Shown here piece by piece: positions 1 to 64,000 of a stretch of 64,000 bases of DNA. Origin of the DNA: Podospora anserina (lineage: Eukaryota); assembly GCA_017654855.1 (NCBI GenBank), contig CM030334.1, positions 3,100,001 through 3,164,000 of the forward strand, in the 5' to 3' direction. Numbering within the stretch: position 1 is the first letter of the stretch; each line of letters opens with the position of its first letter. The notes below the pieces were generated by a model. It had not been told where the DNA came from, did not search any database, and was given only the letters and a program-made list of their open reading frames with translations. The position numbers were made by a program, and so were the translations under genes.

Positions 1-431
1 CATCCATCGGTGAAGTGACCGAAGAGCAAAGAGATGAAAACGGCACAAGCTCCAGCTTCAGGAGAAGTCCACTGCGGGGCTCGCCTTGGCGGGCCGCTGC
101 AGCGGGGTCGGGACAGTTCCACATCCAGGTCAGGGTTATAGCGGGGACTTTCGAGACACAGGGTTATGCACCAGTCCCTTGCAAAGTGAGGCTCCAAATC
201 GCCAACCCGAGTCCCACCTTGGCTTCGTTCCCCAATCTGGAAACGACGTCAGCGCCCACCCGCCAACCGCGACACGTACGACGACGACGACAACGACTCA
301 ACTATCACCACCCCTTTACCCCAACTTTAGCACATCCATCGCTCACCCATAACACCGGCGGGAGGGGGGCGACACTGTCCACTCAATCCACCACCAATCT
401 CCTCCCAACCTCAGCGCAAACCACCACCAAA

Positions 432-1222
432 ATGGAAACCTTCCGCTCCCTCTTCACCAAACCCGACCCTCAAGCACAGGTATGTGTTTTACCCCTTTTA
501 TTGCCCTCCTGTCCAACCGCCCTTCCCCCATTCCCCTTCCCAGTATCTAACTCCCCTCTCAGGTGCGCAAATGCAACGCCCTCCTCCGCCAAAACATCCG
601 CCGCATCGACCGCGACATCCTCAACGCCCGCGCAATCGAAACCAAAACCAAAAACCTCATCCTCGCAGCCGACAAACGCGCCCAACGCCTCGGCCCAAAC
701 CACCAGCAAACCAAGCAAGCCCAGCGCGAAATCCGCGACTTCGCCCGCGAGCTCGTCAAGCGCCGCAAGGAGACCAACCGTCTCCACACCTTCAAAGCCC
801 AGCTCACCTCCGTCCAAATGCAAGTCAATGAAGCATTCGCCCTCCGCAAGATAGAAGGGAGCATCAAAGCCAGCGTCGGCATCATGAAGGACGTCAACAC
901 CTTGATTCGCCTGCCCGAGCTGGCGGGGACGATGCAGGAGTTGAGTGTGGAGTTGATGAAGGCGGGGATTATAGAGGAGATGGTCGGGGATGCGCTGCCC
1001 GAGACGGAGGTGTATGAAGAAGAGGAGGAGGAGGCTGAGGAGGAGGTGGAGAAGGTGTTGGGTGAGATCTTGAAGGATAGGATGGACAAGACGGGTGCGC
1101 TGCCTAGTGCGCCGCTGCCGCAGAAGCAAAAGCAGCAGCAACAGGTGGAGGAGGATGAGGAGGAGGATACAGAGGCCATGATGGACCAGATGAGGAATCG
1201 GTTGGAGGCGTTGAGGAGTTGA
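432..1222 (+). CDS. VPS24: ESCRT-III subunit Vps24/CHMP3 (Snf7 family); exons 432-479, 563-1222; 235 aa
   Basis: METFRSLFTKPDPQAQ|VRKCNALLRQNIRRIDRDI...IMKDVNTLIRLPELAGTMQELSVELMKAGIIEEMV...MRNRLEALRS; intron GTATGT..CTAAC..CAG at 480-562 keeps frame. Confidence 0.93.
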
Positions 1223-1836
1223 TCTGTGGTCACAGGGCCAAGGCGGTGGAGGAGAGGGTGACAAGGCATCAAAATGCATGGAATGTGTGCGGGTGGGGAG
1301 CTCTTGATTTATGTCTCAACATGGGAAATGGGTTAATGTCTGGCGTTGTAGGTGTTATGGTTCATTGGCAGAGATGGCTGCTTTGCGGTCTTGTCTACAT
1401 ACAGTTTGTTATCCGAGTACATTTCTGGATCTGCCTGTCTTTGTGAAGTAGAATAAGAGAAACGACACAGGAACCCAAGGTCGGCTGAATTACTCATATA
1501 GCCCCCAGGTTCTGTCACTCGGAGATTCATGTACCTTACGAGCGCACATTGAACATGATGAGAGCCAACCAATTCTAGTACTGTCGGAAACAACGGCCAA
1601 AGCAAGCATTTCACAACCCCTTGCATCGGAGTAAATTCGCTAATCATGATTATACAATTAAGCCAAACACTTAAAAAGGCGGCAGTATCAATCTGTGCCT
1701 GCATGTATGCACCGCAAGGAAATCTGAGCCCTACCCATCCACCCATGCCGAACCGCCCAAATAAATATCGTATCAAGTTTCCGCTAGCAAGACCCATTAA
1801 CAACCCCATGACTCCTAATCCCAAAGAATGTACTGT

Positions 1837-3565
1837 TTAAAGAACGTCCTCCTCCATCGCAGCATCACCACCGGCAGCTGGGGCCGCGGCAGCGTTGGCG
1901 GCGGCAGGCTCAGTGGCACCGCTGTCAAAGTAGTCAGCCATCTCAGAGTCAAGCTCCTCGGCAGTCTTCTTGGCTGGGCGGTTGTTGCGGCCCTTGCGAG
2001 GAGCCTTCTTGGCGCCAGCCTTGCCAGCAGCGGGAGCACCCTTGGCGCCATTGGCACCATGCTTGACAGTGGCGGCAGACTTGGGTTGAGCCTTGGGCTG
2101 CGCAATACGCTGAGCCAGAGTCTTGGGCTGGGGAATGAGATCGGCAGAAGCAACGATCACCTCGACCTGGAGAGAGTTAGACTGTGCTGATTGTTGCATG
2201 CCATTCCAAAGTTAAAACATACCTTGACCGGGCGATTGTCAATGAGAAGACCATTGAGAGTGGAGAAAGCTTTGCTGGCTCCATCGGCGTGGTGGAAAGT
2301 GACGTGGGCGAGACCACGGCTGACACCCCCGGGGCCGTAGGAGATCTCGACCTTCTTGACCTGACCAACAGCTTGCTGGAAGTATTCCTATCGTGGGAGA
2401 TTCGGTGGTTAGCGTCAAGCAAAATGTAAGTTCGAGCATCCGTAGCGACTAGTCTCAAATCCCAAAGACCAGCGTCCTTGAAGAGCCATCGTATAGCGAG
2501 AGTTCGTTTCGAAAGCGTAACCAAAAATAGCGAGCAGAGCAGTGAGCAACATCCCCCAACAAGCATCACCAGCGACTGGAAGGTGTGAAAAATCCGACAT
2601 CCACTGAAACCGTTCGTCCGACCTCGTGCTCCCGTGCGCAGAGCCTCATCTTCGATAGATGACAGTGTATGACGTATCCCACCCGTACCCCTATCCGACA
2701 GACAGGAGAAAAATATGCCTAATCCAAAGAAAAGGAACCTGCCTCGCTGGCAACTCCAGCAACCAACAGACACGAGCCCCAGCCTGATGGATTCACCCAG
2801 CTATGACTTGGGGGAGGACGTGTCGTTGTGTTTTCTACAGCTCACTGCTAAGCTCGCTCAAAACGCCATCATCAATCTGGTGACCAGCCAGACGAGATTG
2901 TGCGATATTCACCCAGCTCGGCGTGCTGTCTGACATATTGCCGGTGCCCTTTGTGGTTGTCTACGCAGTCGTCCCGAACCGTGGGTGCTTGCCAGGCAGC
3001 CCAAGCTGGTTGGAAGGTGCAGTGAGACGCGGGCTTGCTCAACTTCCGGTGGTTTGACAGCAGTATCGTGCGGGGCGCACTTGCGTGTCAGGAAGGAGAC
3101 TAGGCATCAAGACAGTCGCTTGCAAGCGCTGAAGGTGTCAAATGACCACCGTAAAAGGTCCACCGAGGACTGGACGTGGGTAGATATCCCGCGGGAATGA
3201 AGTGTGTCGACAAAATCCGAAGGCGTGAAGAGCCTCACTGGTAGTAACATACCTTGATCTGCGCTTCGGAAACATCCTTGGGCTACGCAAAAGTTAGCAA
3301 ACGGGTCCATACAGCAAACAAAGAGATGGGGTGTGTGACATACCAGGTTGCTGACCATGATCTTGCTCTCACCGGTCAAACCGGCACCTTTGCCGGAAGC
3401 AGGCTTGGATGCAGTCCGGGCAGGCTTGGTGGTTTTCTGGATGCCACCGGCGGGGGCAGCGGCAGGCTTGGCGCCAACAGAGCGACGCTGGGAGCGGCGA
3501 CGGCCCTGGCTATTCTTGCGCTGGCTGGAGAGGATCTCATCCAGAGACTGATCGAGTTTGCCCAT
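1837..3565 (-). CDS. YRA1: mRNA export adaptor Yra1/ALYREF (RRM); exons 3565-3344, 3282-3253, 2387-2223, 2166-1837; 248 aa
   Basis: N-box MGKLDQSLDEIL, RRM KIMVSNL|PKDVSEAQIK|EYFQQAVGQVKKVEISYGPGGVSRGLAHVTF, C-box KKTAEELDSEMADYF; three GTATGT..CTAAC..YAG introns, all phase 0. Confidence 0.93.
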
Positions 3566-4643
3566 GATGACGGTGGGAAGTGAAAGATGTAAAAGATTGA
3601 GTGTGTTAAAGTGGTTGGTCGAGAGTGAGAACTGCCGTCGTGGTTTATGACAAGCAGTACGTTGACTGGTATGAGAGATGGCAGGCGCGAAGTGGTCGGG
3701 CGATGAAGAAGGAGGTCGCCTGATTAAAATAATCGCGAGAGTTGGCTAGGAGGTGACTGCAAGTCGCGTGTGTTTGGCGGCGACTGCAGGCAAAAAAGAG
3801 GGCAGAAATGAAGTTGGATTCCGAAGCGATTTAATGGCAAGTCGGAAAGGGAGAATGGCAACGATATTGGGTTGCAGGCCTGGCCAAGGTGAAATGAAGG
3901 ATGGCGATGGGCAGGGTGCAGGCTGGGTTGTTGGCTGATGGAGAAGGAGAGAGCAGAAGGGAAACGGAGTCGCGCGCGAGAATTTGAGGGTGGCACCTGG
4001 GGGGGGGCTTGACCGACCAGCGACGCTTTGCAGCACGGAGGAGCCAGGCACGCCGGACGCAGCGGGCCAGTGAGGTGGCGTGTACAGCCCCCACTACTGC
4101 ACTAACTGGGACTAGTCATATCTCAGCCACAGCCTGATTACTCCTTGTACCTGTACAAACACCTTCAGCCTGTTCATCTCGTCATCTGGTCACAGCTGCC
4201 ATGCCAGGCCCAAGACGATGTGGGCAACGTTCATATATAACAGGAGTGAGAACTCCAACACGGTTTCTTGTTCCTATTATATGGTATGAGAAAAGACAAG
4301 ACAAAGTTGAATCCACCTCAGACCACCAGACCAATTCTCAGTCCTTCCTTCATGTATGAATTGGCTTTCGCCATAAAATCCATGGTGCTTAGCCGTGGCT
4401 CTCTATTCCTTTTCGCCCAACAAACTCAGAATCGCCACCTGACCTGCCCGTGTCCTGCTGTTCGGTATACTTTGGAACCCTTCTGTGACACTCCCCAAGC
4501 AACCCTTTCCCTGCATGCGTAGCTCTAGGTAGCTGTCCATCTCCCGTGGATAGGAAATCGAAGGCGACATGGGTGCACTCGTAGAAAACTGTCGGAAACC
4601 TCCCGTACTATTGTACAATACCAGCCATATCCTCTATCCATCT

Positions 4644-4790
4644 TCATTTCAGTTTGCTGGCCGGACCCTTTGCGTTTACTGGCGGCTGATCTTTGGCATT
4701 GACCTCGAAGAAATGGTAGATGATAATCAGAACCATGGCTGCCGAGCCAAGGAAGATGGCAAGGCTGTAAAGCTCGCTGTCGGTAATCAT
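4644..4790 (-). CDS. OST4: Oligosaccharyltransferase small subunit Ost4, 48 aa (below ORF-track cutoff)
   Basis: Hand translation MITDSELYSLAIFLGSAAMVLIIIYHFFEVNAKDQPPVNAKGPASKLK*; matches the Ost4 pattern MI(S/T)DxxL..LAI.LG...M.LI.IYH with a single TM helix. Confidence 0.9.
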   Translation of the reverse strand: MITDSELYSLAIFLGSAAMVLIIIYHFFEVNAKDQPPVNAKGPASKLK

Positions 4791-5430
4791 GATCGCGGTG
4801 GAGTGGACGTAGGTGGACGTCGGCCTGTCGTGTAGTTGAGGTTTGGGAACAGTATGGAGCTAAACGCGCAGTGGGCTTCTAGTCAATCAGTTTGGTTTGT
4901 ACAAGAGAAATGAACCCGTGGATAGGATATGTAGCCCCATACCTGTAGCGTGCCTTGTTTGCGCAAACCTCTAATGCTGTGGAGAGTTGATAGATGGAGT
5001 TGATGTTGGTGCCAAAGTTGGCGATCTGGACAGCTTTCACGCCCCAGCCAGTCTCGAAGCCACCTGGAAGCTCGCTCCTGGTCGCCGATGTACAGGTACC
5101 CGCGGTCTCTAGCAGGGATGGGGGGAGCAGCTCGTCACGTGCGCAGGCTGCTCAGACGTCAGGGCTGTGCGCACTGGCCAAGTGGGTCATTCAAGTCCCG
5201 CCCCCATTCAAGAAACTCCAACCCACCTCGCTGGACATGCACTGAAAGATCCCCCGCCTGGAAACTTCGAAACTGGAATTTGGCCCGCTCAGCAAAAAAT
5301 TGACTGGCACCGCGCAGCAGACGTATATCGCCAGACCGAGCAAACTCACACTTACGCCGTCGACTCGGCACATTTCCTACAGCCATATAAAACGTCAATC
5401 TGGCAGTTTCGAGTTAGTACATCGCCCATC

Positions 5431-6547
5431 ATGCCTCCGAAGAAGGATCAGAAGGGCGGCGGGAAGAAGGTGGACGCCAAGAAGATTGTCGAGGACAAGA
5501 CCTTTGGCATGAAGAACAAGAAGGGTTCTGCCGCTCAGAAGACGATTGCCCATCTCCAGTCGTCCATGAGATCAGCTGGTAGTGCTGAGCAGAAGAAGAA
5601 GGAGGCCGAGAAGGCTGCCCGTGAGCGTGAGAAGAAGGCCGCCGAGGACGCGAAGAGGGAGGCCGAGCTGCTCCTCAATAAGCCAGCCCAGATTCAAAAG
5701 GTTCCTTTTGGTGTCGATCCCAAGACGGTGCTGTGCATTTTCTTCAAGAAGGGCAACTGTGAAAAGGGCAAGAAGTGCAAGTTCTCGCACGACCTAGAGG
5801 TGGAACGAAAGGTGGAAAAGAAGAATCTATACACCGATACTAGAGAAGATGAGGACAAGAAGAAGCAGGAAACATCGGCCGACTGGGACGAAGAGAAGCT
5901 TCGTTCCGTCGTTTTGTCAAAGAAGGGCAACCAGCGCACCACCACCGACAAGGTGTGCAAGTTCTTCATTTCAGCCATCGAGGACGGCAAGTACGGTTGG
6001 TTCTGGGTCTGCCCGAACGGCGGTGACAAGTGCATGTACAAGCATGCCCTTCCACCTGGGTAAGTGTCTCTGGTTATGTTGACCTATTGCAAATCTGCTA
6101 ACACATCCTAGATTCGTCCTTAAGACCAAGGAGCAGCGTGCGGCGGAAAAGGCTTTGCTCGACAAGTCGCCACTCAAGACGCTCACCATCGAAGAGTTCC
6201 TCGAGTCCGAAAGACACAAGCTCACCGGCACCCTCACACCTGTCACCCCCGAGACGTTCGCCAAATGGAAGAAGGAGCGCTTGGACAAGAAGGCGGCCGA
6301 GGAGGCTCTCAGGAAGGCCAAGGAAGCCACTGGTCGTGCGCTGTTCGAAAGTGGCAACTGGCGGACAATGGACGACGACGACGAGCCAGAAGAAGACGAT
6401 GCTGCATGGAACTTGGAGAAGCTCCGCCAGGAGACGGAGGCGCTCAGGATCAAGAAGGAAGAGGAACGGTTGGCTCAACTCCACGGCATCCCCTTGCCGG
6501 CAACAGAGGCGACTGCGGAGGCTGGGCCATCAGAGCCTGGCACTTGA
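5431..6547 (+). CDS. TMA46: Translation machinery-associated protein Tma46/ZC3H15 (two CCCH fingers, DFRP domain); exons 5431-6059, 6112-6547; 354 aa
   Basis: [79 protein letters not shown]; intron GTAAGT..GCTAAC..TAG. Confidence 0.93.
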
Positions 6548-7021
6548 AATTAAGCAAACCAAACGATCAAATACAACGTCGCGCCGCCGTTCGAGGGCGA
6601 GTGGAGCCCAAAAAGAGAAGCTCCTTTCCCTCGGCGGCAACAGCGCCGTGCCATTCGCATGTCACTTGTATAACGTACTGGGAGAAAGTCTGGCAGGTTT
6701 TGAAGAGATTGGTAATTCAGTGGGATCAGGGGAAGATTGGCTGGCTGGGCGTTTGGGGACATCTTTATCTACCTACTTTTACACGTAGCACACAGATTGG
6801 GCATGCCTTGGGCGAGGTCAACACTGGGCGTATACAGTCTCTGTTTCCCTCCGCGTTTGACGAGGCTGGCATGATGAACACTGACCTTTTCCAGTAGTAG
6901 CGTGTAACCAGGCTGGTTATGATTTGAATGATATATTCCGCATATCGCAACAGCAACATCACGCTTTTCCCATATCAGAACATGGACTAGACCCCTATTT
7001 CGCTTCATGGCATTACAGTCC

Positions 7022-7824
7022 TTAAAACTTCTCCACATACGGCCTCAAATCCAACTCTTGCGTAAACGCAGACCTATGCTGCGTGTGCAAATGCCAGTAA
7101 CTCTCCGCAATCTAATTTTCCCTGTGTCAGCAACGCCCCTATATATCCCCATTCACCCAAAGTCAGGACTTACAGCATCACTATTGATCTTCCCATCCTC
7201 CACGCCCCCGTTCGCCTCCCACTGTTTGGTACGAGGGATGTCAATCACCCCGTCAACGATAACATGCGCCACGTGCACCCCCTGAGGACCAAACTCTCTC
7301 GCCAAGCTTTGGGTCAACGCCCTAGCAGCAAACTTCCCTGCCGCAAAGGTAGCGAACTTGGGGGAACCCCTCACAGAAGCGGTAGCTCCGGTCACGATGA
7401 GAGAAGGGGGGTGAGGAGGGGAGGCAGAGACGGAGGAGAGCAAAAGGGGGAGGGTCTGCTGCGCAAAGTTGAAGAGGCCGACCGCGTTGGAGGAGAGGGA
7501 GGCGGAGAGGTCGGTGGGGGTGAGGGAGAGGAAGGGTTTGACTGCGAAGCCGGCGCCGACGTTGTAGATTGCCGCGGCGAGGTGGGCGTCTTTGTGGTGG
7601 TCTTTGATTGTTTGGAAGGCGGAGGCTAGGGAGGTGGCGTCGGAGGTGTCGGTCGGGATGCCGAGGGCTTGTCCGCCGAGGGAGGTGATTTCGGTGACGA
7701 TGGGGTCGTAGGATTGGGGGGTGCGGGCTAGGAGGATGACGGGGTAGGATTTGGCGAAGCGGAGGGCTAGTGAGCGGCCTGTTCCTGCGCCTACGCCGGC
7801 GATGATGGTGTAGAATTTGGACAT
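7022..7824 (-). CDS. Short-chain dehydrogenase/reductase; exons 7824-7174, 7111-7022; 246 aa
   Basis: Rossmann IIAGVGAGTG, YNVGAG, FAAGKFAARALTQSLAREFGPQGVHVAHVIVDGVID; spliced end IAESYWHLHTQHRSAFTQELDLRPYVEKF*. Confidence 0.88.
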
Positions 7825-8794
7825 GGTGAAGGGTTTGGGGGGGGGAGTTGTTGTTGTGTAGGGGAGGTGAGTTTGGTGGGATGGGAACAGTATATGATTG
7901 GCAGAGTTGTGAGATGAGATGCTGTCGAGGTGAAGGGTAGATATCTGAAAGGATTGGTGAAATGGTTGATTATATATATGCTCAATGATGTGCTCGATTG
8001 CTTCAATGAGATGAACGATGAACCCCGCCTTGTATGTCTCTTGCTGATTAATGACGAGCTCGACGTCGGTGATTCGAAAGCCGATGAGTGAGCTCGTCTG
8101 GTAACGAATTACTGATCAACTTGTTGTTACGCTACTTTTTGTCTCCTTGTATTGTCCCGACCATCGAATGGGTGATGCAGGATCTGTGAGTCTATGTTGT
8201 ATGACTTACCTGTAAAAACAAGTTGGTGTTGGTGTGAGTGCCGGGTAGCTCCTATGGGTCAGGGTAATGAATTGGTCCCGAATGCCCTTTCCTCGTTGTA
8301 GGTCACACCTAGGTCACAAGGGCAATTAAAGTTTCCAATGCAGAAAAAGATCATAGATTACACTGGATTTATGTTCTTGAGTCTCGGTACATCAAACGGA
8401 TCTCGTCAATTTCAGCATGTTGTTTGCTCTCTATTTTCACTTATACGGCAACCCTAACCCGGAAGCTATGGTCTGTGCCCCCAAAATCCCTCCAATCTGC
8501 CCTTCAACCCTGTAATTAACGACTACACTCGTGTCTTGCGAATTCTGATTGCTCCCATTAATCTAACTTCTTTCGATCTCAATTTTTTTTTTCATTTCAG
8601 CGTCTTGCTCCAGTCTCATGAACTCATAAGATTTTTACAGTATTTTCTCTCCGCGCTACGTTGCACATGAATTAATCTTCATTTCACACGCTGCTCATGC
8701 CACAGGTAGCTTAACGCGACTCACAACAGCAACCGCGCAGAACACGTGGAATTAATTAAAACCCCGGCAATTTCACCAGCAACATTTTCTGGTC

Positions 8795-10273
8795 ATGCCT
8801 TGGGATCCGGAATGGGAGGCGGAAGGAGCTGCCGGTAATTCAGCATCACGCAGTGTTTCGGCCGACCAGGGTTATGAGCATGAAAATGGCGAGGGGAGGG
8901 AGGAGGATGATGATGATGATGGAGAGGAGGAAACCAACGGCCGTCGCAATAATCACCAACCACGACAAAATGGGCGCACGGGTCATGTGGAAGATTCTCA
9001 GGACGAACAAGAAGAAGAGGAAGAGGAGTGGGACAGGGATCAAATGGACGTCGACGATGAACTACCTGAAGAACACCAACTATTGGACCTCACACCACAA
9101 CAAGATTCCGACACCACCCCAAGACCAAAGCAAAGAGTCTTTGGACTAGCAGTACCGATATCCGAGCGATTTCAAGTGGTTCTTCACTCTAGTCCCAAGA
9201 AAGTGGCCTACACAGTGATAACACAGGAGGAGCTGTCCGCAGACGAACTCGTCACCTCAGATGTTCTCCCTAGTTTGAGACCTCATGGTTTTTACGGGAC
9301 CGGTCAGCAAACACTCAAATCATCAAAAGTTAATGAGATTGAGCGTTCGGCCTCAAATACCTCGGAGCCGACAGACGACACAGCGCAATCTAAGAAGCAG
9401 CGCGGCAGACCAAGAGGCTGGAGGCCAGGACAAGCATACTCGACATCAACGCCAGGATCAACAACGTCTAAGAAGGTCAAGAAATCCGTTGGGCGACCAT
9501 TAGGATCAGGGAAAGCTGGCAGGCCATCAGGGAAGCTCAAGCCTGACGGGGAGTCTCGAGGGAGACCAGGGCGGAAGCCAGCCCAGACCGCACGGGACCA
9601 GTACAAGAAACTCAATCCGAGATTTCCCGTCTTTATATGTGAATGGGAGGGCTGCCCAGCCCAGCTTCACAATCTGGAAACTCTTCGCAAGCATATTTTC
9701 ATTGTTCACGGCCAGCCAGAGGTTTCACCGGCGCCTTCATCCTCTTCATCAGCAGTAGCAAGACCAGACGAAAAGCACAGCGATGACGGCCTGATAGTCT
9801 GCAAATGGGCGAAATGCATTTCCTCGCCAACCCCCCGATTTCAAGATGATTTTCGCACCCACGTCGAAGAAGTCCATCTTGTACCGTTTGCCTGGCACTG
9901 CGGTGACGGACCGCAGAACACCTCTGTCAGCCCCAAGCCTGAAGTCATGCTGCCGGCACTACCGAAATATTTATTCGATGAGGAAGGGCGACAAGTTACA
10001 CCCTCAGTAGCGGATCAACAGCTCGAGACAGATGAGGATAAGAGGAGAAGGGTTTCAAAAATAGCGGCCCTGACTGAGAAGGCTAATGAGAACGCGCCAG
10101 ACGAGCCGGAGTATGATGAGAAGCAGATGGAGCTTATTATCGCCTTTATGGAGAAGAGGAACTTGAGGCAAAGGGAGCTGAAGAAGTATGCGGAGTGGGT
10201 GACGGGGGAGGGTGTTATCTTGCCCGTGGAGGAGAAGGAGGAGAGGGATAAGTGGAGGGGGCGGATGAGATGA
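8795..10273 (+). CDS. Putative nuclear DNA-binding protein with AT-hook-like motifs and C2H2 zinc fingers, 492 aa
   Basis: Long single ORF; RGRPRGW and RGRPGRKP motifs; CEWEGC..LRKHIFIVH and CKWAKC..FRTHVEEVH fingers; acidic N-terminus. Confidence 0.78.
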   Translation: MPWDPEWEAEGAAGNSASRSVSADQGYEHENGEGREEDDDDDGEEETNGRRNNHQPRQNGRTGHVEDSQDEQEEEEEEWDRDQMDVDDELPEEHQLLDLTPQQDSDTTPRPKQRVFGLAVPISERFQVVLHSSPKKVAYTVITQEELSADELVTSDVLPSLRPHGFYGTGQQTLKSSKVNEIERSASNTSEPTDDTAQSKKQRGRPRGWRPGQAYSTSTPGSTTSKKVKKSVGRPLGSGKAGRPSGKLKPDGESRGRPGRKPAQTARDQYKKLNPRFPVFICEWEGCPAQLHNLETLRKHIFIVHGQPEVSPAPSSSSSAVARPDEKHSDDGLIVCKWAKCISSPTPRFQDDFRTHVEEVHLVPFAWHCGDGPQNTSVSPKPEVMLPALPKYLFDEEGRQVTPSVADQQLETDEDKRRRVSKIAALTEKANENAPDEPEYDEKQMELIIAFMEKRNLRQRELKKYAEWVTGEGVILPVEEKEERDKWRGRMR

Positions 10274-11733
10274 GTACTGGACTGTTGAGGCGGGAATTTA
10301 TGCCGATTGCCATGAAAACATAGAGCGGTTATCATTCATGGCGGTTGGTTTTTCATAGCTACTAATCTTTGGCGCTGATGGGGTCCATCATCGCGTTACT
10401 GCGTGTTGGTATGGAGATATTTTGTATATGATAACACACTTAACGGACTGCATAGCATTTTGGCCTAAAAGAGCAAGAAATATCATCACGGTGACATGAC
10501 TCGACCAACGGACCTGGAGTGTGTGAGTGTGACACGCGGCCCCGTTTTAGTGTATTTGTAAGTCAAGCTGTCCAAGTGCCGGACGGGCGGTTTTTGGTTC
10601 GGGTGCGGTGGTCGATCGGGTGGTCCGGAATGCTCCTCGCGTAGATCAGTTGGTAGCTTAAACTCTTGATATGACAGACTCTCTTCCTTGTTTTTGGGGA
10701 GGATGGTGGGGTTATTTCATTCGTATAGGTAAGGCCAACGACAATGCTAAGCAAAAAAATATGCAGTTCAACCAAGGCACCAAAGAGTTTTTTAATTTTT
10801 TTTATTTAAAAAAAAAAAGAAAAAAAAAGGGCGGACTTGTTTCCCAGGGCAACGAGCCATTCATTCCAATCCAGTTGAGCTCTCGGAAATAAGGGGATTT
10901 AATCCGTGTTAGACTCTCTGGTCAAGGTCAACCGGCCCGTTTGGTCCAAAGTGGAAGGCGAGAGTTTGTCAGTGGTTGTCTGGTGTAAGCCAAGGTGGCA
11001 TCTAGAACTTCTGGATATGCACTCTCATCCTGCGGAGGGTTTTTGTGAGATCTCAAGAAAAGGCCGATCCTTGACTTGACTTTTTCATGCTCTGATATTT
11101 TGGTATAATTTTGATACAAATATTACCTGATGTTCTGTGATATAGTTCCCGTGCCAAAGAGCAAAAAAACAAAGTTCGCCCGCTCAGTCGCCACCTGACA
11201 TGGCTGGCTGTTTCTCCGGCCGCTTGGAAGCCCTGGTTGTCAGGGACTGCTTCAATGGTCCACGTAGCACAGCATGCAAATCATAAACTTTTGAGAAAAA
11301 TAATAAATGTTGCCCTCTCAGCTCAACAAAAGAAAAAGAGGCTGAATACCAGGCTCAGGTCAGGCGTGGCTCCGAGGAAGAGCGCTGAGTGGTTGCAATA
11401 ACACAGCCCTGCAACAGGGCACAAGCGGAGAATCCCGTGACTCTTCCCCAGGGCCGCTGTCGCTGAGCTGGGCTTGCTTGGGGCCTGGATCCCTGGAAGC
11501 CGCAGCGGGCGCCGACTGCCCCCCGACTGGCCCCGACTGGCACTCTCTCTGCATCATCTCTAGTGGACGGCCACGCCCACGATCCACACCCCAACATCAT
11601 CCACATCCACTGTCCACGTTCCCCATTCTCTAAACTAAGTGCTGGTCGTCATCCGCCTTCGCCTTTTCAATCCCTCTTTTTTGCAGACCGAACATGGAAC
11701 GAGCCCCATGAGAGCTGCCCCGACGACCGTACC

Positions 11734-13845
11734 ATGCCGTCAACCAAAAGCACAAATGGCGATAGCCACTTCCAGCAAAAGATAAAGAGTTTCTTCCGCA
11801 TCAACTCGTCCAGCAGCAGTCGCGATGCCACCACCCCGGACCGGGAGCGCGGCGGCGTCTCGGGCCCCCTGCGCTCCGAGAACAACAAGCCCTCCCGCAA
11901 CACGAGGTTCTTCAGCGTCGGCCGCCTGCGCAGCGCGACCACCGCTAGCGAGGGACATCCGCTCGACGAGGCCATGAGCCCGACTGCTCATGCGAACCCC
12001 TACTTTGCCCACCAGGGCCAGCCCGGCCTACGACATCACAATGACGGGTCCGTACCCCCGAGTCCACCCGACACCCCGATGCTCAAGGTCGACGGCCCCA
12101 ACGGCGGGCCCGTGGAGAAGATATCGGCGAGCACCAAGGAGGAGCTCGCGAGGAAATTGAGGAGGGTTGCCAGTGCCCCGAATGCACAGGGCTTGTTTTC
12201 CAAGGGCAACGGCAGCGGGGAAAGACCACAAACCGCCGAGCTTAGCAAGGAGCCGCTCGCCGAGAGTAAGGACTCGACGAGCGTGGGATTTGCCGACGCC
12301 CAGACACCACCCGGCAGCGCGGTGGAATTGGCCACGTCTGTGCCGGAAGGGGATAGCCTCGGGGCGCTGCCACCACCGAACCAGTCGCCGTTGGCGTTCC
12401 GCAGGACGTATAGCTCCAACTCGATCAAGGTCCGGAATGTGGAGGTAGGCCCCCAGAGTTTCGACAAGATCAAGTTGATTGGTAAGGGTGATGTGGGTAA
12501 GGTGTATTTGGTGAGGGAGAAGAAGAGTTCAAGGCTGTATGCCATGAAGGGTTAGTCTGTCCAACCTTGGCTGGAGGAATGTGCTGGCTGACATGTCACA
12601 CAGTGTTGAGCAAGAAGGAGATGATCAAGCGCAACAAGATCAAGAGAGCGCTGGCAGAGCAGGAAATCCTCGCGACGAGCAACCACCCTTTTATCGTCAC
12701 TCTCTATCACTCTTTCCAGTCCGAGGACTACCTCTATCTGTGCATGGAGTACTGCAGCGGCGGCGAGTTTTTCAGGGCGTTGCAGACGAGACCGGGCAAG
12801 TGCATATCGGAGGATGACGCCCGCTTCTATGCGGCTGAGGTTACGGCCGCGTTGGAGTACTTGCATCTGATGGGTTTCATTTACCGGGATCTGAAGCCAG
12901 AGAGTATGTCTCGATCACTGCATGCGCCGTGTGGGATGTGTGCTGACAATCCGTCACAGATATTCTGCTTCATCAGTCTGGCCATATCATGCTTTCAGAT
13001 TTCGACTTGTCAAAACAGTCTGATCCCGGCGGCAAGCCGACGATGATTCTAGGGAAGAACGGCACCAGCTCGACATCGCTGCCAACCATCGATACCAAGT
13101 CGTGCATTGCCAACTTCCGAACGAACTCTTTTGTTGGCACAGAAGAGTACATCGCGCCCGAGGTGATCAAGGGCAGCGGGCACACCAGCGCCGTCGACTG
13201 GTGGACGCTGGGTATTTTGATCTACGAAATGCTGTACGGCACCACACCGTTCAAGGGAAAGAACCGCAATGCGACATTCGCCAACATCTTGCGCGAAGAC
13301 ATTCCCTTCCCGGACCACGCGGGCGCACCGCAAATATCAAAGTGAGTCTCCTGTCGCATCGCAGTCGCATGCACCATCGCATTTGTCAGAAGCCATTACT
13401 AATGCTATATCTCTCTCACCCCAGCCTCTGCAAGTCATTGATCCGCAAACTATTGATTAAAGACGAGAACCGTCGTCTTGGCGCCAGGGCGGGTGCATCC
13501 GACATCAAGACCCACGGCTTCTTCCGGACGACGCAGTGGGCCCTTATCAGGCACATGAAGCCGCCCATTATCCCCAACCAAGGACGTGGTATCGACACGA
13601 TCAACTTCAGAAATGTCAAGGAGTCTGCCAGTGTCGACATCAGCGGGTCCAGGCCGATGGGGGCGAAGGGTGTGCCGCTGGATAGTGGGTTAGCGACACC
13701 AGGAGCCGAGACGCCAGATCCGTTTGAGGAGTTCAACAGTGTCACGCTGCACCACGATGGGGAAGATCACTATGGTCAGCACTCGCCACCAGCACACCAG
13801 CAGCACAGGAATAGCGGAGGTGGCAAGAATGGGTATGATTCGTAG
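11734..13845 (+). CDS. nrc-2: AGC-family Ser/Thr kinase NRC-2 (Kin82/Fpk1-like); exons 11734-12550, 12604-12903, 12960-13341, 13425-13845; 639 aa
   Basis: [92 protein letters not shown]; three canonical introns restore one frame. Confidence 0.93.
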
Positions 13846-15370
13846 GGGGATACTCAGCTGCCACAGAGGGACCATAACAGCAGCAGGTTTGGGTTGCTGG
13901 TGGGGAGTTGTGTACCTGGGGTGTGGGGGTCAGGTCTACTAGGAGGAGGAGGAGGAGGAGGGCCGAGGGAAACGAGAAGCGAGAGCTGGGGAGGTGTGTC
14001 CTCTATTGCCACGACGAGGGGAAGCGGTGCATCATCTAGCAGGATTATAACGGGACAGCAGCAGCAGCAGCGGCAAACACAAGCACATCATCAACAGTCT
14101 GGTCATCATCGGAAGGATGGGGAAGGGAGGTTGTGGAAGCAGCCGTGGTTTTGCTTCTTGTGAAACATGTAAATGAGACGAGAAGAGCAAAAGAGAATGG
14201 AAATGAGAGGGGGTTGAGGGCAAAGAAAGAGGAACTGTTCAAAACATTTTTGGTCGTTTTTTTTTTCGGTGGGGGCAAAGGGATTGGTGTTTTTGCTGTC
14301 TTTTTTTTTTGAAACGCTTTGGTGTTTGTTTTGATGTGGTTTCGTTTTTTAAACACACACACGCGCAGACATGCACCTATTTTGAAGAAGGGGAGGGAAC
14401 GGGAGGGGACGAGCTGGGAAGGGTGGTGGGCGGTGGTGGTGGTGGGAGCAAGGCTTTTTTTATACACTAACTACTACATCCTACTACTACTATTAACTAC
14501 TACGCTAACGCTACGTACTCTATGTTTGAGTGAAGAGATGAGATGGTGGCTGGATGATAGCGAGTTTAAGGGGGACGGGTGAATTGAGGCACATGTTATT
14601 GAAGGATTTGTTCTGATCTGTTGTATGTGACATGTCTCCGTGGGTGACTACCTAGAAAAATTGCAAGCTCTTGTCAGTCCTAGGACCCGAGGTTGCTTTC
14701 TGGTTCGCTCTTCACTTGAAGTCGTTATATATAACTGTTCAATTTGTGCAGCGAGGCTCTCGAAAGGCAAGTGCAACTATGGCGTATGTGGGGCTATAAT
14801 TACTGCCTTTCACATCGTTCCCTTCTCATCAACTTCATCAATGGTCAAAGTCAGGGTTTTTCCTATTTTTCAGTTCGTCTGCTATCTTTCTCCATACCAT
14901 TGGAAGGCTTCCGCAGTGCCTCGACATCGCCTTGTATGACTGACGAAATACCCTCGAATTTCGACAGATCAGCGACTCGAACTTCAGCTGTGTAGGACAG
15001 AGCCCAATCACGTATCACAGCATAATATACAGCCCTCGGATTCCAGCACCTACATACACGCTGATAATGTCGCCTGCTTCATATTTCTATGCAGATGTCT
15101 AAGCCTTGGGTCGATCGTCGGTCGGCCCCCAATCACAACCAACACCAAGCTTCACGGCGAGTGGCTGTTTGTTCTTGGCTTTCATTGCACTGGACCATAT
15201 TGACGGCCGAAGGAGTGCCTTGTAACATGCACGGTTCGTGTGGAAGGAGGTCGCGACGAGGGTCTATAAGGCATCGACACAGCTCTGATTCATCGAATGT
15301 CTTCTGTTTTCAAGCTTTCTCTCTATTGAGCTGGATGGCTCTGTTCACTCCCAGCCTGCATTGAAGCAAA

Positions 15371-17361
15371 ATGACGAGGCCACAGACCACACATATGGAC
15401 GACAACCACAACGAACACCCACTACTCGACCACGAAAGGCCACCACCAGTATCAGAAGGCGCGAGCCTCGTCAACAACGAGAAGTCAAAGACAGGTCAAC
15501 CGGAAAAGCCATGGACACCAGGCTTTGGACCACGCTTCCCCTGGATAGCGAGTCTGTCCATACTATTCTCTTTTATCCTGGTCGGGCTCATGATCTCCAT
15601 CACAGTTCGGGCAGATGACACGAAAGTCGACTCTTGGGCTGTGTCACCACCGGTTCTTCTTGCGATTTTCTCCACTGTCGCCAATGCCCTCATCCAAGTT
15701 GCCCTGGTAAGAGGAGCTGCCATTACGTGGTGGTATCTTGCTATGCGGCCGGCTCGTCAGAGTCTTGTTCAGGATATACACTGGCGCTGGGCAGCGGCTG
15801 GTGGCATAGTCGATGCTGTGGAGAGCATTCTTCGCCGAGGCCTGAGCAAGACGGCTGTTGCGTGCTCCTTTGCAACGATTGTGGCTATCAACGCCCCGCT
15901 CTTGCAACGCGCGGTGGGCGTAAGAACTCGAGAAGACTTTAGAGCTGGTGTGCAAATCGGTCCGGTGTATGCAGCTCCGCGGCTCCCACAAGGCTTTGGC
16001 GCTGTGGCGCTTGGAAGGTACAAGGAGCTGAGCCCAGCGAAGAACTTTAGTGAGGTGATGGGGGAGTATTTCAGCAGATCGCCAATGATGATTCAGAGTG
16101 ATGGGGTCAACATCACGGGAGAATACACGACCGAGATCACTGCTGTGGGATATCGCTTTGACTGCACGGCTGAGAATACCACTAGACTCCCGAGCTACAG
16201 CGAGGTCGACGAAGGGTACCAGTATTACACGGGTCTCGGTGCCAACGTCTTTGTCAGTTCTCCGGTTTACAGTGAGAAGCCAAAAGATTTGTGGAATGCC
16301 AAATTCGTGGCCACGTTGCTGAAGAATCCCCTTCGGGAGGTGGACACGAGAAAAGACGGCCGCCAGTTCTTTTATGATGCTGTGTGGAAGCCGGAGCAGG
16401 GGTGTATAGACGCCACGCATGGCATCGAGGTTCGATCACGCAACTGGTATGTAATCCTACGTCTTGTGTACTGTACCACCAGTTGTTGCATTCTCCCCTG
16501 ATGTATCTCTGTTTCTCACCGAGGTACAAAGAAGACATTTGAGCTTGTTGGCTAAATTCCGAGAACAGTGACATCTACCCAGCGGTCGTCAAGTACCCTA
16601 TCACCATCTCCAACAACACCATCAAACTTCGCCCGAGCCCGTCGCCCCTTCACGACGAGCTAGTCTCGCTTGAGACCTTTGACGAGGCCATGGAAGATAT
16701 GAACCGGGCCAGCTCTACGCACGGCGGACTCGCGCTGTTGTTGAACCACCGCTTCTCGGCCAACTACACCATCAGACCGGTGACGCCCATGCAGGACTAT
16801 CACCGGTGGGATGCGCTGTCGGAAGGGTACTTTGCCTACGAGATGGCCGCGACGGCTGCCGACGAAGTCAACTGCAACCGCAGATTCAAGGACCCGGGAC
16901 CGATTATCTATGAAGCTGTTCGCGAACTGGCGTTGCGCTCGGCTCTCCGGGCTGTGAACACGTCGGATCCTGAACACAAGCTGATGCTGGAGGGGGAGCA
17001 GACTGAGACGGTGGCGGTGTTTGTAGCTAACATGGCGTTTCTCTATGGGGCGGTGGCGGTTACGGTTTTGGCTACGGTGGCGGTTATGCCTTTGTATTAT
17101 GGGTTTTGGAAGCTGGGGAGGGAGGTTTCGATATCGCCGTTGGAGGTTGCGAAGGCTTTTCGGGCGGTGCAGTTGGAGGGGGTGGCGTCTAATGCTGAGA
17201 TTGGAGGGTTGCTCAAGGGGGTGGGGGGGAGGCCGATTCGGTATGGGGTTGTTGAGGTTGAGGAGGGGGGGTGGATTTTGGGGATGGGGAAGCCGGGGAG
17301 GACGGTTCATCCTGATGAGATGGGGGAGAGGGATTCGCTTGAGGGGATGGGGAGAGTGTAA
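15371..17361 (+). CDS. Fungal membrane protein, DUF3176-like; exons 15371-16446, 16569-17361; 622 aa
   Basis: N-terminal TM helices with W-x-V-x-P-x-V-L-L-A-I and GAAITWW, PLLQRA; C-terminal TM then GFWKLGREVSISPLEVAKAF; intron GTATGT..CAG joins the two ORFs in frame. Confidence 0.75.
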
Positions 17362-18769
17362 GGGGGAGGGAAGGAAGGTGATGTGTGATGACTCCGTTGG
17401 GAGGGTTTTCGGGAGACTCGTTTTAGAGATTGTGAAGTTCAGGTCAGTCAAATCAAAGTTGTCTATGCTGTTGCCCGTTCAGACGGTTACTTGATCACCT
17501 CGAGAGAAGCGTACAGTCAAACGCGTGGAGGCTAGACAATATGCTCGCAGGCATGGTATATCTAGACGAATCGCTCACAGTAAATATCTGCAAGTCTACA
17601 TTCTGGGACATTTAACCCCCCTCGGGAAGTGACCATGAGCCATGCTCCAAAACATTTCTCGCCAGACGGTCATCCGAACGGTGGTGCTCCTGACCATAAA
17701 ACATTCATGTAACCTTGCCCGCTCAACACACAGCCACACCTTCGTGTAAACATATCAAGTATCTAGCTACAATACCTAGCACCAAACCACCTTTTTCACC
17801 AAAAGAACTTCTCGATTCTCCAAACCACTTGGCCCGCAGCAGGTGCTCTCGCACCACCAAGATACTAGCGATCACTCTGGTACTGAACAGCCCCTGCAAG
17901 AATGGGAACACAATCCCGGGTTATACAAGAAGTCAGACTGGGCGGCACACAATGGTATCCGTTTTTATGGCTGTATGCATGTTCGTCTCACTTCGTTTCG
18001 ATGATGATTTGCGGGCTGGATCGGAGGCGAGGGGGGTGAATCGAGTGATTGCTGCTGCTGTTGCTGAAGGAGGGGAGGTGATTGGGGCAGGTTCAGGGGA
18101 AATGGAGATGTAAATGGGGGTTATGGGTGGTCTGATGATGAGGTTATGTATGAATATGAGGCATGAGATGGGGAATGAGATGAATGATGGTGGGATTGAT
18201 GGTGGGATTGAGGGTGAAAGGACAGTCAGTTCAGAGCTTCATGTGGGTTGTTCATGGTATACCAGCCTGCCAAATGGACAGTAATAAGGTATCATGGGGT
18301 TGTTAGTTGGAACCCAAACTTGCTCTCACTTTTATCTTGCCTTTATTTCTGTTCGCATATGTAAAACATTGCATCCAGATCACGTATCAGTGTAGGGGCA
18401 TAGCGTTTCACTACGCAAGAACAATCTAGGTGGTTTGAGGAGCCAGTCCAAATATCGTGTGGATTCAAATGGTTGTAGTAAGGTACCATCCAATCCATCA
18501 AGCACACAAGCCCAATATTCTCAATCGACTTTTCGGGCATGTCGGCATACATCGGGTATCACCAACCGACCAAGATAAGCCCGCTTCCTCCCGCCCTTGC
18601 AGGTGGTTCACTTCCCCTCTTCTCTTGTGAGATTTGAGAATTTTTCACGAGAATCAACCCTCTCACAAAAAGTCTTGCTGAGGATCACAGCACTCAGCAA
18701 TCTGGAATTCTATCATCTCCCTTCTTGTTCCCTTTGTAACATCGAGCAGTCATTGCTTCGACTTTGAAG

Positions 18770-19860
18770 ATGTTCCAAATCATCCCCCGCCATGTGATAA
18801 CCCGACGAGTGGTGCCCCTCACCGTGAGGGGAACAGGTGAGAATGCCCAACACTCACATGCCATTTGCTCTGCTAACCACACCATCAAGCACCACGCCTC
18901 ACTCCTCTCTATCGCCAAACCCCCCTTCGTTACTACAGTGACAAGAAGGACTCTGACAAACTTAATCAAGAGCCAAAGAAACAGGCCACCGATCCCAGCA
19001 CCACCACTACCACCACCAAGCAAGACGACATCCTCTCCCTCCGTCAAAAACTTCACAAAACCAACACCTGGCACGAAGCCGACCAACTCCGGAAACAGAT
19101 CCGAAAACATGGGGAAGAAGTGACAGAAACACCAACCACATCAGCGACACCAGTGGCACCAGCCACATCAGCAACAACAGCAACACCAGCGATACCAGCG
19201 ACACCAGCGACACCAGCAACCCCAGCACCAGCAACATCAGCAACACTAGCAAAACCAGCAACACCAACGACACCAACAACACCAACAACACCACCAACCC
19301 CCGCCCAAGCCGTCAACCCCCCAGCCCAACCCCCAATCGACCTCCTCCTAAAACAACAGCTCTCCCTCCACCTATCCCGCCTCATCCAAGAATCAACAGA
19401 CCAAACCCTCCAAAAACTTGCCCCCCTCACCAACCCCACCACCACTCCAGGCATCGTCAATACCCTCAAAAGAATCGAAAGAAGAGCCTGGGCCTGGAGG
19501 ATCTTCCTCCTCACTGCCGCCCTGGCCGGGACTGTAGTCCTAATCCCCGAGCACGAAAGGGAGTACTACATCTACCGCTTCAACGACGCGTGCGAAGAGG
19601 TGAAGGGGTGGTTTGACGAGGAGGTGAGAGAGGCCAGGAGGAAGAAGAGGGAGGAGCAAGAGCTGGAACAGGAGAGGGGTGTTATCGAGGCGTTGACGAG
19701 GAGCGACATCAAGGTTGAGGCCTACCCTTCGCGAGATGATCAGCGTCTGTCCATCCTGTCAAAGTTCTTGTTTGTCCTGTTTTGGTGCTTTTGCTGGTCG
19801 GGGGGTTTTACCGGGTTGGTGCTCCCGGGGAGGGTGTTCAGGGGTGGGAAGGTTGAGTAA
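18770..19860 (+). CDS. Hypothetical protein, probably a mitochondrial membrane protein; exons 18770-18836, 18890-19860; about 345 aa
   Basis: A 53-nt intron GTGAGA..GCTAAC..AAG fuses the two track ORFs. The N-terminus is Arg-rich and acid-free (MFQIIPRHVITRRVVPLTVRGTAPRLTPLYRQTPLRYYS), followed by PAT repeats, a TM segment and a coiled coil. Confidence 0.65.
19127..19300 (+). repeat. Coding 9-nt minisatellite (ACACCAGCA-like) encoding Thr-Pro-Ala repeats
   Basis: Degenerate tandem units translate as TPVAPATSATTATPAIPATPATPATP..TPTTPTTPTTP. Confidence 0.75.
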
Positions 19861-20305
19861 GGTGGGAATTGGCGGCTGGAAATGAATTTATGAAATAGAC
19901 GGATGGTTAGGGAGGGTAAGTCTTTGGGTACCTAGCAGGCGTTTTTTGTTACTTTTCTGTTCTTTTGCGGGATGTTTGTATAGAAACGGGCAATATGAGA
20001 CACACGACTCTTCATATACAATCATGTCTGCAACCCGCGAAACACCTGTCACAGCCGACATCACACCTGATGTAGTGCCCTAGAGCAGCCTTTTATTGCC
20101 AAGCACACACCTCCCAGCAAGCACCTAGACACCCTCTGCACTTCAAAAGACACATACCACACTCCTCAGAGCACCCATCACACAACCAGATGACACCTAC
20201 TTGCACTAACCAAAACACCTCCATTCCAACCAAAAAGACGTCGAAATGTATTACCCACGCCCCTATCCTATTGTTCCTCTACCCCTCTCCCAACTATATA
20301 AAAAC

Positions 20306-22705
20306 CTACTCAATCATAGCATACTTCTCCGCATCCTTCACACTGGGCTTCACCTCCGACAGCGCCTTCTCCCAATCCTCCTTCGTAATCACCGGCTTCT
20401 TCAACTTGACCCCATTCTTTGCAGTAGCATGCTGCCCCATCTGCTGCAGCTTAAGCGTGTACGCCCTCTCCAAGCAAGCCTGCGCAGCCGCCTGCATCAG
20501 ATTGCCCAAATCAGCACCAGAGAACCCCTGGCATCTGGGATCCAGCGCCACTTCCGACAAGTCAGCCTCCTGTTCAAGCTCTTGTTGTTCAGCGGCGACT
20601 TCATTATCCACATCCATGGCTTCCGCAGCAGCGGCCTTTTCCTGCTCTTTCTGCTGCTGTTGCTGGCGAGTGATGGTGTTGCGGTAGAGCGTCTTGAGAA
20701 TGTCGATGCGGTCTTCCGGACCAGGCAGACCGACATAGATGCTGGTTCCCAGGCGGCCAGGACGACGGATGGCCTCGTCGATGATGTCTGGCCTGTTGGT
20801 TGCGCCAATGACGTAGATGCCGCTCCGGTCGCCCACACCGTCGAGTTCGGTGAGGAGGGTGTTGACCACGCGGGCGCTGGCGTCGGAGAGGGAGTCGTCT
20901 CTCTTTGGCACGAGGGCGTCCATCTCGTCAAAGAACAAGATGCATGGAGCAGAAGACTTGGCGCGGGAGAATAGTTGACGGACCGCCCGCTCGGATTCAC
21001 CGACGTATTTGTTGAGCAGCTCTGGACCCTTGATGGAGATGAAATTCGCCTTGGATTCGTTGGCGACGGCTTTGGCGACGAGAGTCTTGCCACAACCTGG
21101 AGGACCCCAGAGCAAGATACCAGCTGCCGGCTTGATACCAACCGCATTGAAGAGCTCTGGGTCTTTGATAGGGCCGATGATAGACATCTCAAGCTTCTTG
21201 CGGACGTCTCCCAAGGCACCGACGTTGGCCCAAGTGGTGTCGGGGATGGTGCTGAAGCCCTCACGCTTGGAGGCCGGTTGGACGCGAGAAATAGCTGTCT
21301 TGAACTGTTCGTTGGAGATTTGCGTCTCTCCCCAGGAGGCTTGCCGGTGTTCTTCGAGAAGGAGCCAGTCCTGCTGCGCTTTGGAGACCTCGCTGGCGTC
21401 CTCATCTGCTGGCCTGAGGCCGCGGGCCTTTTGGAGGAGCTGCTGAAGACTGCCGCTGAAACTCTCTGATACCGCTGCCGTGACGACGTATTGCAAATCG
21501 CTGCCCACGTAACCAGGTGTCAGCTTGGCGAGCTCCTTGAAGTTGACATCCTCGGCAAGATTCAAATCCCGTGATAACGACCGCAGAATCTGCTCTCTCG
21601 CCCTCTCGCTCGGCATGCCCATGTCCACTTCCGATCCGAACCGTCTCCGGATCGCTGGGTCGAGCGACTCTGGTCTGTTTGTAGCCGCCAAAACCACCAC
21701 GTTCTTCCCCAGCGGCGTGTTCCTCTTGATCCGATCCATCCCGTTCATAATCTCGGCCACGATTCTGCCCTCCATGCCCTTGTTCGCGCTCTCTCTCTTG
21801 CCAGCAATGGCATCGATCTCGTCAAAAAAAATGAGGCATGGCGCAATGCGAATAGCCTCATCAAACACATCCCTGATATTCTTCTCCGACTCACCCGACG
21901 TACCACCAACGATGGAAGGCGCAGAAATGGGGATAAACGCGGCGCCCGCGCTCCCAGCAACAGCGTGCGCAAGCGTGGTCTTCCCGCAGCCAGACGGCCC
22001 ATGAAGCAAAACACCATTACCATACCGATACCCCATTTTCTCACAGGCCTCCCCGGCATTCAACGGGAACCAGATCTCCTGCATCAGCCTCTCCAACGTG
22101 TCGTCCACACCGGCGATATCCCGTATCGAGATTCCTGTCGGGGGCGTTCTGTCCACCTCCTTGGGCGTGCCCTTTCGTTTTTTAGGCCTTGGTTCCCCAT
22201 TCGCATGCCTATCAGTCGTTTCCTTAGGCCTGTCAGTACCATCCTTAGGCGTCCCAACAGTAGCCTGAGGCCTCTCCTCCCCATCCTGACCCGCCCCGTT
22301 ATCCTCCACAGACCTCCCCCCATCATCACTCTTCGCACTCCCAAACCCCCACCCCCTCGCAATCTGCCGATTCAACAGTCCCGCATCCCTCGCCTCCCTC
22401 CTCTCCCTCTCCATCCGTTCCACAACCTCATCACTATCCTCCTCGTCCTCCCCCTCCCGATCCCTCTTCATTTGCTTTTCCCTCACCTCCAGCACCCGCT
22501 CAATCGACTCCTCCAAAACCTTCTTCTTCTGCCTCGCCACACTGGAATTTGATTTCTTGATCGCGTCATAAACCGTCGAAACTGCCAACCTCCCCGGTTT
22601 TTCCCTCTGCGAATCCAACGTTTGGATTATCCCGTAGACTTCCCGATCGAGACGGAGGTTGGGGTTGAACCCGCCAGATGTTGAAGGTCGTGGTGGTCGG
22701 GACAT
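20306..22705 (-). CDS. RIX7: Ribosome biogenesis double-AAA ATPase Rix7/NVL, 799 aa, intronless
   Basis: Two Walker A motifs ([16 protein letters not shown]), Walker [48 protein letters not shown]; first ATG at 22705. Confidence 0.93.
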
Positions 22706-23851
22706 TGTTCGTTGCAGTTGCAAATAATAATAACCCCCCCCCCTCCAAAAGAGAAAAAAAGGGAAATAGGCTTTGTGGCTTGAATGAGTTGGGGAAGAAT
22801 GTGTTGTGCAAAAATCTTTTGCAAACCACCGCCGTCAAAAAGAGGGTGTTTAGTATCGTTGGTTTCTGACACAAAGAGAAAATGTATTTGACTCGGGTGG
22901 GGTGTCAAGATACCCACAACAGGATCTTGGGAGTGATTATTGTTCTTGCTGTTTCATGTGAGAACCTCTCTGGCTGCACGCTGCTGCTGGTGATGAATGA
23001 GATTAAAAAAAAAAAGTTGTGAATGAAATGAATACTCAGTTTTCGCACTGTGTGTGTGTGCACACACATGGTTTGGGTCTTGGCGGTGAGTAAATGGTGG
23101 GGGCGGTGGATAGTACCCTAACCCTGAGTTGACAGCGTTTAAAAATGGTTAATACACCATAATACACGGTTTCATAAGTCTTGAAAATATACCATAGGCC
23201 TATAAAGATAGTCGACAAACACACTGCTTCAATCTCAATCTTCTCATCTCGCGTCGCAGTCCCCATCTTTTTGTCCACAACATCCGTGGGAAAAGGCGGG
23301 GGCTCAGGTATGACCCCCACCATGTAATTGAGGCTCAAATCACCCCAAGATGAATGCTCTCATCACATCAACACCACAAAACCTCAACCTTGAAAGTTAC
23401 TATTCAATATTTTCATACCTCCTGACTACCAAAGTCATAGAACCTAATCTCATATGCTGTAGTCCCGCCATGACTAAACACATGTCCGCGTGAATGACCT
23501 CCCTCTCACACCCACCCATAACATGACACCACCCACGTCCCCCAAAATGCCAACCAACCAACCCACCACCACCACCACACCCCCCTGATGATATGACAAC
23601 AATATGATATGATATGAACCAGCCAAACCAGACCCCTCTCCAGAGAGGCCTCAGATAAATAATGCGTCGCCATAAAAAGCCGGAAAGAAAACCAGATTTA
23701 TACAACCATGTTTTTTTTCGTCTTGGAAGCTTTTCTAAGACAAAAAAAAAAAAAAAAGAGATACAATATTACAGAAAACATACAACAACATCTTTCGCAT
23801 GAATGCGTTATCAGACACACACACAAATAATCTCTCCTCCAGACAAAAACT

Positions 23852-25265
23852 TTACAGCTGGTGGTGGTTCTGTTCATCCATCGCCTTGATGCGCTTCTTC
23901 AAGAACTCAAACGATGAGAAAAACACGGCGTTCACAGCGCACGATCTCCCCATGCTCACACCAAGACCGCGGTACATGTTGCGCTGAAAAAAGGCAATCT
24001 TGACCGGTTCGACTTTTTGGCCCTTGGAGTACATGAGCGAGTTGCGCTGGTAGATGCTCTTGGCCGAGTCGACTGGGTCTGTGGTTGTTGATGAGCAAAA
24101 AATTAGAACCATGGTCACACGCACGACAGATTCCACCAAACACTTACATATCAGGGCCCAAGATACAATGCCACAGAGGCCGCCTGCCACCAGCACCGCC
24201 AGTGGGTTAGAGTGTGTCCCATCTCCTCCAAATGTCGTCAAGAGCTGTTTGCTGCTCTCATACGTCATAAAGTATGTTCCTGTGCCGAGGGTATCGCGCA
24301 CTTTTGTAAAGTCAGTATCAAATCCCCCTGTCTCCCCTCAAGAAATCAAACTCACAGAGATGTAACCGGAAACCAGTATACAACCCCCCAATCCCCCTAT
24401 GCTTGATGATATTCCCCATCGTCTTCAGCGTCCCCTTGTTCTGATAACTTGCCGCAATAGCATGGCTCTCGGGCTTTGGGCAATTCTTCTTATCCGCAAT
24501 CAACACTGACACTTGGGCACTGAGCTTCGTCAACTCGAAGGGGCAGGCTATGGCTGTTATGCAAGACCCCGCCGTCATCCCAGCCGCTCCAAACGTGGCA
24601 ATCGACCAAAAGTTCGGATATGACCCTTGCTGCGCTACCTGTGCCATCACATCCACCCCAAAATGTCTCTTGACCCAGTCGCTGTACGCATACTTTGACC
24701 GTTGGTAAATCGAAAAGGATATCGTCCGAACAAGCGTAATGCTGGCCATCGGTGCTGTCACTCCTCGGAAAAACCCCCTAAACTTCTCCGTCTGATATGT
24801 CCGCCGCACGCAGTCCACAAAGCCATTATACCGGTACGTTTGCATGCGCGTCTTGACGCTGTCGAGAGGAAACGTCGTCAGGGTGGAGAGCACGCTCGAG
24901 GCCGAGGCGGCCACCTCGACACGGTAACGCTTGAGGAAGCGCTGATAAAGGGCATTGCTGCTAAGGGGCGTTGGCTGGTTCGTCGTCGCGAAGCGGGGGT
25001 CCGTCCTCGCCGCTGACGTGGTTGTTGCGGAGGAGGAGGTGGTGGTGGTGGTACCACTACTGTTAGTGCCGCGGCTGGAGCTAGTAGCTTCGTTCTGGTT
25101 CACGTTGAGCTGGTGTGGTTGCTGCTGCTGCTGCTGTTGTTGTTGTTGTTGGGAAGGAGGCATGATGGGAAACGGAGGTCGGTGGTGACTGTGGGCTGCA
25201 CCATCTTGTTGGAGGAGGATTCTCTGGCGGTGGTCGTTCTCGGCGGACTGGAGCTCAGCAGGCAT
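23852..25265 (-). CDS. Mitochondrial carrier family (SLC25) protein with low-complexity N-terminus; exons 25265-24356, 24300-24148, 24078-23852; about 429 aa
   Basis: Three carrier signatures PLDSVKTRMQ, PFELTKLSAQ, YPVDSAKSIYQ; GFFRG, GLYTG and MYRGLG motifs; introns GTGAGT..AAG and GTAAGT..CAG. Confidence 0.88.
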
Positions 25266-26877
25266 GCTAGCTTGTCCCTGCTTTTGTTCTGTCTCTCAGG
25301 TGATTTTTTGTCCCCTCGTTCTCCTCTTTCTCTCTCTCTATCTATCCTGAGCGCCGGCCAGCTAAAAGACGGTGGCCTCGGGAGCAGCCGAGACCAGAGT
25401 CCTCAGCAGCGCGGTCGCAGAAGGGTCCATCAAGAACCCCCCGCGGGTCCGGTCGAAAAAGGGGCCGTGCCTCTGGCTCTTTGTGTCGATGGGAAGAGCT
25501 CCAAGCTGTGGTGTTGAGTAAACTGGTGGGTAATCTGTTGATTTCCGTTTGTATTCTCGCGGGATGGGAGGAAAGGTAGGTCGTCGATGAGGAGGAACGG
25601 GACCGACGTGAGGAAGGGGGGTTAGGTCGGGTGACAATTGGTGGATGGGACGGCCGTCGAGCTTAACGTTTGTGTGGTTGTGCAGCAGCAGTTCAATGCA
25701 TTTGCAATTGACGAGAGTGGTGCTTTTCGAAAGGTAGATTGCGGGGTCACGACACACAAAGAAGCTTCCTATCGTCGCTGGTTGGCGTGGGCAAGCTCCA
25801 GCGACTCCCCACCATGACCAGATGATTCAAGGGCCCGGTAAGAGCGTCGGCTGTCTAGACTTTAGCGGCTAGTCCCGACCTCAGCGGGGATCTCCTTACC
25901 CGAAGCTCTGCAATTGCGGTGAAAGAATCAAAAAGCTGTGTTTGCTAAAGAGCGAAAGGCCGAAGGAGAAAAAAAAGCTAGCTACGGCCTGTTTTCCGCG
26001 TGCTTGCAGCTCTCGATGCAATGTGTTTTTTTTTCCCCCGCGGTTGGGTTGAGGTGGGAGGGGTCCTACGATGGCTTCAATCCGACTATGCTAACGTCAT
26101 TGCTGCAGCATCGTCTAACCTGATTAGGCGACAGGATTCAAACACATGCAATTCGTGAGATGGGCGAGACTCCAAGAGGGGTTGGTGATGGGTGATGGGC
26201 ACCAGTATATAAAATCAATCACAGGCAAATCTGTATCGCAGACAAAGAAATGCGACAGAATTGTCCCAGTGTAGCATGCCACAAGCAGATCAATCTTCCA
26301 ATCTCTTGTGCTCCCGTCCCATTTTCCTCTTGAATGCGCTGATGTGAGTGACAAGATGGCCCTTTTCCACCGGGACACGGCATGCTCCCCGCTCCCACCT
26401 TCAGACAACCGCGACAGCTCATCTACTCATCATTGACATCTCAACCAAGCTTTTTGCTTGTATCTCCCTCCCCTCAGCCTGGATAAAGCCGACACCCAAT
26501 CTGCGCCCGCCCATCCTTTGTAGATCCGCTATATCAGGGTATCTGCCTGTCCCAGTCCCTTTCCTTTCGCTTGTGCTCATATTGGCGCAGTTTCGACTGT
26601 CTTGAGTGTTTCGTTTCGGAAGCTCGACTCGTGTCGTGAAACTTGAACTGCCTTTTCCCACCATCACAAGCCAGCTCAGCTCAGCTTCCAGCCCACCTAG
26701 ATAGATAGCAAGGCAAATGCCGTTGTCAAACCGCATCTCCCGCCCCTCGGTTCCTGCCGGCCATCGGCCCAGGCACGCCTCACATGGTGTACTGTCATCA
26801 CCGTGCAGCACAAAGCTTCCCGCAGTCTTGGCGACCACCATTAACCACCACCCTCCCTTCATTGTAAACCGCAAAAA

Positions 26878-27330
26878 TCACCTCAAACACAACCCCATAC
26901 TCTCATTCAACATCCCCACCACCCCCTCCCACCCCCTCCACCTCAACCCCCGTTCCTTGACAACATCCCCCCCCCTCTCCGCCAACCTCTTCTTCACCTT
27001 CTCGCTAGCCTTCTCAACCTCCTCCCTCTCCCTCAGCAGATGCTTCCAGCTCTTCCTGTCCACCCTCGTCCTCTCCCAGTGCACCCTCACCAACGTCTTG
27101 CAAATCCTGTGCTCCAACCCCCTCGACTGAGACGCCGCGTGAAAAAACCAAACCGTCCTCCTGATCCTCTCGGGGTGGTAGCTCGCCAGGTTGGACCTAT
27201 CCCGAAAGGCGAGACGGAGTTGGTCCCGGATCACGTACCGCGCCGGCTTGGAGTACTGGACTGCCTGGAGGGCTGAGCGGTAGAGGTGCCGGTACGAGGT
27301 CAGGAGTTCGGTTGTGGTGGGGGTTGTCAT
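26878..27330 (-). CDS. LYR-motif mitochondrial protein (DUF1763-like), 150 aa
   Basis: YRHLYRSALQAVQYSKPARYVIRDQLRLAFR LYR-type motif; C-terminal MLNESMGLCLR. Confidence 0.75.
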   Translation of the reverse strand: MTTPTTTELLTSYRHLYRSALQAVQYSKPARYVIRDQLRLAFRDRSNLASYHPERIRRTVWFFHAASQSRGLEHRICKTLVRVHWERTRVDRKSWKHLLREREEVEKASEKVKKRLAERGGDVVKERGLRWRGWEGVVGMLNESMGLCLR

Positions 27331-27890
27331 GACGATGAAGATCTGGTGTTGAGCTGAGTCGAATTTCGTAGTGTGAAGAAACTGAAGAAAAGGTCAAAGC
27401 GGTTGTAAGAAAGCGAGAGATCCGATGGCTTCAGAAATTCATAGCTTGTGTGCACGGACCATATGACGGACTGCCGTCTTTTTGAGATGGCTTAAGCTTA
27501 AGAGCAGCAATATTCCCAATGAAGACACCAAATAGATTCAATACAACCAATTGATACAGAGCACCATCTCTGCCTAATTCAAGTACCTATCCAAGACGTC
27601 CGCAAACACTGTAGTATATACTACGATTGTAATTATACATTCCGCTCCCCATTCCTTCCCTTCCAACCCATGTTCTACCAACACACCAAAAAAAACAACC
27701 TCATTCAAAGTGGTGTCACTGTACTCCCGCACCTCTTCCAGAACAAATTCCCTATGTGGAGAAGCAAAGAACCGAAAGCCATACCCAGCAGCCCATCTCG
27801 ATGACCAGCGTTCCCGCGCCATCTATATGCATTCAAAAAAAGAACCACACATTCCTCCTCTATTCAAAGTGCACCCTTCCCTTTCCATGT

Positions 27891-29704
27891 CTAATCACCC
27901 CGTTGGTCGATAGGAGCGTACTGTCCGCTAGGACTCGAGCCACCACGGCCCATAAGCCTTGACAACCAACCGCCCAAACCTCCTCTACTTTGTTGCCTGG
28001 AGGACTGGGCCTTGGGATCACCGACCGACGTTGGTGGATCGATGTTCAGTCCTGGAATCGCACTTCCCGGTCCAAATCTCGCCGGCGAGGCGCGGCCTCT
28101 GATGTCAAGGGGCGGAATGGGCGACCCGGAGCGCACGAGCGGATCGGACTCGGCGTGCAAGGCTGGCGTCGAACCAGCAGGTGTGCCCAGCGCGCGAGTG
28201 GCGTCGCCAAAGAGGGCGTCCATGTCCTCGAGGCGGACACCGCGGGTTTCTGGGTAGATAAAGTATACTAGGGATATTGTTAGACTTTGACTTTCAAAAA
28301 AATTAGCAAGGCAGCGGTCAACTTACCAACAACGAAGCTGACGGCACACCAGAATGCGTGGACAAGGTACAACCTCCAGTGAATCCAGTCTTGGAGAATG
28401 GGTGTCATCTGACCCACCAACCAGTTGCAAGCCCAGTTCGTGGCTGTTGACAGACTGGCACCCTTGGAGCGAATCTTGAGAGGGAGAATCTCCGGGGGGT
28501 AGAGCCAGGGGATAGGTCCCCATGAGTATCCGAACGCAGCGTTGTAGATCATGACCATGATGACAACCATTGTTGGCGTCGATGGCACGTCGATGTACAA
28601 AAAGTACGAAATGGCTGACAGCGAGAGGACCATCATAACAGCACCGGACAGCAGGATAGGCCTCCGGCCCCACCGGTCCACCATGTACCATGGCGGGATT
28701 GTCGACAGTAGGTATGTGATACCATTGAACCCGGCCATTAGAATAGCGTCGTGACCAACCCAACCAGCTGACTCGAACACCATCGGCGCGTAGTATGAGA
28801 TAACGTTGATACCGTTGAGCTGGGCCAGGGCCTGTGCTGACATGGCGATAAAGACTCGCCTGCCATACCGCTTGAACATCTCGGAATATGTGCGCTCGCC
28901 TTCCTGCCGTTGGAGGAGAACGTCCATCTTAATGTCGCGGAATTCCTCGCGAGCGCGGGGATCGTGAATGTCACCGCCACCGTACAGGTTGGCAATGACC
29001 ACGATACCTTCCTCGTCATGGTCGTGGTCCAGGAGCCATCTAAAATGGGTTAGCGCGCGGTTCACATGCGTGGTGTAAGTGGTAGCGACAAACCTGGGCG
29101 ATTCGACGATAATCAGACTACCCAAACCAAGAAGACCTCCCATAATGCATTGCATCATCAGGGGCAGCCTCCATGAGGTGTTGCTCTCAATGAAGCCACA
29201 GAAATAATCCACCCACACCGAGGTCGTGTAACCAACAATATTGCCGGTAAACTCAATGCAGGCGAGCTTTCCACGGTTGTGTGGAGGTGAGATTTCAGAC
29301 TGATATACCGGGACGATAGTTGAGAGCATGCCAACTCCCAAACCAGCCACAAACCTACCAACCATCATCATGACCATGTTCGTCGCGGCTGTTTGCAGCC
29401 CACCTCCAACGAAGAAGATCATTGATCCGTACAGAATCGTTTTTCTTCTCCCGATAATATCTCCAATATGCCCAACACAGAGGGACGATATTAATGCACC
29501 AATTTCCAAGATAGCAACCATTGTTGCTATTTCTGCATTGGAAGGTTGGTGGAAATACTCCTTGAAAAAGGGACCGGTGATGATCCCCGACATCACACCT
29601 TGATCATATCCGAAGAGAAACACGCCCAAAGAAACGAAAATAGAAGTAAAATAAATCAACGGCTTGCCCGTCAGGCCGTGGATGGAACTCGAGCTGCCCG
29701 TCAT
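27891..29704 (-). CDS. MFS sugar porter family transporter; exons 29704-29094, 29039-28327, 28267-27891 (566 aa from first AUG; frame open upstream to 30187)
   Basis: LFGYDQGVMSG, DIIGRRK, PVYQSEISPPHNRG, ESPR|WL, QLNGINVISYY, DRWGRRP, WGPIPWLYPPEI, YPETRGVRLEDMD; true start uncertain (see findings). Confidence 0.9.
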
Positions 29705-32700
29705 GATGGTGGCTAGTAGCTGTTCTGCCTTGCTAACGTGACGGTGCGCAGCAGTTGGGATGTGGATTGCCTCTTTGCTAACAGCGCCAGTGTAGCGAGA
29801 GGATGACCGGCTTCTGCTAGAAGACGGCTCTCGGTATCGGACTTTCTTTTTGTGTCTGGGATGGCGTTTGATGACACCTGCAAGGGCTTCGTCGTCGTTT
29901 AATCGCTTGCGCAAGGGATCTTCTTCGGCGAGCTGCTCGGCGATGTCGCCCGTGTCGGTCCACGAAGAGTTCCCTGAGTCGTCCTCCGACTCTGAACTCG
30001 CGGGCTCATCAATGAAATGGCCCTGTCGGGATGATCGGGAGGTGTTATTGTGCACAGGAAGGGTTCGGAGGGGAATGTTCGAGGGGAGACGGGACGGGTT
30101 GGAAGTCGGAATCTTGTCGGTTATGGGGCTGGTTCGCAGCAGCCTCCGTCTGCAGTGGGAGAGGGTCGAGTTGGAGATGTGTGTGTTTTACAGTTGCCGG
30201 CTCCGCAGAAGGCGAAGACATTCGGTCAGATGACTCTGGGAAATGCAGAAAGCTAAACAGCCAAACAACAAAAAACTAGGCACGCTGCAGTGTCGGTCCC
30301 AATGGGAGATGCGGCGGTGGTGTAAGTTGGCACCCTTTGACGCACGGGGTTAACCCCGGCTGCCCTGTGGGCGGATTCAGCGGAGCCGCCAAGCCACCAT
30401 CCCGCAAACCAGGGGGTCCTAAAAACGTCCACTCATCCCCGCTGCCTTGTTCAACCATCTCCGCAACCAACTTTTGGTCCTCTTCTTACAGCACGCCAAG
30501 TCACCCCCTCCAATGTCAATCCTGCAAATCGCTGCTGATACCGGCAGCCGGCACAGAAGAGCCCTGGGCCAATCTTCATCTTATCACGTTTGACCCGTCT
30601 GCCGACTTTAGGGGTTCAAAAACCCGCGGCCATCCTGTCATCCTGTTAATGTTGTTCCACACACAAACTCCATGGACTCTCACAAGACGACTTTGAGCTC
30701 ATCACGCGGCAACCTATTTTCGAAATCGACCGCCTCTGCTTAATCAGGCAACCCACCACCCTGTTCAAGTCCGACGGAAACTCGAATAGATGCTGTCCTG
30801 GAGGGATCAAATGTTTGAAACGTGAAACATGCTGTTTCCCTCACGCCGTCCCACGTTGTCTGTCGTTCCATGACTGTGGGTGAGGCGCGATTCCAGCTCA
30901 CGAGCTGACATGCCTGTGAGGTTACGCAAGGCTCGCCTCAAAAAGCTCAGCACCGGCTGCAGTACGATCAACCAGGCTGAGGAATTGAACCAACGAGCGC
31001 CGATGTTTTGACATTCACACCCATCTGGGTTTCTTCGGCGTCATCCAGCTTGAAACAGACCACGCCGCAGCCAGCTTATGTTGGTGATGCAACAACAACC
31101 CATAGAGCCATTCGGTAGACACTGACTGACACAGCCATACTTGAATTCGCTTGCCGGGTGGCCGAATGCCTTATATATATCAAACAGCTTCACTGCCATG
31201 CAAAATATGCAACGTCAGGACAAAATTCTGCGAGGCTTCCACGCCCCTCCCTTGCATCCGTTGTGCCCCTGGGGCTCATCATGCAGAAGCTCCCTCCCCG
31301 CGGCCGCTATGATGTTTCTCGGGAGACAGGAGACATGGACCATCCCAGAAGGGAAGTCGAGCATGAATCGCCAGGCCGGGGACTGAATGATGCTGAGCTC
31401 AGGAATGGGGCAATTCAATAAAGGCCCCCTGCATGGCCGTTTTTGAGATCTAGTGATATTGCTAACCTTCATTACAGTATACGGACGTCGGCGTTCGTCC
31501 TACGATACACATGAAACGCTGTGTTCGCTCAAATTTCCAGATGCAACCATGCAAGCCAGATCGTGGGGGGAAAGAGAGTACTATAATGGATGGTACTCGG
31601 GCCGGATAATATTCACGGAGTGTTGTCGAGTTGCCCAACTTGTCCTCTCGACCGCGGTGTCATGATTCCAGAACAGTTTGTATTCGATGAGCCGCCGACA
31701 ACAGTTGCTTGCTGTATCATATTGGAAATCAGGTATTGCCCCTACTTCTGATACGATAAAGCACAAGGCGTTGGCCAAGACCACCTATGTTGTCTTGCAA
31801 GTATTAATTTCTAGAGTTTAGAATTGTCTCTTGTCTAGAGTTATAATCGTAGTAGGAGCAATATCCAGCGCTCGGACCATTCATTTCATCTTCTCCCGCT
31901 CTTACAGCAAGCCAATCTTGCCTTGCATGGGACGAAACAGTGGGAATGCAAGTCACATCTCGAGCCGACCGAAAAACCTTGGTCTGAGGCGTTCGTCCAG
32001 TAGTGGCTTCGACAGGGGTGGGTGAGGTGTTTTGGAGAAAACACCAGTGACTGGTGCCCAGACTTTGGATCTCGGAGCAATGAGAGACGGCTCCCTTGCG
32101 TCCAGCTCATCGTGCATAATGGTGGTCTCCCTTCACCCATTATCCATACATAGCTGGCAGTGCTTTTCTGCCTCTGGCCTCGACGTGTCGGACCACACTG
32201 CTACCATCTAGGAGAATACATAACCAGAATACCGACCTCGACCTGACGCCTGCGCCGCCACAGCTTCCGTCATCCTAGTGGAGAGGCCAAGTCACCGATA
32301 CCGACACAGCCAACGGCTGAGCCGAATATAGCATCGGTTGAAGGATGCTCCGTACACAGAAAACAAAAGAACAGAGCAGTAAGAGAAGTCAGGTTGCGTC
32401 GTATCTATAATCTCGGCTTCCATCAACACTCGAGCTCTCTTGATCAGCCGGTTGGCCCCGAATCTGACGGTGATTTCACAAGAGGCTGGGGTTTGGTTCC
32501 TGGAACAGGCAAGTGGACAAGGGCACCCGGCCAATCGCGTGAGCGCAACCGAGGTGTGGGTCACCCTTGCGTGCCACCGAAACGGGGCGCGCTATCCTGT
32601 GTTCTGTGTCCCTGCCGTGGACGTTGGGTGAGGTGAGTGGCTCGACAGTGGCTGCCCCAGGGCATTGAGTTTTATAATTATTGCGGCGATCCGACTGCTG

Positions 32701-33223
32701 CCCGCGCGCAGCTCCTCCTCGTCGCCTGTTTTTCCAGCTTCTCCCCCCCCAACCCCAATCACCACAGCAATTATATCTGCGCCACAGCATTTATCTGCTC
32801 CCGAACCATTCACTCCGAGTATCGCATGCTGCTCCCGACTACAGAATAACTCCAATCATTAGCGCATGGTTTTCAGACGAGAGGAGGACGCCGACGACGA
32901 CGATCAGTTTGCGCGCAAACAGAGCTGGCAGTAAGGAACCACGAACGAGAGGCTGGGAGCTGCAGCAAAAGCCAGGGTCCCCCACCGCCAGCATCCTGCG
33001 ATCCCAGGTCACGACTATCGATCACGGACGAAAAGGCGGAGAATTATTCAAAAGAGCTGAAAAGCCAACTGTGAAGGGGGGCCAACTTTGTCAATTGCGT
33101 AAAATCGCTTGGGGAAAGAAAGGACAATAACGAGGAGAGGCCACCGACAAAACCTGAAACACAACAAACACCCGAGACAATTTCTACGCGCGACGGTCAG
33201 AAATCGCACGACAACAACACACA

Positions 33224-34369
33224 ATGGGGTCAACAAAATTTGGCAACTTCGAGGTGAGCGCGCACCTACCGGCATCGCATGCAGGGTTTTGCGCAGGGAC
33301 GAAACTAACCACAAACTTGGGATCAGGACTTTTGTCGTGACACAACTCTTCCAGTCTGCAATGTAAGCCATCCCAACAGTCGATCACTACAGTGCCAATT
33401 GGTCCCCTCAGATGCTGACCAGACACAGGTTCTCTCAAAAACCCATAATCAGGATGGAGATTGGGGCGGATGCAAGTTGAGAGGCATTACGCTGCCAGGC
33501 GAGGATAGATACCTCGGTAACTTGGGTATGATGTCCCAAGGGTCTCGCGTCTTTATTTACAGATGGAATTCCTGACATTTTTTTTAGGATCGATTCTGCT
33601 TGCGGGAATTGCTATTCTTGTCACCATCTCTCTTATTCTTAAGTCGGAAAGAAAAAGGGCAGCTGTAGGACGAAGGTCAGTGCATTATCATGCGCACGTC
33701 AAACCTTTGGACAGGAGCTAACGGAACTGCAGGGAAATGCAAGTGTTTTTGGTCGGTTATCTGCTTGTGTCTATTGCGGAGATTTTCTCGATAGGAGAAT
33801 TCCCCTTGAACGACCAAGTACGAGTGGTTTTCAGCGCTATCCACATTGGTGCTATCGCGGCGACAACATGGCTGCTTTTCATCAACGGTATTGTGGGTTA
33901 CCAGCTGATGGACGACGGCACGATTCTCTCCCTCGCACTCACCATTGGCTCGGCACTTGCATGGCTCATTGGTGTTGGATACATCGCCCTCGACACCGGT
34001 TACCAGTGGACTACCCAATGGCAGGGCAGCCTTGAGCCTCCCAACCGCAGCATTGCGCTCTACGTCACCTACCTCCTCCTGCCCCTGGTTTGGGTTGTCT
34101 TTTTTGTCGTCCTGGAGCTCGTCCTCGTCATTAAGGTGCTCGGCGAGACGAGGCCGTTGCTGTTCCTGGGCGCGGCAGCTCTCAGCTTCGCCGTGGGTCA
34201 AATCTTCAACTTTGTTGTCAGCCCCTACATTTGCAACGGCACGTCAGGCGCCATCGATGGTTCTCTGTTTCAGACATTATTCACCTTTGTTGCGGTTACG
34301 GTGGTGTGGTTCTTTTGGTCTAGCATCACGGAGGACGACTGGCCTATTCAGCCGACGCAATACCCATAA
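33224..34369 (+). CDS. CHS7: Chitin synthase export chaperone, Chs7 family; exons 33224-33253, 33327-33362, 33429-33525, 33588-33675, 33733-34369; 295 aa
   Basis: Spliced MGSTKFGNFE|DFCRDTTLPVCN|..KRAAVGRR|EMQVFL, NGIVGYQLMDDGT, IDGSLFQTLF, FWSSITEDDW; seven TM segments. May be the second filamentous-fungal paralogue rather than the direct orthologue. Confidence 0.85.
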
Positions 34370-35391
34370 GGTAATGTTTTTTTTGGGGGGGGCATTCATG
34401 CAAACAAAACACCAAAACCAAAACGAAATCGAGTAACGATTTGAGATACCCGCGCAGTTTTATTAATGACAGCAGCAAGCAAGCACACACACTTTTATGG
34501 GAGCAACGGAGTTTTACAGCGGTTTTTTTTTCTTTTTTTCTTTTTTGACGCTCTTTTGTCATTCATATCTTGGGTGGGGGGGTGGCGGTTATTGATATTT
34601 TGGGGACGAAGATGAGGATGGAAGCGATACACAGCGAGCGAGCCGAGACGAGTGGAAGGGAGGAAGGAAAAGTGAAAGAGATTATGATACCAAGGGTTTA
34701 ATATGGATTAACTACATACGGAAGTGCGAACCTGCACAAGGGAAACGGACGATCAAAGGGGAGAGTGAGTTGAAGTATAACTTTCCACCGAACGATATAT
34801 CATTATAGCCACACAGAAAACGGGGGGTTTGGTAGGAATGGAACGGGAGAAAAAGAAAGAAAGAAAGTTAATGTGAATTTGATGTGCGATACAAGTGGGG
34901 ATGAATGAATATGGTGGTGGGTTTGTGTTGTTGTTGTTGTTGTTGTTGTTGTAATGATGTTGTTGTGTTGGGTTGGCGAAGGGGAAGCGAGTTGAATTAG
35001 AAAAAGATGTACATGTCTGTTTTTCGTGTGTTTTCGTGTGTTTGGCTGCTTGGTAGATACCCTGTTCGAGCAATCGTGGTTGTCTAGTCAGGAATGGATA
35101 GCAATGCAATGCGTACAGAGAGAGTGTGGTTTATCATATTTTGCGATTATTATGAATGGCCTTGACTACCATCAACAAACCAACCATTAGACAATTGATA
35201 GTTAGCGGTAAAAAGAAGATACCTCAGTCCCATAAACTCCAACCCCAAAAGTCCCACACCAGCTCTTCTTGGTGCTGCCTTTCGTTTCCTTCCCCTCCTC
35301 ATCACCACCACACTACGAAATATCCATACTTGTATTTTCCCAACCCCAACCCCTCTCCATCCTACACTCTTTCCCCTTTGCATCCTCCTCA

Positions 35392-36234
35392 TCAATACTC
35401 CCTCAACCCCAACTTCCCCAGCTGAATCCTAGGAAACACGCCCCCCGCAACCAACACAACCCCCAACACCACTCCCACTCTCGACACCCCCAACTGCCCC
35501 TTTACATAATCCGTCCACGCCGCGCTCCCCGTAGTCGCCAGAATCATCAACAAAACCCCATACCCAAGATACCGATGCCACTTCCAGACCTTCTTTGCCT
35601 TTTCCTCCCCTCCCCACACACTGGGCGTGACATAAATCGTGAACCCAAACAGATACTGCAGTCCCAGCAACGAGACTGTCGCAACCCCCAAATAAGCGTG
35701 CACAGAGTGGAAGTGAGGCAGTTTGTTGGCGTGTTTGTTTGTTTCGATTATTACTGTTCCTGATAGGAAGAGCAAAAAGGATAAAAGGTGAAGCCAGGCG
35801 TGGAATTTGGCCGCGCGGGTTTTGGCTAGGGGGAGGGATTTTGTTGTTGGTTGGAGGAGGAGGATTGCTTCTGTTGCGACGAGGAGGCCGGTGAGTTGGA
35901 GGATTGGGTGGGGCACTAAGAGAGGTAAAAGGGGGTGGTGGGTTAGGAGGGGGATGAGGATTGAGAGGAGGAGGAGGAGGAGGCCGGTTTGGGAGAGGAT
36001 GCCGGTTCCTGTTGAGGGGAGGTTAGTCAAAGGGGGAAATGGGAGGGGAAAAGGGGGAAACAAACCGAGATAGAGGTTGCGGTACATGGGGGCGTTGGGG
36101 CGTTGGATTGCGTCGCCTGGTCGGCCTAAGAGGGGCTCGTTTTCGTTTGGTTGTTGATGGGTGTCAGGTTCTTCCTGGTGAGGGTGTATCTCGTCCGGCA
36201 AGCGCGGGAGGGAAGGGGTGGTTGTGGAGGTCAT
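35392..36234 (-). CDS. Cytochrome b561 domain membrane protein; exons 36234-36066, 36008-35392; 261 aa
   Basis: Heme-ligand His motifs HPILQ, FHAWLH, HFHSVHAYLG, WKWHRYLG; ENEPLLGRPGDA; 57-nt intron GTTTGT..CTAAC..CAG. Confidence 0.82.
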   Translation of the reverse strand: MTSTTTPSLPRLPDEIHPHQEEPDTHQQPNENEPLLGRPGDAIQRPNAPMYRNLYLGLFPPFPLPFPPLTNLPSTGTGILSQTGLLLLLLSILIPLLTHHPLLPLLVPHPILQLTGLLVATEAILLLQPTTKSLPLAKTRAAKFHAWLHLLSFLLFLSGTVIIETNKHANKLPHFHSVHAYLGVATVSLLGLQYLFGFTIYVTPSVWGGEEKAKKVWKWHRYLGYGVLLMILATTGSAAWTDYVKGQLGVSRVGVVLGVVLVAGGVFPRIQLGKLGLREY

Positions 36235-37076
36235 CTTGAATGAAGGGGGCTCTTATAAGAGCTGTGGAGGGTGTGAGTTGGTGATGGATGATGATATGGC
36301 TGGGTTTAGTCTCGAGCCAGCACGAACCCAAACGAAAATGGCTGCGAGTAGCTCGAGTGGGAAGTCTGGTTGCTGATATGGACGGTCTCAGACACAAGTC
36401 GGCGGGAAAAGGCGTGAAGTTGACAGACGCCACGGACGACACAACCCAGCTGAAGGAGCTGGAAAGGAAAGGGCAAGGGCAAAGTGACGCGGACAAGATC
36501 GTCGGCTTGTGTCACCCTTTATGCCGCTTCTCCCCCCCAAGCTATCGAATCATTACCAATCCGGTCACAAGTTGACGGAAGAAAACATGCATGCATCACG
36601 CCAGTTAGTGAAACTAAATCGGGAAGCCACTAGTTTCAAGCCTCTGCCGTCTCTCTTGAACTGTAAGCTCCAGGAGATATTCCACAGCTAACATGGAGTC
36701 TTGTCGTCAAGTTAAACTTTCCCCAGAGAGATCACCTCACTTGCTTCTGATGGCGCGGTCCAGGTCGGTGATGACGGCACCGAGGCGGCCGAGCTGAGAG
36801 ACAAGCTGGCTGACCAATCACTTCACACCGATTTTCATGGCCCCAGTTATGCGGGGTCGCTCCCGTTCGGACCGGTATCTTATCAATTTGTGCCGCCGTG
36901 TGCCGATGTGCCCCGCGTCTTCGTTTCTCGAACCTGCATCCGAGAGGACGGCCGGCCGATTGTGCATGTTTTCTGTTAGTCACCTCCGGTTGCTTGGGGT
37001 GTCGGAGAAGGTGTCTAGGACTCTAGAAGGACCCATCGGCTCGCCTCCATCTCCACTTTCAAAGGCAGGCCTGCCG

Positions 37077-37090
37077 TCGGAGCTGGCCGA
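37077..37090 (+). promoter_or_regulatory. UaY/PCO-1-type purine-induction site TCGG-N6-CCGA upstream of allantoicase
   Basis: TCGG AGCTGG CCGA is an exact match, about 250 nt upstream of the ATG; GATA cores near 37137, 37199, 37212 and 37237; TATA-like TTATAAG near 37244. Confidence 0.7.
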
Positions 37091-37337
37091 CTTCCACTCG
37101 TTCTTCTGTGCGGGCCACTGGGTTGGGGAGGAGGCGGATAGGAGACTGACGTTGGATTTAAACGAAACCGTTTCCCCGGCTCTTGTGTCATATGCTTTGA
37201 TAACGATCGTTGATACGGCCGGCATCGGTTGGAACTGATAGGCTTATAAGTGTGCCCTCTGTGCCGCCTTGAAATTACATATCATCTATTTGGCCTTCTT
37301 ACCTTCAATTGCACTTTGAACCTCACAGCTGCCCACC

Positions 37338-38455
37338 ATGGCTGATGACTACGGATACGCTACCGAGGCCGTCCCGGCCACTTCGGTCTCTGCCGAATAC
37401 ATCGACAAGACCTTCAAGTCAACCGCCATTGGTAGGTGCAATTCTGTCTCACGGCAGGATGCCGTGCTAACCATCTTGCAGATTTGGTCTCAGCCACTCT
37501 TGGAGGTGAAGTTCTTGGCTTCTCAGACCAATGGTTTGCTGATGCTGCCAACTTGATCAACCCACTTCCCCCAGTTAGAAAACCGGGGAAGATGGTTTAC
37601 ACCGGTGCCTGGTATGACGGCTGGGAGACCAGAAGACACAACACTGAGCCCTTCGATTGGGTGGTGATCCGCCTGGGAGTTAGCTCTGGTACTGTCGAGG
37701 GCATTGAAGTCGACACTGCCTACTTCAACGGCAACCACGCCCCTGCCATCTCAGTCGAGGGCTGCTTCAGCCAAAACAACGAGGAGGTCCTCTCATGGAA
37801 GGGAGGCCGTGGTGGTTGGGAGACTATTCTCGGGCTTCAGGAGTGCGGCCCCAGCCAGAGATTTGGGTGGAAGTTGGAGAATCCCACCAACAAGCAATAC
37901 ACACACGTCCGTTTGAACATGTACCCGGACGGTGGTATCGCCAGATTCCGCCTCTTTGGTCATGCCGTTCCCGTCTTTCCAGAGGATACTAATGCCATCA
38001 TCGACTTGGCTGCCGCCCAAAACGGAGGAGTTGCTGTCTCGTGCAGTGATGAGCACTTTGGAACCAAGGACAACCTGATCCTGCCTGGCAGAGGCAAGGA
38101 TATGGGAGACGGCTGGGAGACAGCTCGATCTCGTGGTAAGGGTCATATTGATTGGACCATTATCAAGCTTGGAGCGCCGGCTTACATCCAGAATTTCCTT
38201 GTTGACACGGCTCACTTCCGAGGAAACTACCCTCAAAGGGTTGAGCTTGAAGCTATCGAGTGGAAGGGAGATGGTGAACTCGGGCCCGATGCTGAGGGTT
38301 GGGTGAAGGTAGCAGAGCCGATCAAGACTGGCCCAGATGCCGAACACCCAGCAGACAGCTTGGTCAAGGACAAGGTGTTTACCCACGTCAAGCTCATCAT
38401 TGTGCCTGACGGAGGCGTGAAGCGTGTCAGAGTGTTTGCGAAGCGTGCCGTTTGA
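37338..38455 (+). CDS. DAL2: Allantoicase (alc/DAL2); exons 37338-37431, 37482-38455; 355 aa
   Basis: Two allantoicase repeats: WYDGWETRRHN, VDTAYFNGN, NMYPDGGIARFRLFG, MGDGWETARSR, VDTAHFRGN, PDGGVKRVRVF. Confidence 0.95.
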
Positions 38456-39000
38456 GCCGTCGAGGTGAAACTGACTGGGAGCGGCGTGGCGGTTGAACGT
38501 TGAACAAACTGAAGGGATAGATAGAAAAAGGAGGACAGATAGCCAGATCGAACCGATTGATGTCACCAAACGAGACCATATTAAGCCATGTGACCCAAGA
38601 TCAATAGCGAGAAGAGTTGGATATTGGTTCAAAAAGATCATCAAACAAGGAGATTGAGATTAATGGTTTTCGTCTCTCTTATCCAACGCACGGGCCATCG
38701 AGGTGGGGAGGGCTGCGACTCGCTGTTGAATGATGCGGCCAAGGGCCAAAGCCCAGACTTTAAACATGCCTAACGCCTCAAGGGGGAGCGCAACTGTCGG
38801 GTCAAACGCCGTTTTCTAGCTTTCATCTCTCGATTTTTCCAAAACGTTGCACACTGGATTGGACACAGAGTTTTTGGCGCACCGCCAAACCCGAATGCGC
38901 ATGCCGATTGCCCACGGATAACCCCTTTGCCTCGCCCGTGAGCAGCCGCCCCGGACACGCAACACGCACGCATGCCAGCTCAACCGTAGCACCCTGAGCC

Positions 39001-41666
39001 ATGGATCTCGGGGATTCAGACGGCGGCTTCGATGCCGGCTTTGGTGGCCCGGAAAAGAAGCGCCCACTGCCCGCCGACCTGCCACGGTCACTAGACGACC
39101 GGAGACATGCTCCCGCCGAGTTGCTGGTGCCCGAGACGGAGATGTACGACGGATGGCAGGGTTGGTGTCCCTTCAACCTTCCCCTTTTTGCTCTCCCACG
39201 TCATACCGTGTGCTAACTCACGAGTCTTTTTGCTTTTCAGGACAATCGCAATTCCTGACCACGCCCATCACCGCGAAGCCGTTATCGTTTGGCAACCTGA
39301 CGCTGGATGACCCCAACTACGAGGAGGAGTTGACAAAGGGCGGCCCGGACAGCGAGAAACGGCTTATGGAAATGCTTGCCGCCCAGGCCGCACACACAAC
39401 GAGCGCCGTGTTCGAGGACGAGGATGTCGTCGCTGCCGATCCGAAGCGGTCCGAGGAGGAGAAGAAGGATGTATTGCAGAGGACGTTCATCATGGCCGCC
39501 AGCAATGGCAACCTGGAGTCTGTAAACAAGATATTGAACGGAAAGGCCAGGGAATACATTGACGTGAATGCGCCAGACGACGAGGGGACGCCGGCCCTCA
39601 TATACGCGAGCTGCTTTGTTAGTGCTATTAGCCATGCGCTCTCCCGTAAATTGCCCATGCTAATTGTTTTGGTGGTAGGGACACGAGTCGGTGGTACAGG
39701 CGTTGATTGACGCGGGAGCCGATGTCGACAAGCAGGATCGCAATCAATGGAGTGCTCTTATGTGGGCCATGACAAACAGACACAAGGGAATCGCGACGAT
39801 ACTTTTGGACAATGGGGCGTCGCCAGATAAGAAGACCTCGACAGGGAGGACGGCGTTCGATTTCGCTGGCCAGGATAGCGACATGAACTTTTACCTCAAC
39901 GACAGTGGCGGGTATGGCATCGGAACGGTCGGGCTAGACGATGACTTTTATAAACCTGGATTTTCCCAGGACAAGTTCGAGGAAGAGTTGGCCGAAAACG
40001 AAATGCGCCGACGCATGATGATGGACAGTGCTAGGGATCTGGAGGTGGACCTTGGCAACATGGGCATCGATGACCAGCCTGAGGTTTGTAGCCCCTATTT
40101 ACCCCTTTTTTTTTTCTGAGCTGATGCTAACAATCTCAGACCTTTGATGAATTCGATGAAGAAGAACAGCAGGAGTTTGACTGGTCAAGATGTCTTCACG
40201 ATCAAATGTTTGTTTTCCAGGAGAGCGATCTCGACACGATCCTAGACATTGTCATCACCAACATGACACCGCAACGATCTCCAACTCAGAAACCAGTACC
40301 AGCAAACATGATTTTTCTCGGGGCCAGATATGCGCATTATCACGCCAGTCCAGAGTTACTGGCGAAGCTACTGGTAACAGCTATGGACAAGATCAACTAC
40401 GTGGTGGAACAACACCAATGGGACATGACCATTCTTGCGTTCTGGATGTCCAACGCCACGCTTCTTCTACATTACCTCAAAAAAGACGACGGCCTCGTCG
40501 AGGCCACAACCGAGTTCCAAGCGCAATTGGCCGAGCTGATTAACGAAATTTTTATTCTTATCGTCCGCGACGCCGAGAGACGCCTGGACAAGGTGCTCGA
40601 ACCGGCGATGCTCGACCACGAAACGATACCGGGGTTCGAAAACATCACGTTTCAAAACGAATGGAAGCTCTTCAAGAGGAAAAAAGAGGTGCAAGAAGAG
40701 CCTCTCGAGAAGCGATTACGACCTCCGTCGCCAAAACAGCGAGCGAAGCCCTCGCCACGAAACGTTACTTCCCTGCTGTCGTCCACCCTTTTTGTGCTGG
40801 ATCTTTATGATGTGCACTCGGTGATCACGGCGCAGATTTCTTCGCAGCTGATATACTGGCTCGGGGCGGAGCTGTTCAACCGCATCATGTCCAACAGGAA
40901 GTATCTGGCGAGGACGAAGGCGATGCAGATCAGGATGAATATTTCTGTCTTGGAGGACTGGGTGAGGAGCAACAACCGGCAGCCGGAGCATTATGAAAAA
41001 GGGGAGATGAAGTCGACGGGGGAGACGTTGTTGGAGGCGTCGAAGAGGCACCTGGCGCCGGTGATTCAGCTGCTGCAGTGGCTGCAGTGTTTTTCGAGTC
41101 TGGGGCAGGACGACCTGGAGGCGCTGGTGGGGACGCTGCAGCAGTTGCGGAGTCTGAGTCCGCAGCAGCTGTTGCATTCGGCGGCGCATTATAGGCCGGA
41201 GGTTGGGGAGGGGGGACTGCCGAAGTCGGCGCAGAAGTATTTGGCTGCTGTTCAGAAGGAGCGGGAGGCGAGGAGGAAGGTGGCTGGGGAGGGGTCGTCG
41301 CCAGGGAAGAATAAGAATGGCGGTGGTGAGGTTCCGATGTCGCCGGTGGAGGGCGGCGGGGGGATGTTTGATGAGGAGGTGGAGGAGGCGCCGGCGAATT
41401 TGCTGCTGGATCCGGCGTTGATGCTGCCGTTTGTGCTGCCTAGCGTGACGGATATGTTGGTTAGTTATGGGGCTGGGTTTGGGGGGGTGAATAGGGAGCG
41501 GGAGAGGAAGTATTTGCCTAGTATACCGCCGGAGTTTTTGGAGAGGATTGAGAATGCGACTGGGCAGAGTGGTGGGGGTGGAGGGGGGATGGGAGGGGGA
41601 GGGATAGGGGGGATGGATAGGGGGCAGAGGTTATATGGGGGGAGGGATTGGGAGGATGAGGAGTAG
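39001..41666 (+). CDS. Ankyrin-repeat and Dilute (DIL) domain protein; exons 39001-39160, 39241-39617, 39679-40083, 40140-41666; 822 aa
   Basis: Ankyrin motifs GTPALIYASCF|GH, WSALMWAMTNRH, GRTAFDF; DIL-like ELFNRIMSNRKYLARTKAMQIRMNISVLEDW and QLLQWLQ; three canonical introns in frame. Confidence 0.88.
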
Positions 41667-44600
41667 AGTGGGGTTAGGGGGTTAGGGGATACTCTATAAG
41701 ATTCAAATGATAGATGGGTTCTCTTTGCTGGATGGGTGTTTGTGTATAAGGGAAGCTACCAGAACAAAGAAGCATAGATGGGGGGGTTGGTTGCGATGGT
41801 TTCAGGAGAGAATATTTCCAGCGTTATTGTCCATTTACTGTTGGACTTGGATGCAAGACTCAGGGGCAGGAATGCAGACTGGGCTGGGAAGCGTTGATTG
41901 ATTGCTATCCTTGGACATAATGCAGTCATTCTGCTGTAATTTACACATTCTGTCTCGGTGGTTGATTGCTTTTTTTTCTTGGGAGTGTTGGTACTCTGCA
42001 AGCTGCAAGGGACGGGACCAAAACCTACCTACGGCTGCTTGGTTGGGCCATTGGGCTTGTCTTGCCTAGGTGCTTTTCTTTTCTTCTTTTCGGCACTGAA
42101 CGACACCTCTATGGTCAGCGGCGTTCGCCCCTCCTCTCTCCGACTCTCTGTCTCTGGTTCTTCTTCTTCTTCTTCTTCTTCTTCCTCTTTTCTGCAGGTA
42201 CAGCTCCTCCATCATTGACGGGTACTACTCTGCGAGGTAGTATAGAAATTTGACACATCATCATCATCATCACCGACCTCGGCACTCTTCTGTTTTTCAC
42301 CCTGCTTTGAGTTCTTTCCAAGCTGTCTTACCTACGGACTGTTGTCTGGTGCTTCTCTCCCTCTTCTTCCTCTGGCCACAATTCGGGCTGCCATGCATGC
42401 TCTGCTGCTGCTGCTGCTGCTGCTGCTGCAGGTACGGGATCCTCATCACGCTCTCATATTGCTACGCTGAGCTAGCTTTTTAGTCTCGGCAGTCAGAAGT
42501 TTCTTCTTTCCTTCTCCGTGACAGTCTATCTTATTCTCCTCGGCAATGCTGCGTTCTTCTTTCCAGGTTTTTTCTGGTAGGTGCCCATGCATCCTGCCAG
42601 GGACGAGGAGAGCTATCAAGGGAGTACACGATTATTTGATTGGATTGAAGTGTGTGTTTGTGTGTGTGTGTGTGTGGGTGTGTGCGTGGTCAACGATGCA
42701 GGTCGGTCGGTCGGTCGGTTTGTGGCCCTACACTACAGGATGTTGTACACCGTGTCACTTCTTGCTTCTGGCGGTTATGATGAGAGTAGTAGACAGGGCA
42801 GAGAGAACGTGGGTTGCATGGGTTGGTGAACCCGGTTTGGCAACGGGGTGCTTAAACTTGGACGAACGATAGGTGGTTTTTTATTGCATGGGTACCTAGG
42901 GCAGAGAGGGTAGGTGTTGGCAATCGATGATGGGAGAGGCAAACACGGCGAGGCATTTTTGGGGTTGGGTCGTTATGCTGCGGTGAAGGGTGACTTTGAT
43001 GTGTATGCAGGGCGAGTTGTCAGTTCTGAGGTGATTATGCAAACGAAGGGATTGGTGATGAGAAAGTGAGAGCAAGGGCCGTATCAAGGTGAGACTTGGA
43101 CGTAAAACGGCGCTGACCTAGGTCTGTAGCCAAGGTAACCAAGGTGAGAGTAACTTGCTTCTATGCATGGTCTAGTCTAGGGTGGCCAAGGGAGAATAGA
43201 AGCAGGCCCTATGCCGGACCCATTTCCATGAATACCCTCAACCCTAGATTTGTAATGAAGCGAGGGATGTATGTTGACCGCGGAGCAGCCGAGCCGAACC
43301 GCTTCAACCCACCAATGGGTTTCCACGGCTTTTCAAATTTTCCAGCTCTCGTCGGGGGAGGGAAAAAATATATATCGGGGTCGAATCTCTTTTTTGGTGA
43401 AGCTGGCTAAATTGGTCTTGCCACGTCAAAAAGTGGTGGTGGGAAGCATGGCCGCCCAATCACTTGATTCACCAGTCACCTGAACCGGACCGTGGGATTC
43501 CGTTGGTAGGTGTCCTCTGAAAAGGACAGGATCATGGTTCTTCGGGTCACCGCTCCGGATTTGTTCTTTGATTCACTCGATCAGTGACAAGGAGGAGCGG
43601 TCACCAGATGTCACCATCATAGAATCACAGAAACAAAAAGTGGAGGAGGAAAACAAGCGGGGAAGGTCAAGGACCCCACCGTTCGTCGGAGCTGGGGCCG
43701 AGAAGCAAGTCATCAACACCAAAATCCGCAGCTGAGATGCGAGTGTTTTCGGGGTTGTTTTCTTCTTGTTTGCCGATGTGGTCCAAGACTGGCGAGTGAG
43801 ACAGATCTCAGGATCGAGCTGAATGATAAGAAAATCAAGAGAGAGAAAAAGAGAGACGACAATGTCTTGGCATGAGAGCGGTGGGGGTTGCCCAAGTGGG
43901 ACAGTGCAGGTATCCCGAAGTGGTGTAAGTGATAAGGACACCGGACGGTCAGCGAGATGTCCCATCGCAAACGAAGGGAGGAATGAGCAAAGTTTATACA
44001 TTGTGTTGATCCCAAGAGTCATCCACTCGGGTTGATATGGTCAGACTGAAAATATTCCCAAAACCAGCCAAACAAGATGCAGACTGTCTCGGAGGTGTGC
44101 TAACAGAAACAGAAACAGACGGCGGGATTAAACAAGCCGCGGACCGTAATAGGCAGCATGCAGGGCTGTCAATGCTGCTTTATTACCTGCAGCCCAGTGG
44201 CCGTTTGGCAGGTCTTGTCTTGCGCAAACCTCGGCCGAGAATTTGACTGGTTGACATGTTGAAGCCCGCACTGAGGTGGCATCCCCTGGCTGGTCCGTCG
44301 ATGCTAGCGGCGAGAATAAGAAGAAAAAAGCCTCCAAGAGGTCTGGTCTGGTTGGGTGCCATATTGGGCTCCACGATGATGCAGATGCAAGTCCCGGATC
44401 TGGTGACCCCCAGTTCCCAAGAAGAAAACAAGTGGGAAGGGACCCTTCACATAACTGGGTCATCTCCCGCTCGCTCACCCTCCAAGCCACGGCAAAAAAA
44501 AAAAAGGGCTATACTTCTGCGACTCTTGTTTCACTGCCCGGGACCTTCCTCGGCCGCAAGTGATACACACGAACAGACCTTGTGGTTCTCCGCTCTTTCG

Positions 44601-44795
44601 GACGCAAGCCTGGAGCAGATACCCGGAACGCCGTGACGCCCACTCACTCGGCGCTTGTTTTGATCTCAAGCGTTTGCCCTCATAGATGCTTTAAGCCGTT
44701 CCCAACTTTCCCACCGTTCATGGCTGTTCGGGGAACCTGTTTCTTCTTGCCCGGACGACTCCTGTCTTCTTTCACGAGCTTTGCCAGCCCAGCCG

Positions 44796-44830
44796 ACACC
44801 TTGAGAGTCAACACCTTGAGAGTCAACACC
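44796..44830 (+). repeat. 15-nt tandem duplication ACACCTTGAGAGTCA (x2.3) just upstream of the TBC gene
   Basis: acaccttgagagtca-acaccttgagagtca-acacc read directly. Confidence 0.8.
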
Positions 44831-44923
44831 GTTGGTACTACCATATAATACCAACTGCCAGTCTTGGACATTGGAACAACAAGCAAGCTGTGCCGTAGTC
44901 GCTGCAACCTTGACAACGGCAGA

Positions 44924-47900
44924 ATGGCCCCCCAGAAAGTTGCCAGCGTGCGCCACAAATCAAGGCCATCAGCACGACTTGCTCCCTTCCGCGACGACAG
45001 CAGTCTGGTAGCGCTGCGGTACGAGCAGACAAAACAAGCAGAGCCTCCCATTCCCCTTCCACCACCGAGAAATCCTCGCCGCATAATGCATCGCCCTGCG
45101 TCGACCATCGCATCGTCCTCCCCGAGTTCGCCAATCACCATCAACCCCCCGCCTGTTCCACCGCCGCAAGAAGAGCACCCTCTGTTCCGCACCCAGCCAT
45201 CACCCCGGTCCCCAGCAGACGAGTGGAAGAGAGACTCGGGTCTGGCGCCGACATCTTCTTCGGTTACGCTCCGAGAAGAAGGTGCTGAAGATCCTGGGTT
45301 TCAAAAGTTCCTCGAGGTTATCGATGACACGGCATCGGTATACTCCTCTGACGAGCAGCAGAACGGCCGAAAGGACGCGTCTCCGATCCTAGATATCTTT
45401 CCCACTCCACCTCTGCGTATCTCGATTCCTCCTCGTCGCTCCGAGTCTGAGTGTGCGCCCCAGGACAACGGAATTGTATCACCTAGCCAGACCACGGCGC
45501 CGGCATCGCCAGTGACACCAACACGTCAAACGTCTCTCACCAAGAGAATAGGCCAAACACTAGGACTCCGCTCCAAGTCGGAAGGGTCGAAACGGTTGCG
45601 AAAAAAGATGCTTGGCGACGACAAGGCTGCAGCTGCAACGGCCGAGGCTGGTCATGGAACAGCCATGCGGGGCGTGCCGGGGCCGCTAAAATCGCCTAAA
45701 CTCCCCGTGCTCCCCAGTTCTCCCACTACCCCAGCAGGGGCCCCTGTCTTGCGCGGTAGCTCTAACAGGGGAAACATTCCTGCAACATTAGGATCTTCTG
45801 CAACAGCCACAACTCCCACAACCCCCACAGCTCCTACAACTCCTGCAAATACAGGAGACACCACTTTCATGCCTCTCGACACGCCCATTCCCGCCGACAG
45901 CCTGTGGGACGACCTCGGTGACCTGTCCTTCTCCAAGAGAGGCAGCATCATGTTTGGCGGCAAAAGTGACCCATTCAAGATGTTGAAGGCCGCCGGCGCA
46001 ACCAGCTCGGCGGCAGCTCCCGCGACAGCGACAGGAAAAGAAACCGCGACACCGCTCTCGATGACGACGACGACGACGAAATCCCCCGACGCGGCGGCCA
46101 CGACGGTATCCAGCGACCGCCCTCCCACCGACTCGGACACAATCACGACAACCCCCGAGAAGACACGCTCGTCGACGCACACCACCACCCTGTCGGTACC
46201 GAGCATTCGCGTCCTGCCGGTAGATGTAGAGAGGGAATCACAAAAGGTGAGATCGCTCTATGAATCGTCTGGCGAGGGCTGTGGCTTGAACTGGGAGGAT
46301 GGGGGGCACGTGTCGTCCTCGTCGTATGGTTGCGGCGTCGGCAGCAACACCACCAGTGTTGTCGATCAGCATCATCAGCATCGGCGCCTCGAGCCCACAG
46401 TGGAAGTCCCATCCGAAGAGGAAGAGATAGCAGTTGTGTACGGTTTTCCTTGGCTTTCTTTTCTTCGTATTTTATGCTTATCTTGAGTTTATTTTTTTAT
46501 TTTGTTTTTCTGGTTTTTGGCACACAAGAGTTTACTGACAGCGAGCGCCTTCTTTTTCTCGCTCACGACTACAGATCTTCTTCTACTCCTCCCTCTTCAA
46601 GTCGGGTACCATCAAGCGCAGCCGGTCAGCAACAGCAAGCTCAGCAACAGCAGCAAGCGCCAAGCGACCGTCTCTCAGCGCGTACTACTCCAGCGTCGAA
46701 TACACCACGGTCGGCCAGTTCCTTGTCTCCGCTACGAGATAGCCACGCTTCTGCCGCGGTCACGAGGAGGGAATATGAAAGGGCGGGTGGTATTGAGGAC
46801 TGGGAGGATGTAGGGTTTTCGGATGTGGATCGGTATGGGTTCATCAGCCAGCGCCCACCTGCAAGACCGGAAACGGCGAGGGCTGGGACCCCAGAGTTGA
46901 GGTCGGCGCAGATGCCGCCTAGAAGGAGGAACGTGCTGACCAAGAGGCCCATGACGGCTTATTCCGCCACCGGGGGTGGAGGTGGTAGTTTGGGGGGTTA
47001 CATTCGACCACCAAGCAGGAAGGTTTCGACGAGGTCACTCAACACTTTTACGAGCGAATTCTCGACTCTGTCGAGGAGATCGACGAGGAGCTCGATCAGA
47101 TCGGCGACGAATCGGTTGCCGCATAATAGGGATCGGAGGTGGATGGATGAGGCGGGGGACATGCTTGCTTTGCAGGCGGGACTGACGGGGATCAACACGG
47201 ATGATCATGGGGATGGGGGAGGGGTGGGGTTTGCCAGCAACGTCGGGGTGAACGGGGGGAAGAACACGGAGGCACAGAAACGTAAGGAGTTGGAACGGGC
47301 CGAGAAGTGGAGGAAGATGGCGACTGTTGTGAATAAGAAGGCTGGGTCGTCGTCGTCGGCCTCACAGCCAAGTAGTCAGGGGCAGGGGATGGATTACGAA
47401 TTCGACACCAAAAACGCAAAGTTGATTGACAGGACCTGGAAGGGCATCCCGGACTGCTGGCGGGCGGCGGCGTGGTATTCCTTTTTGGCCACGAGCGCCA
47501 GGCAGTGGAAGAGCACCGAGACGGACGACTACTTGATTGCCGAATTTACGAGGCTGCAGCACGAGAGCTCGCCGGATGATGTGCAGATTGACCTGGACGT
47601 GCCGAGGACGATTAACGGGCATATCATGTTCCGCAAGCGGTATCGTGGCGGTCAGAGGCTGCTTTTCAGGGTGCTGCATGCCATCTCGCTGTTTTTTCCC
47701 GAGTTGGGCTATGTGCAGGGGATGGCGCCCCTTGCGGCGACGCTGCTGTGTTATTTTGACGAGGAGAGGTGTTTTGTCATGCTGGTGAGGATGTGGCGGT
47801 ACCGCGGGCTGGAGCACCTTTACAAGCCCGGCTTTGCGGAGCTGATGGGGGTGCTGGAGGACTTTGAGAACAGGTGGCTGGCCGGGAGGGACGTGGCGGC

Positions 47901-48321
47901 CAAGCTCAAGGAGCTGGCGATTGATGCCACGGCGTATGGGACGAGGTGGTACCTGACGCTGTTCAACTTGAGCATTCCGTTCCCGGCGCAGCTGAGGGTG
48001 TGGGATGTCTTTATGCTGCTGGGGGAGTGCCCGCCTCCAAATTATGAGGAGCAGCAGCAGCAGCTGGGGGAAAAGGAAAAGGGGAAGGGACCCGGGTTGG
48101 GAGCCACGGGTGTGCCAAAGGGGCTGGATATCCTGCATGCCACGAGCGCGGCGCTGATTAATGCGTTGAGGGATGTGTTGCTTGATTCGGACTTTGAGAA
48201 CGCTATGAAGGCGCTGACGGCTTGGATTCCGATTAAGGATGAGGATTTGCTCATGAAGGTTACGAGGGCCGAGTGGAGGGTTCATCATAAGGAGGGTGGG
48301 GGGAGTAAGTGGAAGATGTGA
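44924..48321 (+). CDS. TBC-domain Rab GTPase-activating protein with long disordered N-terminus; exons 44924-46437, 46575-48321; about 1086 aa
   Basis: WKGIPDCWR, Arg finger QIDLDVPRT, Gln finger GYVQGMAPL, LRVWDVFML; 137-nt intron GTACGG..ACTGAC..CAG joins the two ORFs in frame. Confidence 0.88.
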
Positions 48322-48555
48322 GGAGTTTTGTTGGAGGGCCTTTTTTTCTATTCATTTTTTTTTCTCTTGGGTCGTTTTTTTTGTTTGTTTGTTTGTTGGT
48401 TGGTTGGTGCCTGTTGCTCGAAAAGGAGATTGACAGGACACACAGGCATTTTTTTCTGTGCAGACAAGTTTGATACCCCCCGTTTACCTTTTTTTTTTGT
48501 TTCTCTGGTACAAGATTTGTTTATTCCCCCCTATTGCGATTTGGTTTGAGCGTTT

Positions 48556-48633
<78 letters not shown>
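48556..48633 (+). repeat. (TTG)26 microsatellite downstream of the TBC gene
   Basis: Uninterrupted trinucleotide run. Confidence 0.95.
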
Positions 48634-48636
<3 letters not shown>

Positions 48637-49435
48637 TTTTTTCGGTGTGTGGTTCTTGTCTTGTTGTTGTGGGATAGATTGAGGAAAGTGAGAGATGGAT
48701 GCTTTTGATGGAATGTTTTCTGCCCCTATTTCTCTTTTTAATGTTAGCTTGACTGGTTAGTTAGCTGGCTAGGTCGTCCACGTCCTTTGACAGGACTTGT
48801 GTGTTTCTTTTGTCTTTGAACGATGGTGTGGATGAGTGGTGATGAGATGGTGATGTTATAACTGTTGGGGTGGGATGGATGGTGGATGGGTAGGGTTAGG
48901 TTGATGTGGTTGCTGGAAGAGAGGGTGAGAAGTAAGAGAATGTAAATACATACATACCTATGATACTGACACCTGAATTTATGGATCATTCGAGGTGCTG
49001 GGTCAAGTGTGTGGGTGTTGTGCGTGGTCGGTTTCTCTGAGAGAGACTGTTCAGAGGTTGGTCTGCAGGCTGTCTTGTATCTTTTGTCTATTATCTAGAT
49101 TCAAATGGAGCTGTCGAACTCTTGACCATTTGTGGTATCGAGAAGATGCCATAGTTTCCTCTACATCTTTCTGCTAATTAGCAATTTCACAATTCATACC
49201 AGCCGGCAGTTTACACTTAAGTAGACTTTCATCACTCCTCGAAATAAATAGCTTACATTCAGATACCAACTAGCTAGATATGTCACCACTATTCAGTACC
49301 TATCAACACCATCTTCGACAAGTTCGCCCCAGCTCTCATTTTCCCCTGCAGACATAACACCAACATGGCTTTCCACCTAGCAACAACCTACCCCACGGAG
49401 AAATTATTCAAGACGAGACCAGAAAGATTATCATA

Positions 49436-50767
49436 TCAAAGCAATCTCGGGACTGTCAAGGCCAGAGAGGAGAAAACACAGTGAGACCATCGTAAAAGGT
49501 TGGCGTGTCCCCGCAGTCTGATAAACAACGGGCTTGGAGGTTGAGGCTGGCTTTGGGTGTTGTGATGGAAAGAAATGCGGTCAAGGTGCTGGGGGAGCGG
49601 CTCGATATACTGGACAATGAATCTTTGCAGAAATCTGCCGGGGTAGGAGTCGTCACCTCCCCCGACGGAAAGACAAGTGTTGGTTCGGGTTGGGGGTGGG
49701 AACCAGCTGTAAGTTGAAGGGAGTTGAAAGTGAAACTTGACACGGTTGAGCCAAGTCTCCTGGTGCTCGTCTCATGGCTTGGTATCGGATGATAGACTTG
49801 GGATCTGCCTGGCCGTGGGTGAGATACACAGGCGATGTTTCAGGCGAGTAACCTGGCTAAATGGACCAGCCTGCTGGAGCGGCGGGGAGTTGCTGGATTT
49901 GTGTGAACTCGGGGACGCTTGGATGTGAATGAAGGGGAGCTTACCTTCGCTGGCACCATCCATGGGCTCTCTTGACGACCTCAAAAATTGGTTGGCTAGC
50001 GAGCTTCTTGCGATCTTCTTGATGACGGATTGGAGACAGGTGAATTTGTCTGATTCCAGGTCGCGGTTATAGCTTGCTGGAGTGGTCCGCATTTCCGACC
50101 AGACCGCGTTCTCGTGCTGGGTTCATCGGTTCTTGCTGCTCGGCGATGGCTTGGCTGTCGTCGGTAGGGTGCCCTGAGTTGTGGTGGAGATTCCCAGAGT
50201 GCGACCCCTTTGTCAAGTCATGACGCAGCTGGGTGAAGTCAGCTTGAGCACCGGGAGCTCGCCTTGCCAATCCGGCCTCCCTCTCCGCAAACTGCCGGCT
50301 AGGTATGGGAGCAATGGCGTCTTGAGAGCCAGGCAACACCGGGTCTCTGAGGTGTAAGTTGCGGGGCTTCCGGAAGGCCCGAACAGGGCATTGAGGGCGC
50401 CGAGTAGCTCGGTCTGGCAACGGCAGACCATGTGGTTTGCTCCAACAGTGATTTTACTGAAGGCCAAGCAGCAGGCAATCTTTGAGAGCCTTGTCTTCGT
50501 CTGGAAATGCTTCTGCAGTTGCAAAGCAGTCTGTCCAGTCCAGAACTCGGGAGACCCGTCCAGCTCATCAGTCCTATCCACCCGGTCTTGGTGAGGTGAC
50601 GATGGTCCAACGGGAGGGAAAGAGGTCAACCTGGGTGCCATATCCGGGGTGCCGTGTTCCGATACTGGGAGCCTGCTCTTGGTTGGAGACTGGTGGGTTA
50701 TGGGGTGGGTACCTAGGTAAACGACGGTGTCGAGAAGCTAGATGGCGTGATGGATGTTGGTGAACAT
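49436..50767 (-). pseudogene. Probable decayed gene of unknown family
   Basis: TATATATA near 50791-50798, ATG at 50767, then one frame of 444 codons with only four internal stops (50740 TAG; 50215, 50125, 49774 TGA); no domain recognised. Confidence 0.35.
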
Positions 50768-52354
50768 GGTTTATTTTGAGATGAAGTGAGTATATATACA
50801 CTCGACTGTCAGCTTTAAAGCTTGAACAGCGGTCTCGAAAGATATGAGCTCTGAGAATAAGGAGAGATATTGGGGCTCTTATAAGCGTCCAACAACTCAG
50901 TCATCTCTCTTTCCATAGATAGTCAAGTAGGTTCGCGAGGATTCACATTCTCCCCAGTCGGAAGCTTGTTACGATCTCATGAGACAGATGACTGGTACAT
51001 AATCTTCATTCTACTCAACAGCTATCTCATCTACTTTTCATCATTAAAGTGTGAGTGTTCATGACATAACCCCCTTGACTGCAAGTGGTCAGTCGGTAGG
51101 TGAGAGAGATATCCCTATGACTCCCACCAGTAAGTACTATGCCCACAATCCAGTCAACACCAACAAAAACAACCACAACCGCACCTATCACACAAACATA
51201 AGATTCCCAACCTGAAGCTCATCATCTGACCCATGTGTACCTGCAAGACTCGCTCTCGCTACCTCCATCCTCTCTTTTTCGGTCCTTTTCACGCGTGACT
51301 CGCATACGCCAAAGCAGCCGAGGCTGGTCAACCCAAAATCTTCTTTCTATGAAAAGCGGACTTTCCTTGTTTACTTTCTTTTTCGCGACGTTCCTTTGCT
51401 GTTCCGTGATTCTTCTAGCACTGTCTCGGTACCCAACTTAGATAACCTTGTCGGCTTTTGAGACCGATGTTCCCAGCGCTTCTCCCGCAGTAGTCTCCCC
51501 CTCGCTACCTTACTTACCATAAAACAGCCTGTAATACACACGAGCCCTTATAGTACAGGCAGGTCTTTTACTAACTCCATAAAGGTAGGTCACATCAGTT
51601 GTATGTTCCGCATGTTGTCAGTGTCACTACATACTGTCCAACCTACCTTGCAAAAAAAAAAAAAAAAAAAAAAGATTGTACAACTGACCTTGTCCTTGTC
51701 CCTGTGCTTGTCTACCAGCATTTTACAACCTGGAACGTTCACATGCCACGTGATACAGATCGCGCCTACCACATCGGCTCAGCTTAGACGTCGCAAACCT
51801 TACATAGGTATGTTGGTTTATGTAAAGCACTTCTTAAATATCCCAATCCGGCAACCCCCAATATATCTGACACAAATCCACCCTACTTTCTCACCCACCA
51901 CACCAACCAGCAAAACCAAGTCTGGGGTCCGGGGTCTGGGGTATTCTCCCCTTTCTTCATTATCTTCCGCACCATCCTCATCAGCAAGCCCTGCCCAGCC
52001 GAGGCACAGTAATCCCTTGCGTGACACCTCCCATCCCCAAAAAGCATGTCAGACGGGTCAAACATTCCACTTGTGGCTTACACTTGTGGCTTTTCCTCCA
52101 CCCCTCCCCTTTCACGCACATATAGGAATGTCAGATAGGTAGAAGAAGGTAACACACATGTTTCATGTGTTCTCCCGTCCTTGACAGCAAAGTATTATCA
52201 CTGTGCATATGTAAATGCATGATGTCTTTTTACACCCTGCTTACCTGCTGCCTACCTACTACCTACCTCACCTCCGTGCCCAAATGTCATCCAAAGCATG
52301 TGGCATCAGTCTTGAATTTACAAAGCGGCCGACCACCACCCGCTCACTCACACA

Positions 52355-52356
<2 letters not shown>

Positions 52357-52386
<30 letters not shown>
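52357..52386 (+). repeat. (CA)n microsatellite
   Basis: About 15 CA units read directly. Confidence 0.9.
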
Positions 52387-52389
<3 letters not shown>

Positions 52390-55300
52390 CGGGAGCTCTT
52401 CCAAAGTAAAAATAGCCGCGCCCCTTCTTCCGTCCCACACTCCCATCCCTTACCCGCAAGCGCCGTCAACATTCCCTCCCCCCCCATCCCAATCTACCCG
52501 CGTCTATCCCCAATTCAGCCGCGATACCCATTCGACCTCAACCTCGTGTGTGTGCAGCACATCACAAGTTCCCCGGGCCCGGGTATACTGTCCACACCCG
52601 CACCCACACCCGCCACACCACACTCGTCTACCCCATCCCGTCTAAGCGAAGTGGTACATTCTCATAATCACTCTCACGTCAAGCAGCTTGGTTGAACCCA
52701 TTAATTAAAACTTGGATAGATATGGAGAAAAAACCACAATGCCGTAGACGAAAAAGGGGGGCGAAATGCACTTGCAATCTTTTGCGTCCTCGCCTATAGG
52801 AAGCGGCAACTCGCTTCCAGCAGTAACCTCTTTCACCCGCACAAACTGTCAATCTTGGAAAAAAGAAGAAAAAAAGACCATCTTAACACGGAATTGATAC
52901 CCTCCTCCCCCTGCCGAACCCACCAGCCGAAGTTGTTTGCTGGCGTCGTCATAACCGTCCAGACAAGCCAGTGACGGGCGGCTCATTCGGATCGGTTCCA
53001 TACAAGCCCCCAAAACAAACTTTGTATCCTGCCAGATCCGGAATCTCTGGCATAATCTTCATATCTGGGTCATTCGGCTCAACGGGACGAGACCAAACAA
53101 ACAAACAAGGCAATATCGCGGCTTTTGGATAAGTGTTTTGGTTGTTCGGAAGGAATAGATACTGGGCCAAGAGATGATGAGGCTTCATGCTTGGAAAAAG
53201 GAAACAAAAGCGTACCGATAAAAGCATGCTGAAGTTGAGTGCAGTGGTAGCCACCAAGGCTACAGCCACAGCTGCGGCTGCTGCACTGGAGGACGAGTGC
53301 GTCGATCAAGCACATATATACGCCCTCCCCCCAAAAAGACAACTGACAAGGACAAGGCCTCGACGGCAAGACCCAGGATCCAAATACCGTGCCGCGTCCA
53401 GGTGTGGTCCAAAAGAAACATGGGCATGGCCACCATACCATGCCGTTCATGCCTGCCTGCCGACGACGAGACAAGTCCACGTTGTCAAAGGGAAAAAACA
53501 AATCCCACGTGCAGGCCGCGTATGGCCGGACCGGACCAGCTCCGAATGGCTGGATGATATTACTAGGTCGGTAAGTAAGATCTGGTCGATCCTGGCTGGC
53601 CGCCATCAAACGGCCGCCGACTGGCCGATGTTCATCCGCCGATAGGGTAGACCCATCATCTTTTCAGGCGTGTGTAGAAACACTCCCCATTATCAGATGC
53701 ATGTCGTATCATAGCATGAACTGACAGGTGAGAAAATGCAACCCCCAAGCTTTGACACCCGGCTGCGCGCTTATTGCCTGCGCCTGTTGATCCCGTCCTT
53801 ATACAACAACGCCTGCCGACTTCGAGCTGAGGTTGACGGGCTGCGAACGCTCAGACGTTTGTGCCAGAAATAAAGACATCCTTCAGCGCTTCTGAGGCAT
53901 TGACTTGATTTCCGCCGCGAAGGGAAAAAATAAAAAATAAATAAAAAGAGTTGACAGGCAGAGCTAGCTTGCAGGGTTGCATTGGTGATTTTGCCGCAGG
54001 CGACTGTGCAAAACAGACGGCTGGATATCCGTATAGCTTCCAGCGTTGCATCCTGCTTGTTCAAGGCAACGGAAAATGCCGCCTCGCCTGTGCGCCGAAC
54101 TGCCAAAATGGAGCCGAGGGAGACGTACGTGTCGTGTACGTAGAAGTGGGCAGAACAGTGGGGGAGAGGAAGGGAGGAAGGAAGGAAGAAAAAAAGGCCG
54201 CCGTTGGAGGAAGAAAAGGATTCTTGGTTAGGTGTGGTTAGATATCGCGAGTTCGGTTCAAGAGCCGCAGGGAGGCATCGCAGAAAGACGCTAGGCAGCA
54301 CCCGGCAGACAGTTCGTGATAGTGTAGGTGTTCGCCCGACATGCGTGAACTCTTGGGGCTACACTACCCTCCGGAAGGGCAGAACGGGCCGGGTGGCCGT
54401 CCCGGGTTCGGGTCCGAGCCAGAACCATAAGCGCCGTGTGGGGCTGATCATCCACACCGTTGCAACTCCAGTGCAAAGTCAACGGCGGTAACGACGACAC
54501 CTCTTGGTTGCGGACGCCGCCGCCGCATTGTCCGTGCCAAAAGCTGCCGGTAACGACGGGCCTCCGGGAGGAAGAGTGTGAGTGAACCCATTCCGTGCAA
54601 AGATTGCCGAGCGCGGTTGGCAGTTCGGTTGGCAATTGGCAGATTGATTGATGAGTCGTCGCTTGCATGTTGGGCTTCCCTTCGGCGCTTGTCCGCGCAA
54701 AAAAATAAAGGACAGGTTTGTGTGTGCTTACAGACGCGGGGAAGCAGACGCAGGCGAGGGAGGAGTCGGACGGAATGTGGGTGGTGGTGGAAAGAAAAGA
54801 AGGTTTCCCCTCCCCCCCCCCAACAATCGCACCCCTCCCCAGGTCCCCCCCCCATCCCTGGCCCGTGGGCGTTAAACCGCTTTCGGTTTACCCCAGTCTG
54901 CCGCCCAACGGCCCTGGTCCTTGTCCGGACAGGGGTGCTAATGCGCAGCCCTATATTAAGTAACGTCATCCCCTTCAGAGTGCGTCTCGACTCGACATGT
55001 GTGACACTATTTGCGAGGTGCTCTCCTCCACTGTCAGTTCTTGATATGTGCTGTGTGGGAGGAGAAAAGGCCGGGCAAATCAGAAAATGTCCGGCTTCCA
55101 CATCCAGAAGAAGACAGCCCCTTCATCTGCCTCGGCACTTGTCTGCGCATTGGCCTTGTTTTCTCCTCGGCGCTGCTTTCTTCTTTTGATACCTCGTCTG
55201 CCGTGATACCAGGAATAGGTAGGGCCTCGTAGTCTGTGTATGATCGATCAGCAGCAAGCGCCGTCAACACCGATGTGGCATACCCGGCCATGGTTATGCA

Positions 55301-56818
55301 GGTGCTCTGACCTCGGACGAGATGAGGCTCCTCCAGAACGATGGTGTGAAGAGTGAAGATGTCCGTCGAGTGCCATGGTGGCGTTGGTCAAAGGACCTGA
55401 CAAGCGCTTGGAAGATGCGGCAGAGGGTTCTCACCTAAACCCGATGCATCGCTAGCCCTCCCGGGATCCCATGGCTTGGCCCGTGGTTGCAGATTCAGAT
55501 ACGACGAACAGGGCAACGACGTGTTTGAGGAGGAGGGGTTCGCTGGCCGAATCAGGTCATTTTCTTCCTTCTTATTCACTATGCACATGTGATTGTCCAG
55601 GTCCCCAAAAGTTCAAAACTGCCATTATGTAAGTGATAGGGGCTGCTTCCTCACCCTGACAATTACCTTGGTGCCGCTAGGAATCCTGGTTTTCGTTGAG
55701 GGCACGATCTGGACTCTGACCCCGGCAGAGAGGGTGCCGATGCATCTACAATGTGACGGCAGCCGCTGTGAAGCAACCCACATGACGTCGAGATATCGAG
55801 AAGACTGCATTGGAGGCGCTGTAGAGTGATGAAAGGTCCGGCAGTGGCAGCAGCAGCAGCAGCAGCAACAACCGCAGCATCGAGTTCATCTGTTCTTTCG
55901 AGAAACTTGATGTCAACAAGTGAACAGGACTCGACAGCGTCTACGGACGACGATCCATGTCCTGTCCCGCCAGTCTGGCGGGTTCGGGAAGCCGAGCCTC
56001 AGTTAAACGAACCTGGCACTCCAGCCACACCATGCCCCACCTACCCAACTTGGGAAGTGTCATCACCGTTGCTCCCCCCGAGAAAAGCAAAGAGAAAAGA
56101 TGGCAGCAAAAAGAAGAAAAAGCAAAACATGTCCCAGAAGCTGGCCCCCTGTTTTAAACGTTGTAAGAGTCTTGGTATTTTTCCCTGCTCCCTGCTTCTG
56201 GCTCCCTCTGCCTCTGTTTTGATAAAAACCCAAGGTGAATACGTGCGTACAAATACACAGCAAAAAAGTACAAAAAAAAGACGCTGTTTGTTAATAATAC
56301 AGTACAAGTTGTCAATATACAATGCCAAAAAAAAAAAGTGCAGAGAATGGAAAAATGCAACGAAGGGGTAATGGAACGAAGCAAAAGCACGGAAAAGCAA
56401 AAAAAAAAAAAAGAAAAAAAAAGCCCCAAAACCAACCAAAAGCAACAAGAATATGCCTCGCTCCGAGTGGCTCCAAAACAGTCAAACCTCCGGGCTCCGG
56501 GATCCTCGACCCTTTTCCAAGTATTTTCTCTGGAAAGATTGTTTGTGTTTGGCTGAAAGAATTGTTGCGCACCGCAATGTGCGTTGTTGCGTGGAGAATC
56601 GACCGTGTCAGAATGAATCGACAGGGGCTCGATGTTTGGGATCTCCCAAGGAATGTTCGCGAGCGAGGACCCCTGGCTCGCATCCATCCCCCGCCGTCCC
56701 ACCCATCGTGGGTCTGTCCGCAAAGGGAAAGGGGCGGGGGGGAGCCGGCGGAAGGGTTACCAAACCACAACGAGTTTGGGGCGAGTCGGGGATGCTGAAA
56801 CATCGCTGAAATTAAGGT

Positions 56819-56966
56819 TCAATCGTTATCTCCTGGTCGCGTGGTTGACGATCCTGGAACTCCACCACCGCGCAATTTTTCTTCCAACGTCCGCTCGCTC
56901 TCGCCATATGCCTGCTGCTGCTGGTATATCGTTTGATGAGGCGTCTGCTGGTGGTGGTGGTGATGA

Positions 56967-56998
<32 letters not shown>

Positions 56999-58505
56999 TT
57001 GCTGCCCGAATTGTCGTGGTTCCGAGGAGACGGCAAATTGGTGCGTCGGAGGCTGGGGGGACTGTGGAGTGTCCGAGAGCAGGGACGAAACCGAGTGTGC
57101 TCCGGTCCGCATGGGAGCTGGTTGTGGAGGTGGTGCACGATGCAGCTGCTGCCCTTGCTGAGCCTGGGACGAGCTGGAAGGTTCACTCTCGCGAGCCGAG
57201 CTCGCCCCAGACGTGTGCATCGGCGACATTTCTCGCCCCGGCCCAGAGCTCTCTCCACGAAGGCCCCGCCCTCCGGCCCGGTATGATCCCAGGTCACTCC
57301 GTTGCCGCGAGTGGCCTCTTCTTCGCCCTGGTGGTGGGTTGGAGAGCGCTGCGCTGTGTTGAAACGGTGGTGAGCGAAGCCGTTGTGCCGTCGATGGTGG
57401 AGGAATGGGAGGCTGTGGCCCTGCTGCTTTTCGTTTTCGCGGTGATTCCCCTACTGCGTAAACGAGCTAGTTAGCCCGCGCGAGACCCTTACGAGCGAGA
57501 TTTTGATTTGGACGAACCTGAGGGCGTGCCGGGTTGATCCGTGCCACTCCGTGTCCCTCCCGCCTGAGTGGTGGGAGGCTGCCAGTGGTGGAAATAAATC
57601 GACGGCGACGGCTGGGCGTCCTGGTGCTGCGAGTGAGCAATTCCGGGATGTGAAGCTGTTGCTGGCCCGCCGCCCGGCCCGCCCGGCAGGTTCGTATTGA
57701 GATTCGGAAGATTGGATGGTGGCCGACCGGGCATGCTCTGTCCCCGAGGCCTCGTGGGAGACCCTGGATAGCCTGCCATGTACGAGCTGGTTGGCCCCTG
57801 TGCCGATCCCGGCGTGGACGGCACTCCCCCAGAGGTTGGATATTGGCCGTATCCCTGTGCTTGCGAGTCTCTTCTTTGGTGTTCTGAGGCAATGGCCCCT
57901 GATGGCATCAATGCTGGCGGATGTTGCTGCTGGTGCGGTGGCAGGAATTGCTGTGCCAGTTCCCATGCCTGTGGCGAAAGCGCTCCTCCGCCCATGCCGG
58001 CGAACACCACCGGTACTAGCGGAGGGGGAATTCCTCCGTGCAGTGATGTCCTCAGAATTTCGTGCTCCATTTTCCTCTGCTCCAAGCGGAAACTCTCCTG
58101 TCGTGTCTTCTCCTCTTCTTGCTTTCTCTTGTCCTCTTCTGCCTTCGCTTTCAACCAGTACTGCATTGACTCCTCATTACCATGCCACGATGGCGGTAGC
58201 GGAAGCTGCGTGTAGGACTGGTTTTGCTGCGGTGGCGGCGGGGGAGGCCCCGACACTGGTGGTTGGGAAAGTCCGGATCCTGGAGGTGGCTGAACTGGAG
58301 GCAAGGCCGCCGGCGGTGGCAAGCCACGGTGAGGTGCCGACATGGGCTGATGCAACGGACTGCTGTCTCGCGGGTTAGTGAGCGTGGACTTGTAGCTCGA
58401 ATCCTTATATATCAAGGGGGGAGAAGGTCGTGATGTGCTCGGCGGGGTGGGTAGATCATGGACGGGCCCGTAGCCGTACTGCACAGGCTTAGTGATGGTG
58501 AGCAT
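56819..58505 (-). CDS. Pro/Gln-rich fungal protein, putative nuclear regulator; exons 58505-57518, 57450-56819; about 539 aa
   Basis: DLPTPPSTSRPSPP; coiled coil WLKAKAEEDKRKQEEEKTRQESFRLEQRKMEHEIL; SIYFHHWQPP. Intron GTTCGT..GCTAAC..CAGTAG yields NLS-like SPRKRK, then RRRGHSRQRSD and a polyQ/H tail. Confidence 0.8.
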
Positions 58506-61500
58506 CCTTCATGTGAGGAGTCAATGTGATGGTGGGAAGGGAGGAGAATGCCCAACACGTGGAGCGGGACACAAGAAAGAAGAAAGGGTAGGGCAGGTGC
58601 AGCAGGTAGCGGAAGATATGTCGAAGGAGGGAGGGGAGCTTTTGAAGAGACCAATGAGCAGGGGGGAGGAACACTAAGACGTGGAAATAACCTTTTCAGG
58701 AAGAAGCTGGATGTGGCGGCCAGCCAAGTAACGGTAGCAGAGAAGGTAGTAGGCGGGGCGTGGAGTGATGAAACGTCGAAAGTACAGATGCCCACCCTCA
58801 TTTGACCACCTGGTGCCGCATAGAAAATATAAGTACTTGCTAAGGTAGGAAAGGGCAAAGACGGCTGATGCTGGTAAGTTCAGGGCAGGAAAGCAACTAC
58901 ACACACTCGAGGCGGAGCTAGAGCGAGCGAGGCGAGGGTCACCCTTGCTCCGTGCCTCTTTGCCCCGTCCCGATCTCCCTCCCCGTCCAAGTGAGCAAGA
59001 AGCCGCCGCGCTTGTGGCTCTTTTGGTGGGCAGTTGGATGTGCCGAGCCTGTCAGGCAGTGGTGTTCGTGTGTGTATATGGTAAGAGAAGCCAAGTAGGA
59101 AACTCTGCTCGGTGAAGTGCTGAGAAAAACAAGGACGGCAAGCGGGACAGAAGGAGAGGGAGGGATAACACAAGAATTTGTAAACTGTCGACAGTTTACT
59201 GTTTAGGCAAGCAGCCGAGCGGGAAACAATGTGGAGCAAGCGGGCGTGCCCTGAGCTATTTCATTTAGAAGCAGCGCGTATCAGAACAGATTGACAGCAG
59301 GGTACTCTGGAAACCGAGCATCAAAGTGGTCCCCGAAAGACTCGAGACAGGCAAGCTGTTGAGGAAACAGAGAGCAAAACGCTCAGGGCCAGTCGATGGC
59401 GATCAGAACGAGGTGGCCCACGGCAAGGAGTCTTGGTCGGAGATGCTGCTGCATAGCATAACATGGCCGTGAGTACCGGGACAGCCAAGATAATTCCAGG
59501 AATCTGGGGAGGGGGCCATTGGGTCTGTGGCCTTCTTCCTGGCATCAATCCTGTCTTGAAGGTCCTGACACCAGGAAACTGTTGTGCGTTGCTGGGCTGC
59601 TGGCCGGGTGGAATGCCCCAAAGGGAGATGGTGCCTGGCCCTGTCAGTGCAGTAGTGCCCACACCACCGGAATCCGTGAGTGACTGACAAGGCTGGCGCT
59701 TTGCAGTTGAAGGGGGGCACTGTTTTTAGCATATCAGATGTGCTGAAGCCCTGGCAAGTATCTTGTTACAGAAAGGGCCTGGAGTGAATTTGGACCGTGT
59801 GGGTGAGGACGAGTACACAGGGACCAGAGCCCGGGGGGGGGGTGGTGTGTTTGGATTGACGCCAAAGCAGATCCTCAACCAGAACCAGATGGCGAATTGC
59901 CCGGATAGGCGAATCAGAACCCTGCAGGAGGGGGGTGTGGATAACGATTCCCGGCACCAGGTGCTGGGCGAGCAAGGGTCTTGCGAGCACACAACACCCC
60001 GTCATAAACTCCCCTGCGACTCCCGCTACCCATCCCCCACCATCTGACGTTGGCTTTTCTGTCGTGATGCTTCTGCTGGCTGGGCCTGGCTGCTCATCGT
60101 CATGGATGTCGAGGTTGTGAGCTGCCTAAATCGGATGAATATGCTGACGAACAAGGCCTGTGCCAGGATAGGATGGATCCGGACTCTTGAATAAACCGCC
60201 TACACTACGCAGGACTGGAACGGGCAGCAACCCGGAAAACAGTTTGTACAGTTTCAACAGCCAGCCAAGCCCGGAAGCTCGATGTAACTGATTGGGACAC
60301 ATCTGGTGCTCGGTCAGGGAGGTATCTGACAGCCGAAGCAGGACCGTTGGGTCCGGGTGCAGCTTGGTTGCCCTGGAAGAGATGGCTGATGCCACTGCCA
60401 GGCGAGCGAGTTAACCGCGCAGGGTGGGTAGGGCAGTTGGCTGTGCTGCAGGTTAGAAGAATAGGTCAATAATACACGGACACACTATACTGATCCTGCG
60501 CGGGGCATAAACTGCAGAATGCCGTGTAGATGTTTGGCGGTCCGATCTCAGCCAGCCTGGCCTGGAGGTCCCAAAAAACGCATGACTGGCTCGGACCAGT
60601 AACCAGTAAGACGGCGTAGATCGTTGAATGATGAGATCCGGGTTTGGGCGGTGTTGGATTCGTTTTCGTTGCTGACTTGTGTGTCTGTGTGTCTGTGTGT
60701 CTGCGTCTTGTGCGGATAGAGATGCGGCCGGCACGATGCGAAGGCTACTGTGATATTCAACGTCGACCTGGAGTGACTCAGGAGACGATGCTGCAGCTTC
60801 GGTGTCCCAGTGATCGGAAAAGAAACCCTTAAAGCATGAAGACGCTTTGACAGCGCGTGTAATGCACTCAGACTTTTGGGGGCTCAACCCCCCCAAGGAA
60901 GGATGGTGGGGGAAACAGTCGATCTCGCGCTTGCAGCCGCTACAGGTACCATGGCATGCAACTCTCGACGGGTGCTCGTGCAGGCCGGACGTGACGGCAC
61001 AACCTGGAGGACCTGGGAAAAGAGGACCGCGTGGGGAGACAGAAACGACTTCTGCCGGAATACTAAATTTGTGCCGCGGGGTCCAAGCAGGGCAGTAGGG
61101 AAGACGGCGGCCGGGGACCGGAGAACCTATGCGGAGCTTTCAGCATTGAAACCCTACTCACATCATCTGTGGATATCTTAGGCCGGAGGGTTTGGTCTTA
61201 AGAGCGGAGGGATTGGCGAAAATCCCGTGGTTCGTCTTAGGTTTTCCAAAGACAGAGAGGGAGGGTCGTATGTCCCTGGCAGGACGAGGCCGGCACTTGG
61301 GTATATTCGGACGCGTTAAGACAGCCAGCCCATTGTCCGGGCGAACAGTTGTTCGGATGTGCGTATGATGAACCAGACCTATACTATGTAGGTAGGCGGA
61401 GGTATCCGTCAGCCAAACGTGGCTGCAGTGTTCTCAAACGCGAGGTTTCGAAAACTTCAGTGAGTTGCAGCCACTCAGTTGGCTGGCAGGTGGCTCTCCA

Positions 61501-64000
61501 GGTGGCATCGGCGGTATCAGTGGCATGGGGGTGGTCCAAGCGCCGGTGCCGAACCACACAGAAGTGCTTCAAAACACAGCAAGTCGCTTCAAGTATGTTT
61601 CTAGGAGAACTTTGAGGTGAGCCCTGAGCCCTGAGTGCCCGTGCTGTCGTCGGCGGTAGTTTTACCACGTCGTAGTAGCTGCAAGATACCCGCCGCGCGA
61701 TGTTGAAAATAGCCACGGAGCCTCTCGAGACAAGAAACACCACGACCGAAGCGAACATCCAAGCTGAGGTCACTTGCAAAGTCCCAGAACGATGTGGGGT
61801 AGTAGGTATACCTACCTAACCTTACCTTGGTGTTCCAGGTTAGCAGAGCACAACCCGGAGAAATTCTCATCCAAACATCGGTCACGGTTCCTTGGGTCTG
61901 GACCTTGGCTGCGATTATGCGGCGGGTGTCACCAGCAGCGCACCTCACCTCGTACACGACCACCCTTTGTTTTGAGCTTATAGCTATCACCTATCTACCT
62001 ACTCCTAAGCAGACCAGCTGAAGGAAGGTAGGCCCTACGGACGCGCCCTTCCGCAGCCCGGGCAGCCCTTCGACGGATCCAGGAACCCACGAATATAGTG
62101 GATATTAAAAAGGTGTGTCAAACCCTCGGCTCCATCTCTCAATCCGTCTCGCTACGCATATGTCGGCCTGCCGGTGGGGTTGGACCTCAAGTCAAGGTGG
62201 TTACTGATCCCACATGCAGACCTGCAGCCGGGCAAACCCCCTCTTGATCGACGGAAACACTCGTTTCGTTCTGGCCATCCCTCAGAGGAAACTGTTTTCA
62301 CATCCAGTCCGGTTTCATCCAACCGTCACCCCCCATTGCGGACTGGTTCTTGATCCAGGGCCGCTCCTCTGGGAAACTGGCACGCTCTCGTGGCATGTGC
62401 TCCGACTGATGATGTGCTTGCCAGTGGCGCATACTGAGGCACCAAGAGGACCCCCCTTAGCGTCTGGATGTGGCACGGTGAGCAGCTTGCAGCAAGCTCC
62501 CTGTCTGCATTTGGGGTTGCTTGGAAGCATATGCTGTGTGCTCAGCCATAGAACCACCCTCCCGTCTACCTCTCTTCGGTCATGCTTCCGCTTGGTACAG
62601 ATTTCAGTCTCCAAGTCCGAAGACGATCAGGTTCGGCAACTGTTGATTGGTGTCTTCGTCTGGAACACAGCCTAGGCAACCGGCCTATGTGTACGTTGAC
62701 CAGAAAAGACGCTATGCATTCGCCACGAGTTCAGATGGCAACCCACCAACCAAGTTGTTCAGCAAACGCGCACAAGACTGCAAGTAAGCCGCCCTGATAG
62801 CTGGCTTCCGTCGACCATGTAGCACTCTCGAATGTCGTTTCGGGTTTTTGACTCACGAAATTAGTTCAAAGCATGGATGTATAGGTAACCACAAGCTCCA
62901 TCTCAACCATCAAGCCACCGGTGACCCAACACGCCTCGTACTTTGCCAACCTGGAGGCGGCCAAATCCGCTACAACGAGGTGTGGCGCGCTCGGGTCCCA
63001 GCAAGGCCCCTTGTTCAGAGAGATTTATATCTTCCCGGTCTGACGATGACCTGAAACAACACCAACTCCTACCCAGTGAGCCTTGTTATCTCACGGGCGA
63101 GTGAAGCACTTTCAGTGCCATGGGAAGCAATGTCACACCATGTGATCTCCCGTACGGACTCGGTCATATCTGAGACCACTTGTACATATGTGCCGTGGCA
63201 TCTTGCCGCCCTTGGAGAGCATCATTACCGCCTTCTTCGTTGGGGATCATGTTGCTGATTGACCAAGACCGGATTTGAAGAGTCCAAGTCGAACACAGCA
63301 CGCACCCGGTCAAGTCAACACCACCAACCACCCAGCCAGTCTGGGCAAGTCAAAGACAAAAGTGAGACTCAGCACCAAGTGTGGTCGCCAATCTGTGCAC
63401 AGCATGCGCAAAGACTTTCGGCAAGTGCTTAGCTCGGGCGAGTTAATGACATTGACTGTTGTCCCGAGTATCGCACTCCAGTAGAGCTGCTAATCACGTT
63501 GTCAAGCATAGTCAAGTGCTCTTGCCCTCTTCAAATGGGCCTGACTTATTCATATATTCAGGTCCTGTACACAAGTCTGCACCGGCCCGGCCTGAAATAC
63601 GACCTTGATCTGAGCCGATCTGGTCTCCGATATGAGGCTCACGGAACTCCTAGATTGTGGCACGCAACACCAAGCTCCGTTTCACACAGCCCACGGCATC
63701 CTGCCCGGAGCTGGACACGGGTGGGACGTCTAGTTTGTGACATTCGTCTGAACATAGAGTTGACAAGCCGGGCGAAGTGTTTAGATACATGCCTGTTTCG
63801 CCGTAAGCTGATGCTTTTGCTCCCACACTCCCACACGGCCAACGGCTGCCGATATACCATTGGCTCCCCGCAGAAACTGAGCGCATGGCCCCACCACGTC
63901 TGCCGAGCTTCGAGAACGATTGCCTGGAAGTGATAGGCTGGCCGGACTTCCGATGTACGGAGAGACGCGTGTGTAGCACGAGTCTCTTTCTCCACGAGAC

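Follow-up and report, generated by a model that had tools for sequence, protein, structure and literature searches.

Stop-loss editing as a candidate fate of the UAG stop of Podospora anserina nrc-2: an open frame that looks unselected, and in-frame tails kept by related Sordariales

[quoted passage not shown] The base rate is nevertheless modest, since the 403 genes of F. graminearum stand against 4,292 genes ending in TAG. Stop-loss editing has been documented for hundreds of fungal genes, but a role has been worked out only for Dbf2, and its general adaptiveness is disputed. DBF2, an NDR kinase gene, is edited in RNA-seq of eight species (F. graminearum and other Sordariomycetes), ends in TAG in 94% of Sordariomycetes, and gains a tail shown to destabilise the protein (Du et al. 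2026, PMC13123824). The closest viral system is hepatitis delta virus, where amber/W editing yields the large antigen, whose C-terminus carries a CXXX farnesylation box (PMC10459925). We have analysed the stop codon of a kinase gene of P. anserina within 64,000 nucleotides of contig CM030334.1 (positions 3,100,001 to 3,164,000; the window), for which a sequence-only reading had proposed that editing or readthrough of the UAG may produce an extended, stage-specific isoform with a possible membrane-anchoring or palmitoylation tail. The features of the locus are collected in Table 1.

Table 1. Features at the 3′ end of the kinase gene (positions in the window)
Feature	Position	Strand	Basis or remark
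nrc-2/Fpk1-type AGC kinase CDS	11734..13845	+	exons read by eye; orthologue identity
Intron 3, 83 nt, GTGAGT..CAG	13342..13424	+	13341 to 13425 joint in RNA contigs, 4/4 runs
Predicted hairpin presenting the UAG in its apical loop, 13842-13845 (GUAG)	13820..13864	+	folding
Candidate 48-nt cryptic intron, GTATGA..AACAG	13833..13880	+	no RNA joint, no CTRAC-type branch site
UAG stop, candidate stop-loss editing site (A13844)	13843..13845	+	sequence; published flank preferences; RNA contigs read A
Open frame, 105 codons + TGA, first part of the 3′UTR	13846..14163	+	sequence; non-coding composition; no homologues found
TAG-GAGG(AGG)n-GGGCCG block	13940..13965	+	in frame +1, 97 nt past the stop; weak support
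(AGG)7 microsatellite, Gly7 in frame 0	13941..13961	+	repeat search
(CAG)6.7 microsatellite, Gln run	14056..14075	+	repeat search
Remaining 3′UTR	14164..14410	+	high-depth RNA contig ends 14364, 14393, 14393, 14410

Full-length orthology to N. crassa NRC-2, together with a protein-kinase domain (its database matches carry precomputed PF00069 and PF07714 assignments), identifies the gene as P. anserina nrc-2, as had been supposed, an AGC kinase of the Fpk1 type and the orthologue of yeast Fpk1/Kin82. The exons (11734-12550, 12604-12903, 12960-13341 and 13425-13845) encode a product of 639 residues, of which 630 are identical in the Cercophora samala orthologue (P0003) and 528 in N. crassa NRC-2 (P0038); the last exon is that of PODANS_3_8760, with 100% identity. 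The regular product terminates at ...NGYDS, an end common to most Sordariales orthologues (GY(E/D)S and then the stop in 12 of the 16 that were fetched), whereas N. crassa NRC-2 ends in ...AYEKR. Kinases of the Fpk1 type act on membrane flippases.

The frame behind the stop is as it had been read: behind the TAG (context TCG TAG GGG) come 105 sense codons (13846-14160) and a TGA (14161-14163), the peptide agrees with the one first given, and it finishes in the basic, aromatic and Cys-containing RLWKQPWFCFL. The simple repeats within it, (AGG)7 and (CAG)6.7, are both in frame and preserve it. Triplet arrays occur beyond the end of the mRNA too, (GGT)7.7 at 14422-14445 and (ACT)10.7 at 14470-14503, so triplet repeats are no mark of coding sequence here. 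The U-rich sequence said to begin just after the frame is present as T runs, but about 85 nt of A/G-rich sequence come first after the TGA. How often such a frame should arise by chance was estimated from shuffled and random sequence. The 315 nt stay open in 0.605% of 20,000 mononucleotide shuffles, and when 20,000 sequences were drawn at random on the composition of 13846-14700, 0.185% were open. In the window, 87 stops close stop-to-stop frames of at least 150 aa; the sense codons behind them number 21 in the median and 105 or more in 9 instances, a null that is unclean in that it includes exon ends. We conclude that a frame of 105 codons is unusual for one gene; extrapolating from 0.2-0.6% per gene, tens would be expected by chance among thousands of fungal genes.

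Transcript evidence comes from assembled contigs of four runs in four studies, out of 17 candidate RNA runs; these contigs represent RNA because intron 3 has been spliced out of them. They are continuous from 13425 to 14364, 14393, 14393 and 14410 with no differing base, the sole departure from the window being an insertion of TTT after 14300, and the depth of 56-745 falls to 0-15 past about 14400. The whole open frame therefore lies inside a 3′UTR of about 520-565 nt, of which about 230-250 nt remain behind the TGA of the tail. The possibility, raised with the original proposal, that the mRNA ends before 14163 is thereby removed. At 13844 the contigs of all four runs read only A, in assemblies that drop minor variants and are not tied to a developmental stage; a major edited or spliced form is absent from these contigs, and a minor or stage-specific edited form is compatible with them.

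The surroundings of the stop resemble those of known editing sites. According to a review, fungal A-to-I editing prefers an A that has U at -1 and purines at +1 and +3 and that lies in a hairpin loop. The UCG UAG GGG context has U at -1 and G at +1, +2 and +3, in line with what had been claimed for it, and the hairpin that had been drawn around the UAG is recovered in silico, with A13844 in the four-nucleotide loop GUAG above three predicted stems (13839-13841/13846-13848, UUC/GGG; 13830-13836/13850-13856, 7 bp; and an outer stem, 13820-13825/~13858-13864). The fold (minimum free energy -17.4 kcal/mol, z -1.48) is only modestly better than that of shuffled sequence, since 15 of 200 shuffles match it, and the predicted probability that A13844 is unpaired is 0.94-1.0 in windows from +/-20 to +/-100 nt. 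The seven relatives that were folded have no common loop position for the A (z from -1.41 to +1.38). The stop codons among Sordariales-like loci are mixed (TAG, TAA and TGA). In L069, a Fusarium-like contig, the orthologue terminates at a TGA and the very next codon but one at most is again a stop, one codon later, so the site is not conserved across the Sordariomycetes. A search of paper texts found no report of editing in P. anserina or of nrc-2, and the one paper that names both nrc-2 and A-to-I does so in unrelated passages. From context and predicted fold, the UAG appears well suited to editing by Tad2/Tad3-Ame1, the sexual-stage activity of Sordariomycetes, which makes a minor UGG-edited mRNA in perithecia plausible, with a chance well short of even.

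Whether the P. anserina tail behaves as coding sequence is a separate matter. C occupies 0.11 of third positions in the open frame against 0.39 in the CDS, and A occupies 0.24 where the CDS has 0.11. Per codon, the log-likelihood of codon use separates the frame of the CDS (+0.245) from its other two frames (-0.39 and -0.24), whereas the three frames of the tail score -0.09, -0.17 and -0.12, so that none stands out. GC skew is +0.33 to +0.52 from 13700 through 14449, the same in the tail as in the rest of the UTR. Database searches agree with this picture. The tail peptide alone, searched against 5.8 billion proteins, gave 62 candidates, none with E <= 10. The last exon plus tail gave 622 matches; among the best 120 the largest query cover was 58%, none covered the tail and no orthologue had a comparable tail at its C-terminus (one, P0101, has a long unrelated end). 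A profile built from six tails had three matches among 8,000 scored candidates, all on the CDS part only, so that the search yielded no orthologue in which a sense codon replaces the stop. Rfam had no match at E <= 1 on 13700-14500. Compared with the tails of relatives, the P. anserina tail is not significantly alike over its first 32 aa (z 1.26; 62 of 500 shuffles as good) or its last 35 aa (z 0.02; 228 of 500). The marks of a selected C-terminal extension, a conserved frame and sequence and a coding-type composition, were accordingly not found in it against these databases and these relatives. By eye, we note, the tail begins much as those of relatives do (QRDHNSS beside RRDGSS and NRDGGS, with VPG).

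We judge it somewhat probable that in P. anserina the 105 codons are simply the first 318 nt of the 3′UTR, untranslated and under no selection. Several observations sit uneasily with this reading. Chance opens a frame of this length in only 0.2-0.6% of genes at such composition; the UAG has U at -1 and G at +1 and +3, in a predicted loop position that is robust to window size; five deeply diverged relatives have retained a tail in frame at this stop; the P. anserina tail starts, by eye, much like theirs and has a basic, aromatic and Cys-containing end; and a minor or stage-specific edited form could escape the RNA contigs. On the reading as unselected UTR, the frame stays open from three causes, namely a G-rich, T-poor stretch, the two triplet microsatellites and a displaced old terminator. 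The last of these is tentative: an older in-frame terminator block would now stand one base out of frame, and reading would continue into the former UTR.

The tails of the relatives deserve a reading of their own. Five deeply diverged Sordariales lineages, represented by metagenomic loci, keep a tail of 24-35 codons in frame behind the same stop. The terminator block stands at offsets of 75, 105, 108, 102 and 93 nt, all multiples of three, and the tails hold no stop in frame 0 against 11 in the 10 other frames. Third positions of the CDS are 0.36-0.57 identical between the tail-bearing lineages, which is near saturation; tails kept in frame over such distances suggest that translation past the nrc-2 stop is probably real in this family. 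The tails are also alike one another (z 4.2, 6.2 and 5.5; none of 300 shuffles as good). A CaaX box has Cys at -4 and an aliphatic residue at -2, and its last residue sets the transferase, Leu directing geranylgeranyltransferase I. Polybasic ends of the form C-a-a-L close the tails of three lineages (L007/L008, ...GKRGLLFCNVL; L010, ...VKRWRVLPCNML, with CNML as the box; L039, ...GKRRLPCTIL, with CTIL), while L002 ends in WNML and L016 has Tyr in the place of the Cys and no stop. Since five lineages keep the tail and three end in CaaL, a lipid-anchored isoform of the nrc-2 kinase is a real possibility in the family. That the whole chain holds, with a selected CaaL tail in several Sordariales lineages (intact in L007/L008, L010 and L039, decayed in L002 and L016/L017), sexual-stage stop-loss editing turning a soluble kinase into a lipid-anchored one, and a P. 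anserina frame that is derived or decayed, we regard as possible but rather unlikely.

Two further observations concern the tails at large. Cys lies near the tail end in 11 of 41 tails in frame 0, compared with 3 of 39 in frame 1 and 6 of 44 in frame 2, which is suggestive only, several of the 11 being homologous. The tails of L005 and L077 both start with AGG and end in LSV, and all six codons differ at third positions only.

A functional isoform in P. anserina itself, as first proposed, is in our estimate unlikely, though plausible. Here A13844 would become inosine in perithecia through Tad2/Tad3-Ame1, the UAG would be read as Trp, and the 105-aa tail would serve either dosage control, by destabilising the kinase as a disordered appendage in the manner of F. 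graminearum Dbf2, or membrane binding through its basic, aromatic and Cys-containing end. The mRNA does carry the frame, with ample UTR behind its TGA; the site context and hairpin loop fit; stop-loss editing is as frequent in the class as cited above; relatives keep an in-frame tail; and nrc-2 expression has been reported as consistently high throughout sexual development in N. crassa. In Dbf2, another AGC kinase, the presence of a stop-loss tail is conserved, though this tail is disordered and its sequence poorly conserved, and 75% of the residues of the P. anserina tail are polar, Gly or charged. In part the first proposal is supported. Against it, the tail has no codon-usage signal, no detectable conservation and no homologue among those searched; the contigs of the four RNA runs, which speak only weakly on a minor form, contain no edited one; the stops of Sordariales-like loci are mixed, and L069 has its TGA and second stop; and the literature search met no report of such editing. 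The tail ends in F-C-F-L, and its Cys, at -3, does not make a CaaX box. If made, the tail would be a disordered appendage rich in Gly, Ser, Gln and Arg, and altered stability or a masked conserved C-terminus would be likelier effects than a lipid anchor.

It is improbable, we think, that the frame is the relic of a functional tail. An ancestor of several Sordariales families would have had an editing-dependent polybasic CaaL tail, and a net loss of 8 nt in P. anserina would have removed the box and thrown the terminator out of frame, leaving about 24 old codons and a run-on into the former UTR, with function lost. We tentatively match the TAG-GAGG...GGGCCG block of P. anserina with the CTC TAG GAG GG terminator block at the end of the relatives' tails: it lies 97 nt past the stop, and those of L039, L016, L007 and L010 at 93-108 nt, and the 8-nt CTAGGAGG is common to it, L010 (offset 108) and L039 (offset 93). 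The distance from VPG to the TAG is 19 nt in P. anserina and 27 nt in L039, and the mutual likeness of the relatives' tails also suits such an ancestor. The block is nonetheless short and partly simple repeat, and the P. anserina tail is not significantly like the others. When the P. anserina 3′UTR was compared by blastn with the 3′ regions of 11 relatives, only short matches were returned; the block region matches L006 over 13/13 nt (E 0.04), but the best match, 14/14 nt to L003 (E 0.01), lies elsewhere in the UTR, so that such short matches evidently arise easily. The tree does not resolve the Sordariales families and so does not place a tail among the ancestors of Podospora.

That a near-cognate tRNA decodes the UAG and so gives a low constitutive level of extended protein is very improbable. 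The frame is open and on the mRNA, as readthrough would need, but UAG GGG GAU is not among the known leaky contexts, such as UGA CUA and UAG CAA UUA, and neither a stimulatory structure downstream, beyond the small hairpin, nor an Rfam match was found; programmed readthrough was rejected on these grounds. The suggestion that a cryptic intron takes the stop out in frame can be set aside as scarcely credible and was rejected as a spliceosomal intron, for the candidate has the GT..AG ends and is divisible by three in length, but shows no joint in any of the four crossing RNA runs, which do splice the neighbouring 83-nt intron, and no CTRAC-like branch site, where introns 1-3 have GCTGAC or ACTAAT.

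We therefore return to unselected UTR as the preferred account of the P. anserina frame, and to nrc-2 in this species as a plausible, unproven further candidate for stop-loss editing. It resembles DBF2 in several respects: each gene encodes an AGC-group kinase whose C-terminus is well conserved, each has its TAG stop in the loop of a predicted hairpin and, behind it, a frame for a coil-rich, poorly conserved tail, and the host class edits mRNA in perithecia. In nrc-2, unlike DBF2, edited reads were not seen (contigs only), the stops of relatives are mixed, and the hairpin is not conserved. Fungal cytosolic enzymes can carry cryptic peroxisomal targeting signals that readthrough or alternative splicing exposes. 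These too are C-terminal sorting signals hidden behind the stop codon of a cytosolic enzyme; they differ in that the signal is a PTS1 and is reached by ribosomal readthrough at UGA CUA or by splicing, not gated to a stage by editing.

The conserved tails of the relatives weigh more with us than the P. anserina frame, for they follow the same stop, stay in frame across near-saturated lineages and end in a prenylation box. If they are what they appear to be, they would represent a second and mechanistically different use of stop-loss editing, in which a kinase is moved to membranes and not degraded, and would bear directly on the question of its adaptiveness. Their nearest parallel is then hepatitis delta virus: there, as in the tails of L007/L008, L010 and L039, a UAG editable to Trp is followed by a short tail that ends in a prenylation box, which the P. 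anserina tail, unlike the large antigen, does not have. The viral system uses ADAR1 on antigenomic RNA and its farnesylation is proven, whereas the kinase of the relatives is cellular, has Tad2/Tad3-Ame1 as the candidate editor and is known from sequence alone. If true, a switch of this kind in the relatives would be a cellular equivalent of amber/W editing in hepatitis delta virus.

The nrc-2/Fpk1-type kinase gene was read as four exons encoding 639 residues, of which 630 are identical in the Cercophora samala orthologue and 528 in N. crassa NRC-2. When the last exon and the tail behind it, with the TAG translated as Trp, were compared with the deposited model PODANS_3_8760 (P0002, 647 residues), the coding part was 100% identical, identifying the source as Podospora anserina. 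The deposited model diverges from all orthologues past residue 374, at the intron 2 donor, and has exon 3 in the wrong frame; the departure lies in 12904-13424 (exons 2-4), and 534 of 639 residues are common to it and the four-exon model.

Features of the kinase gene and of the frame behind its stop codon (window coordinates)
Feature	Position	Strand	Remark
Kinase exon 1	11734-12550	+	read from sequence
Kinase exon 2	12604-12903	+	read from sequence
Kinase exon 3	12960-13341	+	read from sequence
Kinase exon 4	13425-13845	+	read from sequence
Intron 3	13342-13424	+	83 nt, GT..AG; confirmed by RNA contigs
(AGG)7	13941-13961	+	repeat in frame of tail
(CAG)6.7	14056-14075	+	repeat in frame of tail

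The sequence-only reading had reported a TAG at 13843-13845, 105 sense codons and a TGA at 14161-14163; this is exactly what the sequence contains, and the open frame is confirmed. Both remaining forward frames of the interval contain stops. When the 315 nt of the tail were shuffled 20,000 times, 0.605% of the sequences remained open, as did 0.185% of 20,000 random sequences drawn to match 13846-14700 in composition. Within the window, the run of sense codons (median 21) reaches at least 105 behind 9 of the 87 stops that close stop-to-stop frames of at least 150 amino acids, a set that includes exon ends and is an unclean null. Such a frame is unusual for a single gene, but a fungal genome with its thousands of genes is expected to hold tens of cases, so that the open frame alone says little.

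A search returned 24 sequencing runs (17 guessed to be RNA, in which a fraction of 0.78-0.83 of the sampled words was present, and six with a fraction of 0.97), and contigs of four runs from four studies, of unknown developmental stage, were compared with 13000-14800. All four skip intron 3, which shows that the runs are RNA and confirms the intron. In each run a single high-depth contig extends from 13425 to 14364, 14393, 14393 or 14410, unbroken and free of base substitutions. The sole difference from the window is an extra TTT in the T run after 14300, seen in all four runs and reflecting either the strain or an assembly error in homopolymer length. These ends give a 3'UTR of about 520-565 nt that contains the whole tail frame; the tail is carried on the mRNA, which does not end before 14163. 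Beyond the main 3' end, low-depth contigs cover 14405-14716 in three of the four runs (depth 4-15, vs 56-745 for the mRNA), and in one run a separate contig begins at 14756; this RNA comes either from transcription running past the 3' end or from the next gene.

The tail frame does not look coding. At third codon positions the fraction of C is 0.11, compared with 0.39 for the CDS, and that of A is 0.24, compared with 0.11. With a codon log-likelihood trained on the long frames of the window, the CDS scores +0.245 per codon in frame and -0.39 and -0.24 out of frame, while the three frames of the tail score -0.09, -0.17 and -0.12. GC skew is strongly positive in the tail and stays so across the remaining UTR, triplet microsatellites are also present past the mRNA end, and 75% of the peptide is Gly, Ser, Gln, Arg and other polar residues. 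Among 16 fetched Sordariales proteins, 12 terminate right after GY(E/D)S, and the remaining four end in NGYGT, NGYKS, NGYEH and AYEKR; none of the best 120 database orthologues has a comparable tail, and a protein database search with the tail peptide alone gave no homologue. The conserved ends and the lack of tails indicate that the canonical C-terminus is old. We therefore lean towards the view that the tail is a UTR frame not under selection, whether or not the stop is edited at a low level that has no consequence.

The proposal that A-to-I editing creates a functional kinase isoform in P. anserina is weakened, though still open: the mRNA includes the tail and the site is credible, but there is no sign of a selected protein. 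According to a review, fungal editing prefers hairpin loops, a purine at both +1 and +3, and U at -1, the last seen at over 70% of sites. Tad2/Tad3 carries out the reaction together with Ame1, a factor of the sexual stage, and editing has been called a common feature of Sordariomycetes. The UAG has U-1, G+1 and G+3, and the loop claimed for it is indeed predicted (4 nt, P(unpaired) 0.94-1.0 in windows of ±20 to ±100 nt), with a z of only -1.48 against shuffles. The UAG is retained in the major mRNA form; the contigs neither show nor exclude a minor edited one. A preprint counts editing at 323 of the 1,559 UAG stops found in edited genes; stop-loss sites are given for 403 genes (Du et al., PMC13123824) against 4,292 TAG-ending genes (Li and Zhang), and in S. 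macrospora stop-loss accounts for 47 of 244 coding-region sites. Du et al. (PMC13123824) showed that the F. graminearum kinase Dbf2 acquires a destabilising, disordered and poorly conserved extension, and stop-loss editing is mostly non-adaptive according to a letter by Li and Zhang. No paper found in a literature search reports editing of nrc-2, or any editing in P. anserina. The tail has no CaaX prenylation box (it ends F-C-F-L, with Cys at -3). We regard a functional edited isoform in this species as unlikely, if worth keeping in mind.

The most valuable result is an in-frame CaaL tail (a prenylation motif, Cys at -4) in related lineages. One metagenome scan supplied 80 orthologue-encoding loci, 66 of them with a located stop (29 TGA, 27 TAG, 10 TAA) and mostly with short, unrelated tails. 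Five Sordariales-like lineages stand out, four with TAG (L002, L007/L008, L010, L039) and one with TAA (L016/L017), each with a conserved block that lies some 75-108 nt past the stop codon. In L007/L008, L010 and L039 it reads ...K-R-x(1-4)-L-x-C-(N/T)-(V/M/I)-L-TAG, a polybasic stretch and CaaL box; Trp replaces the Cys in L002, and Tyr in L016, where there is no stop. The offsets (75, 105, 108, 102 and 93 nt) are all 0 mod 3, and across the block interval frame 0 has no stops, the ten other frames 11, a frame argument that is partly post hoc as the block was noticed via the tails. CDS third-position identity among the lineages is near saturation (0.36-0.57; only L007-L010 are closer, 0.65), and codon differences in the block preserve the residue (Arg CGG/CGA/AGA/AGG, Leu TTG/CTC, Cys TGC/TGT). 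Likeness among the tail peptides peaks in frame 0, where z is 5.82 and none of 300 shuffles does as well; the other frames give z 3.37 and 2.21. In the protein tree L007 groups with Immersiella and Podospora aff. communis (100/98), L002 lies elsewhere inside an unresolved Sordariales polytomy, and the P. anserina group is sister to Chaetomiaceae.

The frame lock, codon pattern and frame-0 likeness point to protein-level constraint on the interval, and we see in these comparisons fair evidence that some Sordariales do translate past this stop and that selection maintains the product. In view of the biology of the group, stop-loss editing would be the likeliest route. Against this, the L016 stop is TAA, the Cys is missing from two of the five lineages, other Sordariales-like loci (L004, L006, L009, L011, L013, L043) stop at TAA or TGA and carry tails 1-28 codons long, L001 and L003 are mutually frameshifted, and neither the best 120 database orthologues nor a profile search with the tails yielded an orthologue in which a sense codon replaces the stop.

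Further downstream, ACTCTC(A/G)TT(C/T)TAGAC occurs at L007:3663-3680, L010:3336-3350, L016:3679-3693 and L039:2573-2587 (281, 326, 297 and 339 nt after the stop; mod 3 = 2, 2, 0, 0), and TACTT(C/T)ATC in L007, L010 and L039 (426, 479 and 485 nt; 0, 2, 2) but not in L016. Unlike the tail block these are not frame-locked; kept despite near-saturated synonymous sites, they probably act in cis as regulatory RNA elements within the nrc-2 mRNA. Two distant orthologues, one Purpureocillium-like (L005:395-421 and L077:963-1037), have TAG and then tails of 8 and 24 codons, with an Ala-Gly-Gly start and a Leu-Ser-Val end (C-L-S-V in L077); the six shared codons differ at third positions only.

The P. 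anserina tail could be a relic of an older CaaL tail. By eye it starts like those of the relatives (QRDHNSS vs RRDGSS and NRDGGS; also VPG), and a TAG-GAGG(AGG)n-GGGCCG at 13940, 97 nt after the stop and in frame +1, resembles their terminator block at a similar distance, with a 13/13 nt match to L006 (E 0.04). Were the blocks homologous, a non-3n loss would have taken the CaaL segment and terminator out of frame, and the present ORF would be a run-on into former UTR. The case for homology is weak. A match of the same quality, 14/14 nt (E 0.01), joins 14371-14384 at the end of the UTR to sequence surrounding the second in-frame stop in the Thozetella-like L003; it may reflect either chance or a conserved UTR motif, and it shows that hits of this kind turn up easily. 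The tails show no significant likeness (first 32 residues z 1.26, 62 of 500 shuffles as good; last 35 z 0.02), and we think it improbable that a relic is the main story. Readthrough of the UAG, which would use the same open frame, appears very improbable. The 48-nt cryptic intron at 13833-13880, which would remove the stop, is unused in the major mRNA form of all four runs and is barely credible.

A literature search found no case of readthrough combined with a CaaX box. For the in-frame CaaL tail of the relatives, the nearest known parallel is the amber/W switch of hepatitis delta virus, as described in a review (PMC10459925).

Follow-up and report, generated by a model that had tools for sequence, protein, structure and literature searches.

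How is translation begun on a transporter whose reading frame continues far upstream of its first AUG with no methionine codon? This question is raised by PODANS_3_8810, a Podospora anserina gene whose GenBank record is marked "partial", in the 64,000-nt stretch of DNA analysed here (the window; all feature coordinates refer to its minus strand). The stop-to-stop transporter ORF occupies positions 28280-30187 and is closed upstream by a TAA at 30190-30188. Its first in-frame ATG stands at 29704-29702, leaving 161 sense codons (30187-29705) devoid of Met, as the initial annotation had described. That annotation offered long and short isoforms produced by non-AUG initiation, a +1 frameshift from an upstream ORF (uORF), or RNA editing that would create a start codon. 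Initiation at a non-AUG codon is the best reading, the extension being conserved as coding sequence without an AUG. With a probability of about 0.6, initiation at an AUU codon would yield the long isoform and leaky scanning the short one, the balance between them being modulated by a uORF whose AUG lies in a weak context.

By profile search, the 12-helix core belongs to the sugar porter family of the MFS (PF00083), with a score of 302.6 bits for Sugar_tr against a cut-off of 22.3, and of 89.7 bits for MFS_1. The part matching Sugar_tr begins at about residue 165, STP6 is matched at E = 1e-42, and in the predicted model residues 182 to about 613 form a helical bundle. The closest solved relatives within the family are the plant STP6 and STP10, the bacterial GlcP and XylE, and GLUT3. 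Unlike the family, the protein considered carries an extra N-tail of about 140-160 aa and a C-tail of about 100 aa, both outside any Pfam family and predicted to be disordered (pLDDT <50, with short helices only). The names 'high-affinity glucose transporter' and 'STL1' given by sources are annotations only, and sugar transport is putative. A literature search found no paper on Pa_3_8810, the literature on fungal sugar transporters and near-cognate starts returned nothing on PODANS_3_8810, and the gene is absent from the passages found of the Podospora re-annotation paper (PMC9801653).

Does this extension belong to the mRNA, and is a normal start codon spliced onto it? The RNA evidence consists of consensus contigs from four runs of four studies, of unstated growth stage. 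In all four runs, intron 1 (29040-29093; 54 nt, in frame and stop-free) and intron 2 (28268-28326; 59 nt) are skipped with GT..AG ends, and the contigs thus derive from spliced RNA; exons 2 and 3 of the transporter span 27891-29039, with the stop codon at 27893-27891. Upstream of intron 1, the four contigs are unbroken from 29094 up to 30269, 30275, 30334 and beyond 31600, with neither a joint nor a base difference listed in the four runs between 29601 and each upper end. A dominant 5' exon bearing an AUG is therefore absent, as is a sequencing error, and two objections anticipated in the initial annotation (an upstream exon bringing an AUG, or a true ATG misread at 30122) fall away. A transcription start downstream of about 29900, the third of them, is contradicted by contigs that extend to at least 30269. 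As the contigs are intact across the region, the AUG of the uORF and the in-frame TAA, which is kept in the contigs, both lie within the mRNA, position 30122 reads A, and the mRNA contains an AUG-less in-frame ORF upstream of the first AUG. Three contigs stop at 30269, 30275 and 30334, with thin or patchy coverage further upstream, and such upper ends mark neither a start site nor silence. Rare variants are dropped by consensus contigs, in which a minor spliced or edited form could be hidden.

A 5' intron opening at the GTAAAA of 30191 was also considered. Acceptors at 30150, 30144 and 30129 give lengths divisible by three (42, 48 and 63 nt), the shortest being the GTAAAA..TGCAG stretch (30191-30150) whose length the initial annotation had correctly reported. 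The AG at 30114-30113 gives 79 nt (3n+1), which would join the frames; no such joint occurs in the contigs. The splice sites of these putative introns are not conserved across relatives.

By the window alone, the Met-less lead is not extreme, and it is comparative data that carry the case. With the triplet frequencies of the window, 161 codons would lack a stop with a probability of 0.007 and an in-frame ATG with a probability of 0.08, and only one of the 51 stop-to-stop ORFs that reach 200 aa has a longer Met-less lead. The extension is kept in 61 Sordariomycete proteins, which answers the last objection, that of a lack of conservation; upstream of the conserved part, the N-termini of these 61 annotated homologues are mutually unlike. 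All the peptide strings quoted in the initial annotation are present, and the conserved blocks comprise RLPSNIPLRTLP, SSWTDTGDIAEQL, KKVRY, SKEAIxIP and AEQLLATI. Variation falls on third codon positions: in the RLPSNIPLRT block, the mean minor-allele fractions at positions 1, 2 and 3 are 0.004, 0.0 and 0.33, with similar third-position variation in three other conserved blocks, and downstream of CAAG-ATT-CC alignment indels run in threes (+3, +9). Judged by these patterns, the extension (29705-30109, a Met-free tail predicted to be disordered) is real coding sequence, conserved as protein across Sordariomycetes.

It is also a desert for methionine and for AUG. Met accounts for none of 7,339 residues in the extensions of 49 homologues, against 2.35% in the C-tails and 3.8% in the rest of the proteins, and 17 sequences (the window and 16 loci) contain 12 ATGs in any frame where 54 would be expected; the lone one inside the extension in the window (30009-30007) is out of frame, and its context is weak. 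Among metagenome loci, where assembly errors are possible, an in-frame ATG before RLPSNIPLR is absent in 25 of the 26 with an upstream in-frame stop, or in 19 of 20 distinct loci once five near-duplicates and L030 are set aside. Exceptions do occur: L003 has an in-frame AUG at -333, the Epichloe and Metarhizium gene models begin with MIGNLV (an in-frame AUG in some lineages), and P0031, listed among the in-frame-AUG lineages, is a single continuous ORF on a Logan contig.

Which codon, then, would begin the extension? Along the alignment, an invariant CAAG-ATT-CC (ATT at 30112-30110 in the window, 136 codons before AUG 29704) marks the start of coding-type conservation; both its ATT and the A at -3 are found in 24/24 sequences, and the same ATT is also present in L028. 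The 5' edge of coding conservation is thereby occupied by a near-cognate codon that is itself conserved and lies in a favourable context. By comparison, the Ile codon of the SN-I-PL block is ATT in only 5/24 sequences, and other conserved Ile columns are mostly ATC. Upstream of CAAG-ATT-CC, spacing shifts by 1-4 nt among loci, and in-frame stops precede the ATT at -12 in L016, -21 in L026, -36 in L025 and -45 in L004; after the last stop, the ATT is the only in-frame near-cognate in L016, L019 and L026. Because a long conserved extension lacks a normal start in almost all relatives, it would most likely be begun at this AUU, giving a long isoform of 702 aa with the predicted N-terminus Met-Pro-Thr-Ser-Asn-Pro-Ser-Arg.

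The initial annotation had missed this codon, which was singled out by the comparison, and had listed others. Its CUG CUG (30142-30137, with A at -3 of the first) is indeed in frame in the window and may represent an extra start in Sordariales, but only 14/24 sequences have an in-frame CTG at -27 (preceded at -30 by 12 CTG and 2 TTG), the equivalent bases sitting in another frame in the remaining ones. For its AUA (30124-30122), just 10/24 sequences have an in-frame ATA, ATT or ATC, always with C at -3. The AUG of the short isoform (29704-29702; 566 aa) lies in the context GCCACCATC-ATG-A. In 23/23 sequences scanned, its equivalent is the first in-frame ATG, 21 of the 23 having a purine at -3, and this internal AUG sits in strong, GCCGCCATC-ATG-like contexts; three Podospora species are annotated from it.

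AUU is usually weak as a start codon, a point against its use here. In the AUU reading, one mRNA of the sugar-porter gene would make two proteins. Scanning ribosomes would first meet the AUG at 30221-30219, which has C at -3 and T at +4; no other ATG occurs from 30400 down to the extension. Its 58-codon ORF (30221-30045) overlaps the next start in another frame. Those passing this uAUG would cross a conserved element of about 30 nt (30153-30123) and, some 12 nt beyond it, reach AUU 30112 in its AUG-like context, where a minority would initiate and produce the long isoform with its disordered, motif-bearing cytosolic N-tail; in Sordariales, some might start at the in-frame CUGs 30142 and 30139 (about 712 aa). 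Most ribosomes would scan on through about 400 nt nearly free of AUG and would make the 566-aa transporter from AUG 29704, which lies in a strong context. Ribosomes translating the uORF would be carried past the AUU, any restart occurring only downstream, so that translation of the uORF would alter the proportion of long to short isoform.

Programmed +1 frameshift genes (antizyme, EST3 and ABP140 of yeast, and YPL034W) share with this locus a short AUG-started ORF overlapped by a long AUG-less ORF in the +1 frame. The uORF reported in the initial annotation (ATG 30221, 58 codons, ending with TAA 30047-30045, 65 nt past AUU 30112) is confirmed in the -1 frame of the transporter, whose own frame is, as claimed, +1 relative to it (30221-30190 = 31). 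As in uORF-controlled mRNAs, a uAUG is conserved, being present in a related weak context at 13 loci and in the window; ATGs in a (C/T)GACC(G/C/A)ATG(A/C) context, matched by context and not aligned across loci, are found at nine other loci 115-196 nt before the ATT. Translation could start at AUG 30221 and slip inside the conserved element, for example at CAG-CCC-C (30130-30124), in which case the long isoform would begin with MSSPSAEPAT. This is unlikely, despite several observations that favour it. The uATGs in a (C/G)C(G/C/A)ATG-like context lie at 3n+1 from the ATT in 10/13 loci (11/14 with the window; range 103-196 nt). This spacing counts against the AUU reading, since it is predicted by a frameshift and not by simple uORF control. 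An overlapping AUG-ORF of the window's frame type, requiring a +1 shift, is present in 12/21 sequences (20 loci plus the window; 13 with L029). Over its first 10-12 codons, the uORF seems to be conserved as peptide in a few loci of Sordariales (MSPxLADPxN is similar in L002, L004, L005 and L011), MSSPFADPAT is connected with the tail frame, perhaps through an artificial intron, in the JGI gene models of C. samala and T. verruculosa, and CCC-C lies in the uORF frame in loci with 31-nt spacing. The same idea was raised for uORF2 of cpc-1 in the passages found of Ivanov et al. (PMC5487733). Unlike in the known frameshift genes, however, several relatives have no feeding upstream ORF and no shift site is conserved, and these two facts argue against a +1 shift as the general mechanism. 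No AUG-ORF reaches the coding frame in 6/21 sequences (L008, L015, L016, L017, L019 and L020, the last with just 234 nt of upstream sequence), L021 has only an ORF of the -1/+2 type, and the context-matched uORF ends before the ATT in L009, L012, L013 and L021, although the ORF of a second ATG at -94 in L012 does reach it. No common heptamer is found: CCC-C is out of the uORF frame in L026 and L018, four loci read CAGCGCC at the shift-site position, spacing between element and ATT is not fixed modulo 3, and, measured against the coding frame, the element occupies each of the three frames in one locus or another. A frameshift would also leave the invariant ATT and its AUG-like context unexplained.

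A normal AUG could also be spliced into the tail frame under some conditions, in a minor transcript using an exon with ATG 30458 (MVEQ...) and an intron at 30345-30150, or another start site or exon. This 196-nt 5' intron appears in models P0070, P0068 and P0002, the ATG 30458 exon belongs to the public models of P. anserina, P. comata and P. pseudopauciseta, the intron ends GTGCGT...CTGCAG are plausible, contig X1 continues upstream past 31600, and consensus contigs would hide rare variants. Such a transcript is quite unlikely as the source of the long form, given that the 30345-30150 joint is missing in 4/4 RNA runs, with contigs crossing the acceptor at 30150 unbroken, that the acceptor CAG is replaced by GCGG in most relatives, and that annotated N-termini vary from species to species. 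A common acceptor is impossible, since L016 and L026 have in-frame stops 12-21 nt before the ATT and since AG does not directly precede the ATT in every case. Could the open frame, on the contrary, be a relic, untranslated in Podospora, where only the 566-aa protein would be made? The annotation of AUG 29704 as the start in three Podospora species would fit, as would the comparison with P. comata, in which all three amino-acid differences within the first 350 residues fall in the tail. A relic is nevertheless very unlikely, for relatives with a tail under coding selection have, as a rule, the same layout without an AUG, so that a missing AUG does not mean disuse; the 161 codons have also remained open, and the upstream element is intact in the window, as are the ATT and its context. 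As for editing, A-to-I editing is known from fungal perithecia, the AUA at 30124-30122 lies in the transporter frame of the window, the A to be edited is preceded by U, and the conversion to an AUI start that had been put forward would take place during sexual development. This is extremely improbable: no A>G difference is seen at 30122 in the four RNA runs (consensus contigs only), which leaves start-gain editing without support, the position is ATA in only 6/24 sequences, and the AUA lies outside the hairpin loop of the conserved element.

What might the conserved element contribute to AUU initiation? This non-coding stretch, GCAGACGGAGGCTGCTGCGAACCAGCCCCAT, is aligned in 23 sequences and lies 12-15 nt upstream of CAAG-ATT-CC, with a spacing from GCTGCTGC to ATT of 31-35 nt that does not vary in steps of three. 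Its core pattern has one match in the 64-kb window. The arms 30146-30140 and 30131-30125 can pair as a hairpin of 5-7 bp. In the alignment, 90% of the cells are paired, and covariation is limited to one compensatory pair (G-C to C-G in four sequences), the sequence being too invariant to decide; in the window, the fold has an energy of -10.4 kcal/mol (z = -0.01), no better than shuffled sequence. An Rfam search gave a chance-level match only (UCA1, E = 0.72). Transcription-factor sites of the GCN4/CPC1 and CreA types, sought by eye in the uAUG block and the element by comparison with consensus sequences, are imperfect and not conserved.

A hairpin downstream of a weak start reportedly assists non-AUG initiation (an effect associated with Kozak and 'START'). 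The likeness is a conserved, stem-loop-forming element near a near-cognate start; the element considered here is upstream, ending at about -13 to -16, and not about 14 nt downstream, and no known mechanism was found for an element upstream of the start. It is possible, though doubtful, that the element acts as a dedicated cis-signal, in one of two ways. Once 12-15 nt behind the P site, a hairpin or protein site could re-form at the exit channel of the 40S subunit and hold scanning ribosomes on the AUU, turning a weak codon into an efficient and regulatable start, in what would be a mirror image of the downstream-hairpin effect. Alternatively, in Sordariales, the element could stimulate a +1 shift, by which the conserved N-terminus of the uORF would be fused with the tail of the transporter. 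Either option, if true, would constitute a new class-wide recoding signal controlling the ratio of tailed to untailed transporter.

Initiation at the AUU would have close parallels in fungi. In the passages found of Ivanov et al. (2017, PMC5487733), cpc-1, the GCN4 homologue of N. crassa and other Pezizomycotina, likewise has a conserved AUG-less in-frame extension with conserved near-cognate starts in good context, AUU included, and a uORF in the -1 frame, and a +1 frameshift was also weighed by the authors. The product is a transcription factor in that case and a membrane transporter here, where a single AUU codon is invariant in 24/24 sequences, the extension is wholly Met-free and a conserved element of about 30 nt lies 12-15 nt upstream, all this being known from sequence. 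In Cryptococcus, according to the passages found of Wallace et al. (2020, PMC7049704), an AUU in an otherwise strong context starts the longer isoforms of ArgRS and LeuRS, and a downstream AUG gives the shorter form from the same mRNA by leaky scanning. Those extensions are short mitochondrial targeting peptides backed by ribosome profiling, whereas the 136-codon tail considered here is predicted to be disordered and cytosolic.

Taken together, these observations suggest that a non-AUG-started, N-terminally extended transporter is to be added to a known mechanism. Public gene models of the family currently disagree, some being 'partial', some cut to 566 aa, and some provided with invented upstream exons. 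A single class-wide annotation rule could replace them, with an AUU start in CAAG-AUU-CC and a second product from the internal AUG. If true, this would be a very clean natural case of non-AUG initiation, whose AUU start is invariant across three subclasses of Sordariomycetes. The combination of an invariant AUU, a tail free of Met over more than 7,000 residues, a uORF and a leader element would make the control of start-codon stringency directly testable, and the respective roles of the tailed and untailed transporters, which may concern sorting, turnover or sensing, could be tested in Podospora or Neurospora.

On the minus strand, the frame of the sugar porter is open and free of methionine from a TAA at 30190-30188 to its first in-frame ATG at 29704 (161 codons), as the initial annotation had claimed, and the peptide strings quoted there are all found in the translation. 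The upstream ORF is also as described, from ATG 30221 through 58 codons to a TAA at 30047-30045, with the transporter frame at +1 relative to it and the GTAAAA..TGCAG stretch (30191-30150) measuring 42 nt, so that the observation of an AUG-less in-frame extension overlapped by a uORF is confirmed. Given the triplet frequencies of the window, the chance of 161 codons without a stop is P = 0.007 and that of the same length without Met P = 0.08, figures that are suggestive for this window alone. The P. anserina S mat+ record PODANS_3_8810, identical to the window translation over 350/350 residues, is marked "partial" in GenBank and begins RRLLRTSP, its annotators evidently having had no start codon to use. 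The Podospora records P0002, P0063, P0065 and P0066 carry the name 'Ribulose bisphosphate carboxylase large chain', an annotation error since Pfam gives Sugar_tr/MFS. Directly downstream of the transporter, an ORF at 26878-27393 (minus strand) contains LYRSALQAV...YVIRDQLRLAFRD and looks like what we take to be a small LYR-motif (Complex1_LYR-type) protein.

Logan contigs of four RNA runs from four studies were compared with window positions 27400-31600. The introns at 28268-28326 and 29040-29093 are removed with GT..AG ends in all four, and the contigs thus derive from spliced RNA. In each run a single contig is continuous from 29094 to 30269, 30275, 30334 or beyond 31600, which places the uORF AUG, the in-frame TAA and the entire extension on one mRNA. 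A transcription start downstream of about 29900, considered initially as a way to dispense with the extension, is not borne out, as all contigs reach at least 30269; nor do the contigs of the four runs list any splice joint in the 5' region through which an upstream AUG-bearing exon could enter. Differences from the window are confined to 27562, 27687 and 29600, and the contigs read A at 30122, where a sequencing error hiding a true ATG had been envisaged. Public models of P. anserina, P. comata and P. pseudopauciseta join an upstream MVEQ... exon through a 196-nt "intron" (30345-30150), which is not spliced out of the RNA contigs of the four runs; it may represent a minor spliced isoform, rare variants being hidden in contigs.

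Intron 1 (29040-29093) is 54 nt long, in frame and stop-free, and the older GenBank model P0069 (726 aa) translates it as 18 additional residues, while RNA removes it in 4/4 runs. At 29600, all four runs have C on the plus strand (A>G in mRNA sense), which turns codon 35 of the short isoform from CAA into the synonymous CAG; three runs have T at 27562, and all four have an additional A after 27687, within the 3' UTR. Neither of these last two changes is an A>G, which favors a difference of strain or assembly over editing. Upstream of the gene (30305-31600), separate shorter contigs occur in three runs and one contig (X1) is continuous from the gene to beyond 31600; no long ORF was found in this interval, and this RNA may reflect read-through or a non-coding transcript located upstream.

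Lack of conservation, which would have spoken against the extension, was not observed: the 165 N-terminal residues, used as a query, retrieved 61 proteins (about 600-1040 aa), each with the tail ahead of the Sugar_tr core, and the four species looked up represent three subclasses of Sordariomycetes. Conserved blocks comprise RLPSNIPLRTLP, SSWTDTGDIAEQL..EDPLR, KKVRY, SKEAIxIP and AERLLAxIM, upstream of which annotated N-termini are mutually dissimilar, as happens where every gene predictor must invent a start. The core (Sugar_tr, 302.6 bits in Pfam) is closest to the solved structures of STP6 and STP10. In a model of the T. verruculosa orthologue (45 aligned sequences), both N- and C-tails have pLDDT <50 and predicted N-tail structure is limited to short helices at DIAEQL, PLRQRLN and AERLLATIM, pointing to a disordered, motif-bearing cytosolic arm.

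The tail alignment, used to scan metagenomes, matched 30 loci, and in 25 of the 26 having an upstream in-frame stop, no in-frame ATG lies between this stop and RLPSNIPLR. Near-duplicates (L006, L007, L014, L023 and L027, of L005, L004, L009, L021 and L018, respectively) and the doubtful homologue L030 were left out of later counts, giving 19/20, the exception being L003 (ATG at -333); L028, treated separately, has no in-frame ATG and contains TTCAAA-ATT-CC. The absence of an AUG is thus the usual state of the gene family and not a Podospora accident. Other exceptions are Epichloe and Metarhizium models beginning MIGNLV, one of which (P0031) is a continuous ORF on a Logan contig.

Nucleotide alignments reveal a strongly conserved leader element (30153-30123 in the window), with consensus GC(G/A)GA(C/A)G(G/A)GG(C)GCTGCTGC-N3-4-A(A)CAGC(C/G)CC(AT), followed by a short spacer and an invariant CAAG/CAAA-ATT-CC. 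The element is apparently not coding, since the distance from GCTGCTGC to ATT varies (31, 32, 33, 34 or 35 nt), it reads as LL, CC or AAA depending on lineage, and coding-frame stops separate it from ATT in L016 (-12), L026 (-21), L025 (-36) and L004 (-45). From ATT onward, indels in the alignment come in threes, and variation falls at codon position 3 in four conserved blocks further in (0.33 against 0.004 and 0.0 in RLPSNIPLRT). The K-I-P isoleucine codon (30112-30110, minus strand) is ATT with A at -3 in 24/24 sequences (23 loci and the window); other conserved isoleucine columns are mostly ATC, SN-I-PL being ATT in just 5/24, and in L016, L019 and L026 the frame offers no near-cognate codon other than this ATT from its last stop to RLPSNIPLR. 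The element can fold into a 6-7-bp hairpin (90% of cells paired, one pair switching from G-C to C-G in four sequences) ending 12-15 nt before the A of ATT, a fold that in the window is no better than in shuffled sequence and that covariation cannot settle because the element is too invariant. An Rfam search with the element returned nothing, and within the 64 kb of the window there is a single match to its core pattern. Possible roles for the element are retention of the scanning 40S at the AUU, binding of a factor and stimulation of a shift.

Downstream, not one Met occurs in 7,339 tail residues between RLPSNIPL and the Met of I-M-x-G in 49 annotated homologues; in these proteins Met makes up 2.35% of the C-tails and 3.8% of the remainder. 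Tail DNA of 16 loci and the window holds 12 ATGs in any frame versus 54 expected from base composition, and the first in-frame ATG is in every case that of I-M-x-G, in a GCCGCCATC-ATG-like context (purine at -3 in 21/23). Ribosomes passing a weak start would need an unhindered path to the next AUG; an AUG-poor tail before a strong-context second start is a leaky-scanning signature, and so selection appears to act on both isoforms. Out-of-frame ATGs inside the tail (all loci) lie in the +1 frame in 19/19 cases and never in the other, with the pattern xAT-Gxx (as GAT-GAG), probably owing to acidic codon pairs.

How is the long isoform then produced? The CUG pair listed initially as a candidate (30142-30137) is in frame in only 14/24 sequences, the window included, mostly Sordariales-like loci, and the position of the AUA (30124-30122) is an in-frame ATA, ATT or ATC in 10/24, always with C at -3. 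For a +1 shift from the uORF, a weak-context uAUG, (C/T)GACC(G/C/A)ATG(A/C), lies 103-196 nt ahead of ATT in many loci, and an AUG-started ORF overlaps ATT in the -1 frame in 12/21 sequences (13 with L029), ending 59-173 nt past it in most (+368 in L025, and before ATT in L009 and L013). The uAUG-to-ATT distance is 3n+1 in 10 of 13 loci with a related-context uAUG, which is intriguing, although these loci are phylogenetically non-independent. In six sequences no AUG-started ORF leads into the coding frame, and in L021 the other frame alone is available, so that frameshifting is ruled out as a general mechanism; the aligned sequences share no common shift site. It may be a lineage-specific addition in Sordariales, where the uORF reads CAG-CCC-C in its own frame and has an apparently conserved N-terminus. 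The first 10-12 uORF codons of L002, L004, L005 and L011 read MSP(S/L)(L/F)A(D/N)P(A/V)(N/E)(L/F)G, codons varying at the third position in places; the window uORF starts MSSPSAEPAT and a C. samala model begins MSSPFADPAT, and the uORF may encode a conserved peptide. For cpc-1, the GCN4 homologue, Ivanov et al. (PMC5487733) describe the same arrangement, with AUU among the near-cognate starts and a uORF in the -1 frame, and leave the frameshift question open.

Taken together, the initial idea of long and short isoforms through non-AUG initiation stands as the best reading, with the start moved to the ATT singled out in 24/24 sequences: AUU would initiate the long isoform and AUG the short one, the conserved uORF and leader element modulating their balance. 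An AUU-started transporter extension would be an unusually clean case of an already known mechanism.
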